Shown here one piece after another: positions 1-64,000 of a DNA stretch of 64,000 nucleotides (its first letter is position 1; each line of letters opens with the position of its first letter). Under the pieces are notes generated by a model. The model did not search any database. It was not told where the DNA came from and was given only the letters and a program-made list of their open reading frames with translations. This stretch comes from Myxococcota bacterium (GTDB taxonomy: Bacteria > Myxococcota_A > Polyangia > Nannocystales > Nannocystaceae), in contig JBCCHT010000015.1 of assembly GCA_039028615.1 (NCBI GenBank), forward strand, positions 170,981 through 234,980, read 5' to 3'. The position numbers and the translations under genes are program-made.

Positions 1-24
1 CGAGCTTCATCGAGGGTCGACGCC

Positions 25-2313
25 ATGACCGAGGCGGTGGTCCAGAGCACGCCGCTGGTCTCCACGTCGGGCGAGGCGCTGCCGCTGGTCTCGTGCATCA
101 TGCCGACCAAGGACCGTCGCCCCTACGTCGCGGGCGCGATCGAGTACTTCTTGCGGCAGGACTACCCGAACCGTGAGCTCATCATCCTCGACAGCGGCGA
201 GGATGCGGTGGCGGACCTGGTGCCCGAGCACCCGATGATTCACTACGTCCGCTGCGAGGTCGGCTTGTGCCTCGGCAGCAAGCGCAACTTGGCGTGCGAG
301 CGGGCCCGCGGGGAGCTCATTTCGCACTGGGACGACGACGACTGGAGCGCGCCCTGGCGGCTGCGGGTGCAGGTGCAGCAGCTGCTCGCCGACGATGCGG
401 ACATGTGTGGGCTGGCGAGCATGCTCTACTACGACGCCCAGACCAAGGCGGCGTGGCGCTACGAGTATCCGAAGGGCGACCGGCCGTGGGTCGGCGGCTG
501 TACCATGCTCTACCGCCGCGATCTGTGGCTCTCGCAGCGCTTCGAGGACCTGCACAGCGGCGAGGACAACCGCTTCGTGTGGCGAGACCCCGCGCCGCGT
601 ATCGCGATACCCGAGGACGGGTCCTTCCATGTCGCGCTGGTACACGGCGGCAACGCGAGCCCGAAGCACACCAATACCGTGCGCTGGCGACCGATTCCGA
701 TCGAGCGCATCGAAGAGGTCATGGGTTCGGATTTTCGCCACCACGGCCGAGCGCGACCGAGCCGCCCCGCGGTCTCGGCCTCCTCATCGGCCGCTACCCC
801 TGCGCCGCGCCCGGCGGCCTCGGGCTTTCGCAATCTGTACGCGTGCCTCGTGCACGAGCGGCCGGACTGCGTCGCCGACCTCGTTCGAAACCTTCGCTAT
901 CTCGACCCGCAGGCGCACGTCCTGCTCTACGACGGAAGCCCCCGCAGCAGCCTGCTGCGAGGCGGGCACCTCGAGGGGCTCGGCGCGATGGTTCACCCCA
1001 CGCCGCGCCCCATGAAGTGGGGCTACCTCCACGACTTCGCCCTCGACTGCATGCGCTACGGCCTGCAGGCGATGAGCTTCGATGCGCTGACCATCGTCGA
1101 CTCGGACCAGCTGGCCATCCGCTCCGGGTTCACCCCGCGACTCGGCGAGTACCTGGCGGAGCACGAAGACGCCGGCATCCTCACCTGCGCTCCGCACCCG
1201 CAGCGGGCGGCCACCGCCGCCGACCCGGCCAAGACGGCGCTGCGCGAGAACAACCTGTGGCAGTCGTTCTTCGAGCGCTATCCGGGGCCCGAGCAGGAGC
1301 GCTGGTACTGGACCTTCTGGCCCACGACGGTCTTCACCGCCAAGGCGGCGCGGGACCTGCTGGCGATCTTCGAGGACGAGCAGCTGCGCTCGATCCTGGG
1401 GCGCTCGCGGCTATGGGCGACCGAGGAGGTCTTGTTTCCCACCCTGACCGCGCTGCTCGGCCACGACGTACTCGCCAACCCCGGTAGCTACGACTACGTG
1501 AAGTATCGAGCGCGCTACTCCGTGGCCGACCTCGATGCGGCGATGGGCTCCGATGATTGTTTCTGGGTGCACCCGGTGCCGCGGGACTACGACGATCCGC
1601 TGCGCCGTTACATTCGCGAACGTCACGGGGACTACGTCCGGCCCGCGTCCGAAGACGAGGCGTCGGTCGAGTCGAGGCCGGCCGACGAACGCCGGGAGGG
1701 TCCCCCCGTCTTGCGGACGCTGCCCATCGTGCGAGCCATTCGCCCGCTGAAGGGGTGGCTCGACGATGATGAGGCCGATCTGCTGGTGGCCACGACGCGC
1801 GAGGCGCTGGCGCTGCCGGGCGCACCCAACGTGGTGGAGGTGGGGAGCTTCTGTGGTCGCGCCACGGTGGCCATGGGGATGGTCGCGCGCACCGTCGATG
1901 CCGCCCACGTGTTCGCCGTCGATGCCTTCGATGGGGTGGTCGGGGCGGCGGGCGATCGCCTGGAGCACTTCGGCCCCACGCTCGAGCGCTTCACCGCCAA
2001 TGTCGATCGGGCTGGCCTGCAGCGCTGGGTCACCGCCGTACCCACCGAGGGACAGCGCCCCGAGTGGAGCGCGTCGCTGGCCATGCTCGTCGTGGACGGA
2101 CTACACGACTACGCGAACGTCTCCGCCGATCTCGAGCACTTCGAGCGGTGGCTTCGTCCCGGGGGCTACCTGGTGTTCCACGATTACGCGCCCTACTTCC
2201 CCGGAGTGACGACCCTGGTGGACGAGGTGCTCGCTCGCGGCGACTACGGGTGGGTGGCGCAGGCGTCCACGCTGGTCGTGTTGCGCAAGCGCGAGCCGAA
2301 GGAGGACGACTGA
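25..2313 (+). CDS. Glycosyltransferase family 2 fused to a central unknown (possibly GT-A-like) domain and a C-terminal class I SAM methyltransferase (Methyltransf_24-like)
   Basis: PLVSCIMPT...RQDYPNRELIILD and HWDDDDW (GT2); central IVDSD DxD; C-terminal VEVGSFCGR, VDGLHDY, LRPGGYLVFHDY (methyltransferase). Confidence 0.88.
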   Translation: MTEAVVQSTPLVSTSGEALPLVSCIMPTKDRRPYVAGAIEYFLRQDYPNRELIILDSGEDAVADLVPEHPMIHYVRCEVGLCLGSKRNLACERARGELISHWDDDDWSAPWRLRVQVQQLLADDADMCGLASMLYYDAQTKAAWRYEYPKGDRPWVGGCTMLYRRDLWLSQRFEDLHSGEDNRFVWRDPAPRIAIPEDGSFHVALVHGGNASPKHTNTVRWRPIPIERIEEVMGSDFRHHGRARPSRPAVSASSSAATPAPRPAASGFRNLYACLVHERPDCVADLVRNLRYLDPQAHVLLYDGSPRSSLLRGGHLEGLGAMVHPTPRPMKWGYLHDFALDCMRYGLQAMSFDALTIVDSDQLAIRSGFTPRLGEYLAEHEDAGILTCAPHPQRAATAADPAKTALRENNLWQSFFERYPGPEQERWYWTFWPTTVFTAKAARDLLAIFEDEQLRSILGRSRLWATEEVLFPTLTALLGHDVLANPGSYDYVKYRARYSVADLDAAMGSDDCFWVHPVPRDYDDPLRRYIRERHGDYVRPASEDEASVESRPADERREGPPVLRTLPIVRAIRPLKGWLDDDEADLLVATTREALALPGAPNVVEVGSFCGRATVAMGMVARTVDAAHVFAVDAFDGVVGAAGDRLEHFGPTLERFTANVDRAGLQRWVTAVPTEGQRPEWSASLAMLVVDGLHDYANVSADLEHFERWLRPGGYLVFHDYAPYFPGVTTLVDEVLARGDYGWVAQASTLVVLRKREPKEDD

Positions 2314-3104
2314 TGCGTTGGTCTCGGCACGCCGCCGCGATCACCGTGATCGTGGTCGCGATGTCGGCCGCGGGGTGTCGCGATCGGCAAGACGATTCGG
2401 GACGCGGCGCCGCGGCGGGGGATGCCACCGACGATTCCTCTTCGTTCGAGCTCCTCCCCGGCACCATCACTCCGCTGAAGCCTGGAGCGCGCGGTGTCGA
2501 TCGCCTGGGCGCAATCAATGCCCGACGCGCCCGGGCCCTGCGTGCCGACGGGATCGACTTCGCGGTCCGCTATGTCCGCCACGCGTCGTCCAACGCCTCG
2601 CTGACGACCCGCAAGGAAGCAGAGGGCATCTTGGGGGCGGGCCTGACCCTGATGCTCGTGCAGGAAGGTCGAGGGTTTCGCCAAACCCGGCCCTCGGCGG
2701 AGCTGGGCGAGCGCGATGCTCGAGCGGCGGTCGCCCATGCCGAGCACCTCGGCTATCCACGCCAGGGAACGCTGTGGCTGGACATGGAGGCCATCACCGC
2801 GCCCGGTACGACCGCGGACGACGTCATGAACTACGCGCGTCGATGGCATGAGGTCGTTGATGAGCACTACTCGCCGGGCTACTACGTGGGCCCGGTGGGC
2901 AAGCTCGACGGTGACCAGCTGGGGTCGCTGCCCTTCGAGCACTTTTGGAAATCCGCGGCTCGGGTGCCGACACCCACCGGGCGCGGCTACCAGCTCCTCC
3001 AGGGGCATCATCGCGAGATCGCGGGCGTGGTGGTGGACCCGGATACCGCCCAGGACGACGATCAGGGCGGCCGCGCGCTCGGACTCTCGCCTCCATCTCG
3101 ATGA
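2313..3104 (+). CDS. Lipoprotein with DUF1906 (Rv2525c/GH25-like glycoside hydrolase) domain, putative peptidoglycan hydrolase
   Basis: ATG overlaps upstream stop (TGATG); lipobox AAGC; GIDFAVRY, GERDARAAVAHAEHLGYP...LWLDME, PGYY motifs. Confidence 0.75.
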   Translation: MRWSRHAAAITVIVVAMSAAGCRDRQDDSGRGAAAGDATDDSSSFELLPGTITPLKPGARGVDRLGAINARRARALRADGIDFAVRYVRHASSNASLTTRKEAEGILGAGLTLMLVQEGRGFRQTRPSAELGERDARAAVAHAEHLGYPRQGTLWLDMEAITAPGTTADDVMNYARRWHEVVDEHYSPGYYVGPVGKLDGDQLGSLPFEHFWKSAARVPTPTGRGYQLLQGHHREIAGVVVDPDTAQDDDQGGRALGLSPPSR

Positions 3105-3138
3105 GCGGCACCTCGGAGCCCACGCCTAAATCACCCAG

Positions 3139-3173
3139 AATCCGCTCGTAATCCGCTATCCTGACCCCAGGAG
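3139..3173 (+). promoter_or_regulatory. Direct repeat AATCCGCT x2 (11-bp period), -10-like TATCCT and SD AGGAG upstream of the DUF4157 gene
   Basis: AATCCGCT at 3139-3146 and 3150-3157; TATCCT 3157-3162; AGGAG 3169-3173. Confidence 0.4.
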
Positions 3174-3185
3174 ACGACGCCCTCG

Positions 3186-4529
3186 ATGCCCCATCAACGA
3201 GTTGCCGCGCGAGCGAAAGCTGCTGGAGATCCGCAGCCCGTACGCCCGGTGCAGCGCGTCGATGCTCCCGCGATGGAGGGATCACCCGGGATGTTCGGCA
3301 TGAGCCTGAGCACCATGAAGGTCGGCCGCTCGCGCTCCACGAACCTGCCCGATCGCTTGCGCGCGGGCATCGAGTCGCTGAGCGGCATGTCGATGGGCGG
3401 AGTACAGGTCCACTACGACTCGCCGCGGCCGGCTCAGGTCGACGCCTTGGCCTACACACAGGGCCGGGACATCCACCTCGCGCCGGGGCAAGAAGAACAC
3501 CTCGCCCACGAAGCGTGGCACGTCGTGCAGCAGGCGCGGGGGCGCGTGCGGAGCACGGGGACGCTCGACAACGGGGCTCGCGTCAACGAAGACCACGCCC
3601 TCGAACGCGAAGCCGACGTGATGGGGAAGCGAGCGCAGGGGCACTCGGGGTCCAGCCCCGCGCTCCCGACCGGTGAGAGCCCCGTCTCGTCGCCTCTTGC
3701 GCCCGGAACCGCCCAGGGGGGCTTCGCTCCCGTGCAGCGAAAACCCAAGAGCCTGCGGGCTCGTATTCGGGAGAAGCAGAAGAACAACACGCCGCTGACC
3801 GCACGCGAACAGAGGTTTTTGGATCAGCAGCAGCGAGCCCAGGCTCAGCCGACGCGGACCTTCTTCCACATCACGGGGAGCCCTGGCTTCGCCAATACCC
3901 TCGCGGCCGGTCGTCAGCGGCCAACGCCGCTCACCCATGCGCAGCTTCAAGCCAACCACGGCGTGAGCATCGATCCTCGGTTCACGCAGCGCAGCCGGAC
4001 GGCCACGAATCCGATCGGGGACAGCCTCAGACCAGGAGACGACCTCGGCCCTGGCTTCTATACGACCGACAGCGCGGCCTTCGTCGACCACTACCTGAAC
4101 GCGAATTTCAGCGGCGGGGGCAACGAGCACGATGCTCGGATCCTGTCGTTCCAAGTTCCTGCCAATTCGTTTCGGCACTTGGACGTCCAGGACAACCGGC
4201 TCGACGACGAGGACACCTTCCAGCGAAACATGCGGGATGGCTTCGCGACTCAGGACGTTGCGACTCGACAAATCTCATTGCCGCGGCTCGATGCAGGAGT
4301 CGGCCACGATATCGTCAGCGGTCCGATCAATGACGTCGCGACACCGCCGACACGCCCCACCAGCGACGGCACGACGAGATTCAGCCAGGGGACCATCCTC
4401 AGGCTGGCCAACGAGACGCCGCGCCAGCAGAACTTCGCCAGTCGGGCCGCCGTGGACGCGCTGTACGACAACTCCCAGATGAGCGTGTTCAACCTCGAGC
4501 AGTGGCGAAAGCACCGCGCAGCGCGCTGA
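3186..4529 (+). CDS. DUF4157 (eCIS core) domain protein with C-terminal DUF3990-like putative toxin domain
   Basis: LPDRLRAGIESLSG...VHYDS...ALAYTQG...HLAHEAWHVVQQ...LEREADVMG; PVQR motifs; C-terminal FFHITGS, DLGPGFYTT, HDIVSGPI, QQNF. Confidence 0.82.
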   Translation: MPHQRVAARAKAAGDPQPVRPVQRVDAPAMEGSPGMFGMSLSTMKVGRSRSTNLPDRLRAGIESLSGMSMGGVQVHYDSPRPAQVDALAYTQGRDIHLAPGQEEHLAHEAWHVVQQARGRVRSTGTLDNGARVNEDHALEREADVMGKRAQGHSGSSPALPTGESPVSSPLAPGTAQGGFAPVQRKPKSLRARIREKQKNNTPLTAREQRFLDQQQRAQAQPTRTFFHITGSPGFANTLAAGRQRPTPLTHAQLQANHGVSIDPRFTQRSRTATNPIGDSLRPGDDLGPGFYTTDSAAFVDHYLNANFSGGGNEHDARILSFQVPANSFRHLDVQDNRLDDEDTFQRNMRDGFATQDVATRQISLPRLDAGVGHDIVSGPINDVATPPTRPTSDGTTRFSQGTILRLANETPRQQNFASRAAVDALYDNSQMSVFNLEQWRKHRAAR

Positions 4530-4531
4530 CC

Positions 4532-4990
4532 ATGGCGACGATCATTACTGCGGTCCGAGCGTGCCTCGAACAGGATGGGCTCCGCTACGAGCTCGATGAG
4601 CAGGGACAGGCGTTGCGCTTCGGGTTTCGCACCGAGGCGCATCGTTGGACGTGCATCGCGCAGAGCGACGAACAGCGACGACGCCTCGCCTTCTTCAGCA
4701 TCGTGCTCGCGCCAGTCGAACGAGAGCGACGCGGGGCGGTGATGGAGCTGCTGTCGCGCATCAACTGGGGGTTGTTCCTCGGGAGTTTCGATATCGAGCT
4801 CGACACCGGTCGGGTTCGCCTGCGGACCTCGGTCGACTTCGGGGAGGAGCCGCCAACGACCGGCCTGGTGCAGCCGCTCATCCACGCCAACCTGGCCACC
4901 ATGTCGACGAACATGACGGCGATTGATCGGGTGATGGGGGGCCAAGCCTCGCCCGCGGAGGCGTTGCGAGAGCGCGACGGCCCGCCGTAG
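4532..4990 (+). CDS. YbjN domain protein (T3SS-chaperone-like fold)
   Basis: ATG 2 nt after upstream stop; VMELLSRINWGLFLGSFDIELDTGRVRLRTS is typical of YbjN. Confidence 0.75.
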   Translation: MATIITAVRACLEQDGLRYELDEQGQALRFGFRTEAHRWTCIAQSDEQRRRLAFFSIVLAPVERERRGAVMELLSRINWGLFLGSFDIELDTGRVRLRTSVDFGEEPPTTGLVQPLIHANLATMSTNMTAIDRVMGGQASPAEALRERDGPP

Positions 4991-5091
4991 GCATCGGGGC
5001 GAGGAGACACTGGTCTCGTATTGCAGGTGCCCACCTGCGGACTCGCGCCGAGACCCCATGACCATGGGGGCGGGCCTCCGTCGCGGCCGGA

Positions 5092-5160
5092 CTGACCGTC
5101 GACGTGGCGCTGGTGGATCTGGGGCTGCCCGACATGCGCGGCACCGCTCTATGGCGTCGA
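5092..5160 (+). pseudogene. Remnant of a response-regulator receiver domain
   Basis: LTVDVALVDLGLPDMRGTAL matches the receiver phospho-Asp segment; in-frame TGA at 5059-5061 upstream and no rest of the domain. Confidence 0.5.
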
Positions 5161-5251
5161 GCCGCCCGCGCTGCCGCTGAGTACAGAGGCGGTCGAGTCG
5201 ACCCTGGTCGTCCAGGCATCGCTCGACTGGTCGTGAGCCCTCCGTGCGCGG

Positions 5252-6781
5252 TCACTCGGCCGCGCGGTCGCCGGGAGCCCGACCCTTCGGTCGCAGATGC
5301 TCGGGTACCCGGTCTCGACGGAACACATCGTCCATCGTCTCGGCACGCCGGATCACGTGAGCCTCTTCCCCGTTCACGAGAATCGAGGCCGGCCTCGCCA
5401 TGGCATTGAAGTTGCTCGCGCTGACCTCCTGATAGGCCCCCGTATCGAGCAGCGCGAGGACATCCCCGACCTCGAGCTCCGGCAAGGGAACCCGGCCGAG
5501 CAATCGATCGCCATAGCAGCTACGTCCGGTCACGTCGGCGTGCTGAGCGATGGGCGCGTTCATCTTGTTGGCGACTACGTAGTCGTGCAGGTGGTGCTCG
5601 AAGCGGCCGCCCGCGAGCCAGAACTCGGAGGTGTCGATGACCACGTGTCGCCACGGCACCGGGGCATCCATCGACTTGAGCGCTTGCACGGACGCCAGGT
5701 GTACGCCCGCGTTGCCGTGGATGGAGCGGCCCGGCTCGAGCTGCAGGCGGACGCCATCGAGGGACAGGCCTTCGGCGTCGAGGGTGTCGCGCAGCGCTCG
5801 GGTGGTGGCTGCGGCGTAGTCCTCGATGGAGGGAGCCGCCCGTTGGTTGGGCTGGTCGGAGGCCAGCGACAGCAGCGGTCGCAGCAGGCGGTAGCGAACC
5901 GCCCGACCCAGCGCCTTCAGCCCCCAGGAGACCGCGTACAGGGCCCCCAGCTGCAGCGGAGCGAGGTAGTCGGTCGCGGCGTTGTGCGGGTCGCGGGGGA
6001 TGGCGAAGCCGCCTCCGATGTCGATTTCCTGCGGCCGCAGGTTGCCCAGGGCTCGGCTCACGCGGCCGATCTCGCGCCCGTACGCTCGCATCTGGGCGCT
6101 CCACAAGTCCGTGGAGGGATGGTGCCGACCGTGGTGCTGGTGAAAGCCCACGATGCTCAGCCCGCGCATGTCCGCGATGCGCCGCCCCGCCTCGATCGCT
6201 TCGTCGGTGGACAGCCCGCCCTTGTACATCAGCGCGACGAGGTCGGTGGGGGCGAGCCCTTGGGGCACGAAGCCGCTGGGGCGGTTGAAGTCGCTGACGG
6301 TGGGCCGTAGCCGCAGCGCGACCCGGCCGGAACGAGCGCCATCGCAGGTGAGGTCTTCGAGAATGTCCACGTCGCGGAGGCTGTCGACGGTGATCCGGGC
6401 CCCGACCTCCAGCGCCCGATCGATGTGGTCCAGGGACTTGGGCACGCCGTTGACCGACATCTGGGCCGGGTCGATGCCGACCCGCAGCGCGACCTCGAGC
6501 TCACCCTCGGAGTAGATGTCCGCGCCGCAGCCCTCGTCGGCCAGGACGGCTTGAATCGCCTGGGCCCAGTTGGCTTTGACCGCAGGCATGACCGTGACCG
6601 GGCCGCAGTCCCAGCCTTGGCTGAAGGATCGCTGGAAGCGTCGGACGTTGCGCCGCAGCTGATCCTCGGAGAACACGAACAGCGGCGAGCCGAAGCGCAT
6701 GAGCAGGGCGGTGGCGTCCAGCTCCTCGATGTAGAGGCGACCATCACGTTCGGAGAGACATTCATCGATGGGATTGGTCAC
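5252..6781 (-). CDS. PLP-dependent group IV (Orn/DAP/Arg-type) decarboxylase, LysA-like
   Basis: FGSPLFVFSE, PAVKAN (PLP lysine), DIGGGF, EPGRS, GRSCYGD, DTGAY, NFN. Confidence 0.88.
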   Translation of the reverse strand: MTNPIDECLSERDGRLYIEELDATALLMRFGSPLFVFSEDQLRRNVRRFQRSFSQGWDCGPVTVMPAVKANWAQAIQAVLADEGCGADIYSEGELEVALRVGIDPAQMSVNGVPKSLDHIDRALEVGARITVDSLRDVDILEDLTCDGARSGRVALRLRPTVSDFNRPSGFVPQGLAPTDLVALMYKGGLSTDEAIEAGRRIADMRGLSIVGFHQHHGRHHPSTDLWSAQMRAYGREIGRVSRALGNLRPQEIDIGGGFAIPRDPHNAATDYLAPLQLGALYAVSWGLKALGRAVRYRLLRPLLSLASDQPNQRAAPSIEDYAAATTRALRDTLDAEGLSLDGVRLQLEPGRSIHGNAGVHLASVQALKSMDAPVPWRHVVIDTSEFWLAGGRFEHHLHDYVVANKMNAPIAQHADVTGRSCYGDRLLGRVPLPELEVGDVLALLDTGAYQEVSASNFNAMARPASILVNGEEAHVIRRAETMDDVFRRDRVPEHLRPKGRAPGDRAAE

Positions 6782-7100
6782 GGTTCGGCCTCTGCACCAC
6801 GATAGGCCGCATTCGCGGCGATGGGGAACCGCGGTCAGGCCCGAGGCCGAACCCGACTGCGAAGCGGTGCGTTCGTGGGCGGCAGGACTCCCCGACTCCG
6901 AGCCCGCGCGGATCGCCGCGCTGGCCGATCGAGTTCAGGGGGACTCCGACGAGGACGCCATCATGGCCGCCCGGGCCTTGGCGATGACTGGTACGGCAGA
7001 CGCCCGCATTGCCCTACAACCTGCGCTCGATCTTCCCGTTCGGAGCCCCGAGGTCATCGCGAAGATCCACGCGGCCTGGTCACAATACGCACCGCGGTGA
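6768..7100 (+). CDS. Short hypothetical protein or HEAT-repeat-like fragment (start uncertain)
   Basis: DEDAIMAARALAMTGTADARIAL resembles a HEAT/PBS repeat; 5' end overlaps the divergent gene. Confidence 0.3.
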   Translation: MGLVTVRPLHHDRPHSRRWGTAVRPEAEPDCEAVRSWAAGLPDSEPARIAALADRVQGDSDEDAIMAARALAMTGTADARIALQPALDLPVRSPEVIAKIHAAWSQYAPR

Positions 7101-7116
7101 CGCGGATGAGGGGTCG

Positions 7117-7137
7117 TCCCCCCACATCGTGGGGGGA
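7117..7137. promoter_or_regulatory. Perfect 9-bp inverted repeat (terminator or operator)
   Basis: TCCCCCCAC-ATC-GTGGGGGGA in the intergenic gap. Confidence 0.4.
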
Positions 7138-7201
7138 GCCTACGACGGTCGTAACGCGGCTGGTGTGATCGGGGCTCTGCGTCCTAACCTTCAGGGTGCA
7201 T

Positions 7202-8377
7202 ATGCGCTCATTCTCGTTTTCGGTCTCTATGGGGTTGTTCGGAATCTTCGGGCTGATGGCTTCGGCCTGCGGCACCGAAGGGGGGCGTCAAGACGAGAGC
7301 GGCGGCATTGCGAGCATCGGACCGGGCGGGACGGGGGCGACCTCGGGCATGACTGCCACCGACGACGCGGGCACTGGGGGCCCGACCGGAGGGGGCAGCG
7401 GCTCCGACGACGACGCGAGTAACGACGATACGGGCAGCACTCCGGTGTTCGACGTCGGAGAGCCGGCCGGGACCGAGGGCAGCATGCCCTGCGAAGTCAT
7501 GCAGCCGACCCTGACCTATGTCGAGCCGATCATGCTGTTGGTGCTCGACAAGTCGGGCAGCATGTCGATCAACCAGTTCGACGCGGGCGGCGGCTCCATC
7601 ACCCGCTGGAACGCGCTGCACAACACCGTGACCTCGCTGCTCGGCACCTATCAGTCCCAGATCGCGTTCGGGTCGAAGCTGTTCCCCTCGGCCAACGGGT
7701 GCAACGTGAACGCAGGGCTCGACGTCGACCCGCTGGTGAACAACGAGGCGGCGATCATCGCCTCCATTCCGCCGCCCGGGGCCGACCTGAACTCGGGGGG
7801 CACCTCGCAGACGCCAGTGCAGCGGGGCATGGAGGAGGCCTCGGCCGCGATGCTCTCGTACGACCCCGAGGTGCCCAAGGCGGTCATGCTCATCTTGGAT
7901 GGTGGGGTGAGCACGACCTGCGGAGGCAATACCGTCGCGGGGACCGACGGGGTCATCAGCACGCTGTGGAACACGCACGGGATCCCGACCTACGTGGTGG
8001 GCGTAGACATCGACTCGTCCACCGTCAGCGACATGAACACCTACGCGGTGTCCGGTGGCGTGCCCACGGGCAACCCCGCGGAGCAGTTCTACAACGCCAC
8101 CAACACGGCGCAGCTCGAGATGTTCATGGACGGCATCGTCTCCGAGATCCTCAGCTGCGACATCGCGCTGGACACCGAGCCGCAGTTCCCCGAGCTCACC
8201 CAGATCTCCGTGGACGGCATGGAGTACTTCGAGATCGATCAGGCCGCCTGCGAAGCGGGGAACCCCGGCTGGTACTGGAGCGAGGAGTACAGCCTGATCA
8301 CGCTGTGCGGAGCGGCGTGCGACGAGTTCCTCGTGGTGCAGTCCGCCGACGTGGCGTTCTTCTGCCCGGAGGGCTGA
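7202..8377 (+). CDS. VWA-domain lipoprotein with Gly/Thr/Asp linker and Cys-rich C-terminus
   Basis: Lipobox ASAC; MIDAS LVLDKSGSM; TP, ILDG, TYVVG; C-terminal GWYW...ITLCGAAC. Confidence 0.85.
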   Translation: MRSFSFSVSMGLFGIFGLMASACGTEGGRQDESGGIASIGPGGTGATSGMTATDDAGTGGPTGGGSGSDDDASNDDTGSTPVFDVGEPAGTEGSMPCEVMQPTLTYVEPIMLLVLDKSGSMSINQFDAGGGSITRWNALHNTVTSLLGTYQSQIAFGSKLFPSANGCNVNAGLDVDPLVNNEAAIIASIPPPGADLNSGGTSQTPVQRGMEEASAAMLSYDPEVPKAVMLILDGGVSTTCGGNTVAGTDGVISTLWNTHGIPTYVVGVDIDSSTVSDMNTYAVSGGVPTGNPAEQFYNATNTAQLEMFMDGIVSEILSCDIALDTEPQFPELTQISVDGMEYFEIDQAACEAGNPGWYWSEEYSLITLCGAACDEFLVVQSADVAFFCPEG

Positions 8378-8387
8378 GCGGCACGCT

Positions 8388-8801
8388 TCAGCGGGCCGCG
8401 GCCCGGCGCTTGACCTCCATACGCCCGGCCAGCCACGCGACCACGATGTACAGCGGCAGCTCGATGTACATGAACGCGGGGTGGTCGAGCTGCGCCATGT
8501 TGGCGATGCCGCCCGCCAGCGACAGCGCACCGACGATCATCGCCAGCAGCATGGGCTTGGACGCCCCGAGTCGCGCGGCCGTCCACGCGCCCGTGAACGA
8601 CTGGCTGATGTGCGCCGCGATCACGATGAGGAACGCCTGCCACGGCAGGGTGGCGATATAGGCGTTCATCTGAGCGTTGTCGTACATGTCCAGGCCCTCG
8701 GGCACCGGATAGAGCACGGCGGTGTTGAGCATGATGAGGGCCATGTTGATGGCCATGCCCACGGTGAGGCCGACGACGACGGCGATGACGTTGCGAATCA
8801 T
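8388..8801 (-). CDS. Small integral membrane protein (about 4 TM)
   Basis: MIRNVIAVVVG... with four hydrophobic stretches. Confidence 0.8.
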   Translation of the reverse strand: MIRNVIAVVVGLTVGMAINMALIMLNTAVLYPVPEGLDMYDNAQMNAYIATLPWQAFLIVIAAHISQSFTGAWTAARLGASKPMLLAMIVGALSLAGGIANMAQLDHPAFMYIELPLYIVVAWLAGRMEVKRRAAAR

Positions 8802-8943
8802 GGGGGGACTCCAGGCAGGACCGGGCCAACTATGACACGAGTGCAGACCCATGACCGATGCCGTCGCGGGCCGGGCCGTCCCCACGGCGTTTACTCCGTC
8901 GGGGACCCCATGATCGCGGGCGTGGCCTGATATCGTCGCGAGC

Positions 8944-10746
8944 GTGACCGACGTGCTCGCCCGTGCCGCCGATGCCGTGTGGTCCTATCCCGTGGTCGGG
9001 CTGTGCCTGCTGTCGGCGCTGTTCTTCACCGTGTTCCTCCGCTTCGTGCAGCTGCGGGCGCTGCCTCATGCCATCGCGCTGCTGCTGGGGCGCTACGACT
9101 CCGAGGACGAGACGGGGAGCATCTCGCACTTCCAGGCGCTGGCCGCCGCGCTGTCGGGGACCATCGGCATCGGCAATATCGCCGGGGTCGCGATCGCGAT
9201 CGCGGTGGGGGGTCCGGGTGCGGTGCTGTGGATGTGGGTCACCGGCTTGCTCGGCATGGCCACCAAGTTCGTCGAGTGCACGCTGGGCACCACCTACCGC
9301 GAGGTCGACCCGGCGACGGGCAAGGCCCGCGGCGGCCCGATGTTCTACATCCTGGCCGGGCTGGGGGAGCGCTGGCGGCCGATGGCGGTGGTCTACGCCC
9401 TCATCATCGCCTTCGCCGGGTTCGGCTTCACGTGCATGTTCCAGAGCAACCAGGCCGCGGCCGCGCTGCTGACCCACTTCGCCATCCCGACCTATGTCAC
9501 CGGGCTGGCGCTGGCCGTGCTCACCGGGGCGGTCATCATCGGGGGGATCGAGAGCATCGGTCGGTGGGCGGCGCGGATCGTCCCCACGATGTGCATCATC
9601 TACGTGGGGGGCTCGGTGTTCATCTGCCTGTGGCAGTACGAGCTCATGCCGCAGGTGCTCGGGATCATCGTGCGGGACGGCATGTCGGGCGAGGCAGCGG
9701 CCGGCGGGGCTCTCGGCGCGATGATCATGTGGGGCGTTCGTCGGGCGATCTTCTCGAACGAGGCGGGTCTGGGGTCTGCCTCCATCGCCCACGCCGCGGT
9801 CAAGACGGACGAGCCGGTTCGCGAGGGGGTCGTGGCGTCGCTGGGGCCGCTCATCGACACCGTGATCGTGTCCGGGGCGACGGCCTTCGTGATCGTGCTT
9901 TCGGGGAACTATGGGGCGCTCAAGGACGGCAGCGTGCAGCGCCTGGCTGCGGCCGAGACGAGCGCGGCGGTTGGGTCCGCGACGCTCGAGGACGCCGCGG
10001 CCGATACCAGCACCTTCGGCGATCGGCTGGACGGGGTGACGGTGCACGCGGTCGAGGAGGGGAAGGCCGAGCCGTCCACGCTGAGCTTTCCGCTGCCCGC
10101 GGGAGCGATGAAGCACCATGGCATTCGCATCCCCGCGACGCTCCGGGCGGGTCGTTTGGAAGCCTCGCTGCGTACCGACCGGGACGTGCTGGCGACGCTC
10201 GGCATCGAGCCGGGTGCAGGTGGGCGGGTATGGGAGGCCCACACGCTGGCCTTCACCAAGGCGATGCGAGAGCAGGCGGGCGATGCCGCGATTCGGCTGG
10301 AGCTGGTCGCCATCGGCCCCGCAGCGACGGGGGAGGGGACGCCCTGGGCCTTCGTGGCCGCGCCGAGCTTGCTGGAGGAGCGCACGGGCATTTCCCTGAG
10401 CGCCGCCTCTTTCGATCGCTTCATCCCCGGGTTCGGCTCCATCTTCATCTCGATCGCCGGGTTCCTGTTCGCCCTGTCGACGATGATCACGTGGTCGTAC
10501 TACGGGGAGACCGCGAGCACCTGGGTGCTGGGCCCCCGCATGCTGACGCCCTACCGGGTGGTCTTCGTGGTCCTGGCGTTCGTGGGGGCCGTGCGCAAGC
10601 TCGAAGCGGTCATCAGCATCTCGGACCTGTTGGTGGGCCTTTTGGTGATCCCCAACGTCATCGCCTTGTTGCTGCTGTCCCCCAAGGTGGCGAAGTGGTC
10701 GCGCGAGTACTTCCAGCGACTCGCCGCGGGGGAGTTCGATCGCTAG
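8944..10746 (+). CDS. Alanine/glycine:cation symporter (AGCS, AlsT-like) with large inserted loop
   Basis: SHFQAL, GTIGIGNIAGVA, GGPGAVLWMW, RGGPMFYI, QSN, FSNEAGLGS, LFALSTMITWSYYG. Confidence 0.93.
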   Translation: MTDVLARAADAVWSYPVVGLCLLSALFFTVFLRFVQLRALPHAIALLLGRYDSEDETGSISHFQALAAALSGTIGIGNIAGVAIAIAVGGPGAVLWMWVTGLLGMATKFVECTLGTTYREVDPATGKARGGPMFYILAGLGERWRPMAVVYALIIAFAGFGFTCMFQSNQAAAALLTHFAIPTYVTGLALAVLTGAVIIGGIESIGRWAARIVPTMCIIYVGGSVFICLWQYELMPQVLGIIVRDGMSGEAAAGGALGAMIMWGVRRAIFSNEAGLGSASIAHAAVKTDEPVREGVVASLGPLIDTVIVSGATAFVIVLSGNYGALKDGSVQRLAAAETSAAVGSATLEDAAADTSTFGDRLDGVTVHAVEEGKAEPSTLSFPLPAGAMKHHGIRIPATLRAGRLEASLRTDRDVLATLGIEPGAGGRVWEAHTLAFTKAMREQAGDAAIRLELVAIGPAATGEGTPWAFVAAPSLLEERTGISLSAASFDRFIPGFGSIFISIAGFLFALSTMITWSYYGETASTWVLGPRMLTPYRVVFVVLAFVGAVRKLEAVISISDLLVGLLVIPNVIALLLLSPKVAKWSREYFQRLAAGEFDR

Positions 10747-11276
10747 CGGTCGAGCAGCCAGCCGAGCCCGCGTTCGAAATGGTCGAGCGACAGCGGGCTC
10801 GGCCGCGATGCGCCGGCCGAAAACGCGAAGCCGTGGGTGTAGTCGATGATGACGCCCAGGGCGGTCTCGAGCTCGGCTTCGGGGACGCCCCGTTCCCGTA
10901 GCTGCACGCGGACCCGCTCGGTCAGCGTGGTCAGCTCGTCGCTCATCAGCGAGAGGTCGGACAGGACGTACGCGGCCAGGTTCGGGTGGGCGACGACGCG
11001 CTGGCAGTAGCGCATGAGCAGCGCGACCAACGGTCGTCCTGCGTCACCGACCTCGACTTCGGAGGCAACCCCCGCGTAGACGCGCTCCACGAGGCTCGCG
11101 AACAATTCCCGACGTGTGCCCACGTGGTAGGCGATGGACCGCGGGGTGACGCCCAGCGCCGACGCCAGCGCCCGGAACGTGACGCTCCGTTCGCCCTGCT
11201 CGTCGAGGCGAAGCAGCGCCGCGTCGAGGATCGACGCCTCGTTCAGCCGGGCGGCGCCCTTTTTAGGACGTCCGAT
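10743..11276 (-). CDS. TetR/AcrR family transcriptional regulator (apparent ATC start)
   Basis: The frame extends beyond the ORF-track start as (I/M)GRPKKGAARLNEASILDAAL...VTFRALASALGVTPRSIAYHV, a full HTH; AGGAGG lies 6 nt before ATC at 11276; TetR_C-like YTHGFA, FERGL. Confidence 0.85.
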   Translation of the reverse strand: MGRPKKGAARLNEASILDAALLRLDEQGERSVTFRALASALGVTPRSIAYHVGTRRELFASLVERVYAGVASEVEVGDAGRPLVALLMRYCQRVVAHPNLAAYVLSDLSLMSDELTTLTERVRVQLRERGVPEAELETALGVIIDYTHGFAFSAGASRPSPLSLDHFERGLGWLLDR

Positions 11277-11832
11277 CTCGAGCCTCCTCTGGGTACGTTG
11301 GAATGAGGCGATACTCGAGCTGGACCAGCCCGTTGTCGAAGCTCGTCGAGTCGCGCAGCTCGAGGTCGATGTCCTGCGGCAGCGACCCGAACAATCGCAG
11401 CCCTTCGCCGATCAAGATGGGCACGATGCTCAGCACGATGTCCTCCACGAGCCCGGCGCGAATGAAGGACTGCACGAGCCGGCCCCCGTCGACGTAGGCC
11501 CGCGACCAACCCTCCTCATCGAGCTGCTGCATCAAGGCGGCTGGTTCGAGGGTAGAGAGGCGGACGACGTCCTTCAGCTCGGGCGGGATGTCGTCCGGCT
11601 TCAGGCTCTTGCTCATGACGACCGCTGGCTTGTCGTAGGGCCAGTCTCCGAACTCCAGCACCGTCTCGAACGAGCCTCGCCCCATGACGATGCCATCCAC
11701 GCTGGCCGCGAAGGCCTTGTACCCGTAGTCGCTGCCGACCGACGGGAGCTTGGTGAGCCAGTCGATGCCGTGGTTCGGGCGGGCGACGAACCCATCGAGT
11801 GACTGCGCCATGAACACGTGTCCGGTGGTCAT
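11263..11832 (-). CDS. Dihydrofolate reductase-like (RibD C-terminal domain) protein
   Basis: MAQSLDGFVA, MGRGSF, YVDGG, GLVEDIVLSIVPILIGEGLRLF. Confidence 0.9.
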   Translation of the reverse strand: MTTGHVFMAQSLDGFVARPNHGIDWLTKLPSVGSDYGYKAFAASVDGIVMGRGSFETVLEFGDWPYDKPAVVMSKSLKPDDIPPELKDVVRLSTLEPAALMQQLDEEGWSRAYVDGGRLVQSFIRAGLVEDIVLSIVPILIGEGLRLFGSLPQDIDLELRDSTSFDNGLVQLEYRLIPTYPEEARDRTS

Positions 11833-11834
11833 GG

Positions 11835-11867
11835 TGCAGTTTATTACACTTAGTATAATAAACTGCA
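11835..11867. promoter_or_regulatory. 33-bp AT-rich palindromic operator overlapping the promoter of the DHFR-like/TetR operon
   Basis: TGCAGTTTATTA-CACTTAGTA-TAATAAACTGCA with 12-bp perfect arms, 2 nt from the ATG at 11832. Confidence 0.8.
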
Positions 11868-11886
11868 AACAGGCTGCTACGGGCCG

Positions 11887-12345
11887 TCAGCGGGGCCCGA
11901 GAAGCTCGATGCTCAGCGCGCGGAGTTCTTTTTCGGTGGCGCGGAACGACTCGGCGAAGTCGCAGCTCACGCTCACCTCGGCTGCCTCCCCGAGCTGTTC
12001 TTGCAGGCTCTCGACGGTGGGGATCGCCTTGCGAATGGCCGCGTCGGCGCGGGCCCGCTCCGACTCGTTCATGCTCCCCTTGCCCAGGCGACCGAAGTGC
12101 CAGTGCATGTCGTCGAACGCCTTGCGGGTGAGTACCTCGCGGCACGGGGCTTCGGGCGCGGGCGCGTCTTTGGCCTCTTCGGGCGACTCGGCGGCGGGGG
12201 CCGGGGCAGGGTCCGCCTTGGCGGCGGCCGGAGCCTTGGCGGCGGGAGCCGACTGGGCCTTGGACCCGTCGTCGCATCCGGTCACGATGCCGCCCAGACC
12301 GAGCAGGAGTACGGAGATACGAAAGAACGTGGAGCCGCGCCGCAT
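11887..12345 (-). CDS. Hypothetical lipoprotein with Ala/Pro/Lys linker
   Basis: MRRGSTFFRISVLLLGLGGIVTGC lipobox; AAKAPAAAKADPAPAP linker. Confidence 0.7.
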   Translation of the reverse strand: MRRGSTFFRISVLLLGLGGIVTGCDDGSKAQSAPAAKAPAAAKADPAPAPAAESPEEAKDAPAPEAPCREVLTRKAFDDMHWHFGRLGKGSMNESERARADAAIRKAIPTVESLQEQLGEAAEVSVSCDFAESFRATEKELRALSIELLGPR

Positions 12346-12477
12346 GAAGTGTCGATGGACGCGGAGGTGTCCACGGGTATTCCAACAAAGGGCGAGTTTC
12401 GACCAATCCATCCCATGTTTCGCGCAGACCGTCCCTTGCTGGAGGCAAGCGGTCATGGTGCTGACTACGCTGCCACT

Positions 12478-13695
12478 GTGAATCGTAGATTCGTGGTGTG
12501 GATGGCGGCCGGGCTGGCTTCGCTCGGTGTCGGATGCGATGGCTGTGGGGGGTCCGGTGGGCTCGGTACCTTCACGGGGGGAGGCAGCGGAGGCGACTTC
12601 GACTCCGACCGTCGGCCCTATCGCGACGAGTGGCGCCTCGAGGCCGAGATCGACTTCCCGACCGAGGAGATCGTCGAACTCGTGGTCGGAGGCACCCGCT
12701 TCAACGACAACTTCGGCAACAACGGCGACATCATCGTCCGCTTCGACGGGCCGCCCGATCTCATGACGGTGGAGCTTCGTCGCTTCACCACGACCACGTC
12801 CCAGGCCCTGGCCGAGCTCGACTACGCCGATTTGCACCTGTGGGCGTACTCGGGGGCCCTGGCGCATCCCGAGTCCAAGACGGCCGAGGAAGACTGCGTG
12901 CTCCAGGGGTGGAGCTCGAGCTGTGCGCTGCGGGTGCACTACGACGGGCTGTCTCAGCTGGTGCGCTCGGGCGCCGACATTCGCGTCACGCTGCCGCCTG
13001 ATTTCCGCAATCGCTTGTCGTTGACCACCGAGGACAACACCGCGGGCACCGGCTACCACAACCGCGGCGATGTCTGCATCGAGGGGCTCAACGCCAGCGC
13101 CGACATCGAGCTCGGCAGTGGGCGCGTGTTCGTGGCCATGGATCCGGCGATCACTCCGGCACCGCGATGCACCGCCGAGCAGGTCGCGGCGTGCGAGAAC
13201 TGGACGACGACCAACGAGCAGGGCCAGACGGTGCCCGCACCGTGGGACCTGCAGTGCGACTGCCTCGTTCAGCTCGACGGAGCGTTCGGCAACTTGACCG
13301 TGGACGGGCGGGATGCCAACTCCACCGAGATCACCATCGACATGCCCGCGGATCTATGGAGCTCCATCCGGGTCGGCAACGATGGTCAGGGGCAGTCTCG
13401 TGACGGGGTGCACTGCGATGCCGCCGTCGAGGTGCCCGGGTGGGAGGAGGCCGACATCGGCAACGAATTCCCCTGGGAAGCGCGCGGCTTCACCAACTAT
13501 CCGGGCGAGCCCGCGACCACGGGCGCTGGCTACTCGGTGCTCGCGACCTCGGCCGCCTGCGGCCCGGTGAGCCACACCAACAGTCCCGAGGAGTTCGTGG
13601 GCGAGGACGGTGAGCAGGAGGTCTTCGATCGCGGCAACATCCAGATCTGCTCCGGCTGCATCGCGCTGGGCTGCGACGACCTGCTCGACGATTGA
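12478..13695 (+). CDS. Cys-rich acidic lipoprotein, possibly DUF4097/adhesin-like beta repeats
   Basis: GTG start, signal ending LGVGC; ADIRVTLP, GDVCIEGLNASADIELGSGRV; GC3-biased frame. Confidence 0.7.
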   Translation: MNRRFVVWMAAGLASLGVGCDGCGGSGGLGTFTGGGSGGDFDSDRRPYRDEWRLEAEIDFPTEEIVELVVGGTRFNDNFGNNGDIIVRFDGPPDLMTVELRRFTTTTSQALAELDYADLHLWAYSGALAHPESKTAEEDCVLQGWSSSCALRVHYDGLSQLVRSGADIRVTLPPDFRNRLSLTTEDNTAGTGYHNRGDVCIEGLNASADIELGSGRVFVAMDPAITPAPRCTAEQVAACENWTTTNEQGQTVPAPWDLQCDCLVQLDGAFGNLTVDGRDANSTEITIDMPADLWSSIRVGNDGQGQSRDGVHCDAAVEVPGWEEADIGNEFPWEARGFTNYPGEPATTGAGYSVLATSAACGPVSHTNSPEEFVGEDGEQEVFDRGNIQICSGCIALGCDDLLDD

Positions 13696-13714
13696 AGCCG
13701 CTCCTGGTTCGGGC

Positions 13715-15223
13715 TCAGCCGGGCGGGACCGCGAAGGGCGGCCGCGACAGGCCTGCCGTGCAGGCATCGTCGAGGGCGGCGGGCTCGGGGTTCTCGAAGA
13801 ACCGCCCGGTGAGCGAGGACTCGCACTCACGGGCATTCGAAGTGCCGTGACCCACGTTGGGCAGCGCCACCACCCGCGAGTTGGACAGGGTCGAGGCGGC
13901 GCTACGAGCCGTGGCCGGAGGCGTGACCGGGTCGAGCTCGCCGGCCATCAGCAGCACGGGCACGTCGCTGGTCACGGGTTCGAGGTACTCCGTGGGCAAC
14001 GCGGCGCGGGGCCAGGGCTCGCACGCGTGACGCAGGCCGTCGAGTGGGGCCGTGCCCATGAACGTTCCCCGGGCCGCGTCGTCGGTGGCCGTGGTCAGCA
14101 GCGGAATGTCTTCGGAACAGGCGACCGACAAGAACATGCCCAGGTGGATCTGGCTGATGATGGCGACCGTGAGCGGCACCATGAGTGAGAGCATGGGCTC
14201 GTAGTTGCCCGCATCGGCGGCGGTCAACATCGCGGGGAGCCCGGCCGACCACGACGCGTCGTAGAGCGTCAGGCGCAGGCCATCGGCGAACATCTCCCGG
14301 GTGAGGGTGATGGTGGCCGGCTGCTTGGTGCGTGGATCGGTGACGGTGACCTCGGCGGGCGCCTTGGCGAGCCGGTCGAGGATGCGATCGAGGGTGGCGG
14401 CACCGTCGGGTAGAACGCGGGCGCACCCCGCATCGGCGGCACAGTCGGCGATGAGCCGCTCGAAGGCCGCTTGGCCAACGGGGGCGAAGGTGGCGGGGAA
14501 GGGCTGTCCGGGAGGGGCGACGCCCCACAGCACCGCGCTGCGCACGTGCTCGCCGTGCTGCCGGATGTAAGCGAGGCCCGCCCGGGTCCCGTACGAACCG
14601 CCCCACAGGTTGATGGTGTCGTAGCCCAGGGCGGCTCGCACATCGTCGAGGTCGTCCATGGCGGTGGGGGTGGCGTACTGGGTGAGGTCGGCGGGCAGCT
14701 CGTCGCGACACTGTCTCAGGAACGCGTGGTTGTCGGGGTGCCAGGGGCCGCGCAGCATGGCGTCGAGGGACTCGGGGACGCACTGCAGGCCGTTGGACGC
14801 GCCCGTGCCCCGCTGGTCGACGAACACCAGCGGGCGGGTCTCGTTGGCCCGAGCCAGGGAGGCACCCGCGATGGGCAGGGCTTGGGTCGCCGCTTGGCCG
14901 GGGCCGCCCGCGAGCACGAAGACCGGGTCGGGCTGCGCCTCGTCGGCGTTCTTGGGCGGGAGCACGACGAAGGCGAGGTCGATGGTGCGGCCGGAGGCGG
15001 TCGCCCGGTTCTCGAAGACCTTCACCGAGCCGCAGCGCGCCCGCGCGGACAGGCCCCGCGGGCAGTTGGCCTCGGTTACCACCGGACTCGGAGTGGTGGC
15101 AGTCTCGGGGGGCTGCGAGCCCTCGGTGGGGACCGTGACGGCGGTGTCTGGGCGGCACCCCGCCGTCCCGAGGGCGAGGAACAGGCCGTAGTGGGCCAGT
15201 CGAGGGCGCGCAGACATTCGCAT
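13715..15223 (-). CDS. Alpha/beta hydrolase lipoprotein, TAP-like (peptidase S33)
   Basis: Lipobox TAGC; LAGGPG, DQRGTG, GGSYG nucleophile, DPVTP, GHG. Confidence 0.9.
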   Translation of the reverse strand: MRMSARPRLAHYGLFLALGTAGCRPDTAVTVPTEGSQPPETATTPSPVVTEANCPRGLSARARCGSVKVFENRATASGRTIDLAFVVLPPKNADEAQPDPVFVLAGGPGQAATQALPIAGASLARANETRPLVFVDQRGTGASNGLQCVPESLDAMLRGPWHPDNHAFLRQCRDELPADLTQYATPTAMDDLDDVRAALGYDTINLWGGSYGTRAGLAYIRQHGEHVRSAVLWGVAPPGQPFPATFAPVGQAAFERLIADCAADAGCARVLPDGAATLDRILDRLAKAPAEVTVTDPRTKQPATITLTREMFADGLRLTLYDASWSAGLPAMLTAADAGNYEPMLSLMVPLTVAIISQIHLGMFLSVACSEDIPLLTTATDDAARGTFMGTAPLDGLRHACEPWPRAALPTEYLEPVTSDVPVLLMAGELDPVTPPATARSAASTLSNSRVVALPNVGHGTSNARECESSLTGRFFENPEPAALDDACTAGLSRPPFAVPPG

Positions 15224-15284
15224 GGGCCTTTCGACACCGGAGGGTACACGAAGGTTGCACCTCGGCCGGCCGCGCGAATGTGCG

Positions 15285-15950
15285 TCAGGCCGTGGGTTCG
15301 AGGGCGGCGACGAGCTCGGCCCCGTCCTCGTCCTGCTCGTCCTCGGCCTCTTGTTGGGCGCGGGCGGCCTCGAGGGCGCGGACCGCCTGGTTGTGGTCGG
15401 CGATGAGGATCGAGCCGCCGAGGACATCGGTGACCCACATCAGCGCGAGCAGCAGAAACCGCCCCGCCCCGAGGGGCACCAGCATCACCACGAGCAGGGA
15501 GAAGAAGAACAACATCCCGGCACGACGGCTTCTGCCCGCGTGCAGATGGGTGACCCCGAATAGCGGGAGAAAGGGGATGAACAAGATCAGCGGGAGGATC
15601 CCCCAGGACTTGCGCTTGGTCTGAGCCGTCGGCTCGACGCCGTCGTTGGCGGCTACGGGCTCGGCGTTTCGGTACGGCGAACCGGGGGCCGGGTCTTCGC
15701 CTTCGCGCTCGGGCTGATCGAAGGGCCCCACGATGTCTTCCACGACTTCGCGGGCGAGCGCCAGCCCGGCCCGCGGCACGAACACGCGAGGAGGGATCAT
15801 GGCGCCGTGCAGCGGGCCCAACACGCCGTACGCATGTTCGCCGTGGATCTGGCAGGGCACGCCGCGCGCCTCGAGGGTGGCGCGGACCGTCTGCAACTCC
15901 GCGATGGAGTGACACTCGACCAACAGGACCCAGTCGCGTTCCGACGCCAT
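15285..15950 (-). CDS. DUF2007 (putative signal-transducing) domain membrane protein
   Basis: ELQTVRATLEARGVPCQIHGE...RVFVP; SPYR motif; three C-terminal TM segments. Confidence 0.72.
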   Translation of the reverse strand: MASERDWVLLVECHSIAELQTVRATLEARGVPCQIHGEHAYGVLGPLHGAMIPPRVFVPRAGLALAREVVEDIVGPFDQPEREGEDPAPGSPYRNAEPVAANDGVEPTAQTKRKSWGILPLILFIPFLPLFGVTHLHAGRSRRAGMLFFFSLLVVMLVPLGAGRFLLLALMWVTDVLGGSILIADHNQAVRALEAARAQQEAEDEQDEDGAELVAALEPTA

Positions 15951-16195
15951 CGACCCGACTATAGTGATCGCCGACCGCAATCTCTGACACTCTCTCGCCG
16001 CAGCCGCCGTCGATTTCGAACGGCAGGCCACGGGACCCGCTGGCACGGACTCGGGGAACGAACACCGTTGGTCCGCTACGCACCTCGGACTCGACGCGAC
16101 GAGCCGAGCGCGCGTCGTTCCGCGGTATCGTTCGTGGCCGGGTCTGGTGAAGACCGGCCCGTCTACTGTCACAACCCGCTCCCATCGAGGACCCC

Positions 16196-17140
16196 ATGCC
16201 CGATCCGACCTCGAGTGCTCCCTCTCGAGACAAGGCCGTGTATCACGCCCACAAGCTGCGTCACGGCATCACTCACACCTTCCCCGACGGCGGCGTACCG
16301 GAGATGACCGTGCTGCTCGGACCGCTGGCGACTCGGCCGGGGCAGGACGTCAACCTCTCGCTCGTCTATCCCGCCCTCGACGATCGACCCGCGCCCACGA
16401 TCCGAGTTCGCTTCGTCACGAAGAAGCAGTTTCCCGAGATCATTCAGTGCGGACCAGATGCCCCCGCGGTCCCGGCTGGGTTTCACCAGTGGCCCACCGT
16501 GCCCGTCGAAGAGCGACAGGGCCGCGACGAGGTCGTGCTGGACGACGAAGCGCCCGGGCAGATGAAGGACAGCTGGCGCCGACGCATGCAGGTGCCGGAA
16601 CAAGAGCCCATGCCCGAGGCGGTCGCGGTGGCCCAGCACGCGCTGCGCTTCGTCGCCGACGAGCGCGAAGGCGTCTACGTGATCGAGGTCGATTGCGGCG
16701 AGCAGCCCGAAGGGCCCTACGAAGGAGCGCGGCACGTGCACTACGTCGACCACGTGTTCCTGTACAACCGGGCGCCCTCCAAGTTCCCCACGCCGGAGGT
16801 GGAGGACCTCGGCGAGCTGCTGCGCGATGCGGTCAACTTGTCGACCAAGCACGGCTACGTGTGGTTCGTGCATCCCATCTTCGTGGCCGAGCAGATGCTC
16901 AATGTCACCGTCGCGAAGGAGGTCCGCGAAGAGACCTGCTACTGCGAAGACCTGCCCGACGATCTCCCGGCATACGACGACCAGCTGCTCGGGCTCATCT
17001 ACGGGCGGACGCTGGCCGGCATGCAGCGGATCTGCCTCGACCTCGACGTCGAAGCGGACGAGTGCGTGGAGACGGACGCCATGGCGGTACAGGTCGACAA
17101 CCCGGTCGAACTGACCAAGCTCTTCGAGGAGATGCGCTGA
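16196..17140 (+). CDS. Hypothetical acidic cytoplasmic protein
   Basis: SD GAGGA before ATG; 314-aa GC3-biased ORF; no recognised motif. Confidence 0.8.
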   Translation: MPDPTSSAPSRDKAVYHAHKLRHGITHTFPDGGVPEMTVLLGPLATRPGQDVNLSLVYPALDDRPAPTIRVRFVTKKQFPEIIQCGPDAPAVPAGFHQWPTVPVEERQGRDEVVLDDEAPGQMKDSWRRRMQVPEQEPMPEAVAVAQHALRFVADEREGVYVIEVDCGEQPEGPYEGARHVHYVDHVFLYNRAPSKFPTPEVEDLGELLRDAVNLSTKHGYVWFVHPIFVAEQMLNVTVAKEVREETCYCEDLPDDLPAYDDQLLGLIYGRTLAGMQRICLDLDVEADECVETDAMAVQVDNPVELTKLFEEMR

Positions 17141-18585
17141 TGGCCTTCTCTCCCGGAACCTTCGACATCTTGGCCGAGGTGCATCCCGCGGCGCTCGACG
17201 TGGTGATCGACATCATCCTCGAGCAGCTGCGTGCCCAGGGCAAGACCACCTTCACCCAGACCATCGGCAGCAGCGGCACCGCAATTGGGGGCCAGGTCGA
17301 CGTGGAACTCACCGACCTCAGCGTACCCGGCGTGCGCAGCCTCGATCTGGCCGATCGCTTCAAGCCGGGCAACACACTGGCGAGCTTCCGCGTCGATGCG
17401 CAGCTCCAGGTCACCGTGACCGTCTTCGGCTTGACCAATACCCTGACCGAGAGCTTCTTCATCTCGCTGGTCGACCTGCAGTTCGGCATCTTCACCACGC
17501 CGGGCGGGCTGCCCGTGGGGGTCTCGCTCGGACTTCAGCAGATCGACATCGACGCCGGAGGGCTCCAGACGCTGCGGGCCCTCAACCCTGCGCTCGACGT
17601 GTTGGCCGACTTCATCGCGCTCGGTGTGCGGACCCTGCTGTCGCCGCTGGGGCTGGTGCCGATTCCGATCCTGCAGTTCGCGGATGCGTTCGTGCAGCTG
17701 GGGCTCTCGTTCGAGCCTCCCTCGCCGCACCTGGGCACCAACCAGGCCGGGGATGCGCTGGCCATCGCGGCGGACTTCAAGGCGGCGGGCAACAGCAGCG
17801 ACATCGCCGTCGTCACCGACATCATCCCCGCGGGGAGCCCCTTCAACGTGGCCACCGTGCTGGCGGATCGCCCCATCAACCAGCTTCTGCCCTCGCTGCT
17901 GGCCAGCAACCAGCTGCCCCGCAGCATTCCCACCTCGGGGGCGAACTTCTCGGTGCGGTCCACCAACGTCGCGTTCCTCGATCCCGGGGCGCGGGCGAGC
18001 CGGATTCAGGTCGACGCTCACGCCTCGGCTCGCATCAAGGTGCGCAAGGGCGGGTTCTTCGGCAGCCTCTTCGGCAAGAAGAAGAAGGTCACCATCCACG
18101 CCTACGCCCGGATGACGCTCGATGCCAGCGTGGTCGATGATCCCGCCACCCAGCTGGCGGTGGTCGATTTTGCCTTCGAGGCGACCTTGCAGGCACGGGC
18201 GACGATTCAGAGCGTCCTGGTGGGCACGCTGACCGTGCTGCTGGCGCCCTTCATCGTGCCGTTTTTCATGCTCCTCAGTCAGGTCATCAACTTCGCCGCC
18301 GACCAGCTGTTGCCGCTGAGCTTCGACTTCAAGGTCAGCGGCTCGGATCTCGAGGTGCGCTTGACCAAGCTCCAGACGAACCTGCGGCTGGCCTCGGCCG
18401 GCTTCACCGAGGCGACGGTGGCGATGCGGCTCGATGCTCGCGGTGATGGTCGATTTGCCCTCGACCACTTCACGCGCCATCAGATCCAGCAGACGGGCAT
18501 CCCGCTGAAGGTCGGGTACGAGCCGACCTCGCTGGCCTCTCGGGCGGGCGAGCTGTTCTTGGGCGTGGAGCTGGCCAAGCGCTGA
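17140..18585 (+). CDS. Hypothetical beta-rich protein (possible TULIP/BPI-like fold)
   Basis: TGATG coupling to upstream gene, SD GAGGAG; MAFSPGTFDILAEV...; long amphipathic beta segments and a hydrophobic helix. Confidence 0.8.
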   Translation: MAFSPGTFDILAEVHPAALDVVIDIILEQLRAQGKTTFTQTIGSSGTAIGGQVDVELTDLSVPGVRSLDLADRFKPGNTLASFRVDAQLQVTVTVFGLTNTLTESFFISLVDLQFGIFTTPGGLPVGVSLGLQQIDIDAGGLQTLRALNPALDVLADFIALGVRTLLSPLGLVPIPILQFADAFVQLGLSFEPPSPHLGTNQAGDALAIAADFKAAGNSSDIAVVTDIIPAGSPFNVATVLADRPINQLLPSLLASNQLPRSIPTSGANFSVRSTNVAFLDPGARASRIQVDAHASARIKVRKGGFFGSLFGKKKKVTIHAYARMTLDASVVDDPATQLAVVDFAFEATLQARATIQSVLVGTLTVLLAPFIVPFFMLLSQVINFAADQLLPLSFDFKVSGSDLEVRLTKLQTNLRLASAGFTEATVAMRLDARGDGRFALDHFTRHQIQQTGIPLKVGYEPTSLASRAGELFLGVELAKR

Positions 18586-18652
18586 GCGAGGTGGGGCGTC
18601 GGGTCGTCGCGAGGCGATGGACCCGGCGCCGCGCATGCGCCAGACTGCCGCC

Positions 18653-19102
18653 ATGCCGTCCGCATTCGAGCCCCGCGATCCCGACTGGGAGGGCAAGGTC
18701 CGCCGCAGCTTCGAACGCCAGGGGGTGATGGGCTTGTTCGGCGCGCGCTTGGCCGCGGTTCGACCAGGCAACGTACAGATCGAGGTTCCGTTCGCGCAGA
18801 AGCTGTCGCAGCAGCACGGCTTCTTTCACGCGGGGATCACCTCGACCATCGCCGACTCCGCCTGCGGCTACTCGGCGTTCTCGTTGTTTCCGCCGGCGAC
18901 CATGGTGCTGACGACGGAGTTCAAGATCAACCAGCTGGCTCCTGCCGACGGGGAGCGGCTGTTGGCGGTGGGCTCGGTGATCAAGCCGGGGCGGACGCTG
19001 ACCGTGGTGGAGGCGGAGGTCTTCGTCGACAAGGGGGAGCGGCGGACGCTGTGCGCGAAGATGTTGGCCAGTGTCATCTGCCGCGAAGGGCAGGACGGGT
19101 AG
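18653..19102 (+). CDS. PaaI family thioesterase (hotdog fold)
   Basis: QQHGFFHAGITSTIADSACG, TTEFKIN, VIKPGRTL. Confidence 0.92.
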   Translation: MPSAFEPRDPDWEGKVRRSFERQGVMGLFGARLAAVRPGNVQIEVPFAQKLSQQHGFFHAGITSTIADSACGYSAFSLFPPATMVLTTEFKINQLAPADGERLLAVGSVIKPGRTLTVVEAEVFVDKGERRTLCAKMLASVICREGQDG

Positions 19103-19115
19103 GGCAGGCGGCGGC

Positions 19116-20189
19116 TCAAAGCGACATCATGTAGTCGTACATGTCGCGGCGGCCTTCGGCCCATAGCCCGTGCCGTAGCTCGGGAATGCGGCAGTAGGCC
19201 ACCTCGCCGCCGTCGACGCATCCCGTGTATCGCAAGCAGGGCTCGGGATCGCGGGCCTCGGTTTGGTCGCTACAGCCCTGGCGTACCCGATAGCCCTCCC
19301 GCGTCGCTTCTTCGTCGGCATGACGGGTGGTGTCGTCTTCACCCATCACGCTCAGCACCATCACCTCACCCGCGCAGGTCTGAGCGGCGGCTCCGTTGTA
19401 CGGATCGCAAAGCCCGGTGCCGTACGAGAAGCAGCGGCCTCCGTTGGGCACGATGGCTCGAATGCGGTCACCCCGGACGCAGCCGAGGTGAAACGCCATC
19501 TGCCCGCCGTTGCTGTTGCCGATGACGAAGACCCGGTTGAGGTCGATGCAGTAGTCCGCCGCGATCCGGTCGAGCACCTGGTCGAACACCGTGACGCTGT
19601 CGTCGAAGCTGAAGGGCACGAAGTGATTCTCGGGCCAGTTGGGATGCCCCCAGCCCTGGGGCGCGACGTTGATCGAGACTCCGCCGTCGTCTTCGCTGAA
19701 CACGTCGAGCCGAAACTGGTTGGTGTTCGCCGTACCGCCGACCCCGTGGTAGCTGAAGATCAACGCATGCGGATGCTCGGTATCGTAGGGCTCGGGCACG
19801 AACATGTCGTAGGAACGCTCGACGCCGCCGACGGTGGTCGTCTCTCCCGCAATCGCCCCGGTGGCGGGGGCTCGCAGACCACAGCCCGCACTCGGCCGGA
19901 CGGGCGGCGGACCTCCGCCTCCGGTCGAACCCGTCTCGTCCTCGGAATCTCCGCTCGTGCTCGTCGTGGAAGGACTGTCGTCGTCGGAGCCGGTCTCGGT
20001 TTCGTCGGCCGAGCCCGTCGTCGTGGGCATCGGGGCCTCGGCCGTCGAGGCATCGCCGTCGTTCGGCGATGCCAGGCCCGTGCTCGTGCCGCTGCCTCGG
20101 CCGGGGTCGAGCGACCCGTCGTCTCCACACCCCAAGGGCAGGCACAGCACCCCCGCCGCGACCCCACGCGTCCAACGATCCAACCGCAT
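19116..20189 (-). CDS. PHB-depolymerase/feruloyl-esterase-like alpha/beta hydrolase lipoprotein
   Basis: Lipobox PLGC; Thr/Ser linker; PSAGC, YHGVGG, CIDLNRVFVIGNSNGG, terminal His. Confidence 0.85.
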   Translation of the reverse strand: MRLDRWTRGVAAGVLCLPLGCGDDGSLDPGRGSGTSTGLASPNDGDASTAEAPMPTTTGSADETETGSDDDSPSTTSTSGDSEDETGSTGGGGPPPVRPSAGCGLRAPATGAIAGETTTVGGVERSYDMFVPEPYDTEHPHALIFSYHGVGGTANTNQFRLDVFSEDDGGVSINVAPQGWGHPNWPENHFVPFSFDDSVTVFDQVLDRIAADYCIDLNRVFVIGNSNGGQMAFHLGCVRGDRIRAIVPNGGRCFSYGTGLCDPYNGAAAQTCAGEVMVLSVMGEDDTTRHADEEATREGYRVRQGCSDQTEARDPEPCLRYTGCVDGGEVAYCRIPELRHGLWAEGRRDMYDYMMSL

Positions 20190-20315
20190 CGACCCCAAGC
20201 CTGACACGGGAATTCGGCTCGCGCCGGTCTCACCGCGCGGTGTTTTTGCGAGGAGTTTTGCTCGCTGATCGCGGCGTAGTGGTCCTGGGTGGCGATACAG
20301 ACGATGACCGCCCGA

Positions 20316-22880
20316 TCACCACGAGCACGCTTGCGCCTGTCCCATCGCGCACAGGTCTGCCATCGCGTCGCGGATCTGCTGCAGGCGTGGATGTTCGTCG
20401 CCCAGGCTCGCTCGAAACGCGACCGCGGCCTCGTTCATTCGGGTGAACGCGGGCTCGTAGTGTCCCTGCGCCAACAATGCCCGACCGATGTCGAAGGTCG
20501 TCTGGGCGGTCTCGTGATGCTGCGGCCCGAGCAGGGCTCGCTGCACCCGGGCCGCCTGCTCGAAGTGGCGTAGTGCGGTCGTGGGCTCTCCGCGTTGCAG
20601 CTGCGCCCGACCGATGTCGTCGAGGATTCGCGCCGCCACGCGATGGTGTCCGCCCACGCTCTTGTCGAGGATGTCGTAGCCCGATTGGAAGTAGCGCAGC
20701 GCCTCGTCCAGCTCGCCGCGGGCCAAGTGTACGCGGCCGATGCTGCTGTGACTGCGCGCGACGTCGGGGTGCCCCGGCCCGAGGCTCTCGCTGCGCACCC
20801 GGAGCGCCCGGCGGTGCCATCGCGTCGCGTCATCGACTTCCTGCCGCCACAGCGCGAGGTTCCCCAGGTTCGCGTAGCTATGCGCGGCCTCGGGGTGGTC
20901 GTCGCTCAAGACCTTCTGCCGCAGCCCCAGCGCGCGGTGGTGCCACAGCTCGGATGACTCATAGTCGCCGTCGACCTCGTGCACGAGCGCCACGTTGTTG
21001 GCCCACTGCGCGGCATCGAGTCCGTCCATTCGCCCCAAGCGCTCGAGCAACCCCTCCGCCACGTCGGCCCACTGGAGCGCCTCGTCGATGCGCGTGAGGT
21101 GATAGCCCTGCACCCGCAGCAACATCGTGGCCGCTCGTGCGGCCAGCGGATCGCTGCCGGACGCGAGCGCGAGCTTGAACGCGGTGCGCAGCTGCTCGAG
21201 GACCTCGGCGTAGCGACCGAGCTCGCTGTGGGCATCGGCGACCGCGATCCGAGCCTCGGCCTCGAGCGGCGGCCACTCGAGCGTCATGGCCGTCGAGACC
21301 GCCTGCTGGGCCAGCGCGCCGCCGCCCCAGTAGTCGCCCGCGTCTCGCAGCGCGGACGACCGCGCGAGCTGCTCGCGAACCTTGCTCAGCCGTGGGTCCT
21401 GGTGCAGTCGCTCGGGGATCACCGGTCGTTGCGCCATCGCTCGCTCGTCGGCGCAGGACTCGAGCTGGCTGAAGTTCGCGGCCGCCTTGGCGGCCCCCGC
21501 CACCATGTCGACGTTGGCATCGCCAAAGACCTCGAGCATGACCGCCAGCTGCTCGCGTTGCTCGTCGAAGCAGGTGGTCGCCATCTGAAGCTTGGCGGGC
21601 TCCAGCCCTTCGTCCCTGCGCGCCTGCAGGCAAAGCTGGGTGCGGTCGCGGGCCCAGCGAGCCGTCCAGGGATCGAGCCAGGCCGACATGCGCTCGTGGC
21701 TGGCCTCGGCGAAGCTCGAGCCGGTCTCCATGAATGCGTGCCGAAGTCGGGCCCGCGCATCGTCGTTCCAGACCTCGTCGATCTCCTGCCCTTCGGTGTT
21801 GCACTGATCGACGATGCGGTCGGCCCGTTGATGGGCGAGGGTGGTGCTGGTGAAGGTGGTGAGCAGGGCGAGGCCCGCAGCCACGCCGGCCGCGATGAAC
21901 ACCCGTCGCCGTCGCCATGGGTCGCGGGACAGACGGTTGAGCAGCTCGTCCATGCTGCCGAAGCGCTTGCTCGGCTCGACCGCCAGTCCGCGGAGCAGCA
22001 GGGCCCGGACCCACCGCGGCACGTCGCTCGAGCGGGGCTCGGGGCGAAGCTCGCCGGCCAGGATCGCGGCTGCGAGCTCGGCCGCGTTGTCGCCCGGGAA
22101 GGGGCACTCGCCGTAGAGCGCCTCGTGCAGCGTCACGCAGAAGCTGAATTGATCGGAGCGGGCATCGGCCGGGCACCCGCTGAGCTGCTCGGGCGCCATG
22201 TAGGCGGGCGTACCGAGCAGCGCCCCGGCCTTGGTCAGGCCATCGAACGGCGTGGTCTCGAGAAATCCGTCGGGAGCAGGCGACACGAACGCGGGCTCGA
22301 GGTCGTCATGGCCGCCCGCGCGCACGAGCCCGAAGTCCAGCACGACCACGCGGCCGTCGCGACGGATCATCACGTTGTCGGGCTTGAAGTCGCGATGCAC
22401 CAGCCCGTGATCGTGCGCGGCCGCGAGCCCTCGACCCGCTTCGATCACCACGCCCAGGATGTCTCGCCAGCTTCGCTCCCGTTGCAGCGTCCACAGGCGC
22501 AGCGAGTCGCCATCGATGAACTCCATGGCCATGAACACCTGGTGGTCCACGGTGCCCACGTCGTGCACGGTGACCACGTTGGGGTGCGACAACCGAGCCA
22601 TGGCCTGCGCTTCGCGAAGCAGCCGGGCGGGCCCCGATTCGCCCGCCAGCGGCCGCACGAGCTTGATTGCGAGCTTGCGGTCGAGCTGCGGATCGTAGGC
22701 CGCATACACCATGCCCATGCCGCCCATGCCCAGCGGCTCGAGCAGCAAGTAGCGACCCAGGCTGCCCGATCGCACCAGCGACGAGGGTGTCCGACGACGA
22801 GGCGCGGGCGCCTCCCCGGCGGCGCACGAATCCCCGGGCAGGGTTTCGGCTCCGCTATCCACGCTCGCGCACTGTAACAC
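20316..22880 (-). CDS. Membrane Ser/Thr protein kinase with C-terminal TPR repeats
   Basis: LGMGGMGMVY, AIK, VHRDFKPDN, DFG, GTPAYMAPE; one TM; TPRs such as LGPGHPDVA; exact start uncertain. Confidence 0.95.
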   Translation of the reverse strand: MLQCASVDSGAETLPGDSCAAGEAPAPRRRTPSSLVRSGSLGRYLLLEPLGMGGMGMVYAAYDPQLDRKLAIKLVRPLAGESGPARLLREAQAMARLSHPNVVTVHDVGTVDHQVFMAMEFIDGDSLRLWTLQRERSWRDILGVVIEAGRGLAAAHDHGLVHRDFKPDNVMIRRDGRVVVLDFGLVRAGGHDDLEPAFVSPAPDGFLETTPFDGLTKAGALLGTPAYMAPEQLSGCPADARSDQFSFCVTLHEALYGECPFPGDNAAELAAAILAGELRPEPRSSDVPRWVRALLLRGLAVEPSKRFGSMDELLNRLSRDPWRRRRVFIAAGVAAGLALLTTFTSTTLAHQRADRIVDQCNTEGQEIDEVWNDDARARLRHAFMETGSSFAEASHERMSAWLDPWTARWARDRTQLCLQARRDEGLEPAKLQMATTCFDEQREQLAVMLEVFGDANVDMVAGAAKAAANFSQLESCADERAMAQRPVIPERLHQDPRLSKVREQLARSSALRDAGDYWGGGALAQQAVSTAMTLEWPPLEAEARIAVADAHSELGRYAEVLEQLRTAFKLALASGSDPLAARAATMLLRVQGYHLTRIDEALQWADVAEGLLERLGRMDGLDAAQWANNVALVHEVDGDYESSELWHHRALGLRQKVLSDDHPEAAHSYANLGNLALWRQEVDDATRWHRRALRVRSESLGPGHPDVARSHSSIGRVHLARGELDEALRYFQSGYDILDKSVGGHHRVAARILDDIGRAQLQRGEPTTALRHFEQAARVQRALLGPQHHETAQTTFDIGRALLAQGHYEPAFTRMNEAAVAFRASLGDEHPRLQQIRDAMADLCAMGQAQACSW

Positions 22881-23277
22881 TTCGACCTCGTCGCTCGCGG
22901 CGAGGGTGGGGCGCTTTCGCTCCGTGCACAGACGTCGACGCGACGACCGCCGACGCCGTCACCGCCGAGCGCCAACACGAACACCAACATGGTCATCGTC
23001 GATGCGTTCACTCGGTTCGTGGGTGTCACGTTCCGGTCGGGCCTCGGGTGCAGACCACGGAGTGGATCCGGCTGTCACTTCGAGCGGTCGTGGTTGGAGT
23101 TCGCGGCATGCATCGAGCGAGCGGGGGTGATCCCAAACTCGCCCGATTCGGGCCCCCGTCGGTGAATGGCGGCCGCTGTTCCCCGCCTGGCTGCGTATCG
23201 ACCGGGGTGGATCGCAGCGGTGATATGATCGATCGCGGCGGTTCGCCCCTTCTCGAGCTTGGATTGGAGCCTGAACG

Positions 23278-24639
23278 ATGAAACTAGCCCCGACGTCTCT
23301 TCCCGTGTTGATGGCTGCGGCCACGCTCGTCGCCTGCGGACCGAGCACCGCCGAGACCGAGCCCGGTCGCGAGACGGGCTCGTGCATCGAGGACGAGTGC
23401 CTCGGTGACCTGGTGTGCGTGGCGGACATGTGTGTCGATCCCAATGCTGGTGCCACGGACACGGGGACGCCGAGCGTGGACGACTCCGGCACGGGCTCGG
23501 GTACGGTTCCCGGGTCCGACGAGACCCAGGGCGAGCCAGAGACGCTCGACTCGGTGAGCCTGCTGGTCGTGCTCGACAACTCGGGCACCATGGGGGAAGA
23601 GCAGGGCACGCTGAGCTTCTCGATGCGGGCGGTTCCCGCCGCGCTCGATGCCCTGGGCGTCAACTGGCGCATGGGCATCACCACCACCGACAACGGCAAC
23701 CCCTGGTGTCAGGGCACGGGGCCCGAGGGCGGGGCGCTGCGGCTCACCTCCTGCCGTTCGCGGCCGGCGGAGTTCGTGTTCAACGGAGCCATGGACATCG
23801 ATGCGTTCGAGATCTGCGAGGTGCCCTGTCCGCCCGAGTGGGAGACGATCGAGATCGAGCCCAGCGGGATCTTCGACGACCCGACGCCCGCCGTGCGGCC
23901 GTGGGTGGAGAGCATGGGCGGACAGACCAACCTCCCCGAGGGCCTGTTCTACGAGGACGCGGTCGAGTGCCTGCTGCCCCAGGGCATCAACGGGTGCGGC
24001 TTCGAGTCACCGCTGGAGTCGATGCGAAGTGCCATCCGGCGGGCGCAGACCCCCGGCGACCCCAACTACGGCTTCTTGCCGCCGGGTTCCTTGCTCGTGG
24101 TGTTGATCGTGACCGACGAGGTGGACTGCTCGTACAACCCCTCCCACGAGACGATTTTCCTGCCGGAGGGCGAGCGGGTGTTCTGGTCTGATCCCGACGC
24201 CGCGGCCCCGACCTCGGCGGTGTGCTGGAACGCCGGGGTGGCGTGCGACGGCGCCGACTGTCGCCCCGAGAATTTCGATCCCAGCGGCGGCGTGGTGGAT
24301 CCGGCCACCGCGGAGAACGACGCGGTCTTGTACCCGCTGACGCGCTACAGCAACGAGCTGGCCGCGCTGGACGACGCGGTGATGGTCACCATCAACGGCA
24401 TCCAGCCGGGGGGCACCGTGCAGTACGAGCCGGGCACCGACCAGGATTTCCTGCGGAATTTCGGCATCGGGGCGGGCTGCACGAGCAGCGCCGGGCCGGC
24501 GGTACCGCCCGTCCGCATTCGCCAGCTGGCCGCCACGGTCAACGGCGATGTCGCGTCGAACCAGGTCTCGATCTGCCAGGCGGAGTACGACGACGCGGTG
24601 GAGGCCATCGTGGCCGCCGTGCAACAGCGCTTCCCCTGA
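23278..24639 (+). CDS. Cys-rich VWA-like lipoprotein (paralog A)
   Basis: SD GGAG; lipobox LVAC; VVLDNSGTMGEEQ, GITTTD, GCGFESPLESM, IVTDEVDCS. Confidence 0.85.
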   Translation: MKLAPTSLPVLMAAATLVACGPSTAETEPGRETGSCIEDECLGDLVCVADMCVDPNAGATDTGTPSVDDSGTGSGTVPGSDETQGEPETLDSVSLLVVLDNSGTMGEEQGTLSFSMRAVPAALDALGVNWRMGITTTDNGNPWCQGTGPEGGALRLTSCRSRPAEFVFNGAMDIDAFEICEVPCPPEWETIEIEPSGIFDDPTPAVRPWVESMGGQTNLPEGLFYEDAVECLLPQGINGCGFESPLESMRSAIRRAQTPGDPNYGFLPPGSLLVVLIVTDEVDCSYNPSHETIFLPEGERVFWSDPDAAAPTSAVCWNAGVACDGADCRPENFDPSGGVVDPATAENDAVLYPLTRYSNELAALDDAVMVTINGIQPGGTVQYEPGTDQDFLRNFGIGAGCTSSAGPAVPPVRIRQLAATVNGDVASNQVSICQAEYDDAVEAIVAAVQQRFP

Positions 24640-24836
24640 GCCCGGGTCGCAGCACGGAGGCCGCCATCGTGCCCGCCGAGGCTCGATGGCGTGTGTGCTG
24701 CACCCCACAGGTCAGTCTTAAAACACGAATCTTAAAATCCTGAATGGGCGGGACCGTTCGGTCGACGGTCCCGAGGGCGGGTGCTACTCGTGACACCGAG
24801 GGAGACGGCCGTACCGTCGCCCAGAGTCGAGTATCC

Positions 24837-26237
24837 ATGAACTTGCGCTTTGTTGCGTCGAGCCTCGCGTTCGCGACCGGTCTCCAATGGGGTATTGCCT
24901 GTGGCGACGAGGCGCCCTGTACCCCCGGCTCCGAGGCGTGTGCGTGCACCAGCGAGGGCCTGTGCCTCACCGGTCTGACGTGCCTGTCCGGTTTCTGTGT
25001 CGACCCCGATGCCAGCCCGATGACCGAGGGGTTCCCCAGCGCGGCCGCGGACACGGGGGACGGCACGGGGCCGAGTTCAGGCTCGGGACCGCAGCCCGAC
25101 CCCGACTCGGGGACGCAGGAGACCGGAGGGCAGGACGTCCCGCTCGACTCCGTCAGCATCCTGGTGGTGGTCGACAACACGGGCACGATGGGCGACGAGC
25201 AGGCGGCGCTGAGCGAGGCGCTGGGCGAGGTCCCGGGGGCCCTCGAAGCCATGGGTATCAGCTGGCGGCTGGGCATCACCACCACCGACGACGGCAACCC
25301 CTGGTGCCAGGGCACGGGGCCCGAGGCGGGCGAGCTGCAGCTGTCGTCCTGCCGCTCGCGACCCGACGAGTTCGTCTTCGACGGGCTCATCGAGGTCGAT
25401 GTCTACGATATCTGCGAGAACCCGTGCCCGCCCGAGTGGGCGACGATTCAGGTCGAGCCGACCGGCATCTTCGACGACCCCGTGCCCGAGCAACGCCCCT
25501 GGATGGAGAGCATCGCGGGTGACAACAACCTCCCCGCCGGGCTGAGCTATCCCGACGCCGTGCACTGCCTCGTGCCGCAGGGCATCTCCGGCTGCGGCTT
25601 CGAGGAGCCGCTCGAGTCCATGTACAAGGCGGTCTTGCGCGCTCAGACGCCAGGTGAGGACGGCTACGGCTTCGTTCCCCCGGGGGCGTTGCTCGTGGTG
25701 CTGTTCGTGACCGACGAGGTGGATTGCTCGTACAACCCGGACCACGAGACGATCTTCTTGCCCGATGGCGAGCGGGTCTTCTGGGAAGACCCGACCGCGG
25801 CCGCCCCTTCGTCGGCGCTGTGCTGGAACGCGGGGGTCTCGTGCCTGGGCGAACAGTGCGAGGCGGAGAACTACGGGGTCACCGGGGCGCCCGTGGCCGG
25901 CGGCACCGAGCTCGAAGACGCGGTCTTGTACCCCGTCTCGCGCTATGCCGATCAGCTCGCCGCGCTCGATGATGCGATCGTCATGACCATCAACGGCGTG
26001 CAATCCGACGGTGGCGTCGTCTACCAGCCGGGGACCGACCCCGACTTCGTGGCGGACTTCGGCATCGGTCCCGGCTGCGAGGGGCCGCATGGGCCCGCCG
26101 TGCCTCCCGTGCGGGTTCGGGAGCTGGCCATGCAGTTCACGGGCGCCACGAGCCAAAACGAGTTCTCGGCCTGCGACCCCTCGTACGCCGATGCGATGGA
26201 CGCGATGGTGTCCGCGATTCAGGCACGCCTGCGCTGA
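24837..26237 (+). CDS. Cys-rich VWA-like lipoprotein (paralog B)
   Basis: Lipobox GIAC; VVDNTGTMGDEQ, GCGFEEPLESM, FVTDEVDCS; collinear with paralog A. Confidence 0.85.
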   Translation: MNLRFVASSLAFATGLQWGIACGDEAPCTPGSEACACTSEGLCLTGLTCLSGFCVDPDASPMTEGFPSAAADTGDGTGPSSGSGPQPDPDSGTQETGGQDVPLDSVSILVVVDNTGTMGDEQAALSEALGEVPGALEAMGISWRLGITTTDDGNPWCQGTGPEAGELQLSSCRSRPDEFVFDGLIEVDVYDICENPCPPEWATIQVEPTGIFDDPVPEQRPWMESIAGDNNLPAGLSYPDAVHCLVPQGISGCGFEEPLESMYKAVLRAQTPGEDGYGFVPPGALLVVLFVTDEVDCSYNPDHETIFLPDGERVFWEDPTAAAPSSALCWNAGVSCLGEQCEAENYGVTGAPVAGGTELEDAVLYPVSRYADQLAALDDAIVMTINGVQSDGGVVYQPGTDPDFVADFGIGPGCEGPHGPAVPPVRVRELAMQFTGATSQNEFSACDPSYADAMDAMVSAIQARLR

Positions 26238-26254
26238 GGGGGCCCCGAAACGAC

Positions 26255-26297
26255 GAAGACCGCCTTCGGACCCGAGCGGGCTCGAAGGCGGTCTTTC
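26255..26297. terminator. Probable bidirectional intrinsic terminator between convergent genes
   Basis: AAGACCGCCTTCG (26256-26268) pairs with CGAAGGCGGTCTT (26283-26295). Confidence 0.7.
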
Positions 26298-26312
26298 GTG
26301 CGTGAGCGGGGC

Positions 26313-28739
26313 TCAGCGCGCGGCGGTGTTGCCCACCGGGCGATAGTCTCGGCACGGCTGACCGCGCAGCGAGGGGCAGGCAGGCAGCTCGGGCGCCACG
26401 TCGACCCCGGTCACGACCGGCATCACGATGGAGGAGGCTTGCTCTCCGCCGCGCCCGACGAGGAAGGTGGGCGGCGAGTCGTAGTCGGGCGCCTCGAACT
26501 CCCAGGTCCCATGGTTGCGCCCGGGGGCGCTGACCATCACGCGCAGCGAAGACCCGGCGCGGAAGGCATGGGCGGTCGAGGGAATCTCGATGCGCGCCTG
26601 CACGTACTCGCCGGTCGGCACGGACTCGAAGTCCTCCATGGTGTAGCTGCGGACGATGCGGAGCTCGTCGGAGGCGGCCTCGTCGAATCGCCGATGGCCC
26701 AGGCGCAGCCAGCCCGACTGCACCAAGGTCTCGATCCCGTCGGGGCGCACCTCGGTCAGGGTGACCTGCACGGTGACGTCGTCGACCTCGCTCCGCATCC
26801 ACAGGTCGGCGTAGCCCGGCCCGGCGATGACCGTGTCCGCGGCGAAGGGCTCGGTGACATAGGACAGCAGGTCACCCTCGGCGAACTCGGTCCAGTCGAT
26901 GTCCCACAGCGGCACGGACAGCTGATAGCCCTCGGGGCCGAAGAAGGTCTCCTCCCCCGCGGGGGCATCGAAGCGGTACGAGTCCGCGCCCGCGGTGGCG
27001 GGGCTGTCCGAGCTGAGCAGACCGGACTCGTCGAAGTACCAGCGGGTGGGCGTGGCCTCGGCGGGCGGCCAGGTGTCGTAGGCACTCTCGAAGCGACCGA
27101 GCGGTGCCCCGGGGACCTCGTGGCCGGCTCCGTTTTCGAAGATGACCCGGACCGGAGGCTCCTGCAGGTAGTGGGCGAGGGCACCCTCGTAGTCGTCGTC
27201 GGCGAACTCGGTGAAGCGATCGTCCTCGAAGCCGAGCCCCTCCGCACCGAAGGCCGAGCCGAACTCGGCCCCGGCCGCGGCCCGCACCAGGTCGTTCATG
27301 CGGGGCACCCGACCGGCGACGTAGAACTCGAGGAACTCCCACCAGCGCGTGAGCACCAGGGGCGCATAGCCATCGGGATGGCGGCCGTTGTAGAGGATGA
27401 ACTTGTTCTCCTCGCGCTCGGCGTAGCGGTCGAACATGCTGGCGAACTGGGCCCCCGTCTGCTCGTCCTGGAACGCCCCCGTGTGATAGACGGGCACGTC
27501 GATCTGCTGGATGAGCAGCGGCAGGCTGCGGTCGTCGGCGTCGCGGGGGCGGAACTCGAGGCCGTGCAGGAAGGACTCGAAGTCGATGTTCTGCGAGCGC
27601 AGGACCAGGTTCTCCTCGCAGGCGGCATCGCCCGCGTCCACGCGCTCGGTGACCCAGTTCATGCCTCCCGCCTCGGCCTGCGAGTTGCGGTTTTCGATCC
27701 ACTGCCGGGTGAAGCCGGAGTTGTACACGCCGCCCGGCCACTGCATCTCCCAGGGATCAGCGATGGTGGACAGCGGCGTGATGGCCGACAGCGAGGGCGG
27801 CCGCGTGGAAGCGACGAAGAGCTGGGCGATGCCGGAGTACGAAAGGCCCACCATGCCCACCGTGTTGCCCAAGACCCAGTCCTGGCGGGCGACGGTCTCG
27901 ACGACGTCGTAGCCATCGGCGTGCTGGGCCGGGTTGAACACGTCGAAGACGCCGCCCGAGCAGCCGGTGCCCCGCATGTTGACGCCGACGGTGGCATAGC
28001 CGAGCAGGTTGGCGATCATCGAGCCGGGCTCGACTCGGTCGGGGCGGGATGGTGAGTAGCCCGAGTACTCGACGACGGTGGGCCAGGGCCCCTCGCCGTA
28101 GATGTTGCGGTCGGGGAAGCGCACCATCACGCTCAGCTGCACGCCGTCGCGGACCTCGACGTAGTTGAAGCCGTCGTTGGGGTCCTCGCCGGTATCGATG
28201 CCCAGCGCGGAGGTGAAGATGCCCTTGAGCACCTGGTCCTCGTAGAGCGCGGGATCGGGCACATCGTCGACGCCGAGCACGGAGAAGGGCTCGGTGGTCT
28301 CGATGGGATCGGTCTCGTCGTTGCGGATGACGTAGCCGTCGCCCGCCTTGAGCGTGCCGCCCTCGAGCACGGGGAACATGGTGGATTCGCCGGCCTCGAG
28401 CACGATGTGCTCGTCGGGGATATAGGCGAAGTGGGCCAGGCCTCCCTCGTCGGTGATCATGGTGAGCAGCGCGTCGCCCTCGGGCCCATAGAGGGTCAGC
28501 GGCACGCCGGGCTCGGCCCCGACGACGGTCGCGATTTCCACCCCCGGCCGGACCTCGAAGGTCGCGGGCGTGGTGTTCTCGCCTCCGCTGGAGGTCTCGT
28601 CCGCCTCGGCCGTGGTGCTGGCCATGTCGGGGCCGGTACTGCCGGTCCCCGCATCGTCGACGCTCGGCGCGTCATCACTCGGGCAGCCCGCGAGGGCCAG
28701 GCCCATGATCATCACTCCCCAGTGCAAACGTTCGTTCAT
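26313..28739 (-). CDS. CocE/NonD family hydrolase (peptidase S15) lipoprotein
   Basis: Lipobox LAGC; RDGVQL, MRGTGCSGG, DGYDVVE, GMVGLSYSG, PepX-like C-terminus HAFRAGSSLRV. Confidence 0.92.
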   Translation of the reverse strand: MNERLHWGVMIMGLALAGCPSDDAPSVDDAGTGSTGPDMASTTAEADETSSGGENTTPATFEVRPGVEIATVVGAEPGVPLTLYGPEGDALLTMITDEGGLAHFAYIPDEHIVLEAGESTMFPVLEGGTLKAGDGYVIRNDETDPIETTEPFSVLGVDDVPDPALYEDQVLKGIFTSALGIDTGEDPNDGFNYVEVRDGVQLSVMVRFPDRNIYGEGPWPTVVEYSGYSPSRPDRVEPGSMIANLLGYATVGVNMRGTGCSGGVFDVFNPAQHADGYDVVETVARQDWVLGNTVGMVGLSYSGIAQLFVASTRPPSLSAITPLSTIADPWEMQWPGGVYNSGFTRQWIENRNSQAEAGGMNWVTERVDAGDAACEENLVLRSQNIDFESFLHGLEFRPRDADDRSLPLLIQQIDVPVYHTGAFQDEQTGAQFASMFDRYAEREENKFILYNGRHPDGYAPLVLTRWWEFLEFYVAGRVPRMNDLVRAAAGAEFGSAFGAEGLGFEDDRFTEFADDDYEGALAHYLQEPPVRVIFENGAGHEVPGAPLGRFESAYDTWPPAEATPTRWYFDESGLLSSDSPATAGADSYRFDAPAGEETFFGPEGYQLSVPLWDIDWTEFAEGDLLSYVTEPFAADTVIAGPGYADLWMRSEVDDVTVQVTLTEVRPDGIETLVQSGWLRLGHRRFDEAASDELRIVRSYTMEDFESVPTGEYVQARIEIPSTAHAFRAGSSLRVMVSAPGRNHGTWEFEAPDYDSPPTFLVGRGGEQASSIVMPVVTGVDVAPELPACPSLRGQPCRDYRPVGNTAAR

Positions 28740-28874
28740 CTCAATATCCACTCCCCAATGGCGCGCACGATACACGAGGACCCGGTCGCCGGGGCCGCGG
28801 TCTCGATGGACGCAGACACCAGTGCCGGGCCGTTTTTCCGGGCTCTGACGCGGTTTGGGCGCCCTGCAGCCGCG

Positions 28875-28914
28875 GATTGTGCAAGTTGCCCAACGCGATT
28901 GTGCAACTTGCCCA
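28875..28914. promoter_or_regulatory. Tandem 18-bp direct repeat with palindromic cores between divergent genes
   Basis: GATTGTGCAAGTTGCCCA (28875-28892) and GATTGTGCAACTTGCCCA (28897-28914), 22-bp period. Confidence 0.65.
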
Positions 28915-28948
28915 GTACGCCTCGACCCGGCCCTGCGTTTTCGGCACG

Positions 28949-31789
28949 ATGGCCAACGCACGCATGAGCACGGGGCAGGATCGACGTCTGTACTGGGCCG
29001 GACTGCTCGCGTTGCTGGCGTTGGGGATCGCGTGGATCGTCTGGCGAACCCCCACCGCAGACCCGGATGCCGAAGCCGACGCCGAGCCGGTCGTGACCTC
29101 GATCGATGCGGGCGGGGGCGAGGCGTCGGGGGCCATCGCTCGCGTGCAGGGCAAGGTCTACGTCGAGCGTCTGCGTCCACGACCGGAGCCGCTGGTCGAG
29201 GTCGTGCTCGACTCGGGTGGCGGCGTGTCGGCGAAGTGGGCGGAAGGGCGCGCCCCGGACGATGAACGCGCGGCGCCCGAGCCAGACGGAGGCACGGGCG
29301 GCACCCCCACCGAGCCGGAGGCGCCGAGCGGCGAGGGCGAGCCGGCAGGCTCGGGGGATGCAGGCGCCCCCGCGAAGGACGAGCCGGAGCATCCCGAGGT
29401 CGACCTCGAGCCGCCCTCAGGAGAGTGCCGAGTCATCGCCTGGCAGTCGGGCACGCAGGTCTCCGAGCCCACGCCCTGTGCGGCCGATGGTGCGTTCGAG
29501 GTCGAGCTGAACCCCGGGGTCCACGGGCGGACCGCCTTCGAGATCCTGGTGCCCGGCCACCTGCGAGCGGTACTGGAAGTCGACGTACCCGAGGGCGGGG
29601 TGGGGCGGCTGCCTCCGGTCGCGCTCGGTCAGGCGGAGACCATCGAGGGCCAAGTGGTCAACAGCGCGGGCGAGCCGATGCCCGGGGTGGTGGTGGAGGC
29701 GATGCCTCAGCCCAACCTGGGGGAGCCGGAGCCCTGGCGGGCCACTTCGGATGCGCAGGGCCAGTTTGCGTTTCGCACGCTGCCGCCGGGTCCGGTCACC
29801 GTGCAGGCCGAGGCCCCCGCGCATGCACCCACGGTGGTCGAGGCCATCGCTCCGCAGAGCGGTCTGCTGCTGACGTTGCAGTCGCTGCTCGAGCTCGGGG
29901 GGCGTGTGGCCGGGCCGGCCGAGGTGCTGGCGCGCGCCCATGTCCGCATCGAAGGCAGCGGCATCTGGCCCGCTGCCGAGCACCCCGTGCAGGCCGACGG
30001 GCGCTTCACGATCCCGGCCGTTCCCGAGGGCATCTATGCGTTGGAGGCGGTCGTCGAGGCCGAGATGCCCGGGGAGCCGGAGTTCGCCTCGATCCCGCTC
30101 GAGAACGTGGCACCGCCGCTCACCCTCACGCTGGCCCTGGTCCCCGCTCATCGCGTGCCGGTCGAGGTGCGAGACCCGAGCGGCAACCCGGTGGCGGGGG
30201 CTCGGGTCGTGCTGAGCAACTCGAGCGTGGGTCTGTTGCCCAAGTTCGCGCTGACCGACGAGGCGGGCCAGGTCGACGTGGGCCCGGTGGTGCCCGGACC
30301 CTACGTGGTGCGGGCCCATGCCGAGGGGTTCTTGTCCGCATCGCCGATCGCGGTGACGGTGGACGGCTCGGCGCTGCCCCGCCAGGTGCTCACCCTCGCT
30401 CAACCGGGTCGCATCGCCGGGCAGGTGGTGGACCAAGACGGACACCCGGTGGCCGATGCTCGCGTGGAGCTTTGGGCCGAGCACCTGTTCACGGCCGGCG
30501 AGAGCGGCACCCGAGAGCGCATGGCCAAGGTGGCCCTCCAGGCCGCGGGATCGCTGGGGGTGACGACGGGGCCGGTCCCCGCGGTCCCCGTGGGCGATGC
30601 CTCCGTGTCCGACGACAGCCCCTCGACCCGCACCGACCGCGACGGGCGCTTCTCGTTCGCCATGCTGACGCCCGGGCGTTACCGGCTCGAGGCCAGTCAC
30701 GGACGCTTCGCTCGCAGCGAGGAGACCACGGTCAAGCTGGGGGCCGGCCGCACGCGCTCGGATCTTCGCCTGGTGCTGCGGACCGGCCATCGCCTCACAG
30801 GGCGGGTCTTCGACGGCAACGATCGCCCGGTCGAGCACGCCACGCTTCGCTTCGGAGCCGGACGCAGCGCCACCACCGACGATCGCGGGGTCTTCGACGG
30901 CGGCATCCATCGCGGTCGCGTCCGCGTGATTGCATCGGCGCGCGGCCTGGCGCCGCGAGAGCTCGAGGTACGCATCGACGACGAGCCGGTCGACATCGAG
31001 ATCGTGCTCGGGCGCGCGCGGGCGCGGCTGTCCGGGCGCATCGAGGGCGGCAACGGAGAGGCGCTCGCCAACGCTCGGGTCACGCTGCGGACCCTCGACG
31101 GCCTGTCGTCGACGCGGATCGAGTGGACGGACGATCGGGGCGTGTACACCTTCGAGGAGCTGCCTCCGGGCGCGGTCGAGCTCGAGGTCGATCATCCCGA
31201 CTACGGTCCGCGCACCACTCGGCTCCAGCTCGCCGACGAGCAAGCGGACGAGCGGATCGATCTCGACCTGCGCAAGGGGTGGTCCATCGAGGTCGAAGTC
31301 GTAGCCGAGGGCACGGGCGAGTCGCTGAAGGGGGCGCGAGTGGAGGGCGGGGGCCAGCGGGTGCGGACCGACGCCGACGGCCAGGCCACGCTGACGCAGC
31401 TGGTCGAAGACGAGGTCACGGTGGTGGTGCACGCCGTGGGCTACGGCGAGCGGCGACTGTCGCTTTCGCGCGACGATGGCGATCGTCAGGGTCGTCGGGT
31501 GGTGCTCTCCGAAGGCGGAGGCGTCCGCGGGCGAGTGACCGACTACCGCGGCGACCCGGTGCCGGGCGTGGAGGTGGTGGTCCGGGACCTCGAGGGCACC
31601 GTGCTGGGCCGGGCGCGGACCGACGGCCGCGGTCGCTTCGACGTGTCGGGCTTGCCTGCGACCGACGTCGAAGTTGCGGCGCAGCCGCCACCCGAGCGCG
31701 AGGATGAGCTTGCGCCGACGGCGCAAAATACCGATGTATTGCGGGGGCACGTAACCAAAGGGGTCGACCTGCGGTTTGACAGGCGTTAG
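28949..31789 (+). CDS. Membrane-anchored protein with multiple carboxypeptidase-regulatory-like (CarboxypepD_reg) repeats
   Basis: N-terminal TM; repeated G.V.D..G.PV.GA.V....TD..G.F....L.PG.Y. Confidence 0.88.
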   Translation: MANARMSTGQDRRLYWAGLLALLALGIAWIVWRTPTADPDAEADAEPVVTSIDAGGGEASGAIARVQGKVYVERLRPRPEPLVEVVLDSGGGVSAKWAEGRAPDDERAAPEPDGGTGGTPTEPEAPSGEGEPAGSGDAGAPAKDEPEHPEVDLEPPSGECRVIAWQSGTQVSEPTPCAADGAFEVELNPGVHGRTAFEILVPGHLRAVLEVDVPEGGVGRLPPVALGQAETIEGQVVNSAGEPMPGVVVEAMPQPNLGEPEPWRATSDAQGQFAFRTLPPGPVTVQAEAPAHAPTVVEAIAPQSGLLLTLQSLLELGGRVAGPAEVLARAHVRIEGSGIWPAAEHPVQADGRFTIPAVPEGIYALEAVVEAEMPGEPEFASIPLENVAPPLTLTLALVPAHRVPVEVRDPSGNPVAGARVVLSNSSVGLLPKFALTDEAGQVDVGPVVPGPYVVRAHAEGFLSASPIAVTVDGSALPRQVLTLAQPGRIAGQVVDQDGHPVADARVELWAEHLFTAGESGTRERMAKVALQAAGSLGVTTGPVPAVPVGDASVSDDSPSTRTDRDGRFSFAMLTPGRYRLEASHGRFARSEETTVKLGAGRTRSDLRLVLRTGHRLTGRVFDGNDRPVEHATLRFGAGRSATTDDRGVFDGGIHRGRVRVIASARGLAPRELEVRIDDEPVDIEIVLGRARARLSGRIEGGNGEALANARVTLRTLDGLSSTRIEWTDDRGVYTFEELPPGAVELEVDHPDYGPRTTRLQLADEQADERIDLDLRKGWSIEVEVVAEGTGESLKGARVEGGGQRVRTDADGQATLTQLVEDEVTVVVHAVGYGERRLSLSRDDGDRQGRRVVLSEGGGVRGRVTDYRGDPVPGVEVVVRDLEGTVLGRARTDGRGRFDVSGLPATDVEVAAQPPPEREDELAPTAQNTDVLRGHVTKGVDLRFDRR

Positions 31790-31838
31790 AGCGCACGACT
31801 ACCGTCGTCAAACCACGCTTTCAGCGGAAGAAACACCA

Positions 31839-32414
31839 ATGAATTCGGCCCCGATCATCGCCCGCCGCCTGTTGTTCACCGCCCTCGGACTGGGCCTCGT
31901 TGCCGGCTGCGACAACAAGCCCGCGACGACCACGACCAGCCCCACCGCCGAGGACAGTTCCGCCAGCGCCAAGGCCGAGCCCGCCGACAAGGCGAACAAA
32001 GCCGAGCCCGCGAAGACGGCCGACGATGGCGCCAAGACCAAGGTCGTCGACGGCAAGGCGCCTGGCGACGATCGCTACGCGCTGCTGGTCGAGCCGCCCA
32101 CCGACGCGGCGGCCGGCAAGGAAGGCGAGGTCGTGGTGCGGGTCGTGCCCAAGGAGCCGTGGCACATGAACCTGGACTTCCCCACCTCCATCAAGATGGA
32201 CGACGCCCCGGCCGGGGTCACCCTGGCCAACGCCAAGCTCAGCAAGGCCGACGCCCGCAAGCTCGACGACACCTCCTGCGAGTTCGCCGTCAAGTTCACC
32301 CCGGACGAAGCCGGGGAACATGCCTTCACCGGCAAGTTCAAGTTCGCGGTGTGCCAGGACGAGGCCTGCTCGCCCGTCACCGAGGACCTGTCGTTCAAGG
32401 TCGCCGTCAAGTAG
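31839..32414 (+). CDS. Lipoprotein with DsbD N-terminal-like Ig domain
   Basis: Lipobox VAGC; PWHMNLDFP and FAVCQDEACSP (CxxxxC). Confidence 0.65.
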   Translation: MNSAPIIARRLLFTALGLGLVAGCDNKPATTTTSPTAEDSSASAKAEPADKANKAEPAKTADDGAKTKVVDGKAPGDDRYALLVEPPTDAAAGKEGEVVVRVVPKEPWHMNLDFPTSIKMDDAPAGVTLANAKLSKADARKLDDTSCEFAVKFTPDEAGEHAFTGKFKFAVCQDEACSPVTEDLSFKVAVK

Positions 32415-32436
32415 CGCGAACCCGCGACTTCACGTG

Positions 32437-32496
32437 ACCCCCACGGAGCAGGTGCCCGGCCCAATGCGAGGCCCGGCCAGGCTCCGCTGGGGGTTT
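32437..32496 (+). terminator. Long imperfect hairpin after the lipoprotein gene
   Basis: ACCCCCA/TGGGGGT and CGGAGC/GCTCCG pairings followed by TT. Confidence 0.45.
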
Positions 32497-32544
32497 CGAC
32501 GTTCAAGGCCCCACGGGCGCTGGACTTGATAACATGCCGGCCAC

Positions 32545-34893
32545 GTGAACGACGTCGAGCCCTCCGATCTCGATCCCGAAGCGGTCGCCCGCATCGAGTC
32601 CCTGGCGTCTTCGGTCTCCGAAGAGTTTCGCACCACGCGACGGTTGCTCAGCTTCGACGAGTGGTTCGCGCTGCTGTCGAAGGAGCCGACGGTTCATGCC
32701 CGCAGCGCGGCCCAGTACGTGCGCGATGCCTTCGAGCACTTCGGGACCCGCAGCGTGCGGACGCCCAAGGGGCAGATTCAGCGCCACTGCTTGTTCGACA
32801 GCGAGTTCGACGGCTGGCATCGGCTCGTCGGGCAAGAGGAGGCACAAAACGAGCTGTACGAGGCGATCCAGGGCTTCGTACGCCTGGGTCGCGTCAACAA
32901 GCTGGTGCTGCTGCACGGCCCCAACGGCAGCGCCAAGAGCACGCTGCTCGAGTCGATGCAGCGCGCGCTCGAGGTCTACTCCCGCACCGAGCGAGGGGCG
33001 CTCTATCGCTTTGCGTGGGTGTTCCCCAATCGGCGCCAGAGCACGGGCGGCATCGGGTTTTCGGCCAACGAATCTCTTCGCGATGCCCTCGGCGAGGAGA
33101 CCTTCGCTCGGCTCGCCTCCGACGAGATGGACGCGCGGGTCATCGACGAGTTCAAAGACCCGCCGCTATTCCTCATCCCGGTCGCCTCGCGCCGCACCCT
33201 ACTCGAGGAGATCCTGGGCGAGGAGCGGCAGTTCGTCATCAGCGACGTCGTGCTGCACGGCGAGCTGTCCCATCGCAACCGCAAGATTTTCGACGCGCTG
33301 CTCGCCTCGTACAAAGGCGACCTCCGCAAGGTGCTCCAGCACGTCCAGGTCGAGCGCTTCTTCCTCAGCCGTCAGTATCGGCAGGGCCTGGTCACCGTCG
33401 AGCCCAAGCAGACCGTCGACGCCAGCAGCTTCCCCGTGACCCGCGAGGCCGCGTTTGCGGCCATGCCCGCGTCGGTGGGCAGCCAGGCGATGTACGCGGT
33501 GCAGGGCGACCTGGTCGATGCCAACCGCGGCATCGTCAACTTCTCCGACCTGCTCAAGCGGCCCTACGAGCACTACAAGTACCTGCTCACCGCCACCGAG
33601 ACCGGTCGCGTCGCGCTCGACCACGTGATGCTCGGCCTCGACCAGATGCTCACCGCCAGCGGCAACGACCTCGAGCTGCTGCGCTTCCGCGTCACGCAGC
33701 CGGCCGAGTACCAGAGCTTCCGCGCCCGGCTCGAGCTCATCCGGGTGCCGTTCTTGCTCGACTTCCGCGTCGAGCGAAAAATCTACCAGGAGCAGGTCGG
33801 CGACATCCTGCGCGGGGTCCATGTCGCCCCGCACGTCACCAAGATCCTCGCCCTGTGGGGGGTGATGACGCGGATGCGGCGGCCGCAGGCGGAGCACTAT
33901 CCGAAGCTCGAGGAGGTCATCAAGAACCTCACGCCGCTGCAAAAGGCCGACCTGTACGCGTACGGCCGGGTTCCACGGGGCCTGTCCAGCGAAGAGGCGC
34001 GCGAGCTGCTGGCCGCCGTGCCGCAGATGTACCAAGAGACCTTCCCGCACGCGGTGGTCAAGGCCGATGGCCGCGAGCATCCGCTGGGCGACTACGAAGG
34101 CAGCTTCGGCGCCAGCGTCCGCGACCTCAAGGGCGTGCTGCTGGCCGCGGCCTCCGAAGCGGGCGCGTCGTGCCTGACCGTGCCGCGGGTGTTCGCCGAG
34201 ATTCGCGAGTACCTGAGCGACCACGCCAACTACCGCTGGATGCTCTTGTCCCGCGACGGCTCGTTTCATCACCTCGACGGCGAAGACGGCTCGATCACCG
34301 ACGCGTGCTGGGAGCGCTGGCTCGACCTGTCCGACCGTGAGGTTCGCGAGGCGCTCGGCCTGGTCGACGAGGCCCGCTACCTCGACCTGTTCCGCAAGTA
34401 CGTCGTGCACGTCTCGCACTTCGTCAAGCGCGAGCGGCTCTTCGACGAGGTCACGGGCGAGCTGACCGACCCCGACGAGAAGTTCATGGGTGACCTCGAG
34501 GGCACCATGGTCTCCGAGCTGTCCACCGACCAGGCGCGCCGTCAGCATCGGGCCGAGGTGTTGTCGCGGATCGGTGCCTGGGCGCTGTCGCACCCGAACG
34601 AAGACCCCGCGTACTACGAAATCTTCCCCGACTACTTCGCGCTGCTTCAAGAGGACTACTACAAGAAGCAGAAGGACGCGGTGTCGCGCAGCGTGCAGGC
34701 CATGCTCGGCCTGCTCTCCGAGACCGACGCGCCGCGACCCGAAGGCAAGGCGCTCGAGGCCGCCGCCCTCGACAAGGTGCGGCACGCGGTCGAGGTCCTG
34801 CTCGGCGAGCACGACGGGGGCGAGCGTCGCGACCGGCATACCCGGGAGACGCTCAAGGAGACCCTCGTCGCGCTGGCCAAGCACCGCTACTAG
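32545..34893 (+). CDS. prkA: PrkA family AAA+ ATPase / serine protein kinase
   Basis: LLHGPNGSAKSTL (Walker A), GDLVDANRG, DLLKRP, PHV, DEKFM. Confidence 0.85.
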   Translation: MNDVEPSDLDPEAVARIESLASSVSEEFRTTRRLLSFDEWFALLSKEPTVHARSAAQYVRDAFEHFGTRSVRTPKGQIQRHCLFDSEFDGWHRLVGQEEAQNELYEAIQGFVRLGRVNKLVLLHGPNGSAKSTLLESMQRALEVYSRTERGALYRFAWVFPNRRQSTGGIGFSANESLRDALGEETFARLASDEMDARVIDEFKDPPLFLIPVASRRTLLEEILGEERQFVISDVVLHGELSHRNRKIFDALLASYKGDLRKVLQHVQVERFFLSRQYRQGLVTVEPKQTVDASSFPVTREAAFAAMPASVGSQAMYAVQGDLVDANRGIVNFSDLLKRPYEHYKYLLTATETGRVALDHVMLGLDQMLTASGNDLELLRFRVTQPAEYQSFRARLELIRVPFLLDFRVERKIYQEQVGDILRGVHVAPHVTKILALWGVMTRMRRPQAEHYPKLEEVIKNLTPLQKADLYAYGRVPRGLSSEEARELLAAVPQMYQETFPHAVVKADGREHPLGDYEGSFGASVRDLKGVLLAAASEAGASCLTVPRVFAEIREYLSDHANYRWMLLSRDGSFHHLDGEDGSITDACWERWLDLSDREVREALGLVDEARYLDLFRKYVVHVSHFVKRERLFDEVTGELTDPDEKFMGDLEGTMVSELSTDQARRQHRAEVLSRIGAWALSHPNEDPAYYEIFPDYFALLQEDYYKKQKDAVSRSVQAMLGLLSETDAPRPEGKALEAAALDKVRHAVEVLLGEHDGGERRDRHTRETLKETLVALAKHRY

Positions 34894-34914
34894 CGGCGCA
34901 CGGTCGAGACTCTG

Positions 34915-34948
34915 GACGACGCGCCTGGGCTCGGCCCGTCGCGTCGTC
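34915..34948. terminator. Hairpin between convergent prkA and M57 peptidase genes
   Basis: GACGACGCG...GGGC-TCG-GCCC...CGCGTCGTC. Confidence 0.5.
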
Positions 34949-34980
34949 GGCCCATGGCACATCCGGTCGGTGTGGATCGC

Positions 34981-35811
34981 CTACCGTCCGTAGAGCGCTC
35001 GAATCGCTCGCTTGTCGTCCGCGGTGAAGTCCGGCGCCAGCGGGTTGCCGAGATCGTAGCACGCGTTCATCAACGAAGGCCGTAGCGTGCCGTCGTCCTG
35101 CGGCGTGCCTTCGATCCACACCACGCCCGCCTTGGTGTCATCGGGCGGTGTGCCATCGCCACCGCAGCTCACCACGCTCAGCGCATCCGTATGCCGTAGG
35201 CCGAACACGTGGCCAATCTCGTGCTGCCAGGCCATGACGACCTCGGCGTCGCTCAACGCCTGTTGCCTCAGGCCCACCCGGATCCGCTTGCCCGGCTTGC
35301 CTCCGGTCCCGGGCAGCAGCGATTTCCAGGCGTCGGAGTCGGGGAGGGCGACGGTCTCCACGACGTGATCGCAGGGACCCGGCGCTTGCCCATACACGTG
35401 CAGTCGGAACTGCAGCCCGAGACAGTTCCATCGCGCCATGGCGGCCTGGGCCATGTAGTAGAGGCGCGACTGGGCTTCACCCGCGAAGGGGCTCAGGTCG
35501 ATGCACACGGTGGAGTAAAAGTCGGTGTCGACGCGGCGAAAGGCACGGTAGTGGCGGAAGCTCGTCTCGCCTTGTGCCGGCTCGAAGGTCTCGGCGTCGA
35601 TGACCATGTCCCCCTGGAGGATGACTTCGCCGTCGACGTACTCGATGTCTCGCTCGGAGTAGCCGGCGGCGAGCAGGCGCTGCGTGATTTCATCGGCGTC
35701 CGCGATGATCGGTGTCGGCTCGTCGTCCTCGAAGTCGCAGCCGCTCGCGGTGACGGAGGCCGTCAGAACCACGAGACGGGGGATGATGGTGTTCGACAGC
35801 GTGCGCAGCAT
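34981..35811 (-). CDS. M57 family (dual-action HEIGH) zinc metallopeptidase lipoprotein
   Basis: Lipobox ASGC; QGDM prodomain; HEIGHVFGLRHTD; WIEGTP; SLMNAC; FTADDKRAIRALY. Confidence 0.88.
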   Translation of the reverse strand: MLRTLSNTIIPRLVVLTASVTASGCDFEDDEPTPIIADADEITQRLLAAGYSERDIEYVDGEVILQGDMVIDAETFEPAQGETSFRHYRAFRRVDTDFYSTVCIDLSPFAGEAQSRLYYMAQAAMARWNCLGLQFRLHVYGQAPGPCDHVVETVALPDSDAWKSLLPGTGGKPGKRIRVGLRQQALSDAEVVMAWQHEIGHVFGLRHTDALSVVSCGGDGTPPDDTKAGVVWIEGTPQDDGTLRPSLMNACYDLGNPLAPDFTADDKRAIRALYGR

Positions 35812-36057
35812 CGGGACCTCCGCTCTTCCAAGGGGTCACCCTCCGCGCTTCGATTCATTCACGATTGCGCGTTCGCCTCGAAGGCTCCGGGCGAGCAGGG
35901 GTAGGGGATGACCCCTGGATCGCGAACGAGCACGGGGGCGTGGGTCTCCGGGAGCGGTCTGCGCTGCGCTCGCCCGATCGTCGCGAGACGGCCAATGACG
36001 GCCCACTACGGACCATATGTTTGCCCGGGCCTCAGACCCGTGGGAGGCTTTGCGGCG

Positions 36058-37644
36058 ATGGACTTGGGCTTGCGTCGGGTTCGCCGGTCGATCTTGGCCT
36101 CGCTGGGCCTGTTGGCTGCGTGCGGGCCGAGTGTCTCGCTGGAATCCGGTGATGGCGCCGGAAGTGGCGACGATGGCGCAATGAACGAGGGCAGCACCAG
36201 TGCCCCCACGAGCACCAGTCCGTCCACTTCGCCCACCTCCGACGATGGCCCCGTGGGCTCCGGGGACGAGGCCTCCGACGATGGCCCCGTGCCCGTCGAT
36301 CCGTGCCCGGACGGCACTCCGATCCTCCAGCGGGACGTCGACGGCTCGGTGCCCACCGGGTTCGAGCTGTGTGGTGACGGTTCCATCCATCGCGTGAGCG
36401 CGGTCGCCTGCGACGACCCGATGCCGCGCGGAGACGCTTGCACGCTCGAGGGCCAGTCCTGCGAGGTCGATGCCGACTGCAATGCCGCGCCGCACGGGCG
36501 TTGTCTCGAGATGTGGGGCCAAAAAGACCTGACCTGCGGGTGCCAGTACGGCTGCGAGAGCGATGCCGACTGCGACGCCAACGAGATGTGTGCCTGCGGG
36601 GGCGAAGAAAACGGATACCCCGGGCAGTCGACCTGCATCCCCACCGAGTGCGCGAACGATGACGCCTGCGGGGACGCGATGTGCCTGCTCGGCTTCGGTG
36701 ACGACGGGTGCTCGCTGTTCTTCGCTGGAGCCTGTGCCACCGCCGACGACGAGTGCGCGTCGACCAACGACTGCTCCGACTTTGCGAACTGCTGGCCGTC
36801 GAGCGAGGGCAACTGGACCTGCGAGGACTTCTGCTGCTGCGGCCGACCGCTGCTGGTGGCGGGACGCCCGGTGACCGCCGCGGCCGTGCCCCGGGACGAC
36901 TGGACGGCGGGTCCGCGTCCCGATGCGCTCGAGCTGTCGCCGATGTTGCGGCGCCGGGTCGCCGAGTACTTCGTGCAGGCGGGGCAGCTCGAGCACGCCT
37001 CCGTCGCGTCCTTCGCCCGCTTCACGCTCGAGCTGATGAGCGTGGGCGCTCCGCCCGAGCTGTTGGTGGCCGCCCAGCAAGCCGGCCTCGACGAGATCGA
37101 CCACGCGCAGCGATGCTTCGCCCTCGCGTCGCATTACGGCGCGCGGCCGCTGGGTCCAGGACCGCTGGCCACGGCGGGGGCCGTGCCCGCGGCGACGCTC
37201 GAAGAGGTCGTGGTCGCGGTGATCGAAGAGGCCTGCATCGGCGAGACCCTGGCCGCGATCGAGGCCCGGGCGGCGTTGGCCCATGCCACCGTGCCCGCAG
37301 TGCGGGAGACGCTGGAGGTCATCGCGGCCGACGAGCTGCGACACGCCGAGCTGGGCTGGCAGACCCTGCGCTGGGCCCTGGAGGTCGCCGACGAGACCCT
37401 ACGGATGCGTCTGCTGGCGCGGCTCGAGCTGGCCATCGACAAGGCCGAGCACGACCGGCCGATCTCCATGGTCGACCACGATCGCGACGCGTTGTGCCGC
37501 CACGGCCTGCTCGACCCGGCCCAGCGTCGCGAAGCGCATACCGGGGCGATCGCCGAAGTCCTGCGGCCCTGCGCAGGTGCGCTGTGGGAGCAGTACGCTG
37601 CGGTGGCACCCGGCGACGAAGCCCCTGTACCTACGCGGGGCTGA
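36058..37644 (+). CDS. Cys-rich lipoprotein with C-terminal ferritin-like diiron domain
   Basis: Lipobox LAAC; C-x3-DC repeats; CGRP junction; EHASVASF, DEIDHA, EEACIGET, DELRHA. Confidence 0.85.
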   Translation: MDLGLRRVRRSILASLGLLAACGPSVSLESGDGAGSGDDGAMNEGSTSAPTSTSPSTSPTSDDGPVGSGDEASDDGPVPVDPCPDGTPILQRDVDGSVPTGFELCGDGSIHRVSAVACDDPMPRGDACTLEGQSCEVDADCNAAPHGRCLEMWGQKDLTCGCQYGCESDADCDANEMCACGGEENGYPGQSTCIPTECANDDACGDAMCLLGFGDDGCSLFFAGACATADDECASTNDCSDFANCWPSSEGNWTCEDFCCCGRPLLVAGRPVTAAAVPRDDWTAGPRPDALELSPMLRRRVAEYFVQAGQLEHASVASFARFTLELMSVGAPPELLVAAQQAGLDEIDHAQRCFALASHYGARPLGPGPLATAGAVPAATLEEVVVAVIEEACIGETLAAIEARAALAHATVPAVRETLEVIAADELRHAELGWQTLRWALEVADETLRMRLLARLELAIDKAEHDRPISMVDHDRDALCRHGLLDPAQRREAHTGAIAEVLRPCAGALWEQYAAVAPGDEAPVPTRG

Positions 37645-37857
37645 GGGCTCTGCGAGCGGCGCCGAGAGGCCCAATCGACCACGTTGGGTCGAACGGTTTT
37701 CGGAGTCGATCGAGCCCGTCGCCGACTCGCGACGGCCCGTGGGTCCCGGCGATGGGTGGGTCCCGCGGTGCATCGACGGTTCTTTGGAACCTCGCGCGTT
37801 TGCACTCGTGACAGTCGGTGGGCGGGCCCCTCGATGACTACGCGATACTCAGCATGG

Positions 37858-38835
37858 ATGACACGAACCCCGATGGTGCACTCGGTCTCGGCCGGCTTGG
37901 TCGTGGTCCTCGTGTTCGGCCCGGCGGCGTGCGGGGTGCAGCCCGCATCGGTGGCCCCGGCCTCGTCGAACTCGGCCGAAGAGGCGGCGACGCCCAAGCC
38001 GGCGACTCCCGAGTCCGAGCCGGAACCCGAGCCTTCGTCGGGCGCCGAGTCGGCTCCGTCCGAGAGCGCCGACGCGGCGGAGGATGCCGTCGCGAAGGCC
38101 GAGCCCGTAGCTCCGCCTCCCGCTCCCGAGGGGATGGTGCTCATCCCCGCGGGCCCTTTTATCATGGGCCCGGGCGACTGGGATCGGGCAACGAAGGTCT
38201 ACACCCCGCCCACCGACCGCGTGCATCTCGATGCGTACTACATGGACCGGCTCGAGGTCAGCGCGGGAGCGTACGCCGAATGCGTGGACGCGGGCGGTTG
38301 CCGTCCCGCCACGCGCACGAACTATTGGTGCACCGCGCCCAAGGGCAAGAAGCTCGCCAACCACCCCATCAACTGCCTCGACTGGGAGGACGCGAGGGCC
38401 TATTGCGAGTGGGCGGGCAAGCGTCTGCCCACCGAGCTCGAGTGGGAGAAAGCCGCCCGCGGTGAGGATGGCCGCCGCTTCCCTTGGGGCAACGAGCGCG
38501 TCCGTGACGTCGTCCAAGAGCGCCCCAAACAATGCCGTGGCCTTCGCACCGTGCCGCGCGACTGCTCGCCGTGGGACGAGTCGCCCTACGGGTTGATGGA
38601 CATGGCGGACAACGAGTCCGAGTGGGTCATGGCGTGGCCGGAGACGGTCGAACTCACCGAGGGGCTCCGGCCCGAGGACGCGACCGAGGTCGGGTTTCGT
38701 GGGGGCTCGTGGAACGTCGGCGCCAACTGGTGGGGCGGCGTGGGCACGCGCCACCACGGGGTGGCCCCCAACAAGCGCTTCGAGATGTACGCGCCCTGGG
38801 GGATGCGCTGCGCGCAGAGCATCCCGGGCGCGTAG
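37858..38835 (+). CDS. FGE-sulfatase (SUMF1/EgtB/PvdO) domain lipoprotein
   Basis: MVLIPAGPFIMG, HPINCLDWEDARAYCEWAGKRLPTELEWEKAARG, FPWG, RGGSW, GMRCA. Confidence 0.9.
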   Translation: MTRTPMVHSVSAGLVVVLVFGPAACGVQPASVAPASSNSAEEAATPKPATPESEPEPEPSSGAESAPSESADAAEDAVAKAEPVAPPPAPEGMVLIPAGPFIMGPGDWDRATKVYTPPTDRVHLDAYYMDRLEVSAGAYAECVDAGGCRPATRTNYWCTAPKGKKLANHPINCLDWEDARAYCEWAGKRLPTELEWEKAARGEDGRRFPWGNERVRDVVQERPKQCRGLRTVPRDCSPWDESPYGLMDMADNESEWVMAWPETVELTEGLRPEDATEVGFRGGSWNVGANWWGGVGTRHHGVAPNKRFEMYAPWGMRCAQSIPGA

Positions 38836-38836
38836 C

Positions 38837-40390
38837 TCATTCGCCCGCGAGGGGCTGGCCGGCGGCCTGTCGGGCGAGCAGCGTGGCGATGCGGTCTTGC
38901 ACCTTGCGCGCGCGCCCAGTGTCGCTGCGTCGCAGTCCGTTGAGCAGGATGGAGAACGCGATCGGCTTGCGCCCGGGCGCACCCGCGTAGCCGGACAGGG
39001 CCGAGACCCCGTCGAGGGTGCCCGTCTTCACGCGGACCCAGCCTTCGTGCGGGGTGTCGCGCAGGCGGCTGCGGGTCGTGCCGTCGACGCCCATGATCGC
39101 CAGTGAGGCCAAGTAGTCCGGGCGCAGGCGGATGTCGTCGTAGACCGAGCCCAGCAGCGCGGTGAGCTGCGCGGGGCTGACCCGGTTGGTGTCGTACAGG
39201 CCCGAGCCGTTGCCGAGCTTCAGGCCATCGGTGGGCACGCCGCGCGACGCGAGGTGCTCGACCACGCGCCCGAGCGCGCCCTCGAAGGTGGCGGGCTTCG
39301 ACGCGACGTCGATGGTCTTGAGGATCTGCTCGGCCATGAAGTTGTTGGAGAACTTGTTGACCGAGCGGATCAGGACGCCGAGCGGGGCCGAGTTGTGGGC
39401 GGCGACGCGCTCGGCTCGGCGGGGCACCTTGCCGAACTTGATCTTGCTGCGCCCGACCTTGATGCCGTGGCGCTCGAGCATCAGCTTCCACAGCTCGCCC
39501 GCGTAGCGCGAGGGGTCGTCGACGGGATAGCGAAAGGCAGTGGCGCTGGAGTCGATGCCCAGGGTGCCGCGCAGGCCCAGCTCGATCTTGCCGTCCTTGG
39601 CCTCGTAGTCGGCCAGCAGCTTGCGGTGCCCGCCCGCCTCGGTGACGGCGCTGACCGACAGCTTGATGCCATCGACGGGCGGCGCGACGCCGGCGAAGGG
39701 CGTGCCGCCCACCGCATCGGCGGGGCGCACGTGGACCTCGAAGGTGTTGAAGTTGACGACGGTAGCTCCGCTGGGCGCCCGGTAGGCGGCCAGCTCGGTC
39801 TTCTGATCGAAGCCGGGTGGCAGCTCGTCTTGGTCGAAGGCGGTAGCGTCGACGACGATGCCCCCGGTGATGCGCTTGATGCCCCGCGCCCGCAGCTTGC
39901 CCGCGAGCTCGTAGAGGTTGGCGGTGACCAGGGCGGGGTCGCCGTTGCCCTGCAGGTACAGGTCGCCCTTGATGGTGCCCCCCGAAAGCGTGCCCTCCTT
40001 GCGATACACGCCGGTCGTGTAGCGGTGGGCGGGGCCGAGGATACCGAGCGCGGCGGCGGTGGTGACGAGCTTGACGTTGCTGGCCGGGTTCAGCGGGACG
40101 TCGTCACCCCGCTGGTACAGCACCTCGCCCGACTCGAGGTCGACGACGGAGATGCCGACCTGGGCCTCGGCGAGGAACGGGGCCGACAGCGCGTCGTCGA
40201 TGAGCTCGGTGAGGCTGGGCGAGTCCGGGGCCCGCGCCTCGGTGGCGACGGTGGTCGCGGTCGCCGAGTGGGCCTGGGCCAGGGCGGGGCGTTGGCTGGC
40301 CCCCGCGGCCAGGGCGACGGCAGCCAAGGCGAGGCCGCGCAGCAGGGCGGAGCCGCGAAGGCGGAGGGAGGTTCGGACGGGAGTGCGCAC
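38837..40390 (-). CDS. dacB: D-alanyl-D-alanine carboxypeptidase/endopeptidase (PBP4, peptidase S13)
   Basis: PASNVK (SxxK), GNGDP, SNN (SxN), NGSGL, KTGTL. Confidence 0.95.
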   Translation of the reverse strand: MRTPVRTSLRLRGSALLRGLALAAVALAAGASQRPALAQAHSATATTVATEARAPDSPSLTELIDDALSAPFLAEAQVGISVVDLESGEVLYQRGDDVPLNPASNVKLVTTAAALGILGPAHRYTTGVYRKEGTLSGGTIKGDLYLQGNGDPALVTANLYELAGKLRARGIKRITGGIVVDATAFDQDELPPGFDQKTELAAYRAPSGATVVNFNTFEVHVRPADAVGGTPFAGVAPPVDGIKLSVSAVTEAGGHRKLLADYEAKDGKIELGLRGTLGIDSSATAFRYPVDDPSRYAGELWKLMLERHGIKVGRSKIKFGKVPRRAERVAAHNSAPLGVLIRSVNKFSNNFMAEQILKTIDVASKPATFEGALGRVVEHLASRGVPTDGLKLGNGSGLYDTNRVSPAQLTALLGSVYDDIRLRPDYLASLAIMGVDGTTRSRLRDTPHEGWVRVKTGTLDGVSALSGYAGAPGRKPIAFSILLNGLRRSDTGRARKVQDRIATLLARQAAGQPLAGE

Positions 40391-40459
40391 CGTAGATCAG
40401 GCTACCCCAGCGGCCGGCATGGCCGCGAGAGGGCAGGGCCCCGGCTACGTGCGACCGCG

Positions 40460-41797
40460 TCAGTGCATTCCGAGGGGAAGCGATTGCTCGCCGTCGGTGG
40501 CGGGGACCGGCGTTCGCAGGCCGAAGGGCTCGGGCAGGCCGGCCTCTTCCGCTTCGGGCACGTCGAGGCACTCCCCGGTGGAGAGCCGATGCAGCGCCAC
40601 CGCCAGCGAGGTCTCTTCGGGATCGCCCAGGTCGCGGGTGAGATCGTCGGGCGCGGGACAGTCGACGCTCAGGCCATCGAAGTAGTTGCCGTAGTCGTCC
40701 GCGTTGAGCACCTGGAAGGTGATGGGGCGGGCGATCGAGTCGCAGAACTCGAAGTGCTTGGAGCCGACCGGCTTGCCCCCGGTGTCGTCGCCGACGATGG
40801 ACACGGGGATGTGCGCGGCCACCCCGTTGATGAGCAGCTCGCTCGCCGAGATCGAGGTCCCGGTGGTGATGAACACGACGTGGTCGACCTCGGTCAGCGA
40901 GTTGTCGAGCCGGGAGAGCGTGCGGTTGGTGTTCTCCGCCGCCAGCGCGTCGTTGTACATGACCTTGTAGGCGGTGCGCCCCTCCGCCACGCCGCCCGCG
41001 AGCAGGTGCATGAAGTGGCGGGCGACCGAGACGAGGCCGCCGCTGTTGTAGCGCAGGTCGACGACCACCTGGCGCACGTCGGCCGCCCGAAAATCACCGA
41101 AGGCGGCGTTGAGCTCTTCGGGGCCAGAGGACAGGAAGCTGGCGAAGTAGATGTAGCCGACCGGCTGCCCGTCGTGCTCGAGGATGTCGTGGAGGGGGAC
41201 GGTCTCGATGTCGATCCAGTCCTTGGTGAGCGACACGGGCAGGACCTCGCCATCGGCTTGCTCGAGCTGGATCTCGACGGTCACCCCGGGGACGTTCTCG
41301 CCGTAGATGTCGCCCCACAGCGACTCTTCGTCGATGCGCTCGACGGCGAGGCCGCCCACCGACTGCACGATGTCACCGCGGCGCATGCCGAGCGCGGACG
41401 CGGGCGAGTCGTTTTTGATCTCGGCCACGACCACGCGACCTTGGGGGTCGCGGCGCGTTCGGAAGCCGGTACCGACCTGCTTGCCCTCTTGGAACAGCGC
41501 ATTGGTGGTGACCTTGTCGGAGATACGGCTCCAGCGGTCGGGCTCGACGCGAAGGTCGGCCATGAGGGCCTGCGGCGTCTCGTACTCGAGCGGATCGACC
41601 TCCGGCATCTCGTCGGCGAACAGGTACATCCGCTGCATCAGCGAGTAGACCCACTCGTTTTGGTCGGGTATCTCGCAGCTGCGCGGGCCGGCCACGTCAA
41701 AGGGATCGTCGGGCGCACACCCGGACGACAACATCCACCCCAGCGATGCCGCGAGCACCGCCGAACTTCGCCACCAGTTTTTCATCTTCTCTGCCAT
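40460..41797 (-). CDS. S41 family peptidase lipoprotein with PDZ domain
   Basis: Lipobox SSGC; DSPA..GMRRGD (PDZ); GYIYF, DLRYNSGG, SASELLING, GGKPVG. Confidence 0.9.
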   Translation of the reverse strand: MAEKMKNWWRSSAVLAASLGWMLSSGCAPDDPFDVAGPRSCEIPDQNEWVYSLMQRMYLFADEMPEVDPLEYETPQALMADLRVEPDRWSRISDKVTTNALFQEGKQVGTGFRTRRDPQGRVVVAEIKNDSPASALGMRRGDIVQSVGGLAVERIDEESLWGDIYGENVPGVTVEIQLEQADGEVLPVSLTKDWIDIETVPLHDILEHDGQPVGYIYFASFLSSGPEELNAAFGDFRAADVRQVVVDLRYNSGGLVSVARHFMHLLAGGVAEGRTAYKVMYNDALAAENTNRTLSRLDNSLTEVDHVVFITTGTSISASELLINGVAAHIPVSIVGDDTGGKPVGSKHFEFCDSIARPITFQVLNADDYGNYFDGLSVDCPAPDDLTRDLGDPEETSLAVALHRLSTGECLDVPEAEEAGLPEPFGLRTPVPATDGEQSLPLGMH

Positions 41798-41885
41798 TAC
41801 GGTACCACGTCGATTTGCGATCGGATCCGGCAGCTGGGCCGGCGCGATTCGTTTGGGATGGATTGTCGCGGTATGCTCGTGGCCG

Positions 41886-44180
41886 ATGCGTGCAACGAGG
41901 TCTTGGCGCTCGCAGCGTCGTCGCACCGCCGCCACCCGTTGGTGCTTCGCCGGCATCATGGCGACCGGCGTGGGGCTGCACGCGGGCGTCGTGGGGGCAG
42001 CGGGACCCACTGACGACGGCCCGACCGCGCTGCGGCCCGCGGACCTTCGCGTGGCGAACGTGCAGGCTCTGCCGCTTTCGGCCGATCTCGCCGGGGGCAC
42101 GGTCGAGCGACGCGAGCTGTCGATGGATGGCCTCCTGGTTCGCGGAGCGTACGAAGTCGTGCGGACCGATCCGGGCGGCCACACCGAAATGATGTCGTCC
42201 CGCTACCCGAGCGCGACTCCGCAGCTGCGTCCGGCCGATGCCCGCATCGACGCTGTGGCGGTGCCGGGCCTCATCGCGGCCAGCCGCGCCATGGGAGACG
42301 AGCCGCAGCTCGAGGAGCCGCCGCAGCTGGTCTACCTGATGATGCTGGGCCAGCCGGTGCTGGCGTGGGAGGCCCAGGCCGAGCTGACCCTGTTCCCCGA
42401 GCCCTCGCGTCGCACCTACTGGATCAGCGCCGCGACCGGTCGGGTGCTCGAGGAGGTCGAGCAGGTCCGCACCAGCCGGGCCCGGATCTTCGCCGAGAAC
42501 CCCTCCATCACCCCGGAGCCCATCGAGCTCGAGCTCATCGACCTCGATGTCGACGAGGCGGGGCACCCGCTGGTCGGCGACCGGGTGCAGGCCTTCAACT
42601 GCCTGGGGGTCGAGACCGCCGAGGTCTCGCCGTGGTGGGACGAAAACGAGTGCTGGCCGCTCCAGACCGTGTTCTCCGACGAAAACGGCGACTTCTTCGT
42701 CGACCTGCCCGACGTGGTGCAGATCGAGGACAACATCGACGGCCAGGACCGCTACGCCGAGCTTTCGATGTACGTGCACAGCGAGATCTTCCTCGCCACC
42801 ATGCGCGACAACGGCGTCGAGGAGTTCAAGTGCGAGTTCGCCTCGATGCTGGCCAACGTCCGCACCTTCGAGGACGGCGCGCCCGACTACAGCCCGCTCA
42901 ACAACGCCTTCTACACCAACCAGTGTGATCCCGAGCGCGGGCCCACGATGATGTTCGGGCAGGGCTCGGAGGTCGACTTCGGCTACGACGCGGACGTCAT
43001 CTATCACGAGCTCGGCCACGGCATGGTGGCGCTGTTGGCCCCCGAGGGGCTGTCCGGGCGACGGCTGCGGTCGGATGGCTCGCTGGTCGACGCGTCGGGC
43101 ATGAACGAGGCGCTGGCCGACTACTTCTCGGTCATGGTCACCGACGACCCGCACCTGGCCGACTACGTCGGGCGGTTCTGGTCGGCCACGGGCCGGCCCT
43201 TCATTCGCGACGCCGAGAACGACAAGACCTGTCCCAACGACACGGTGGGGCAGGTGCACAACGACGGCGAGCCGTTCATGGCCGCGCTGTGGGCCACGCG
43301 CAAGCGCCTCGATGACGACGGCGTGCGGGCGCTGGACCGGGCGGTGATCGAGGCGCTCATGCGCATGGCTCCCGACTCGTCGCTCGAGGAGGGCGCAGCG
43401 CTGGTCATCGAGATGGCCGAGCGCGCTCAGCTCGAGGGCGGGCTCGACTCCGACGCGGTCGACCTTTTGCGGCGCTCGTTCGATGCCCGGGGGCTCATCG
43501 ACTGCCCGCGGGTCATCACCGATCCGCGCGAGGTGAGGGACGGGCGCAGCATCTATCTGCGGCGCATGGACGCGGCGGTCCATCCCTTCTATCCGGGGCC
43601 GATGCAGCTGCGCTACGAGGTCCCGGCCGACGCCGACGACATGGTGATGACCTTCGCCCTGCGACCGCGCGGATCCTCGGATCCGGTCGAGGCCACGGTG
43701 CTGGTCAAGCACGGCGACGAGCCCATCTCCTACGAGTATCAGCTGGTGTCGGTGGACGACCCTCCGCTGGAGCCCCCCGAAGAAGGCGAGGACCCGGGGG
43801 ACCCCGTGCGCGAGCTGGTGCTCGTGACGGGCGACTGGGACGTCGAGCTGACGCCCTTCGAGGTCACCGAGAGCGATTACATCGTGGAGCTGGGCGGGCT
43901 CGAGCCGGGCGAGGTGGTGCACGTGGCGCTGGCGAACATCAGCCCCACCGAGGCCATCGCGTCCAGTTTCATGATTCGGTCGTCGACCGAGCTGCCCTCG
44001 GACGACGAAGGCACGGGCACGGACGGCGGCTCGGAGACGGGTGTGCCCGCGGCGGTGGACGAGGTCGACGCGGAAATCGGGCAAGCGAGCTGCGCCTGTC
44101 GGGGCTCGGGCTCGGTGCCCGCGGGCGCCTGGTGGGCCGCGCTGCCTTTGCTCGCGCTGCGACGGAGGCGACGGGCATGA
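41886..44180 (+). CDS. M36/M4-type zinc metallopeptidase with PepSY-like propeptide and MYXO-CTERM sorting tail
   Basis: YWISAATGRVL; NNAFY; DVIYHELGH; NEALADYF; GQVHNDG; C-terminal SCAC...hydrophobic...RRRRR. Confidence 0.88.
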   Translation: MRATRSWRSQRRRTAATRWCFAGIMATGVGLHAGVVGAAGPTDDGPTALRPADLRVANVQALPLSADLAGGTVERRELSMDGLLVRGAYEVVRTDPGGHTEMMSSRYPSATPQLRPADARIDAVAVPGLIAASRAMGDEPQLEEPPQLVYLMMLGQPVLAWEAQAELTLFPEPSRRTYWISAATGRVLEEVEQVRTSRARIFAENPSITPEPIELELIDLDVDEAGHPLVGDRVQAFNCLGVETAEVSPWWDENECWPLQTVFSDENGDFFVDLPDVVQIEDNIDGQDRYAELSMYVHSEIFLATMRDNGVEEFKCEFASMLANVRTFEDGAPDYSPLNNAFYTNQCDPERGPTMMFGQGSEVDFGYDADVIYHELGHGMVALLAPEGLSGRRLRSDGSLVDASGMNEALADYFSVMVTDDPHLADYVGRFWSATGRPFIRDAENDKTCPNDTVGQVHNDGEPFMAALWATRKRLDDDGVRALDRAVIEALMRMAPDSSLEEGAALVIEMAERAQLEGGLDSDAVDLLRRSFDARGLIDCPRVITDPREVRDGRSIYLRRMDAAVHPFYPGPMQLRYEVPADADDMVMTFALRPRGSSDPVEATVLVKHGDEPISYEYQLVSVDDPPLEPPEEGEDPGDPVRELVLVTGDWDVELTPFEVTESDYIVELGGLEPGEVVHVALANISPTEAIASSFMIRSSTELPSDDEGTGTDGGSETGVPAAVDEVDAEIGQASCACRGSGSVPAGAWWAALPLLALRRRRRA

Positions 44181-44752
44181 AGGGCCTGGTCCGGCTGGCG
44201 CGGGCGCTGTGCGTGCTCGCGCTGGGGGTGATCATCGTGGCGCCCAACCTGCCGAAGGAGTGGATCGGAGACTGGCCCTCCACCATCGTCAGCTACGGCC
44301 GCAAGGTCAGCTTCGTGCAGCGCTGGAAGATGTACGCGCCCAACCCCCAGCGGGCGCAGACGTACATGAACCTCACCGCTCACTTCGCCGACGGCAGCAC
44401 GGCCGACCTCGAGGAGACCCTCCAAGAGCGCGACGGCTGGGGCCGCACCTTCGCCTGGAACAAGACCCGGGTCGACATCTGGCGGCACTACGCCAACTTC
44501 AATCCCAAGCGCGCCAACGATCATCGCAAGTGGTACCTGCGAGCGGTGTGCGTTCGCGAGGCGCGACGCGGCCGGATGCCCGACAAGATCGTGATGGAGC
44601 AGGTGACCCGTCGCTTCGCCCCGCCCGACAAGGTCGCAGCCGGTCGGCGCGGCCTGGGCCGTCCCCGACGACGCCTGGTGACCGTGGGCTACTGCAAGGT
44701 CAAGCGCGTCCGCGACATGCTCGAGGCCGATCCCGTCCTGGCCCAGGGCTAG
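44177..44752 (+). CDS. SdpA/DUF5819-like membrane-anchored partner of HTTM proteins
   Basis: ATGA overlap with the peptidase stop; N-terminal TM; QRWKMYAPNP motif; two extracytoplasmic Cys. Confidence 0.7.
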   Translation: MKGLVRLARALCVLALGVIIVAPNLPKEWIGDWPSTIVSYGRKVSFVQRWKMYAPNPQRAQTYMNLTAHFADGSTADLEETLQERDGWGRTFAWNKTRVDIWRHYANFNPKRANDHRKWYLRAVCVREARRGRMPDKIVMEQVTRRFAPPDKVAAGRRGLGRPRRRLVTVGYCKVKRVRDMLEADPVLAQG

Positions 44753-44789
44753 CCCCGCCTGCGGCCATACCTGCTACGCTTCCCCGCCC

Positions 44790-45848
44790 GTGCGCGCCCT
44801 TTGGTCCCAGCTCGACCGCCTGATCGGCCGGGCCATGCTCGACGAGGAGGACCCCACCGCCCTCGGCCTGTGCCGCATCGTGGTGGTGGGGATCATGACC
44901 GCGAGCATGCTGACCCACGTGGGCGCGGTCTCGGACTACTTCTCGAGCCACGCCCTGCTCAACGGCGAGGCCGCCCGCGAGGCCTTCCACTCCCGCTGGT
45001 CGATCTTCTTCACCTTCGACGAGCCCTGGCAGGTCCGCACGATCTTCGCGGTGGGGGTGGTGGCGCACCTTCTGTGGCTGGTCGGGCTGTTCACCCGCGT
45101 GGCCTCGTTCATCGCGTGGGGGGTATGGATCAGCATGGTGGGGCGTCAGCCGCTGCTGTACGCGCTGCCCGACCAACTGCACACGGCCCTCATCACCGTG
45201 ATGATGATCCTACCCGCGGGGCGAGGCCTGAGCCTCGACGCGCGCTGGCGAGGCAAGCGACGCCCCGTGCCCGTGTGGTGCCGTCGGCTGGTGCAGCTGC
45301 AGATCGCGGTCGTGTACGTGTCCACCGGGGCGCTCAAGAGCGGGGCGACCTGGCGGGACCAGGGCACCGCCATCTACTACACGCTGCTCAACCCCTATAA
45401 CCGGCACTTCGTGATGGACTCGTGGCTAGCCTCCATCCAGCCGTGGATCCTGCGCCCCGCCACGTGGGCCACGGTGGTCTGGGAGGTCGGGTTCGGGGGC
45501 TTCGTCGTGCTGCACTGGCTGCGCGAGATGCTGGGGCGGCCGCGTCGCTTTCCCGACCTGCGCAAGATCTTCCTGACCTTCGGGGTGCTGATGCACGGCG
45601 GCATCCAGGTGCTGCTGTACGTGGAGTGGTTCACCCCGCTGATGATCGCCTCGTACACCGCGTTCCTGACCCCAGACGAGGTCACGCGGGTAGGGGCGTG
45701 GTTGCGACGGCGCCGGGGCGGGGCCCCGAGCGAGGCGGCCCCTGATTCGCCCGACGACGCGGCGGCGGACGAACGCGGGGCCGAGCCAGCCGAAGACGAG
45801 CCGGCAGCGGCCGAATCCGAAGCCTCCGACGACCCGCCCTCGTCGTAG
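44790..45848 (+). CDS. HTTM domain protein (vitamin K-dependent gamma-carboxylase/SdpB-like)
   Basis: LGLCRI, GLFTR, LSLDA, QLQIAVVYVSTGALK...W...G, TWATVVWE, GVLMHGGI. Confidence 0.88.
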   Translation: MRALWSQLDRLIGRAMLDEEDPTALGLCRIVVVGIMTASMLTHVGAVSDYFSSHALLNGEAAREAFHSRWSIFFTFDEPWQVRTIFAVGVVAHLLWLVGLFTRVASFIAWGVWISMVGRQPLLYALPDQLHTALITVMMILPAGRGLSLDARWRGKRRPVPVWCRRLVQLQIAVVYVSTGALKSGATWRDQGTAIYYTLLNPYNRHFVMDSWLASIQPWILRPATWATVVWEVGFGGFVVLHWLREMLGRPRRFPDLRKIFLTFGVLMHGGIQVLLYVEWFTPLMIASYTAFLTPDEVTRVGAWLRRRRGGAPSEAAPDSPDDAAADERGAEPAEDEPAAAESEASDDPPSS

Positions 45849-45886
45849 CTTCGCCGCGGCACCGACTGGTCTACGATGCGGGCCTC

Positions 45887-46144
45887 GTGTCCGCCTCCAC
45901 CCCGGCCCGACGCACGCTCGGCGTGATGCTCGTCGTTCTCGTCGTCCTGCACGTGCTGCCGGTCCCAGGCGACCCCAGCTGGACCCTGGCCGGGTTCTTG
46001 CCCTGGGACCTGGCCTATCACCTGCTGTGGATGGCCGCCGCGACGGTGGTGGTGCTGTACATGACCGGCCCCGCCTGGCCCGAGGAAGCGCCGCCGCAGC
46101 GGCAGCCGCCGCTGTCCTCCGACGAAGGGGGAGGGGACGCATGA
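45887..46144 (+). CDS. Small 2-TM membrane protein (DUF3311-like) accompanying the SSS transporter
   Basis: Two TM helices, LAGFLPWDLAY; ATGA overlap with the symporter. Confidence 0.7.
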   Translation: MSASTPARRTLGVMLVVLVVLHVLPVPGDPSWTLAGFLPWDLAYHLLWMAAATVVVLYMTGPAWPEEAPPQRQPPLSSDEGGGDA

Positions 46145-47619
46145 GCCTGCCGATGACCCTGCTGACGGTGTGCCTCGTCTACCTGGCGGTGGTGGCCGTG
46201 ATCGGGGCGGTGGCCTATCGGCGCACGGGGAGCAGTTCCGAGGAGTACTTCCTCGGCGGACGCACGGCGCGGACGGTGGTGGTGTTCATGGCCCTGCTGG
46301 GCACCAACGTCACCCCCTTCGTGATCATGGGCATCCCCGGGCTCGCCTATCACCACGGGGTGGGGGTCTTCGGGCTCAATGCCGCGATCGTGGCGCTGGG
46401 CATCCCGTGGACCTTCTACATGATCGGGTGGCCCGCCTGGAAAGCGGCGCGACGCGTGGGCGCCCTGACGCCGGCCGAGCTGTTCGCCGAGCGCCTCGCC
46501 AGCCCCGGCCTGGGGGTGGTGCTCTTCATCGCCTTCGTGGTCTACACGCTGCCCTACCTGGTGACCTCGGTGCTCGGGGTGGGCATCGCGGTGAGCGTGC
46601 TGACCCGCGACGCGGTGTCCTTCGAACTGGCCGCGGCGCTGATCTTGGTGGTCACCATCGCCTACACGGCCACGGGCGGGATGAAGGCCACGATGTGGAC
46701 CAACGTCTTTCAGGGCTCGGTGTTCCTCGGGCTGATGGTGGTGGCGTTCTTCGGCGTCGCCGAGGGCCTCGGCGGGTTCTCGGCCGCGACCGAGGCGGTG
46801 CGTCAGGCCGCGCCCGAGCTGCTCACCAAGGGCGACCGACCGCCCTTTGCCCCGGGGGCCTGGGCCTCCTGGGGCCTGGCCATCTCGCTGACGGTCATCG
46901 CCTTCCCCCACATGCTGGTGCGGATCTTCGCTGCGCGCGACGTCGCGGCGCTCAAGAACACCTGCCGGCTCTACCCCCCGATCCTCGTGCTGCTGTGGCT
47001 GCCTGCGGTGATGTTCGGCGTGTGGGGAGCGGCCGCCATCCCGGGCCTCGAGGGGCGAGCCTCGGATCAGATCTTTCCACTTCTCGTCCAGGCTCATTTG
47101 GAGCCCGTGCTGCAGGGCGTGGCGCTGGCCGGGGTGCTCGCCGCAGTGATGTCCACCATCGACGCCCAGTTCCTGACCCTGGGTTCGATGCTCAGCCGTG
47201 ACGTGGTGCGCCGCCTGGCGCCCGACATCGAGGACCGCCACGAGGTCGCCTGGGGCCGGGCGTTCGTCCTGCTGCTGGCGGTGGCGACCTACGGCGTCGT
47301 GCTCTGGCGGCCCGCCTCGATCTTCGACATCGCGACCTTCTCCTTTTCGGGATACGTGATGTTGGTGCCGACGATGATGGGGGCGTTGCACTGGCGGCGG
47401 ACCACCGCGGTAGGGGCGATCGCCTCCATCGTGGCCGGCAATGCGGTGCTGCTATTGACCATGGCCCGCGACCAGCCACTGGGCGGCCTATTGCCGGTCG
47501 CGTGGGGGCTGGCCGCCGCTATCGTGGCTCTGGTGGCGGGCTCTTTGCTGTCGCGACCGCCTCGGCGTGCCGTCATCGACCGCGCAATGGGCCCGGTCGA
47601 GCCTTCCGGGGCCCCGTAA
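46141..47619 (+). CDS. Sodium:solute symporter (SSS) family protein
   Basis: EEYFLGGR, GIPGLAY, YTATGGMKATMWTNVFQ, PHM, LAAVMSTID. Confidence 0.93.
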   Translation: MSLPMTLLTVCLVYLAVVAVIGAVAYRRTGSSSEEYFLGGRTARTVVVFMALLGTNVTPFVIMGIPGLAYHHGVGVFGLNAAIVALGIPWTFYMIGWPAWKAARRVGALTPAELFAERLASPGLGVVLFIAFVVYTLPYLVTSVLGVGIAVSVLTRDAVSFELAAALILVVTIAYTATGGMKATMWTNVFQGSVFLGLMVVAFFGVAEGLGGFSAATEAVRQAAPELLTKGDRPPFAPGAWASWGLAISLTVIAFPHMLVRIFAARDVAALKNTCRLYPPILVLLWLPAVMFGVWGAAAIPGLEGRASDQIFPLLVQAHLEPVLQGVALAGVLAAVMSTIDAQFLTLGSMLSRDVVRRLAPDIEDRHEVAWGRAFVLLLAVATYGVVLWRPASIFDIATFSFSGYVMLVPTMMGALHWRRTTAVGAIASIVAGNAVLLLTMARDQPLGGLLPVAWGLAAAIVALVAGSLLSRPPRRAVIDRAMGPVEPSGAP

Positions 47620-47666
47620 TTGACGGTGCGCTACCGCCTTGGAGTGTCCTACACTTTCGGGCGAGC

Positions 47667-48629
47667 ATGGCGAAGTTGCTAGAGTACAACGCGACTCTTG
47701 TCGAACGTGTCGACATAGAGCCGGCATTATCGATCTTCAAGGTCAAGCCGGACTCGATCGTTCGCAAGGGTGAAGCGGATGACCCTTGGTTCATCCCCGG
47801 GCAGTATCTGACCATCGGTCTCAACCGAGAGGAGAGCGAAGGCGAGGACGACCCGCGACCCGTCTCGGTGCGGCGCCCGATGTCCATCGCCTCCGCGCCC
47901 GAAGAGGGAGAGATAGCGGAGTTCTACATCCGCTACGTCAATCATCCCGAGTCGGACCTTCCGCTGACGCATCTCATCTGGAAGATCCAAGAGGGCGCGC
48001 GGATGTTCTGCCGCCCCGCGGCGGTGGGCAAGTTCACGCTGCACGACACCATCGGGGCCGACGACCCTCGACTCAAGGTGTTCGTGGCGGCGGGCACCGG
48101 GCTCGCGCCGTTCATCAGCATGGCGCGCAGCAAGATCCTTCGCGACCCCAACGCTCGGCTCGACGACATGGCCATCCTGCACGGGGCGAGCTACTCCAAG
48201 AGTCTCGGCTACCGCGAGGAGCTCGAGCGGCTGTCGAAGGAACGCGGCCTGCGCTACGTGCCGACCATCAGCCGCCCCAAGGAAGAGCCCGACTGGGACG
48301 GCGCCACGGGGCGGGTCGAGGCGTTGTTCGAGCCCGATCGCATCGAGGACACCGAGGCCCGCCTGGGTCTCGAGGCCGGGGCGATCAACCCGAAGAGCGC
48401 CGCCATCCTCATCTGCGGCCTGCAGGGGACCATCGCCAACACCATCTTGCACACCATCCCGCGGGGCTTCGTGCCCGACCACCGCAGGATTCGGCGGGCG
48501 CTCGACGTCGACGACTCGCGCGACGCCACCTTGTTCTGGGAGCAGTACGACAGCACGCCCGTGCTCGACACCAAGGACGAGGCGCTCATGGCCAAGCTGA
48601 AGGCTCAGCTGGCCGCCGCCTTGGGCTGA
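47667..48629 (+). CDS. Ferredoxin--NADP+ reductase-like FAD/NAD(P)-binding oxidoreductase
   Basis: FIPGQY, RRPMSIAS, AAGTGLAPF, ICG, WEQY. Confidence 0.88.
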   Translation: MAKLLEYNATLVERVDIEPALSIFKVKPDSIVRKGEADDPWFIPGQYLTIGLNREESEGEDDPRPVSVRRPMSIASAPEEGEIAEFYIRYVNHPESDLPLTHLIWKIQEGARMFCRPAAVGKFTLHDTIGADDPRLKVFVAAGTGLAPFISMARSKILRDPNARLDDMAILHGASYSKSLGYREELERLSKERGLRYVPTISRPKEEPDWDGATGRVEALFEPDRIEDTEARLGLEAGAINPKSAAILICGLQGTIANTILHTIPRGFVPDHRRIRRALDVDDSRDATLFWEQYDSTPVLDTKDEALMAKLKAQLAAALG

Positions 48630-48847
48630 GCGAAGTCGGTGGGCCGTGAGAGGCCCACCGCGCGGACGCACGCCGGGACGGGCGTGTGTCGTTGATGTCG
48701 TAGCCGCGGTTACGTGGATTCGGTCTCCTGACGACCGAGCGCGGCCGGATGAATGGTTTTGCCCGAGCTGGGGCACTCCAATTCATGGCGGCTCACCAAC
48801 CATGCTCGTGCGTCGCCGATCTCCATCGATGGGGGAGGAACGACATC

Positions 48848-49510
48848 ATGAGCAACGCGATTCGACATATCACCGTGGCGCTATATCTCGCCGGAACGAC
48901 GGCCCTGGGAGTGACCGGCTGTGACACCACCGAGGGGGTCGAAGAGGCCACCGAGGCCGAGGCCGAGGTGGCCTTTCGGACGAATCCCGACGGGGACGAC
49001 CCCGACCTGACCGAGTTCTGCGAGGACTATGACGGCAGCTGGGTCCGCTTTCGCACCGTATTCGGGGGCAGCTTCATCACCGCCGACGGCACGGATGGGG
49101 TGACCTATCGGCGCGTGCACGAGCTGCCTCCGGGCGAGGCGAACCGGATGTGGTGGAAGGTCGACTGCAACAGCTGCAACGAGAGCGCTCGCTTCGAGAA
49201 CACCCTCACGGGCAACAGCCTGTTTGCCCGCTACGACTCGTTCGACGGCAATAAAGGCGTCGTGGTCCAGGCTCCCGGCAACCAGCACACGGATTCGCTG
49301 CGGCGGCAGTATCGCTTCGACGTGCGACCCGTGCTGAGGCCCGATGGCCAGGCGTCTGGGATGTGGACCCTGAAGTCGAACAAGTGGAACGGCGCCAAGA
49401 ACTGGGCCTATCCCGAGTTCGGAGGCAACATCCGGGTCAGCGACGCCCGGCCCACCGACGACTGGGAGAAGGTGACGATCGAGGCGTACGGGGCGACGGC
49501 CACGGAGTGA
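48848..49510 (+). CDS. Lipoprotein with fascin-like beta-trefoil domain
   Basis: SD GGAGG; lipobox VTGC; three repeats (VRFRTVFGGSFITAD / ARFENTLTGNSLFA / WTLKSNKWNG) ending WEKVTIE. Confidence 0.6.
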   Translation: MSNAIRHITVALYLAGTTALGVTGCDTTEGVEEATEAEAEVAFRTNPDGDDPDLTEFCEDYDGSWVRFRTVFGGSFITADGTDGVTYRRVHELPPGEANRMWWKVDCNSCNESARFENTLTGNSLFARYDSFDGNKGVVVQAPGNQHTDSLRRQYRFDVRPVLRPDGQASGMWTLKSNKWNGAKNWAYPEFGGNIRVSDARPTDDWEKVTIEAYGATATE

Positions 49511-49558
49511 GGCCGTCGTACCGGTCGGTGGTGGGTCCGCGGATGGGCCGTGCTTCCG

Positions 49559-50431
49559 TCACTCGCCGGTATGGGGCGGGTCTCCCGGGGAGCGATAGCG
49601 ATCGAGCGGGCTGCGAACCGCGTCGCTGCCGTAGTAGTGGCCGCTGCCCTCCGGTTGCCCGAAGAGCAGGAACAACGCGGACGCGGCCCCTTCGCGCGGT
49701 GTCTTCATGCCCGCGTCCGCTGCGGTGCGTCCTCCGAGGTAGGACTGCGTCAGATCGGTCGCGATGAAGCCCGGAGTGCAGGCATTGACCACCAGCTGCG
49801 GGTTCTCTCGCGCGAGGTGGATCGTCAGCGCGTTCGCGCAGGCCTTGGACAGGCCGTAGGGCGAGCCGTCGCTCAACCCTCGCGAGGCGAACGCGGCTGC
49901 GTCTCCGGCCAGCGCCACGCTGTCGTTCATCAGCGCGTCGATCTCGGCCCAGGTGATGTCGTTGCGGGTGAACGAGCGCTGCTGGTCCGGCCCGCACTTG
50001 GCCACGAACATGGGACCGGCCGCCGACGTGACGTTGACGACGCGCCCGCCCGCGGACAGCCGAGGGATCAACGCGGTGCACACCCGATGGATGCCGCGCA
50101 CGTTGACCTGCAGCACGGGGTCGAGGTCGGCGATCCCGATGCCGATGCCCGCGTTGTTCACGATGCCGTAGAGCCCATCATCGCCGCTTGCATCGGCGAT
50201 GACCTTCGCGGCGGCCTGCACCGAGGCGTCGCTGGAGACGTCCAGCTCCACGACCTGCAGCCGCTCGGCCCGGCCGGGGCCGCCCGCACGGATTTTCTCG
50301 GCTGCTGCTTCGCCGCGGCCGAGGTCGCGCGACCCGAGGAAGACGAAGGTATCGTCCGGCTCCTCCAAGATCCGCTCGGCGATCGCGTGTCCGATACCCT
50401 TGTTCGCTCCGGTGACCAGTATTCTCCGCAT
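49559..50431 (-). CDS. Short-chain dehydrogenase/reductase, carbonyl-reductase-like
   Basis: TGANKGIG, NNAG, YGLSK, CTPGFIATDL. Confidence 0.93.
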   Translation of the reverse strand: MRRILVTGANKGIGHAIAERILEEPDDTFVFLGSRDLGRGEAAAEKIRAGGPGRAERLQVVELDVSSDASVQAAAKVIADASGDDGLYGIVNNAGIGIGIADLDPVLQVNVRGIHRVCTALIPRLSAGGRVVNVTSAAGPMFVAKCGPDQQRSFTRNDITWAEIDALMNDSVALAGDAAAFASRGLSDGSPYGLSKACANALTIHLARENPQLVVNACTPGFIATDLTQSYLGGRTAADAGMKTPREGAASALFLLFGQPEGSGHYYGSDAVRSPLDRYRSPGDPPHTGE

Positions 50432-50545
50432 GGCGTCCTCCGCTCGGGTGGGACCGTCCTCGATCCTCGCAGTGTTACGGGAAACCACGAAAATGGCCGG
50501 GAGCCGCGACGGATCGCGGTCTCCCGGCCAATCTGGGGCAGGGCC

Positions 50546-52570
50546 CTACTGCGCGGCCTGAGCGGGTGACTCGGCCAGCGAGGCGATGAGCTTGGGCACC
50601 GTGAACGGCCCCAGGCCGCCGATGAACTCGTCGACCTTCAGCTCACCGAGGTCGTCGGCATCGCGGCACCGCACGTTGATGGTGCCGTTTTCCGCTTCCT
50701 TCTGCCCCACCACGACCAGGTAGGGCACCTTCTGCATGGTGGCGCCGCGGATCTTGTAGCCGAGCCGCTCGTCGCTGCTGTCGACGTGGGTGCGCAGCCC
50801 CTCGGCCCGCATCGCGGTGGCGACCTGCTGGGCGTAGTCGGCGTACTTCTCGGACACGGGCAGCACGCGGACTTGCTCGGGCGCCAGCCACAGCGGGAAG
50901 GCCCCGGCGAAGTGCTCGGTGATGATGCCGAAGAAGCGCTCCAGCGACCCGTAGCAGGCCCGGTGCACCATGACCGGGGTATGGCGGGCCCCGTCGGCGC
51001 CGACGTACTCGAGCCCGAAACGGTTGGGCATGGAAAAGTCGACCTGGATGGTGCCGCACTGCCACGAGCGACCCAGCGAGTCGCGGATGTGGAAGTCGAT
51101 CTTCGGGCCGTAGAAGGCACCGTCGCCCGGGTTGACCTGGTAGTCGCGGTTGCCCGCCTCGAGCGCGCCCTTGAGCGCGGACTCGGCCTTTTCCCACACC
51201 TCGTCGCTACCGATGGACTTGTCGGGGCGGGTGCTGAGCTCGAGCCGCACGTCGTCCAGCCCGAACACGCCGTAGACCTCGAAGAAGAACGAGATCAGCA
51301 TGTGAATCTCGCTCTCGAGCTGGTCGGGCGTGCAGAAGTGATGCGCGTCGTCTTGGACGAAGGCCTGCACGCGGAACATGCCGTGGCGTACCCCGGACAG
51401 CTCGCGCCGATGCACCTGACCCATCTCGGCGATCCGCAGCGGCAGCTCGTGGTGGCTGTGCATGCGGTGCTTGTAGATCATGAGGTGGCCCGGGCAGTTC
51501 ATGGGCTTGACCGCCATGGGCCGGTCTTCTTCGCCGTCTTCTTGGCCCTTGAGCTTGCGGCGCGTGAAGAACATGTTCTCCATGTAGTGGTCGTAGTGAC
51601 CGGAGGTGTGCCACGTGGTCTCGGGCAGGATGAGCGGCGTGCGGACCTCGGCGTACTCACGCCGCTGCAGCTGCGCCCGCATGAAGTCCATGAGGCCGTT
51701 GTAGACGGTGGTGCCCTTGGGGTGCAGGAAGGGGAAGCCGGGCGCCTCCTCCACGAAGTGGAACAGGTCGAGCTTCTCGCCGAGCACCCGGTGGTCGCGC
51801 TTTTTGGCCTCTTCGAGCAGGTGCAGGTAGTCCTCGAGCTCCTTCTTGCTGAAGAAGGCCGTGCCGTAGACCCGCACCAGCTGCTCGCGGCTGGCGTCGG
51901 CGCGCCAGTAGGCGCCCGCGATCTTCATGAGCTTGGTGTGCTTGAGCCACTTGGCGCTGGGCACGTGCGGCCCGCGGCACAAGTCGATGAACTTGCCCGT
52001 GCGATAGAAGCTGACCGTGGGCGCGTCTTTGTCCCCGGAGAAGGCCCCGTGCTCCTCGAGCCCGGCGATGATCTCCTGCTTGAAGGGGTTGGCCCCGCCG
52101 TCGATGGCCACGTACTCCTGGTAGACCGCGGCGTCCTTGGCCGTGGCTTCACAGCGCTCGAAGGGGGCGTTGACCTTCGCGAGCTTGGCCATGCGCGCCT
52201 CGATGCGTGGGAAGTCGTTCTCCGACAGCGATGCGCCCTCGGGCACGTGGATGTCGTAGTAGAACCCGTCGTCCGTGGTGGGCCCGATGGTGAGCTGGGC
52301 CCCCGGGACCTCTTCGAGGATTGCGGCGGCCATCAGGTGCGCGGCCGAGTGGCGCAAGGTGTCGAGGGCCAACGGCTCCTTGTCGGTCACGATCTTCACC
52401 TGGTCGCCATCGGCCAGGACATGGCGGAGGTCGACCGGCTGCTCGTTGACCACGCCGAGCACGGAGGCCTTGGCCAGCCGCGGCGAGATGGCCTTGGCTA
52501 GATCGAAGATCGTACTGCCAGGAGGGAGCTCCTTGGCGGAGCCGTCGGGAAGCGAAACGCTGATGCTCAT
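50546..52570 (-). CDS. thrS: Threonine--tRNA ligase
   Basis: TGS domain, RHSAAHL, DLCRGPH, KRDHR, KPMNCPGH, GAFYGPKID, HRA..GSLERF. Confidence 0.98.
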   Translation of the reverse strand: MSISVSLPDGSAKELPPGSTIFDLAKAISPRLAKASVLGVVNEQPVDLRHVLADGDQVKIVTDKEPLALDTLRHSAAHLMAAAILEEVPGAQLTIGPTTDDGFYYDIHVPEGASLSENDFPRIEARMAKLAKVNAPFERCEATAKDAAVYQEYVAIDGGANPFKQEIIAGLEEHGAFSGDKDAPTVSFYRTGKFIDLCRGPHVPSAKWLKHTKLMKIAGAYWRADASREQLVRVYGTAFFSKKELEDYLHLLEEAKKRDHRVLGEKLDLFHFVEEAPGFPFLHPKGTTVYNGLMDFMRAQLQRREYAEVRTPLILPETTWHTSGHYDHYMENMFFTRRKLKGQEDGEEDRPMAVKPMNCPGHLMIYKHRMHSHHELPLRIAEMGQVHRRELSGVRHGMFRVQAFVQDDAHHFCTPDQLESEIHMLISFFFEVYGVFGLDDVRLELSTRPDKSIGSDEVWEKAESALKGALEAGNRDYQVNPGDGAFYGPKIDFHIRDSLGRSWQCGTIQVDFSMPNRFGLEYVGADGARHTPVMVHRACYGSLERFFGIITEHFAGAFPLWLAPEQVRVLPVSEKYADYAQQVATAMRAEGLRTHVDSSDERLGYKIRGATMQKVPYLVVVGQKEAENGTINVRCRDADDLGELKVDEFIGGLGPFTVPKLIASLAESPAQAAQ

Positions 52571-52630
52571 CAGATTGCCTGTTGCTTGGCCGGGAACCCG
52601 GCAAGGGCGAGGGACGACGGAGGGTAAACC

Positions 52631-52661
52631 AACGAAAAGACCCCCGGGTGGCCGGGGGTCT
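52631..52661 (-). terminator. Attenuator terminator hairpin in the thrS leader
   Basis: Minus strand AGACCCCCGG-CCAC-CCGGGGGTCT followed by TTTCGTT. Confidence 0.85.
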
Positions 52662-52692
52662 CTCACACGCGCGTGACACCACTCCGGCCGGC

Positions 52693-52740
52693 TTACGCCG
52701 TGTCGGTAGTCGTAGTGGTGCCGCGGGTCGAAGCGTGCAT
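52693..52740 (-). CDS. Thr-rich leader peptide MHASTRGTTTTTDTA (thrS attenuator)
   Basis: ATG CAC GCT TCG ACC CGC GGC ACC ACT ACG ACT ACC GAC ACG GCG TAA; 7 of 15 codons are Thr, five consecutive. Confidence 0.88.
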   Translation of the reverse strand: MHASTRGTTTTTDTA

Positions 52741-52749
52741 CGTGCGTTC

Positions 52750-52777
52750 ACCATATCGCCTGGAGCCCCAGAGGCAA
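52750..52777 (-). promoter_or_regulatory. Putative sigma70-type promoter of the thrS leader
   Basis: TTGCCT-N16-TATGGT, 9 nt before the leader ATG. Confidence 0.45.
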
Positions 52778-52832
52778 GCCCCGAGTGCAAAGCGTGATGT
52801 GCGCGGCCTGAAATGAGGACGTCCGCGCCAGG

Positions 52833-53381
52833 CTAGCCGTCGTCCTCCCAGCCCGAGATCGGGTCCGCGGGGGTGCGCGCAAAGCAGGCGAACTGGAGGG
52901 TCCGGGTGGTGCCGGGCTCGTTCACATAGCGAAGCCCGGTGAAGCCGTGCTGCCCGAAGAACTCGTTGACCGGCAGGGTACCGGGGGCGATCTGGTACAG
53001 GGTGGTCGAGCTCAGGGCGCCGTCCTCCGTGTAGACCGTGATGGAGAACGACCGCACCTCGAAGTCGGGGTCGAACACGTTGGCCTCCACGATCAGCGCG
53101 TCGCCGAACTCCAGCGGCGGCGGGGAGGGCAGCTCGCCGTCGGCCACGTTGTAGCGGGCCGTCTGGACCTCACCCTCGAAGGAGAACGAGCAGTCGACCG
53201 CGATGCCCTCGTCTTCGGCCGGGCCGTCGGCGGCCGAGTCGGCCCCGGGGGTGTCGCCTTCCGTCGCGTCGTCGTTGCAGCCGGCGTCGTCGAAGCCCCC
53301 CAAAGGGGTGGTTCCGGTGTCGCAGGCGGACATGGTCAGGGTCGCCGCAACGAAAGCCAAGAAACTCGATCGTAGTCGCAT
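52833..53381 (-). CDS. Hypothetical acidic lipoprotein
   Basis: Lipobox MSAC; acidic linker; NEFFGQHGFTGLRYV. Confidence 0.75.
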   Translation of the reverse strand: MRLRSSFLAFVAATLTMSACDTGTTPLGGFDDAGCNDDATEGDTPGADSAADGPAEDEGIAVDCSFSFEGEVQTARYNVADGELPSPPPLEFGDALIVEANVFDPDFEVRSFSITVYTEDGALSSTTLYQIAPGTLPVNEFFGQHGFTGLRYVNEPGTTRTLQFACFARTPADPISGWEDDG

Positions 53382-53420
53382 GATGGTGGATGTCCGCTCG
53401 GCAGCGGAAGTATCAATTCG

Positions 53421-54125
53421 TCATCGACAGGCGGCGCGCACCCGGGCGGCATAGGCCGAGCCGGGGTGCCGCTGGCCGAAGGCATCACGACGACGGCGGG
53501 CTTCGGCGTTCGGGGACACGGCGCAGTCGGCCAGGATCTCGAGCGCCTCGCGTTCCTGGGACAAGATGGTGGCCGGGAACTCTTTGCGGTGGGTCGTAAG
53601 CAGGGCCTGGGCCGCGGCGGGATCACGAGCCAGCGCGACCTCGGCCTCCCGGAGCAAACGGATCTCGCGGGTGTTGGGCGCGGTGGTGGTCGAGGCGGGG
53701 CTCGGCGGACGCGACCGATTCTGGGTCGTGCTGCTCGGGCTCCGGGCGGGCGTCGGGCTCGACGGGGCTGCCGTGGTTTCGGCGGCGGGCGGAGGCGGGA
53801 CGGCGGGGTCGGCCGCGGGCGCCCGCGAAGGGGTGACCGTCGACGAGTCACCGTCGGACTCGCGGTGCTCGTAGACCGCCTCGTTGGGGCTCGCGGCCGG
53901 GTCGCGACGGGAGGACAGCGATTGCACGGCCACCAGGTGGACCACGAAGATCGCGGCCGCAGCCGCGGCCGCCCCGACGCCCATGCCGGCCAGCCATCGA
54001 CGGACGACCTGGTGCTGGGCCCGGGAGACGTTGCGGGCGACCTGGAGGCGCAGGTGCTTGGGGGGCCGACGCACCTGGCGGTACGCGGCGACCATGTCGG
54101 CGAGCTGTCGCTCCGTGGGGTTCAC
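53421..54125 (-). CDS. Putative anti-sigma factor (TM, Pro-rich linker, TPR-like C-terminus)
   Basis: Overlaps the sigma factor stop; EIRLLREA...HRKEFP...ERE...C...HPGSAYAARVRAAC. Confidence 0.7.
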   Translation of the reverse strand: MNPTERQLADMVAAYRQVRRPPKHLRLQVARNVSRAQHQVVRRWLAGMGVGAAAAAAAIFVVHLVAVQSLSSRRDPAASPNEAVYEHRESDGDSSTVTPSRAPAADPAVPPPPAAETTAAPSSPTPARSPSSTTQNRSRPPSPASTTTAPNTREIRLLREAEVALARDPAAAQALLTTHRKEFPATILSQEREALEILADCAVSPNAEARRRRDAFGQRHPGSAYAARVRAACR

Positions 54126-54646
54126 GAGGCGGCCTCCATCGCGCGCTGGTCGGCGGTGAAGCGGGCGAACGCCTCGCGGGCGGTGCGGACCCGCGAGTAC
54201 ACGGTGCGGGTGGGCACGCCGAGCGCCTCGGCCACGGCCCGCGCGGTGAGTCCTTCGAGCTCGACGGCCACGAACGCCTCGCGCTGGCGGGCGGGCAGGC
54301 TGTCCATGAACTGGTCGAGCAGGTCGGCCGCCTGGCGCAAGGCGACCTCGTCATCGGGGTCTCGAGCGGGGGCGGGCTCGGGCACGGCGCGCAGGCGAGC
54401 CTCACGGCGACGCTGGCTTCGCAGGTAGTTGCGGGCGACGTTGCGGACCACGGTGAACAGCCACGCGCGCAGCGAGCCGCCGTCGAACTCGTCGAGGCGG
54501 CGGCGGACCACCAAAAACGCCTCCTGGGTCACGTCGTCGGCCGCTCCGGGTCCTGCGACTGCGTGAGCCACGCGCCAGACATAGTCGAAGTGGCGGCGAA
54601 ACACCTCCTCGAAGCCCAAATTCGTCGTGCGTCCATCGCCTGCCAC
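54122..54646 (-). CDS. ECF RNA polymerase sigma factor
   Basis: DDVTQEAFL, LRAWLFTVVRN, region 4 VAEALGVPTRTVYSR. Confidence 0.92.
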   Translation of the reverse strand: MAGDGRTTNLGFEEVFRRHFDYVWRVAHAVAGPGAADDVTQEAFLVVRRRLDEFDGGSLRAWLFTVVRNVARNYLRSQRRREARLRAVPEPAPARDPDDEVALRQAADLLDQFMDSLPARQREAFVAVELEGLTARAVAEALGVPTRTVYSRVRTAREAFARFTADQRAMEAAS

Positions 54647-54706
54647 GCCTCGTGTCCTGGATGTCCGGTCGCCGACTTAAGTACCGAATCGCGGCGAAAC
54701 AATCTC

Positions 54707-55768
54707 CTAGGGGATTCGAAATGACACGGTGGCCCACGCTCGGCCCGCCACCAGCCCGGTGGTGAGCAGCGGAAGGGTGGGGCCGAAGGTGAAGGTGTGG
54801 CGCAGCAGGGCGACCGACAGCTCGGCGCGCAGGCCCAGGGCCAGGCGGGGGACGGGCGCCCACCGCAGGCCGCTACCGAGCACTGCGGTGGCCCACGGCA
54901 CGGTCTGCTCGAGGTCGGCATCGGAGCCGAAGCCCTGGGCCGCGATGGCGCCCGCGGCCACGCCCGCGAGGACGGGTAGTTCGAAGGGCCCGGGTCGAAA
55001 CAATGGGCCGGCCTCCACGACGCCCGTGGTGAACGATATCTGGCCGCCTGCATCGTCGATGCCCGCCAGCAGCACGCGGCGGCGCACGATGTGCTCGGCT
55101 CGCGCGGTGACCTGCCATCGGCGACCGACCAGCGAGACGTGCCCCTGGAGGGATGCCCCTGTGGCCGGCAGGTGCCCTCCGACGACGCCCGCGCCCGCAC
55201 CGAACAGAACGCCAGGACGACGGCGCGGCTGCGCCTGAGCATCGGCCGAGCCCGGGCTCGGGTCCGTGGCGTCGGGTTCGGCGGGTGACGGCTCCGTCGT
55301 CGAATTCGAGGTTGCGTCGGGTGGTGGCTCGATGGGTTCGGGGTCCGATGGCTTCGCGGGAGGGTCCGGCGTCTCGGGTTCCGGTACGGCGGGCGGCGGT
55401 GCCACGGGGACCTCGGTGTCTGCGGTGGCGGGCCCCACCGCCAACGCGATCGCGAGCGCAGCCGTCTGGGCCGCGGCATCGCAGCTCGGGGCGCTGAGCG
55501 AGCGGGAGAACGGACCCTCGCGGGTCTGGCCGTCGATCTGCACCGCCCACTGCCCCGCGTCGTTGGTGCGGACGTCGACTCGCGCGGTGAAGCCCTCGGC
55601 CGTGTCCCCTCGCGGTCCCAAGTGCTCGTCGATCATCTGGCCCACCGCGTCGGCCGACGGACACTGCCTTGGAGCATCCCAATGCAGACGCCCGCCGGCC
55701 GACAGCGACACCGGGCTCGCGGGGGCGAGCAGAAGCCCGACGAGGGGCAGGGAAGCGAGGGGCGACAT
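54707..55768 (-). CDS. Exported protein with N-terminal disulfide domain, Pro-rich linker and beta-barrel-like C-terminus
   Basis: Signal peptide; WDAPRQCP...RSLSAPSC; alternating beta strands ending ATVSFRIP. Confidence 0.7.
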   Translation of the reverse strand: MSPLASLPLVGLLLAPASPVSLSAGGRLHWDAPRQCPSADAVGQMIDEHLGPRGDTAEGFTARVDVRTNDAGQWAVQIDGQTREGPFSRSLSAPSCDAAAQTAALAIALAVGPATADTEVPVAPPPAVPEPETPDPPAKPSDPEPIEPPPDATSNSTTEPSPAEPDATDPSPGSADAQAQPRRRPGVLFGAGAGVVGGHLPATGASLQGHVSLVGRRWQVTARAEHIVRRRVLLAGIDDAGGQISFTTGVVEAGPLFRPGPFELPVLAGVAAGAIAAQGFGSDADLEQTVPWATAVLGSGLRWAPVPRLALGLRAELSVALLRHTFTFGPTLPLLTTGLVAGRAWATVSFRIP

Positions 55769-55892
55769 CACGTGGGGGCGGCGGGGACGCTACCAGAGTC
55801 TGCGCGTCGTTCGGGATGGCCGCGAAACGGTCACGGCACGGTCAATTCGCCCGCGGGGCGACGTCGGCCGCGGAGCGCGGCCAGCGCTCGGC

Positions 55893-55910
55893 TCTTCACA
55901 CTTCTTCATA
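55893..55910 (+). promoter_or_regulatory. Direct repeat TCTTCAYA (10-bp period), candidate OmpR-family binding site
   Basis: TCTTCACA 55893-55900 and TCTTCATA 55903-55910, upstream of SD AGGAG (55956-55960). Confidence 0.45.
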
Positions 55911-55970
55911 CTCGTGGGTCTTGGGCCTTAACACTCGGGTCTCAACCTATCGCTCAGGAGACAACGAGAG

Positions 55971-56552
55971 ATGTTCGGATTCGTTCTTGGAACCATGTGT
56001 GTTGTTGGCTTGGGCATGATGGCGCGACGCCGTCGGCACTATCGAGGCTATGCGCGCTGCGGCGGCTCGTACGGTCACCCCGGTCATCATGGCGGCTGGC
56101 ATGGCCATCACGGCGATTGGCACGGCTACCACGGCGGCTGGCACGGAGGCCCCTACGGAGCGCCTCCGTCGATGGGGCGAGGCCGCGAGCGGTGGTGGCG
56201 AGGCGGCGTGCACCTGATGCTGCGCCGGATCCAGGCCACCCCCGATCAGGAGACGGTCATTCGCGAGGCGCTCGAGAACCTCATGGTGTCGATGCAGGAG
56301 CATCGCGAGGAGTGGCGGGCGAGTCGACACGACATCGCCGGGGCGCTTCGAGGCGAGAGCTTCGATGCCGAGGCGATGGGCGAGCTATTCGGTCGCCACG
56401 ACGATCGGATGACCGAGGTCCGCAAGGCGGTGATGGAGGCGCTGGGCCGGATCCACGCCGTGCTCGACGACACCCAGCGCGAGCGCTTGGCCGAGCTGCT
56501 CGATCGCCCGCAGGGCCCGTGGCACCCGTTCCGCGGAGGTGAGCCCCGATGA
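55971..56552 (+). CDS. Spy/CpxP-like (LTXXQ / heavy-metal sensor) protein with His-rich repeats
   Basis: ATPDQ and LDDTQRERL motifs; GHHGGWH-type repeats. Confidence 0.8.
   Translation: MFGFVLGTMCVVGLGMMARRRRHYRGYARCGGSYGHPGHHGGWHGHHGDWHGYHGGWHGGPYGAPPSMGRGRERWWRGGVHLMLRRIQATPDQETVIREALENLMVSMQEHREEWRASRHDIAGALRGESFDAEAMGELFGRHDDRMTEVRKAVMEALGRIHAVLDDTQRERLAELLDRPQGPWHPFRGGEPR
56082..56144 (+). repeat. 3 x 21-nt coding tandem repeat (GHHGGWH/GHHGDWH/GYHGGWH)
   Basis: ggtcatcatggcggctggcat ggccatcacggcgattggcac ggctaccacggcggctggcac. Confidence 0.85.
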
Positions 56553-56785
56553 GCCACCTGCAAGCCATGGCGCTGCGCGGACTGCTGATCGTGGGCGCCG
56601 TGGTCGGCTTCGGCACCGGGATTCACCAGCTCCACGAGCGGCGCGCGAACGCGGACACGCTGGCGAAGATCTGCGTGGATGCAGCGCTGGGGCGCGACAC
56701 GGCGGCCGAAGGAATCGGCCGTCATCGGGCCCGCTGGGTGGCCGAGCGCTGCGCGGACCATGCTCGGCAGGCACGGGCGCAGTAG
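56549..56785 (+). CDS. Small single-TM protein
   Basis: SD GGAGGTG; ATGA overlap; GAVVGFGTG; two Cys. Confidence 0.7.
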   Translation: MSHLQAMALRGLLIVGAVVGFGTGIHQLHERRANADTLAKICVDAALGRDTAAEGIGRHRARWVAERCADHARQARAQ

Positions 56786-56881
56786 CGGTGGGCTACGGGG
56801 GTGGCCCTCGGGACGTGAGGGCTGCCCTTCGACCCGCGGCGGGATCCGATCCCGTCGCGGGCTGGTACGGTTGAGGTCTTC

Positions 56882-57565
56882 GTGACGCTTCGCATCCTGC
56901 TCATCGACGACGACGTGCGGCTCTTCGAACTGCTCGATCGCTATCTGGGCGAGCAAGACGTGCACCTGCAGCACGCCCTGGACGGCACGGCGGGCCTGCG
57001 CGCGGTGGCCCACGACGCGTTCGATGCGGTGCTGCTCGACGTGATGATGCCGGGCATCGATGGGCTCGAGACCCTGCGACGGATCCGGCAGCGCAGCCCG
57101 GTCCCCGTGCTGATGTTGACCGCACGCGGGGACGAAGCGGATCGCGTGGTGGGCCTCGAGCTCGGCGCGGACGACTACGTGCCCAAGCCCTTCAGCCCCC
57201 GCGAGCTGCTGGCCCGTGTGCGGGCGGTGCTGCGGCGGAGTCGGCCCGAGGCACTGGGCGAGCACCTGAGCGCGGCCGGGATTCGCGTCGACGTGCAGGC
57301 GCGCGAGGTCCATGTCGACTCGCGTCGCGTCGACCTCACCGGGCTCGAGTTCGATCTGCTGGTGGCGCTGTTGCGTCGAGCGGGGCGGGTGGTGCCGCGT
57401 GCAGCGTTGTTGGCCGAAGCGGGGCGTGACGATGTCGCCGTCGGTGAGCGGACGGTGGACGTGCACATCTCCAAGCTGCGTAAGAAACTGGGGGACGACC
57501 CCAAGACCCCGCATCGGATCCAGACCGTGCGTGGGGTGGGCTACGTACTGGCGCGGGAGTCATGA
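56882..57565 (+). CDS. OmpR-family response regulator (CpxR-like)
   Basis: ILLIDDD, LLDVMMPG, LTARG, GADDYVPKPF, RTVDVHI, TVRGVGY. Confidence 0.95.
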   Translation: MTLRILLIDDDVRLFELLDRYLGEQDVHLQHALDGTAGLRAVAHDAFDAVLLDVMMPGIDGLETLRRIRQRSPVPVLMLTARGDEADRVVGLELGADDYVPKPFSPRELLARVRAVLRRSRPEALGEHLSAAGIRVDVQAREVHVDSRRVDLTGLEFDLLVALLRRAGRVVPRAALLAEAGRDDVAVGERTVDVHISKLRKKLGDDPKTPHRIQTVRGVGYVLARES

Positions 57566-58890
57566 GGCATCGCCGTCGGCACGGGCCCGGGCGCTGGCAC
57601 CACGGCCATGGGCACCACCACCACCGTCGACGGCGGCTGAGCCCGCTGGCCTACTATGTGCGAAGTCGGCTGCGACGCCGCATCTTCGTGTGGTTCGGCG
57701 TGACGATCGTGCTGTCCGGGCTGGTGGCGGGCGCGATCGTGGGAGGTCCCTGGGGGGCCCGCGGGGCGTGGGACGGCGTGGTCGAGCGCGCCACGACCTT
57801 CATGGGGCACCGCTTTGCCGAGGTCTGGGACGAACCCGAGGCCCGAGACGCGCTGGCACGCTCGGCCGCCGAAGACCTCGGGCTCGGCCTGGAGCTTCGC
57901 GACGCCGCGGGCACGACCTTGGCTCGGGCGGGCGGCGAGTGCCTCGGCCGCCACGGCATGGTGGACACGCCGGTCGTGCGCGGGGGCGAGCGGGTGGGGC
58001 AGGTGCACGCCTGCGTCGCGCGTGCGCCCGATGGCAACGGCTGGTCCGTGGCCCTCGGCCTGGGGGCGGCGCTCGCCGTGCTGTGGGGCGCCTCGGGACT
58101 CATCGCCTGGCGGCTCACCCGGCCGCTGGCGCGCTTGGTGGAGGTGACGCGGGCCATCGGCGAGGGACGGCTGGACACGCGGGCCCACCTGCCGCGGGTA
58201 CCCGACGAACTCGGGTTGCTGGCGCGGGCGATCAACGACATGGCGTCGCGGATCCAGGGGCAGATGGCGGACCAACGCGAGCTGCTCGCGGTGGTGAGTC
58301 ACGAGATTCGCACGCCGCTGGGGCATATCCGCGTGCTGCTCGACCTCGCCCGCGACGGTGGTGACCGGGGCTCGCTCGACGAAATCGAGCAGGAGCTGCT
58401 CGACGTGGATCGACTGGTGGACCAGCTGCTCGCCAGCTCGCGCCTGGACTTCGAGCAGCTCGATCGTCGTCGGCTCTCCGCCGATGAGCTGGGGGCCAGA
58501 GCCCTCGCTCGGGCCGAGCTTCCTACGGAATTGTTGGTGCTCGAGACCGAGTCCGTGGCCATCGACGGGGACCCCACGCTGCTGGGGCGCGCCCTGGCCA
58601 ACCTCGTCGACAACGCGCAGACGCATGGTGAGGGGCTCGTCGCGCTGCGGATGACCGTCGAGGGCGACGAGCTGTGCATTGCCGCGGAGGATGCGGGACC
58701 CGGCCTGCCCGAGCAGACTCGTGACCGTCTGTTCGAGTCGTTCGTGCGCGGGGGGCAAGGGGGCAAGCTCGGTCTCGGGCTCGCGTTGGTGCAGCGGATC
58801 GCTCATGCCCACGGCGGCCGGGCGTTCGCCGAAGATCGCGAGCCTCGAGGCGCGCGGGTCGGAGTGTGTCTGCCGCTACATCGCGCGTAG
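57562..58890 (+). CDS. HAMP-domain sensor histidine kinase with His-rich N-terminus
   Basis: Two TMs, HAMP, SHEIRTPL (H-box), NLVDNA, DAGPG, GLGL. Confidence 0.95.
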   Translation: MRHRRRHGPGRWHHGHGHHHHRRRRLSPLAYYVRSRLRRRIFVWFGVTIVLSGLVAGAIVGGPWGARGAWDGVVERATTFMGHRFAEVWDEPEARDALARSAAEDLGLGLELRDAAGTTLARAGGECLGRHGMVDTPVVRGGERVGQVHACVARAPDGNGWSVALGLGAALAVLWGASGLIAWRLTRPLARLVEVTRAIGEGRLDTRAHLPRVPDELGLLARAINDMASRIQGQMADQRELLAVVSHEIRTPLGHIRVLLDLARDGGDRGSLDEIEQELLDVDRLVDQLLASSRLDFEQLDRRRLSADELGARALARAELPTELLVLETESVAIDGDPTLLGRALANLVDNAQTHGEGLVALRMTVEGDELCIAAEDAGPGLPEQTRDRLFESFVRGGQGGKLGLGLALVQRIAHAHGGRAFAEDREPRGARVGVCLPLHRA

Positions 58891-58935
58891 GCGGGGTCGA
58901 AACGTCGTGTATCGTGGACGACGCGGAAGGACCTG

Positions 58936-59778
58936 ATGACTACGACTACGAAGACGAGCAAGGCCTGGGGCGCCTGGTTGTTCGCGTTGAGCTTGGGCAC
59001 GGCCGCGGGGGCGTGCTTCAACCCGGCGGGGGGCCGACCGACGGACACCACCGACACGGTGGGCTGTCCGCCCGGCACGCTGGGGTGTCCCTGCGATGAA
59101 GCCGGGCTGTGCATCGCGGGCCTCGTGTGCGAGGACGGGACCTGCCTCGACGAGCCCACCGAGCCACCGACGAGCGGGGCCGCGACCGGAGATACGGGCG
59201 CGACCTCCGTCGAGCCGACCGGCGCCGACTCGACCGGGAGCGCGGCGACCGAGGGCGACACGACCATCGGCTTGGGCACCGACGGCACGACTGGTGACGG
59301 CGGCACGGGCTTCGGCTCGACCGGGCTGGGCTCGACCGGCGAGGCGTCCACGGGCGGCGAGTCCTCGTCGGGTGGCATCCCTCCCGTCGGGGTGATGGAG
59401 ACGGTCGACTTCCCGCTCGCGGGCGACCCTCGGTTCATCCTCTCGGGCACGCGGCCGTGGAACGCGGGCGACTACTACGAGGGCGTGCGGATGACCTCGG
59501 TGCCCTCGGTGAGCCAGCTCGACGTGCACCTCGAGCTGGGGGCCGAAAACGGTCTCAACGACTGTGGTTTCCAGGAGACTCAGGTCTCGCTCAACGGGGT
59601 CGCCGTGGGGACCTTCACCATCGCCCAGGGCGACGTGGCCATCGACCAGGTCTACGCGGCACCCGACGTCGCGGGCCCCGAGTACACCATCCGCTACGAG
59701 ACGACCACGACGGTGGAGAGCGGCTGTGGCTCGTCCGGCTACGGCGAGGTCGGCTCGACGGTCACGCTCCACGAGTGA
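58936..59778 (+). CDS. Lipoprotein with Cys mini-domain, Thr/Gly linker and C-terminal beta domain
   Basis: SD GAAGGA; lipobox AGAC; CPPGTLGCPC...C...LVC....C. Confidence 0.8.
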   Translation: MTTTTKTSKAWGAWLFALSLGTAAGACFNPAGGRPTDTTDTVGCPPGTLGCPCDEAGLCIAGLVCEDGTCLDEPTEPPTSGAATGDTGATSVEPTGADSTGSAATEGDTTIGLGTDGTTGDGGTGFGSTGLGSTGEASTGGESSSGGIPPVGVMETVDFPLAGDPRFILSGTRPWNAGDYYEGVRMTSVPSVSQLDVHLELGAENGLNDCGFQETQVSLNGVAVGTFTIAQGDVAIDQVYAAPDVAGPEYTIRYETTTTVESGCGSSGYGEVGSTVTLHE

Positions 59779-59794
59779 CCGCGCGCGGGCGTCC

Positions 59795-60577
59795 CTACGT
59801 GGCGGGGGCGTCCGGCCGGAAGTCGGCGAAGTCGGCGACCGAGGGAATCTGCGGGTCGACCAAGATCTCGCGCATCGAGTGATCGGTGGCCATGTGCACG
59901 ACCAGGGCTTCGGGGAAGCTCTTGCGGTAGTCGTTGACGTGGATCGGCTCGTTGTCGAAGACGGCGACCACCGTGCCCTCGCGGGGCAGGTCGGCGTGCA
60001 CCCGCGCCTTGTAGTCGTCGTCGTGCTCCTCGAGGGTGGGCTTCATCCACAGCTGCACGCGGCCGCCGTCGGGCACGGGCAGGCCGAGCCGCTCGAAGTT
60101 GTCGACCGTGCCCGCGCGCATGCCCTCGTGGCGGCCGGTCACGTAGCAGACCTTGGCGCCCGTGGCCTGCACCGACTGCACGAAGGTCACCGCCCCCGCG
60201 ACCGCCTCGTCGAGGCGACAGTACTCGGAGGTGAAGAACAGGTCGCGCCACAGCGTGCGGTAGGGCTCCACGTGGGCCTCGACCTGGTCGTTGGGCAGGC
60301 CGCTGTTGCGCATCGCGATGCGGTAGTCCCAGCCCTGCCAGTGCTCGGCTTGGTTGTTGGCGAGGGAGGGCACGCCGCTGCGCTCGCCGTACTCGCTCAT
60401 GATCTTCGCCTGGCGGGCTTTGTTGTCGAGCAGGGTCGAGTCGAGGTCGAACACCACGACCGCGGAGGTGCCCGCGGTACGGCATCGGTCGAGCACTCGG
60501 GAGAGCAGGGCGCTGGCATCGGCGCCGCGACGCAGGTCGACGGCGGCAAGGACGGGATCGGGGCTGGCTTCGCTCAT
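59795..60577 (-). CDS. HAD superfamily (acid phosphatase B-like) hydrolase
   Basis: FDLDSTL (DxD), YVTGR, K, FDNE; SD GGAG-like spacing upstream. Confidence 0.88.
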   Translation of the reverse strand: MSEASPDPVLAAVDLRRGADASALLSRVLDRCRTAGTSAVVVFDLDSTLLDNKARQAKIMSEYGERSGVPSLANNQAEHWQGWDYRIAMRNSGLPNDQVEAHVEPYRTLWRDLFFTSEYCRLDEAVAGAVTFVQSVQATGAKVCYVTGRHEGMRAGTVDNFERLGLPVPDGGRVQLWMKPTLEEHDDDYKARVHADLPREGTVVAVFDNEPIHVNDYRKSFPEALVVHMATDHSMREILVDPQIPSVADFADFRPDAPAT

Positions 60578-60617
60578 GAGTCGTGCGAGGAGGGAACGCG
60601 AAAGAGGCGTTCGTCGG

Positions 60618-62651
60618 TCAACCGGCGCTGGCCGGGCGGGGAGAGACGGCGAGCACGGCGGGGGCCTGGGTCGGCCGCGCGCTCGAGACTTCGTCGGTGA
60701 AGGGCTCGGGCTCGGGCTCGACGGGCACCGCCATCAGCTCGGGCAGGCGGTGCACGGGGGGAGCCCCGTGGGACAGCGCCTGGTCGTGAAAGGCTTGCAT
60801 GTCGAAGGTCTCGCCCGCCTCGGCCGCGGTGGCTTCGGCCTGCTCGCGGACCTTGAACCATGCCTGGGCGCCCACGAAGTAGGTGCTGAGCTGGGTCGAC
60901 GTGACCTGGGCCCGGACCCACTTGGCCTTGGCCTCGCCCTCTTGCTGGAACGAGCGGAACACCATCAGCTCGAGGCCCGCCAGCTCGTCCATGGTGCCGG
61001 CGTGCACCGAGTTGTCGAGGATCGCGTTGGTCACCGTGCGCAGGTAGAACTTCAGGCCGTGCAGCGCGATGGCCTTGGCGCGCAGCTCGGGGTCCTGCAT
61101 CACCGCCCACAGCTTCTTCTCCACGCCGGGGGGCGGAGCCTCCTCCGTCGGGGCCGCGCCGCCGTAGCCGGCGTCGATCATCATCTGCTCGGCGTACACG
61201 GCCCAGCCCTCCACGAAGGGCCCGTTGGCGAGGACCTTGCGGATCATCGAGGGGTCGCGCTTGCCGTAGTAAAGCTGCACGAAGTGCCCGGGAGTCGCCT
61301 CGTGAATCGAGAGGATCTCGAGCATGAAGTTGTTGTACTCGCGCAGGAACGAGTCGCGGTAGCTGTCCGGCCAGTCGTCGGGCACGGGCTGCACGAGGTA
61401 GAAGCTCGGCAGGCCCGGCTTGGTGGCGTCGAGCGGGCCCGGGGCGGCGAGCCCGGCAATGGCCACGCCGCGCTGGTGGGGCGGAGTCCAGATGACCTCG
61501 AGGACCTCTTCGTCGTCGAGCGTCACCAGGCTCTCGTCGCGGACGAACTGGTCGAGCCGGGTGAGGTTGGACTCGATGCGATCGCGCAGGTCGGGCGGGG
61601 TGACCCGGTTGTTGCTCAGCACCTGGAGCACCGCCCCGGTGATGGCGGTCTGCGGATCGGTACCGGACCCCCGTACGATGGCGCGTCGGCGCCCGGGGGT
61701 GAACAGCACCGCGGCCAGCTCGCTGGCGATGGTGAACATGCGCTGACGAATCTGGGCATGCTCGAAGATCGCCATGCGGCGGATCTCGTCGGCGGACAGC
61801 TCGGTCTGGAGGGTGAGCGCGAGCTTGCGCTGGAAGTTCTCCTTGCCCAGCCGCCACTGGTCGTTGGCCTCGGGCAGCAACGAGTCGACGTGGGCCCGCA
61901 AGGTGGTCACCGACTCGGACGCGGCGGCGATGGCCGGCTCCAAGCCCTCGAGGTCCGCTTCGGTAGCACCGACCAAGCGCGCGGGGAGCTCTTGCAGTAG
62001 CAACTGCACGCCATCGAGCTGACCCAGGGCCACCTGGGTATGCGGCAGGGTGGTCTCGCCGAGCGAGAGGTTGGCGATGGCCTGGTCCACCAGCGCGGGC
62101 AGGGTCTCGAGGCGCTGGCGAAGAGCCTGGGCCCGCTGCCCGACGGGGGCGTAGTCCCGCGACACCAAGCCCTCGAGGCCGTCGCCGATGATGCCCGCGT
62201 ACCACATGGGGCTGCGGGACCACGGCTGCTCGACCTCGTGCCGGAAGCGCTGCAGCTCGAGCTCGTCGCGCAGCATGTCGAAGTCGACGCTGTCGTCGAC
62301 GCTCTGCACGTGGGGCTTCAGCGCCTCGAGGGAGGCCAGGGCGGCGTCGATGCGAGCCCGGTCGGCTTCGATCCCCGACATCGAGACGTTGGGCCAGGCC
62401 GCGTCGTGCCGATGGTCGCCCATGCTCGTGCCGTAGACCGGCCACGCCGCGAACCACGCGTCGAAGATCTCCTGCCCGGTGCGCTCGACCGTGGGGGGAG
62501 GCGGGGGCGGCTCTTCGGGGGGCGGCGGAGGCGGAGGCGGGGGCTTGCACGCGGCCAGGGCCAGGATTGCCGTACACAGCGACGCGCGCAGCCATCCAGT
62601 GCGGGGGGAGCGGGAGCCCGAGGGCAGACGGGGCGTGGATGCTCGGCTCAT
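60618..62651 (-). CDS. DUF885 family lipoprotein
   Basis: Lipobox LAAC then poly-Pro; HEATPGH, EGWAVYAE, QLSTYFVG, FHD.AL..G.PP. Confidence 0.9.
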   Translation of the reverse strand: MSRASTPRLPSGSRSPRTGWLRASLCTAILALAACKPPPPPPPPPEEPPPPPPTVERTGQEIFDAWFAAWPVYGTSMGDHRHDAAWPNVSMSGIEADRARIDAALASLEALKPHVQSVDDSVDFDMLRDELELQRFRHEVEQPWSRSPMWYAGIIGDGLEGLVSRDYAPVGQRAQALRQRLETLPALVDQAIANLSLGETTLPHTQVALGQLDGVQLLLQELPARLVGATEADLEGLEPAIAAASESVTTLRAHVDSLLPEANDQWRLGKENFQRKLALTLQTELSADEIRRMAIFEHAQIRQRMFTIASELAAVLFTPGRRRAIVRGSGTDPQTAITGAVLQVLSNNRVTPPDLRDRIESNLTRLDQFVRDESLVTLDDEEVLEVIWTPPHQRGVAIAGLAAPGPLDATKPGLPSFYLVQPVPDDWPDSYRDSFLREYNNFMLEILSIHEATPGHFVQLYYGKRDPSMIRKVLANGPFVEGWAVYAEQMMIDAGYGGAAPTEEAPPPGVEKKLWAVMQDPELRAKAIALHGLKFYLRTVTNAILDNSVHAGTMDELAGLELMVFRSFQQEGEAKAKWVRAQVTSTQLSTYFVGAQAWFKVREQAEATAAEAGETFDMQAFHDQALSHGAPPVHRLPELMAVPVEPEPEPFTDEVSSARPTQAPAVLAVSPRPASAG

Positions 62652-63274
62652 GCGGTGGTCACCATCGAAGGGGGAAGATGCCCGGTGTCGTTGTAGCTGA
62701 TCAGCGCCTCGAAGCCGTTGGCGTACGTTCGAAGCTCGGTGATCGAGGCGTGGGCTATGTCCATCATGGCCCACGCCTCGTACGGAAGCTGAAGGGTGCG
62801 GGCCACGAGGTAGCGGATGAGGTTCCCATGGGCGAAGATCAGCACGTGGGAACGACGGGTCGGCGGCTTGAGGAAGCGCTCGCGCACTTTGTCGACCTGC
62901 CGATGAACGAACTCGCGGGTCTCGGAGGGCGTGGCCTCGAGCCCAGTGGGGAAGGACTGGAACTCGGGGCGCGCCGGATCGACCAGCGGCACCAGCTCGT
63001 GCAGGTATCGCTTGATGCGAATGTTCGGCAGGTCCATCTCGTGGCCGGCAATCTCGGCGCTCTGCGTGGCGCGGGGCCACGGGCTCGCGTAGATGCCTTC
63101 GAAGCGACCGCTGGCCGAGTCGACCAGGCGCGTCAGCCGTCGACCCACGCGCACCGCCTGCCGTCGCCCCAGCGGGCTCAGCCCCCACACCGTGTCGCCG
63201 AGGTCGCCCGTGCGCTCGTAGTGGCCGTGGCGCATCAAGAACACGCGGCGGCAGATGGGCGGTTGGTCGGCCAT
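62648..63274 (-). CDS. Histidine phosphatase (PGAM5/SixA-like)
   Basis: LMRHG, LSPLGRRQA, SPWPRATQSA, AHGNLIR, NDTGHL. Confidence 0.92.
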   Translation of the reverse strand: MADQPPICRRVFLMRHGHYERTGDLGDTVWGLSPLGRRQAVRVGRRLTRLVDSASGRFEGIYASPWPRATQSAEIAGHEMDLPNIRIKRYLHELVPLVDPARPEFQSFPTGLEATPSETREFVHRQVDKVRERFLKPPTRRSHVLIFAHGNLIRYLVARTLQLPYEAWAMMDIAHASITELRTYANGFEALISYNDTGHLPPSMVTTA

Positions 63275-63387
63275 GAGGTGAGGCGCATTCTCATATCACG
63301 GTGTCGGCCCCCATCCCACCGCCCGGCCCGGCGCCTGGGGCCCGGGGTGGGCCGGACGGCGGCGCCTCGCCAGGAGCCGCGCGCGGG

Positions 63388-64000
63388 GTGAATCACGAGC
63401 CACAGCGGCCTTCGCCATCGGGCGCGTTGGGCCCCGGGTTGTGGGCTCTGCTGACGCTGCTCGGCGTGTTGGCGCTGTGGGCTCACGCCACCCATCCCGA
63501 CGGGCACTTCACCCGCGGCGGGCAACCGCACGGCGACGGGCTCTACCACTTCGCGCAGGTCCGCTCCCTCGTGCTCGATCGCGATCTGCGGCTCGCCGAC
63601 GACTACGCGGCGCTCGGCAATCCCCACGGTCAACCGGTGCGGGCGCAGGGATGGGCGGGCAATCACTTCACCGTCGGTACGGCGGTGGTGTGGATCCCCA
63701 GCTTCGTCGTCGCGCAGGGCGTGGTGTCGGCAGGCGGGGCGATGGGGCTGTGGAACGACACGGGGGGCGCGCTGCGGGTGCAGCGGTGGACCATGTTCGG
63801 CAGCGTCGTCGCGGGCTGGCTCGCGCTCGTGCTCACGGCGAGGACCCTGCGGCGGTGGTTTCTGCCGCGAACCGTCGGCGTGGTGATCGTGTTGGCCGCG
63901 CTCGCGACCCCGCTGTGGTGGTACATGACGCGGCAGCCCAGCTGGTCGCATGCCGCCTCGGCGTTCGCGGTGGCGGGCCTGGTGCACGCCAGTGTGCGAG
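63388..64000 (+). CDS. Partial GT-C superfamily membrane glycosyltransferase (runs off the window)
   Basis: Open frame from GTG 63388: TM, GDGLYHFAQVRSLVLDRDL, NHFTVGTAVVWIP, ATPLWWY...PSWSHA. Confidence 0.65.
   Translation, partial: MNHEPQRPSPSGALGPGLWALLTLLGVLALWAHATHPDGHFTRGGQPHGDGLYHFAQVRSLVLDRDLRLADDYAALGNPHGQPVRAQGWAGNHFTVGTAVVWIPSFVVAQGVVSAGGAMGLWNDTGGALRVQRWTMFGSVVAGWLALVLTARTLRRWFLPRTVGVVIVLAALATPLWWYMTRQPSWSHAASAFAVAGLVHASVR

Follow-up and report, generated by a model that had tools for sequence, protein, structure and literature searches.

A conserved, predicted threonine attenuator upstream of thrS in Nannocystaceae

The thrS gene, which encodes threonine--tRNA ligase, is controlled in E. 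coli by autorepression through an operator for ThrRS and in Firmicutes by T-boxes. The locus considered here raises the question of what a very short, threonine-rich open reading frame (ORF) is doing just ahead of thrS in a bacterium of the family Nannocystaceae (Myxococcota). It lies on the minus strand of a 64,000-nucleotide stretch of DNA, called the window below, in which all positions are counted from the first letter. Our answer, given with high confidence from the arrangement, its conservation and folding models, is that the ORF very probably belongs to a classical ribosome-stalling transcription attenuator, which would increase transcription of thrS under a shortage of charged tRNA-Thr.

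A threonine-rich ORF ahead of thrS and its relatives

The thrS gene of the window (50546..52570, minus strand) codes for 674 aa, is identified by TIGR00418 (643 bits for a cut-off of 384) and gives a single tblastn match in the 12.3-Mb genome, of which it is the sole copy. Its ATG at 52570 agrees with the proteins of relatives, which match from residue 1. Along the minus strand, the threonine-rich ORF comes first, then a terminator-like hairpin and then thrS, so that a short ORF rich in cognate codons stands ahead of the cognate gene, as in an attenuator. The ORF (52740-52693) has 15 codons followed by TAA. Seven of the codons specify threonine: five consecutive ones (ACC, ACT, ACG, ACT and ACC, at 52719-52705) and two more at 52728-52726 and 52701-52699. 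This ORF had been described in the same terms by a sequence-only reading of the DNA, which also expected ACT to be rare at this GC content; indeed, over 3608 long ORFs from the genome, ACT accounts for 4.0% of Thr codons and Thr for 5.3% of all codons. Since the tRNA-Thr anticodons of the genome are GGU (one), UGU (one) and CGU (two), ACT must be read by wobble, and it may perhaps be the most sensitive of the Thr codons in the leader. ARAGORN also called one tRNA-Ala(AGC), one tRNA-Leu(AAG) and one tRNA-SeC in the genome. The AGC (Ala) and AAG (Leu) anticodons are unusual in bacteria, and these two may be false calls.

The combination is unique in the genome. Runs of five Thr codons occur 236 times in any frame and 15 times within a short ORF, and only this leader also has a hairpin and a T-run behind it. 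Among 532 short ORFs located before 651 terminator-like sites, 29 contain a cluster of one amino acid, and five Thr in six residues are found here only. Five other candidates from this last scan were rejected, as none had a cognate leader linked to a promoter and placed ahead of a matching gene. Besides, no cognate-codon leader was seen before ten other synthetase or synthesis genes of the genome, namely thrC, pheS, trpS, leuS and hisS, together with valS, ileS, metG, hisZ and proS, which were assigned by weak cross-matches only. Further upstream on the same strand (53421-55771), the window holds an ECF sigma factor gene (54646-54122) between two unassigned ORFs.

The predicted promoter stands remarkably close to the ORF. 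A -10 hexamer is predicted at 52750..52755 (minus strand), 9 nt before the leader ATG and in a sigma-70-type position, and a -35 hexamer at 52772..52777, with a 16-nt spacer as in relatives. With the usual sigma-70 spacing, the transcript would start some 2-3 nt before the leader ATG, which predicts leaderless or near-leaderless translation of the ORF. A consensus promoter scan returned no promoter in the window at its threshold of 9, the candidate having 8 of 12 matches. In 22 related loci that were scanned for promoter pairs (the window, whose pair was located separately, and L011 being omitted), a TTG-led hexamer lies ahead of a TAnnnT box in 19, with a spacer of 16 nt in all 19. The start codon follows the TAnnnT box by 5-9 nt in 19 of 23 leaders; as the rule used in the leader search demanded such a box 5-16 nt before the start codon, the independent promoter evidence is the fixed spacing of the -35 hexamer. 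The nearly leaderless transcript proposed by the sequence-only reading, still a prediction, is thus supported by promoter spacing in the window and in relatives.

Conservation was followed on the ThrS tree of the family. The closest named relatives of the window's ThrS come from Myxococcales, Deltaproteobacteria and Nannocystaceae MAGs (72-84% identity). The ThrS N-terminus was matched in 71 of 73 family genomes. A FastTree tree of 100 rows divides these genomes into three groups; it leaves out one short row and eight loci that were duplicate, partial or not ThrS, and retains 20 of the remaining distant loci. The clade of the window's ThrS comprises 24 genomes from 7 genera (support 99), and the rule-based search recovered an ORF of 12-24 codons containing Thr, together with a terminator, in 23 of them. 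The one exception is L009, which has no leader; among the 23, the ORF of L010 has only two Thr codons, and L011 is divergent. In L009, a terminator-like hairpin is kept and a -10-like box follows it, as if thrS had gained a new promoter. An absence of Thr-rich ORFs from related thrS leaders, which the sequence-only reading had named as evidence against itself, is therefore not what the relatives display.

The 23 leaders devote 126 of 312 non-initiator codons to Thr, compared with 5.3% genome-wide, and the first half of the peptide is unconserved. Their Thr codons are ACG (50), ACC (48) and ACT (28), never ACA, a synonymous variation that is expected if the amino acid itself matters. ACT is present in 20 of the 23 and, in 15 of these 20, stands five codons before the stop. 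The distance from the stop codon to the end of the T-run is 56-64 nt in 19 of 21 leaders measured, and 83 and 89 nt in the other two. Finally, a covariance model trained on 22 of the leaders detects these at 52-101 bits, one per genome and always before thrS (the training members match by construction), and nothing else above 34 bits over the 73 genomes.

Predicted hairpins, the switch and competing readings

The RNA from the ORF to thrS is predicted to offer the three alternative structures of a classical attenuator. A hairpin resembling an intrinsic terminator (3:4; 52664-52635, minus strand) has 13 pairs, of which 8 are G-C, a 4-nt loop and an energy of -23.5 kcal/mol; the T-tract behind it is short in the window, the stem's last C being followed by four T and then CG. 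The sequence-only reading had placed this terminator at 52661-52631, so that its hairpin and T-run are confirmed with coordinates that were a few bases off. The 5' arm of the terminator is segment 3 (52650..52664), whose 52659-52650 part is also the predicted partner of segment 2 (52675..52689). In ViennaRNA, this 2:3 antiterminator pairs 52689-52678 with 52659-52650 at -23.7 kcal/mol, equal in energy to 3:4. Segment 2 may alternatively pair with segment 1 (52714..52722), which overlaps the Thr run, to form a protector helix over the control codons. The 9-bp helix predicted between 52722-52714 and 52683-52675 encloses the heptamers previously proposed for 1:2 (52720-52714 and 52683-52677), and the 2:3 partners previously given as 52688-52675 and 52660-52651 are in nearly the same register as those of ViennaRNA. 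A small hairpin whose loop contains the stop codon (52689..52700) caps the 1:2 helix in most single-sequence folds. In such folds, the free RNA adopts the protector helix and the terminator, and the leader is more stable than all of 200 shuffled sequences (z = -4.34). On a genome scale, T-runs following G-C-rich hairpins continue with GTT in 25% of 214 cases, compared with 6% of 13521 T-runs devoid of a hairpin. The attenuator shares this GTT tail, which may be a terminator tail typical of the lineage.

In the mechanism that we propose, a sigma-70-type promoter would start the RNA a few bases from the leader ATG, so that almost no 5' leader would precede the translated ORF. When Thr-tRNA is ample, the ribosome would reach the stop codon and cover the first half of segment 2, leaving the 3:4 terminator to form. 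When Thr-tRNA is scarce, the ribosome would wait on the Thr codons, covering segment 1 and freeing segment 2, which could capture segment 3 before segment 4 is made and so let the polymerase read into thrS.

This proposal was modelled by masking the ribosome footprint and cutting the RNA before segment 4, an equilibrium model of a kinetic process. In the window, the top of the terminator's 5' arm is held upstream with a probability of 1.0 with the ribosome on the Thr codons, 0.04 with the ribosome at the stop and 0.82 without ribosome. The sequence-only reading had suggested folding the leader with and without the Thr codons constrained; under the ribosome mask, the modelled switch between Thr codons and stop is clean for this leader. 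It is only partly clean over the 23 leaders, which average 0.88, 0.44 and 0.39, respectively (9-nt footprint). The antiterminator is held in 22 of 23 with a ribosome on the Thr codons, and only 7 to 11 of 23, according to the footprint chosen, count as switching under a strict criterion (1 of 23 under a stricter first version). At equilibrium, the full-length RNA of 21 of the 23 leaders keeps the terminator despite a stalled ribosome; the switch must therefore be kinetic, as is accepted for classical attenuators. Since the cut window RNA prefers 2:3 when free of ribosome (0.82), termination without translation would rest on 1:2 forming first. Taken with the conservation in 23 of 24 genomes and the changed upstream context, the mask folding of the window fits the trp/thr/his-type architecture claimed by the sequence-only reading.

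Comparative evidence on the pairings themselves is more modest. When segments were swapped among 22 leaders, the mean 1:2 energy was -22.6 kcal/mol with own partners, -21.3 kcal/mol with partners from the same genus and -19.6 kcal/mol across genera. Within-genus permutations reached the observed energy in 394 of 20000 cases for 1:2 and 840 of 20000 for 2:3, figures to be read knowing that kin are not independent. The test gives modest backing to own over swapped segment pairs, and the 1:2 duplex of the window itself is not much better than with shuffled partners (z -0.8). In L119, an A-U pair replaces a G-C pair in 2:3. On a sequence alignment of 22 leaders, RNAalifold recovered the terminator and neither 1:2 nor 2:3, because segment 2 aligns poorly by sequence. 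The terminator pairs are kept in 96.5% of cells and mostly invariant, with a two-sided change in one of nine. As for the alignment of leaders that the sequence-only reading proposed, a Thr-containing ORF is conserved in 23 of 24 genomes of the clade, and the two-sided change seen by RNAalifold is that of the single terminator pair.

Three other readings of the locus have to be weighed. The first is that the leader is a general sensor of ribosome speed or coupling, in which the ORF is translated, ACN repeats are kept mainly for pairing with segment 2 and the response is not specific to Thr. The third bases of the Thr codons are paired in the 1:2 helix in 94 of 126 cases, leaders with only two or three Thr codons exist (L010 and L121), and in the stall model most internal codons, whether for Thr or not, lead to read-through. 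We nevertheless regard this sensor as improbable, since the run is always in the Thr frame, occurs before thrS only and uses three synonymous codons, and the ACT five codons before the stop is maintained as described above even though, in 19 of 28 cases, ACT has either no pairing or a G-U pair.

Stalling on Thr codons must also be set against an ordinary constitutive terminator for upstream transcription, with the ORF untranslated and a thrS promoter located in the following 65 nt. An upstream gene (53381-52833) does lie on the same strand, hairpin-plus-tail sites are common in the genome (214), and L009 has a terminator-like hairpin with no leader. However, the promoter, ORF and hairpin remain associated in relatives whose upstream genes are not the same, and the hairpin is separated from thrS by anything from 37 to 169 nt, in which inspection reveals no shared promoter. 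We regard this explanation as very improbable. The least credible reading is that a ligand reads the RNA directly, either ThrRS at an E. coli-type operator or uncharged tRNA at a T-box, the ORF being incidental: thrS is known to be controlled in these ways in E. coli and Firmicutes, but in the window no Rfam family scores at gathering level, which applies to the T-box models as well, no T-box is among the five weak Rfam matches at 52500-52900, and the leader is ~110 nt long with a conserved open frame, start and stop. In the E. coli type, ThrRS binds hairpins that mimic the tRNA-Thr anticodon beside the ribosome binding site; in the relatives, the stretch ahead of the thrS ATG varies in length as given above.

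Two leader types and the ThrS lineages

Turning to the origin of the attenuator, three MAGs are sister to the clade of the window's ThrS, one from Planctomycetota and two from Myxococcota, and no such leader was found in them (one of the three having only ~155 nt upstream). The N-terminus of the window's ThrS type was found in none of 160 other Myxococcota genomes (best E 1.9e-34, compared with 5e-71 or better), which suggests that this thrS came into the family from elsewhere. L026, L027, L131-L133 and L151-L159 have a third ThrS type, on a long branch and with 35-38% identity to that of the window; it takes the place of the others in genera g7 and g10 and in part of g14, and thrS has therefore been exchanged repeatedly in the family.

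Outside the window's clade, 47 family genomes have a ThrS match, and 46 were examined (G077 lies at a contig edge). Eight of them, all of genus g14 (L012 and L124-L130) and in one clade (support 100), carry a different Thr-run ORF before thrS. This ORF has 22-40 codons and finishes with the Thr run. A TTGAC-led promoter is present in 7 of the 8, and the alternative hairpins come with a weaker T-tract. The g14 ThrS clade is distant from the window's, and its sister genera have no leader. The covariance model of the window type gives at most 19 bits on the g14 leaders, compared with 52-101 bits for its own training members, a result compatible with a common as well as a separate origin. The remaining 38 family genomes have no Thr leader by inspection, and many have a tRNA-Val(GAC) directly before thrS.

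These observations open the tentative, yet far from negligible, possibility that Thr attenuators were born twice in one family, on two distant ThrS lineages: the near-leaderless window type of 12-17 codons, on a ThrS clade absent from the other Myxococcota sampled, and the longer g14 type, inserted with its own promoter between tRNA-Val and a resident thrS. Alternatively, a single leader may have moved between thrS genes and then diverged.

The search was extended to more distant thrS loci. The leader was found in none of 11 loci of the same class outside the family and none of 60 loci of the phylum picked from 153 matches (two with short flanks); among these 60, five have a loose Thr cluster lacking the layout and 15 an upstream tRNA-Val. 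By inspection, none of 77 distant thrS loci (four with short flanks) has this layout; 13 of the 77 have a short ORF with at least three Thr in six residues, terminators being unscored. In L157 and L158, the Thr run ahead of thrS was not accepted as a leader, since it lies mid-ORF with no terminator seen. In Myxococcota, a tRNA-Val(GAC) commonly stands immediately before thrS (L013-L028, L134-L150 and L164-L223), and it is inverted in L160, L161 and L125-L127. In genus g8 (L028, L162 and L163), a conserved short ORF follows a TTGACA-type promoter before thrS. It has scattered Thr codons, no run and no clear terminator, and is possibly a third leader type.

Known leaders and significance of the locus

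The thrL leader of enterobacteria, which senses Thr and Ile, is among the closest counterparts. Both combine a Thr-codon run in a short ORF, the 1:2, 2:3 and 3:4 layout (predicted in the window) and an intrinsic terminator. In contrast to thrL, which controls a synthesis operon, the window leader has no Ile codons, precedes a synthetase gene that it would control and has a predicted near-leaderless start. The best sub-threshold Rfam match in the window is RF00506 (Thr_leader), over the whole model, with 23.6 bits (E 0.027) for a cut-off of 55; the leader would thus act like thrL while staying outside this family. The E. coli thrS operator and the Firmicute T-box share with the leader the gene and the presumed signal, that is, the supply of charged tRNA-Thr or of the enzyme, and differ from it in their sensors. 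Besides, Lopatovskaya, Seliverstov and Lyubetsky reportedly listed thrS in 2010 among genes with predicted classical attenuation, with delta-proteobacteria among the taxa.

Leader peptides ahead of synthetase genes are also in print. According to PMC8079986, S. lividans thrL is a leaderless leader peptide of 18 codons located before thrS, with two Thr codons and no clear terminator, and is assigned to threonine. This bears out the caution of the sequence-only reading that novelty may be limited to this lineage. Compared by description only, the leader of the window, in another phylum, differs in having 7 Thr codons out of 15 and the full set of terminator and antiterminator. PMC1262725 predicts classical attenuators before Streptomyces trpS and leuS, takes pheST as the proteobacterial model and reports that no threonine leaders were found in Actinobacteria. 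E. coli pheM-pheST and these Streptomyces loci resemble the window in placing a cognate-codon leader, an antiterminator and a terminator before a synthetase gene, and differ in amino acid and lineage. The main text of PMC2965389 describes how synthetase genes switch between T-boxes and leader peptides and refers to E. coli thrS autoregulation, with no mention of thrS leaders. In the literature searched, which left most subscription journals outside, we found no description of a myxobacterial thrS leader.

To conclude, the mechanism is a textbook one and leader peptides of thrS are already known from earlier reports or predictions, so that the gain lies in distribution and evolution and not in principle: what is added is this unannotated myxobacterial element, a well-conserved, probably regulatory mini-gene. 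With its complete, predicted terminator and antiterminator set, it would add a third control of thrS beside E. coli autorepression and T-boxes, and near-leaderless translation is predicted for it in a Gram-negative lineage. The two leader types found in one family form a small natural series on how attenuators arise. If they do stem from two births, they would record a recent and traceable de novo birth of an attenuator, in an organism with no such leader on the other synthetase genes examined.
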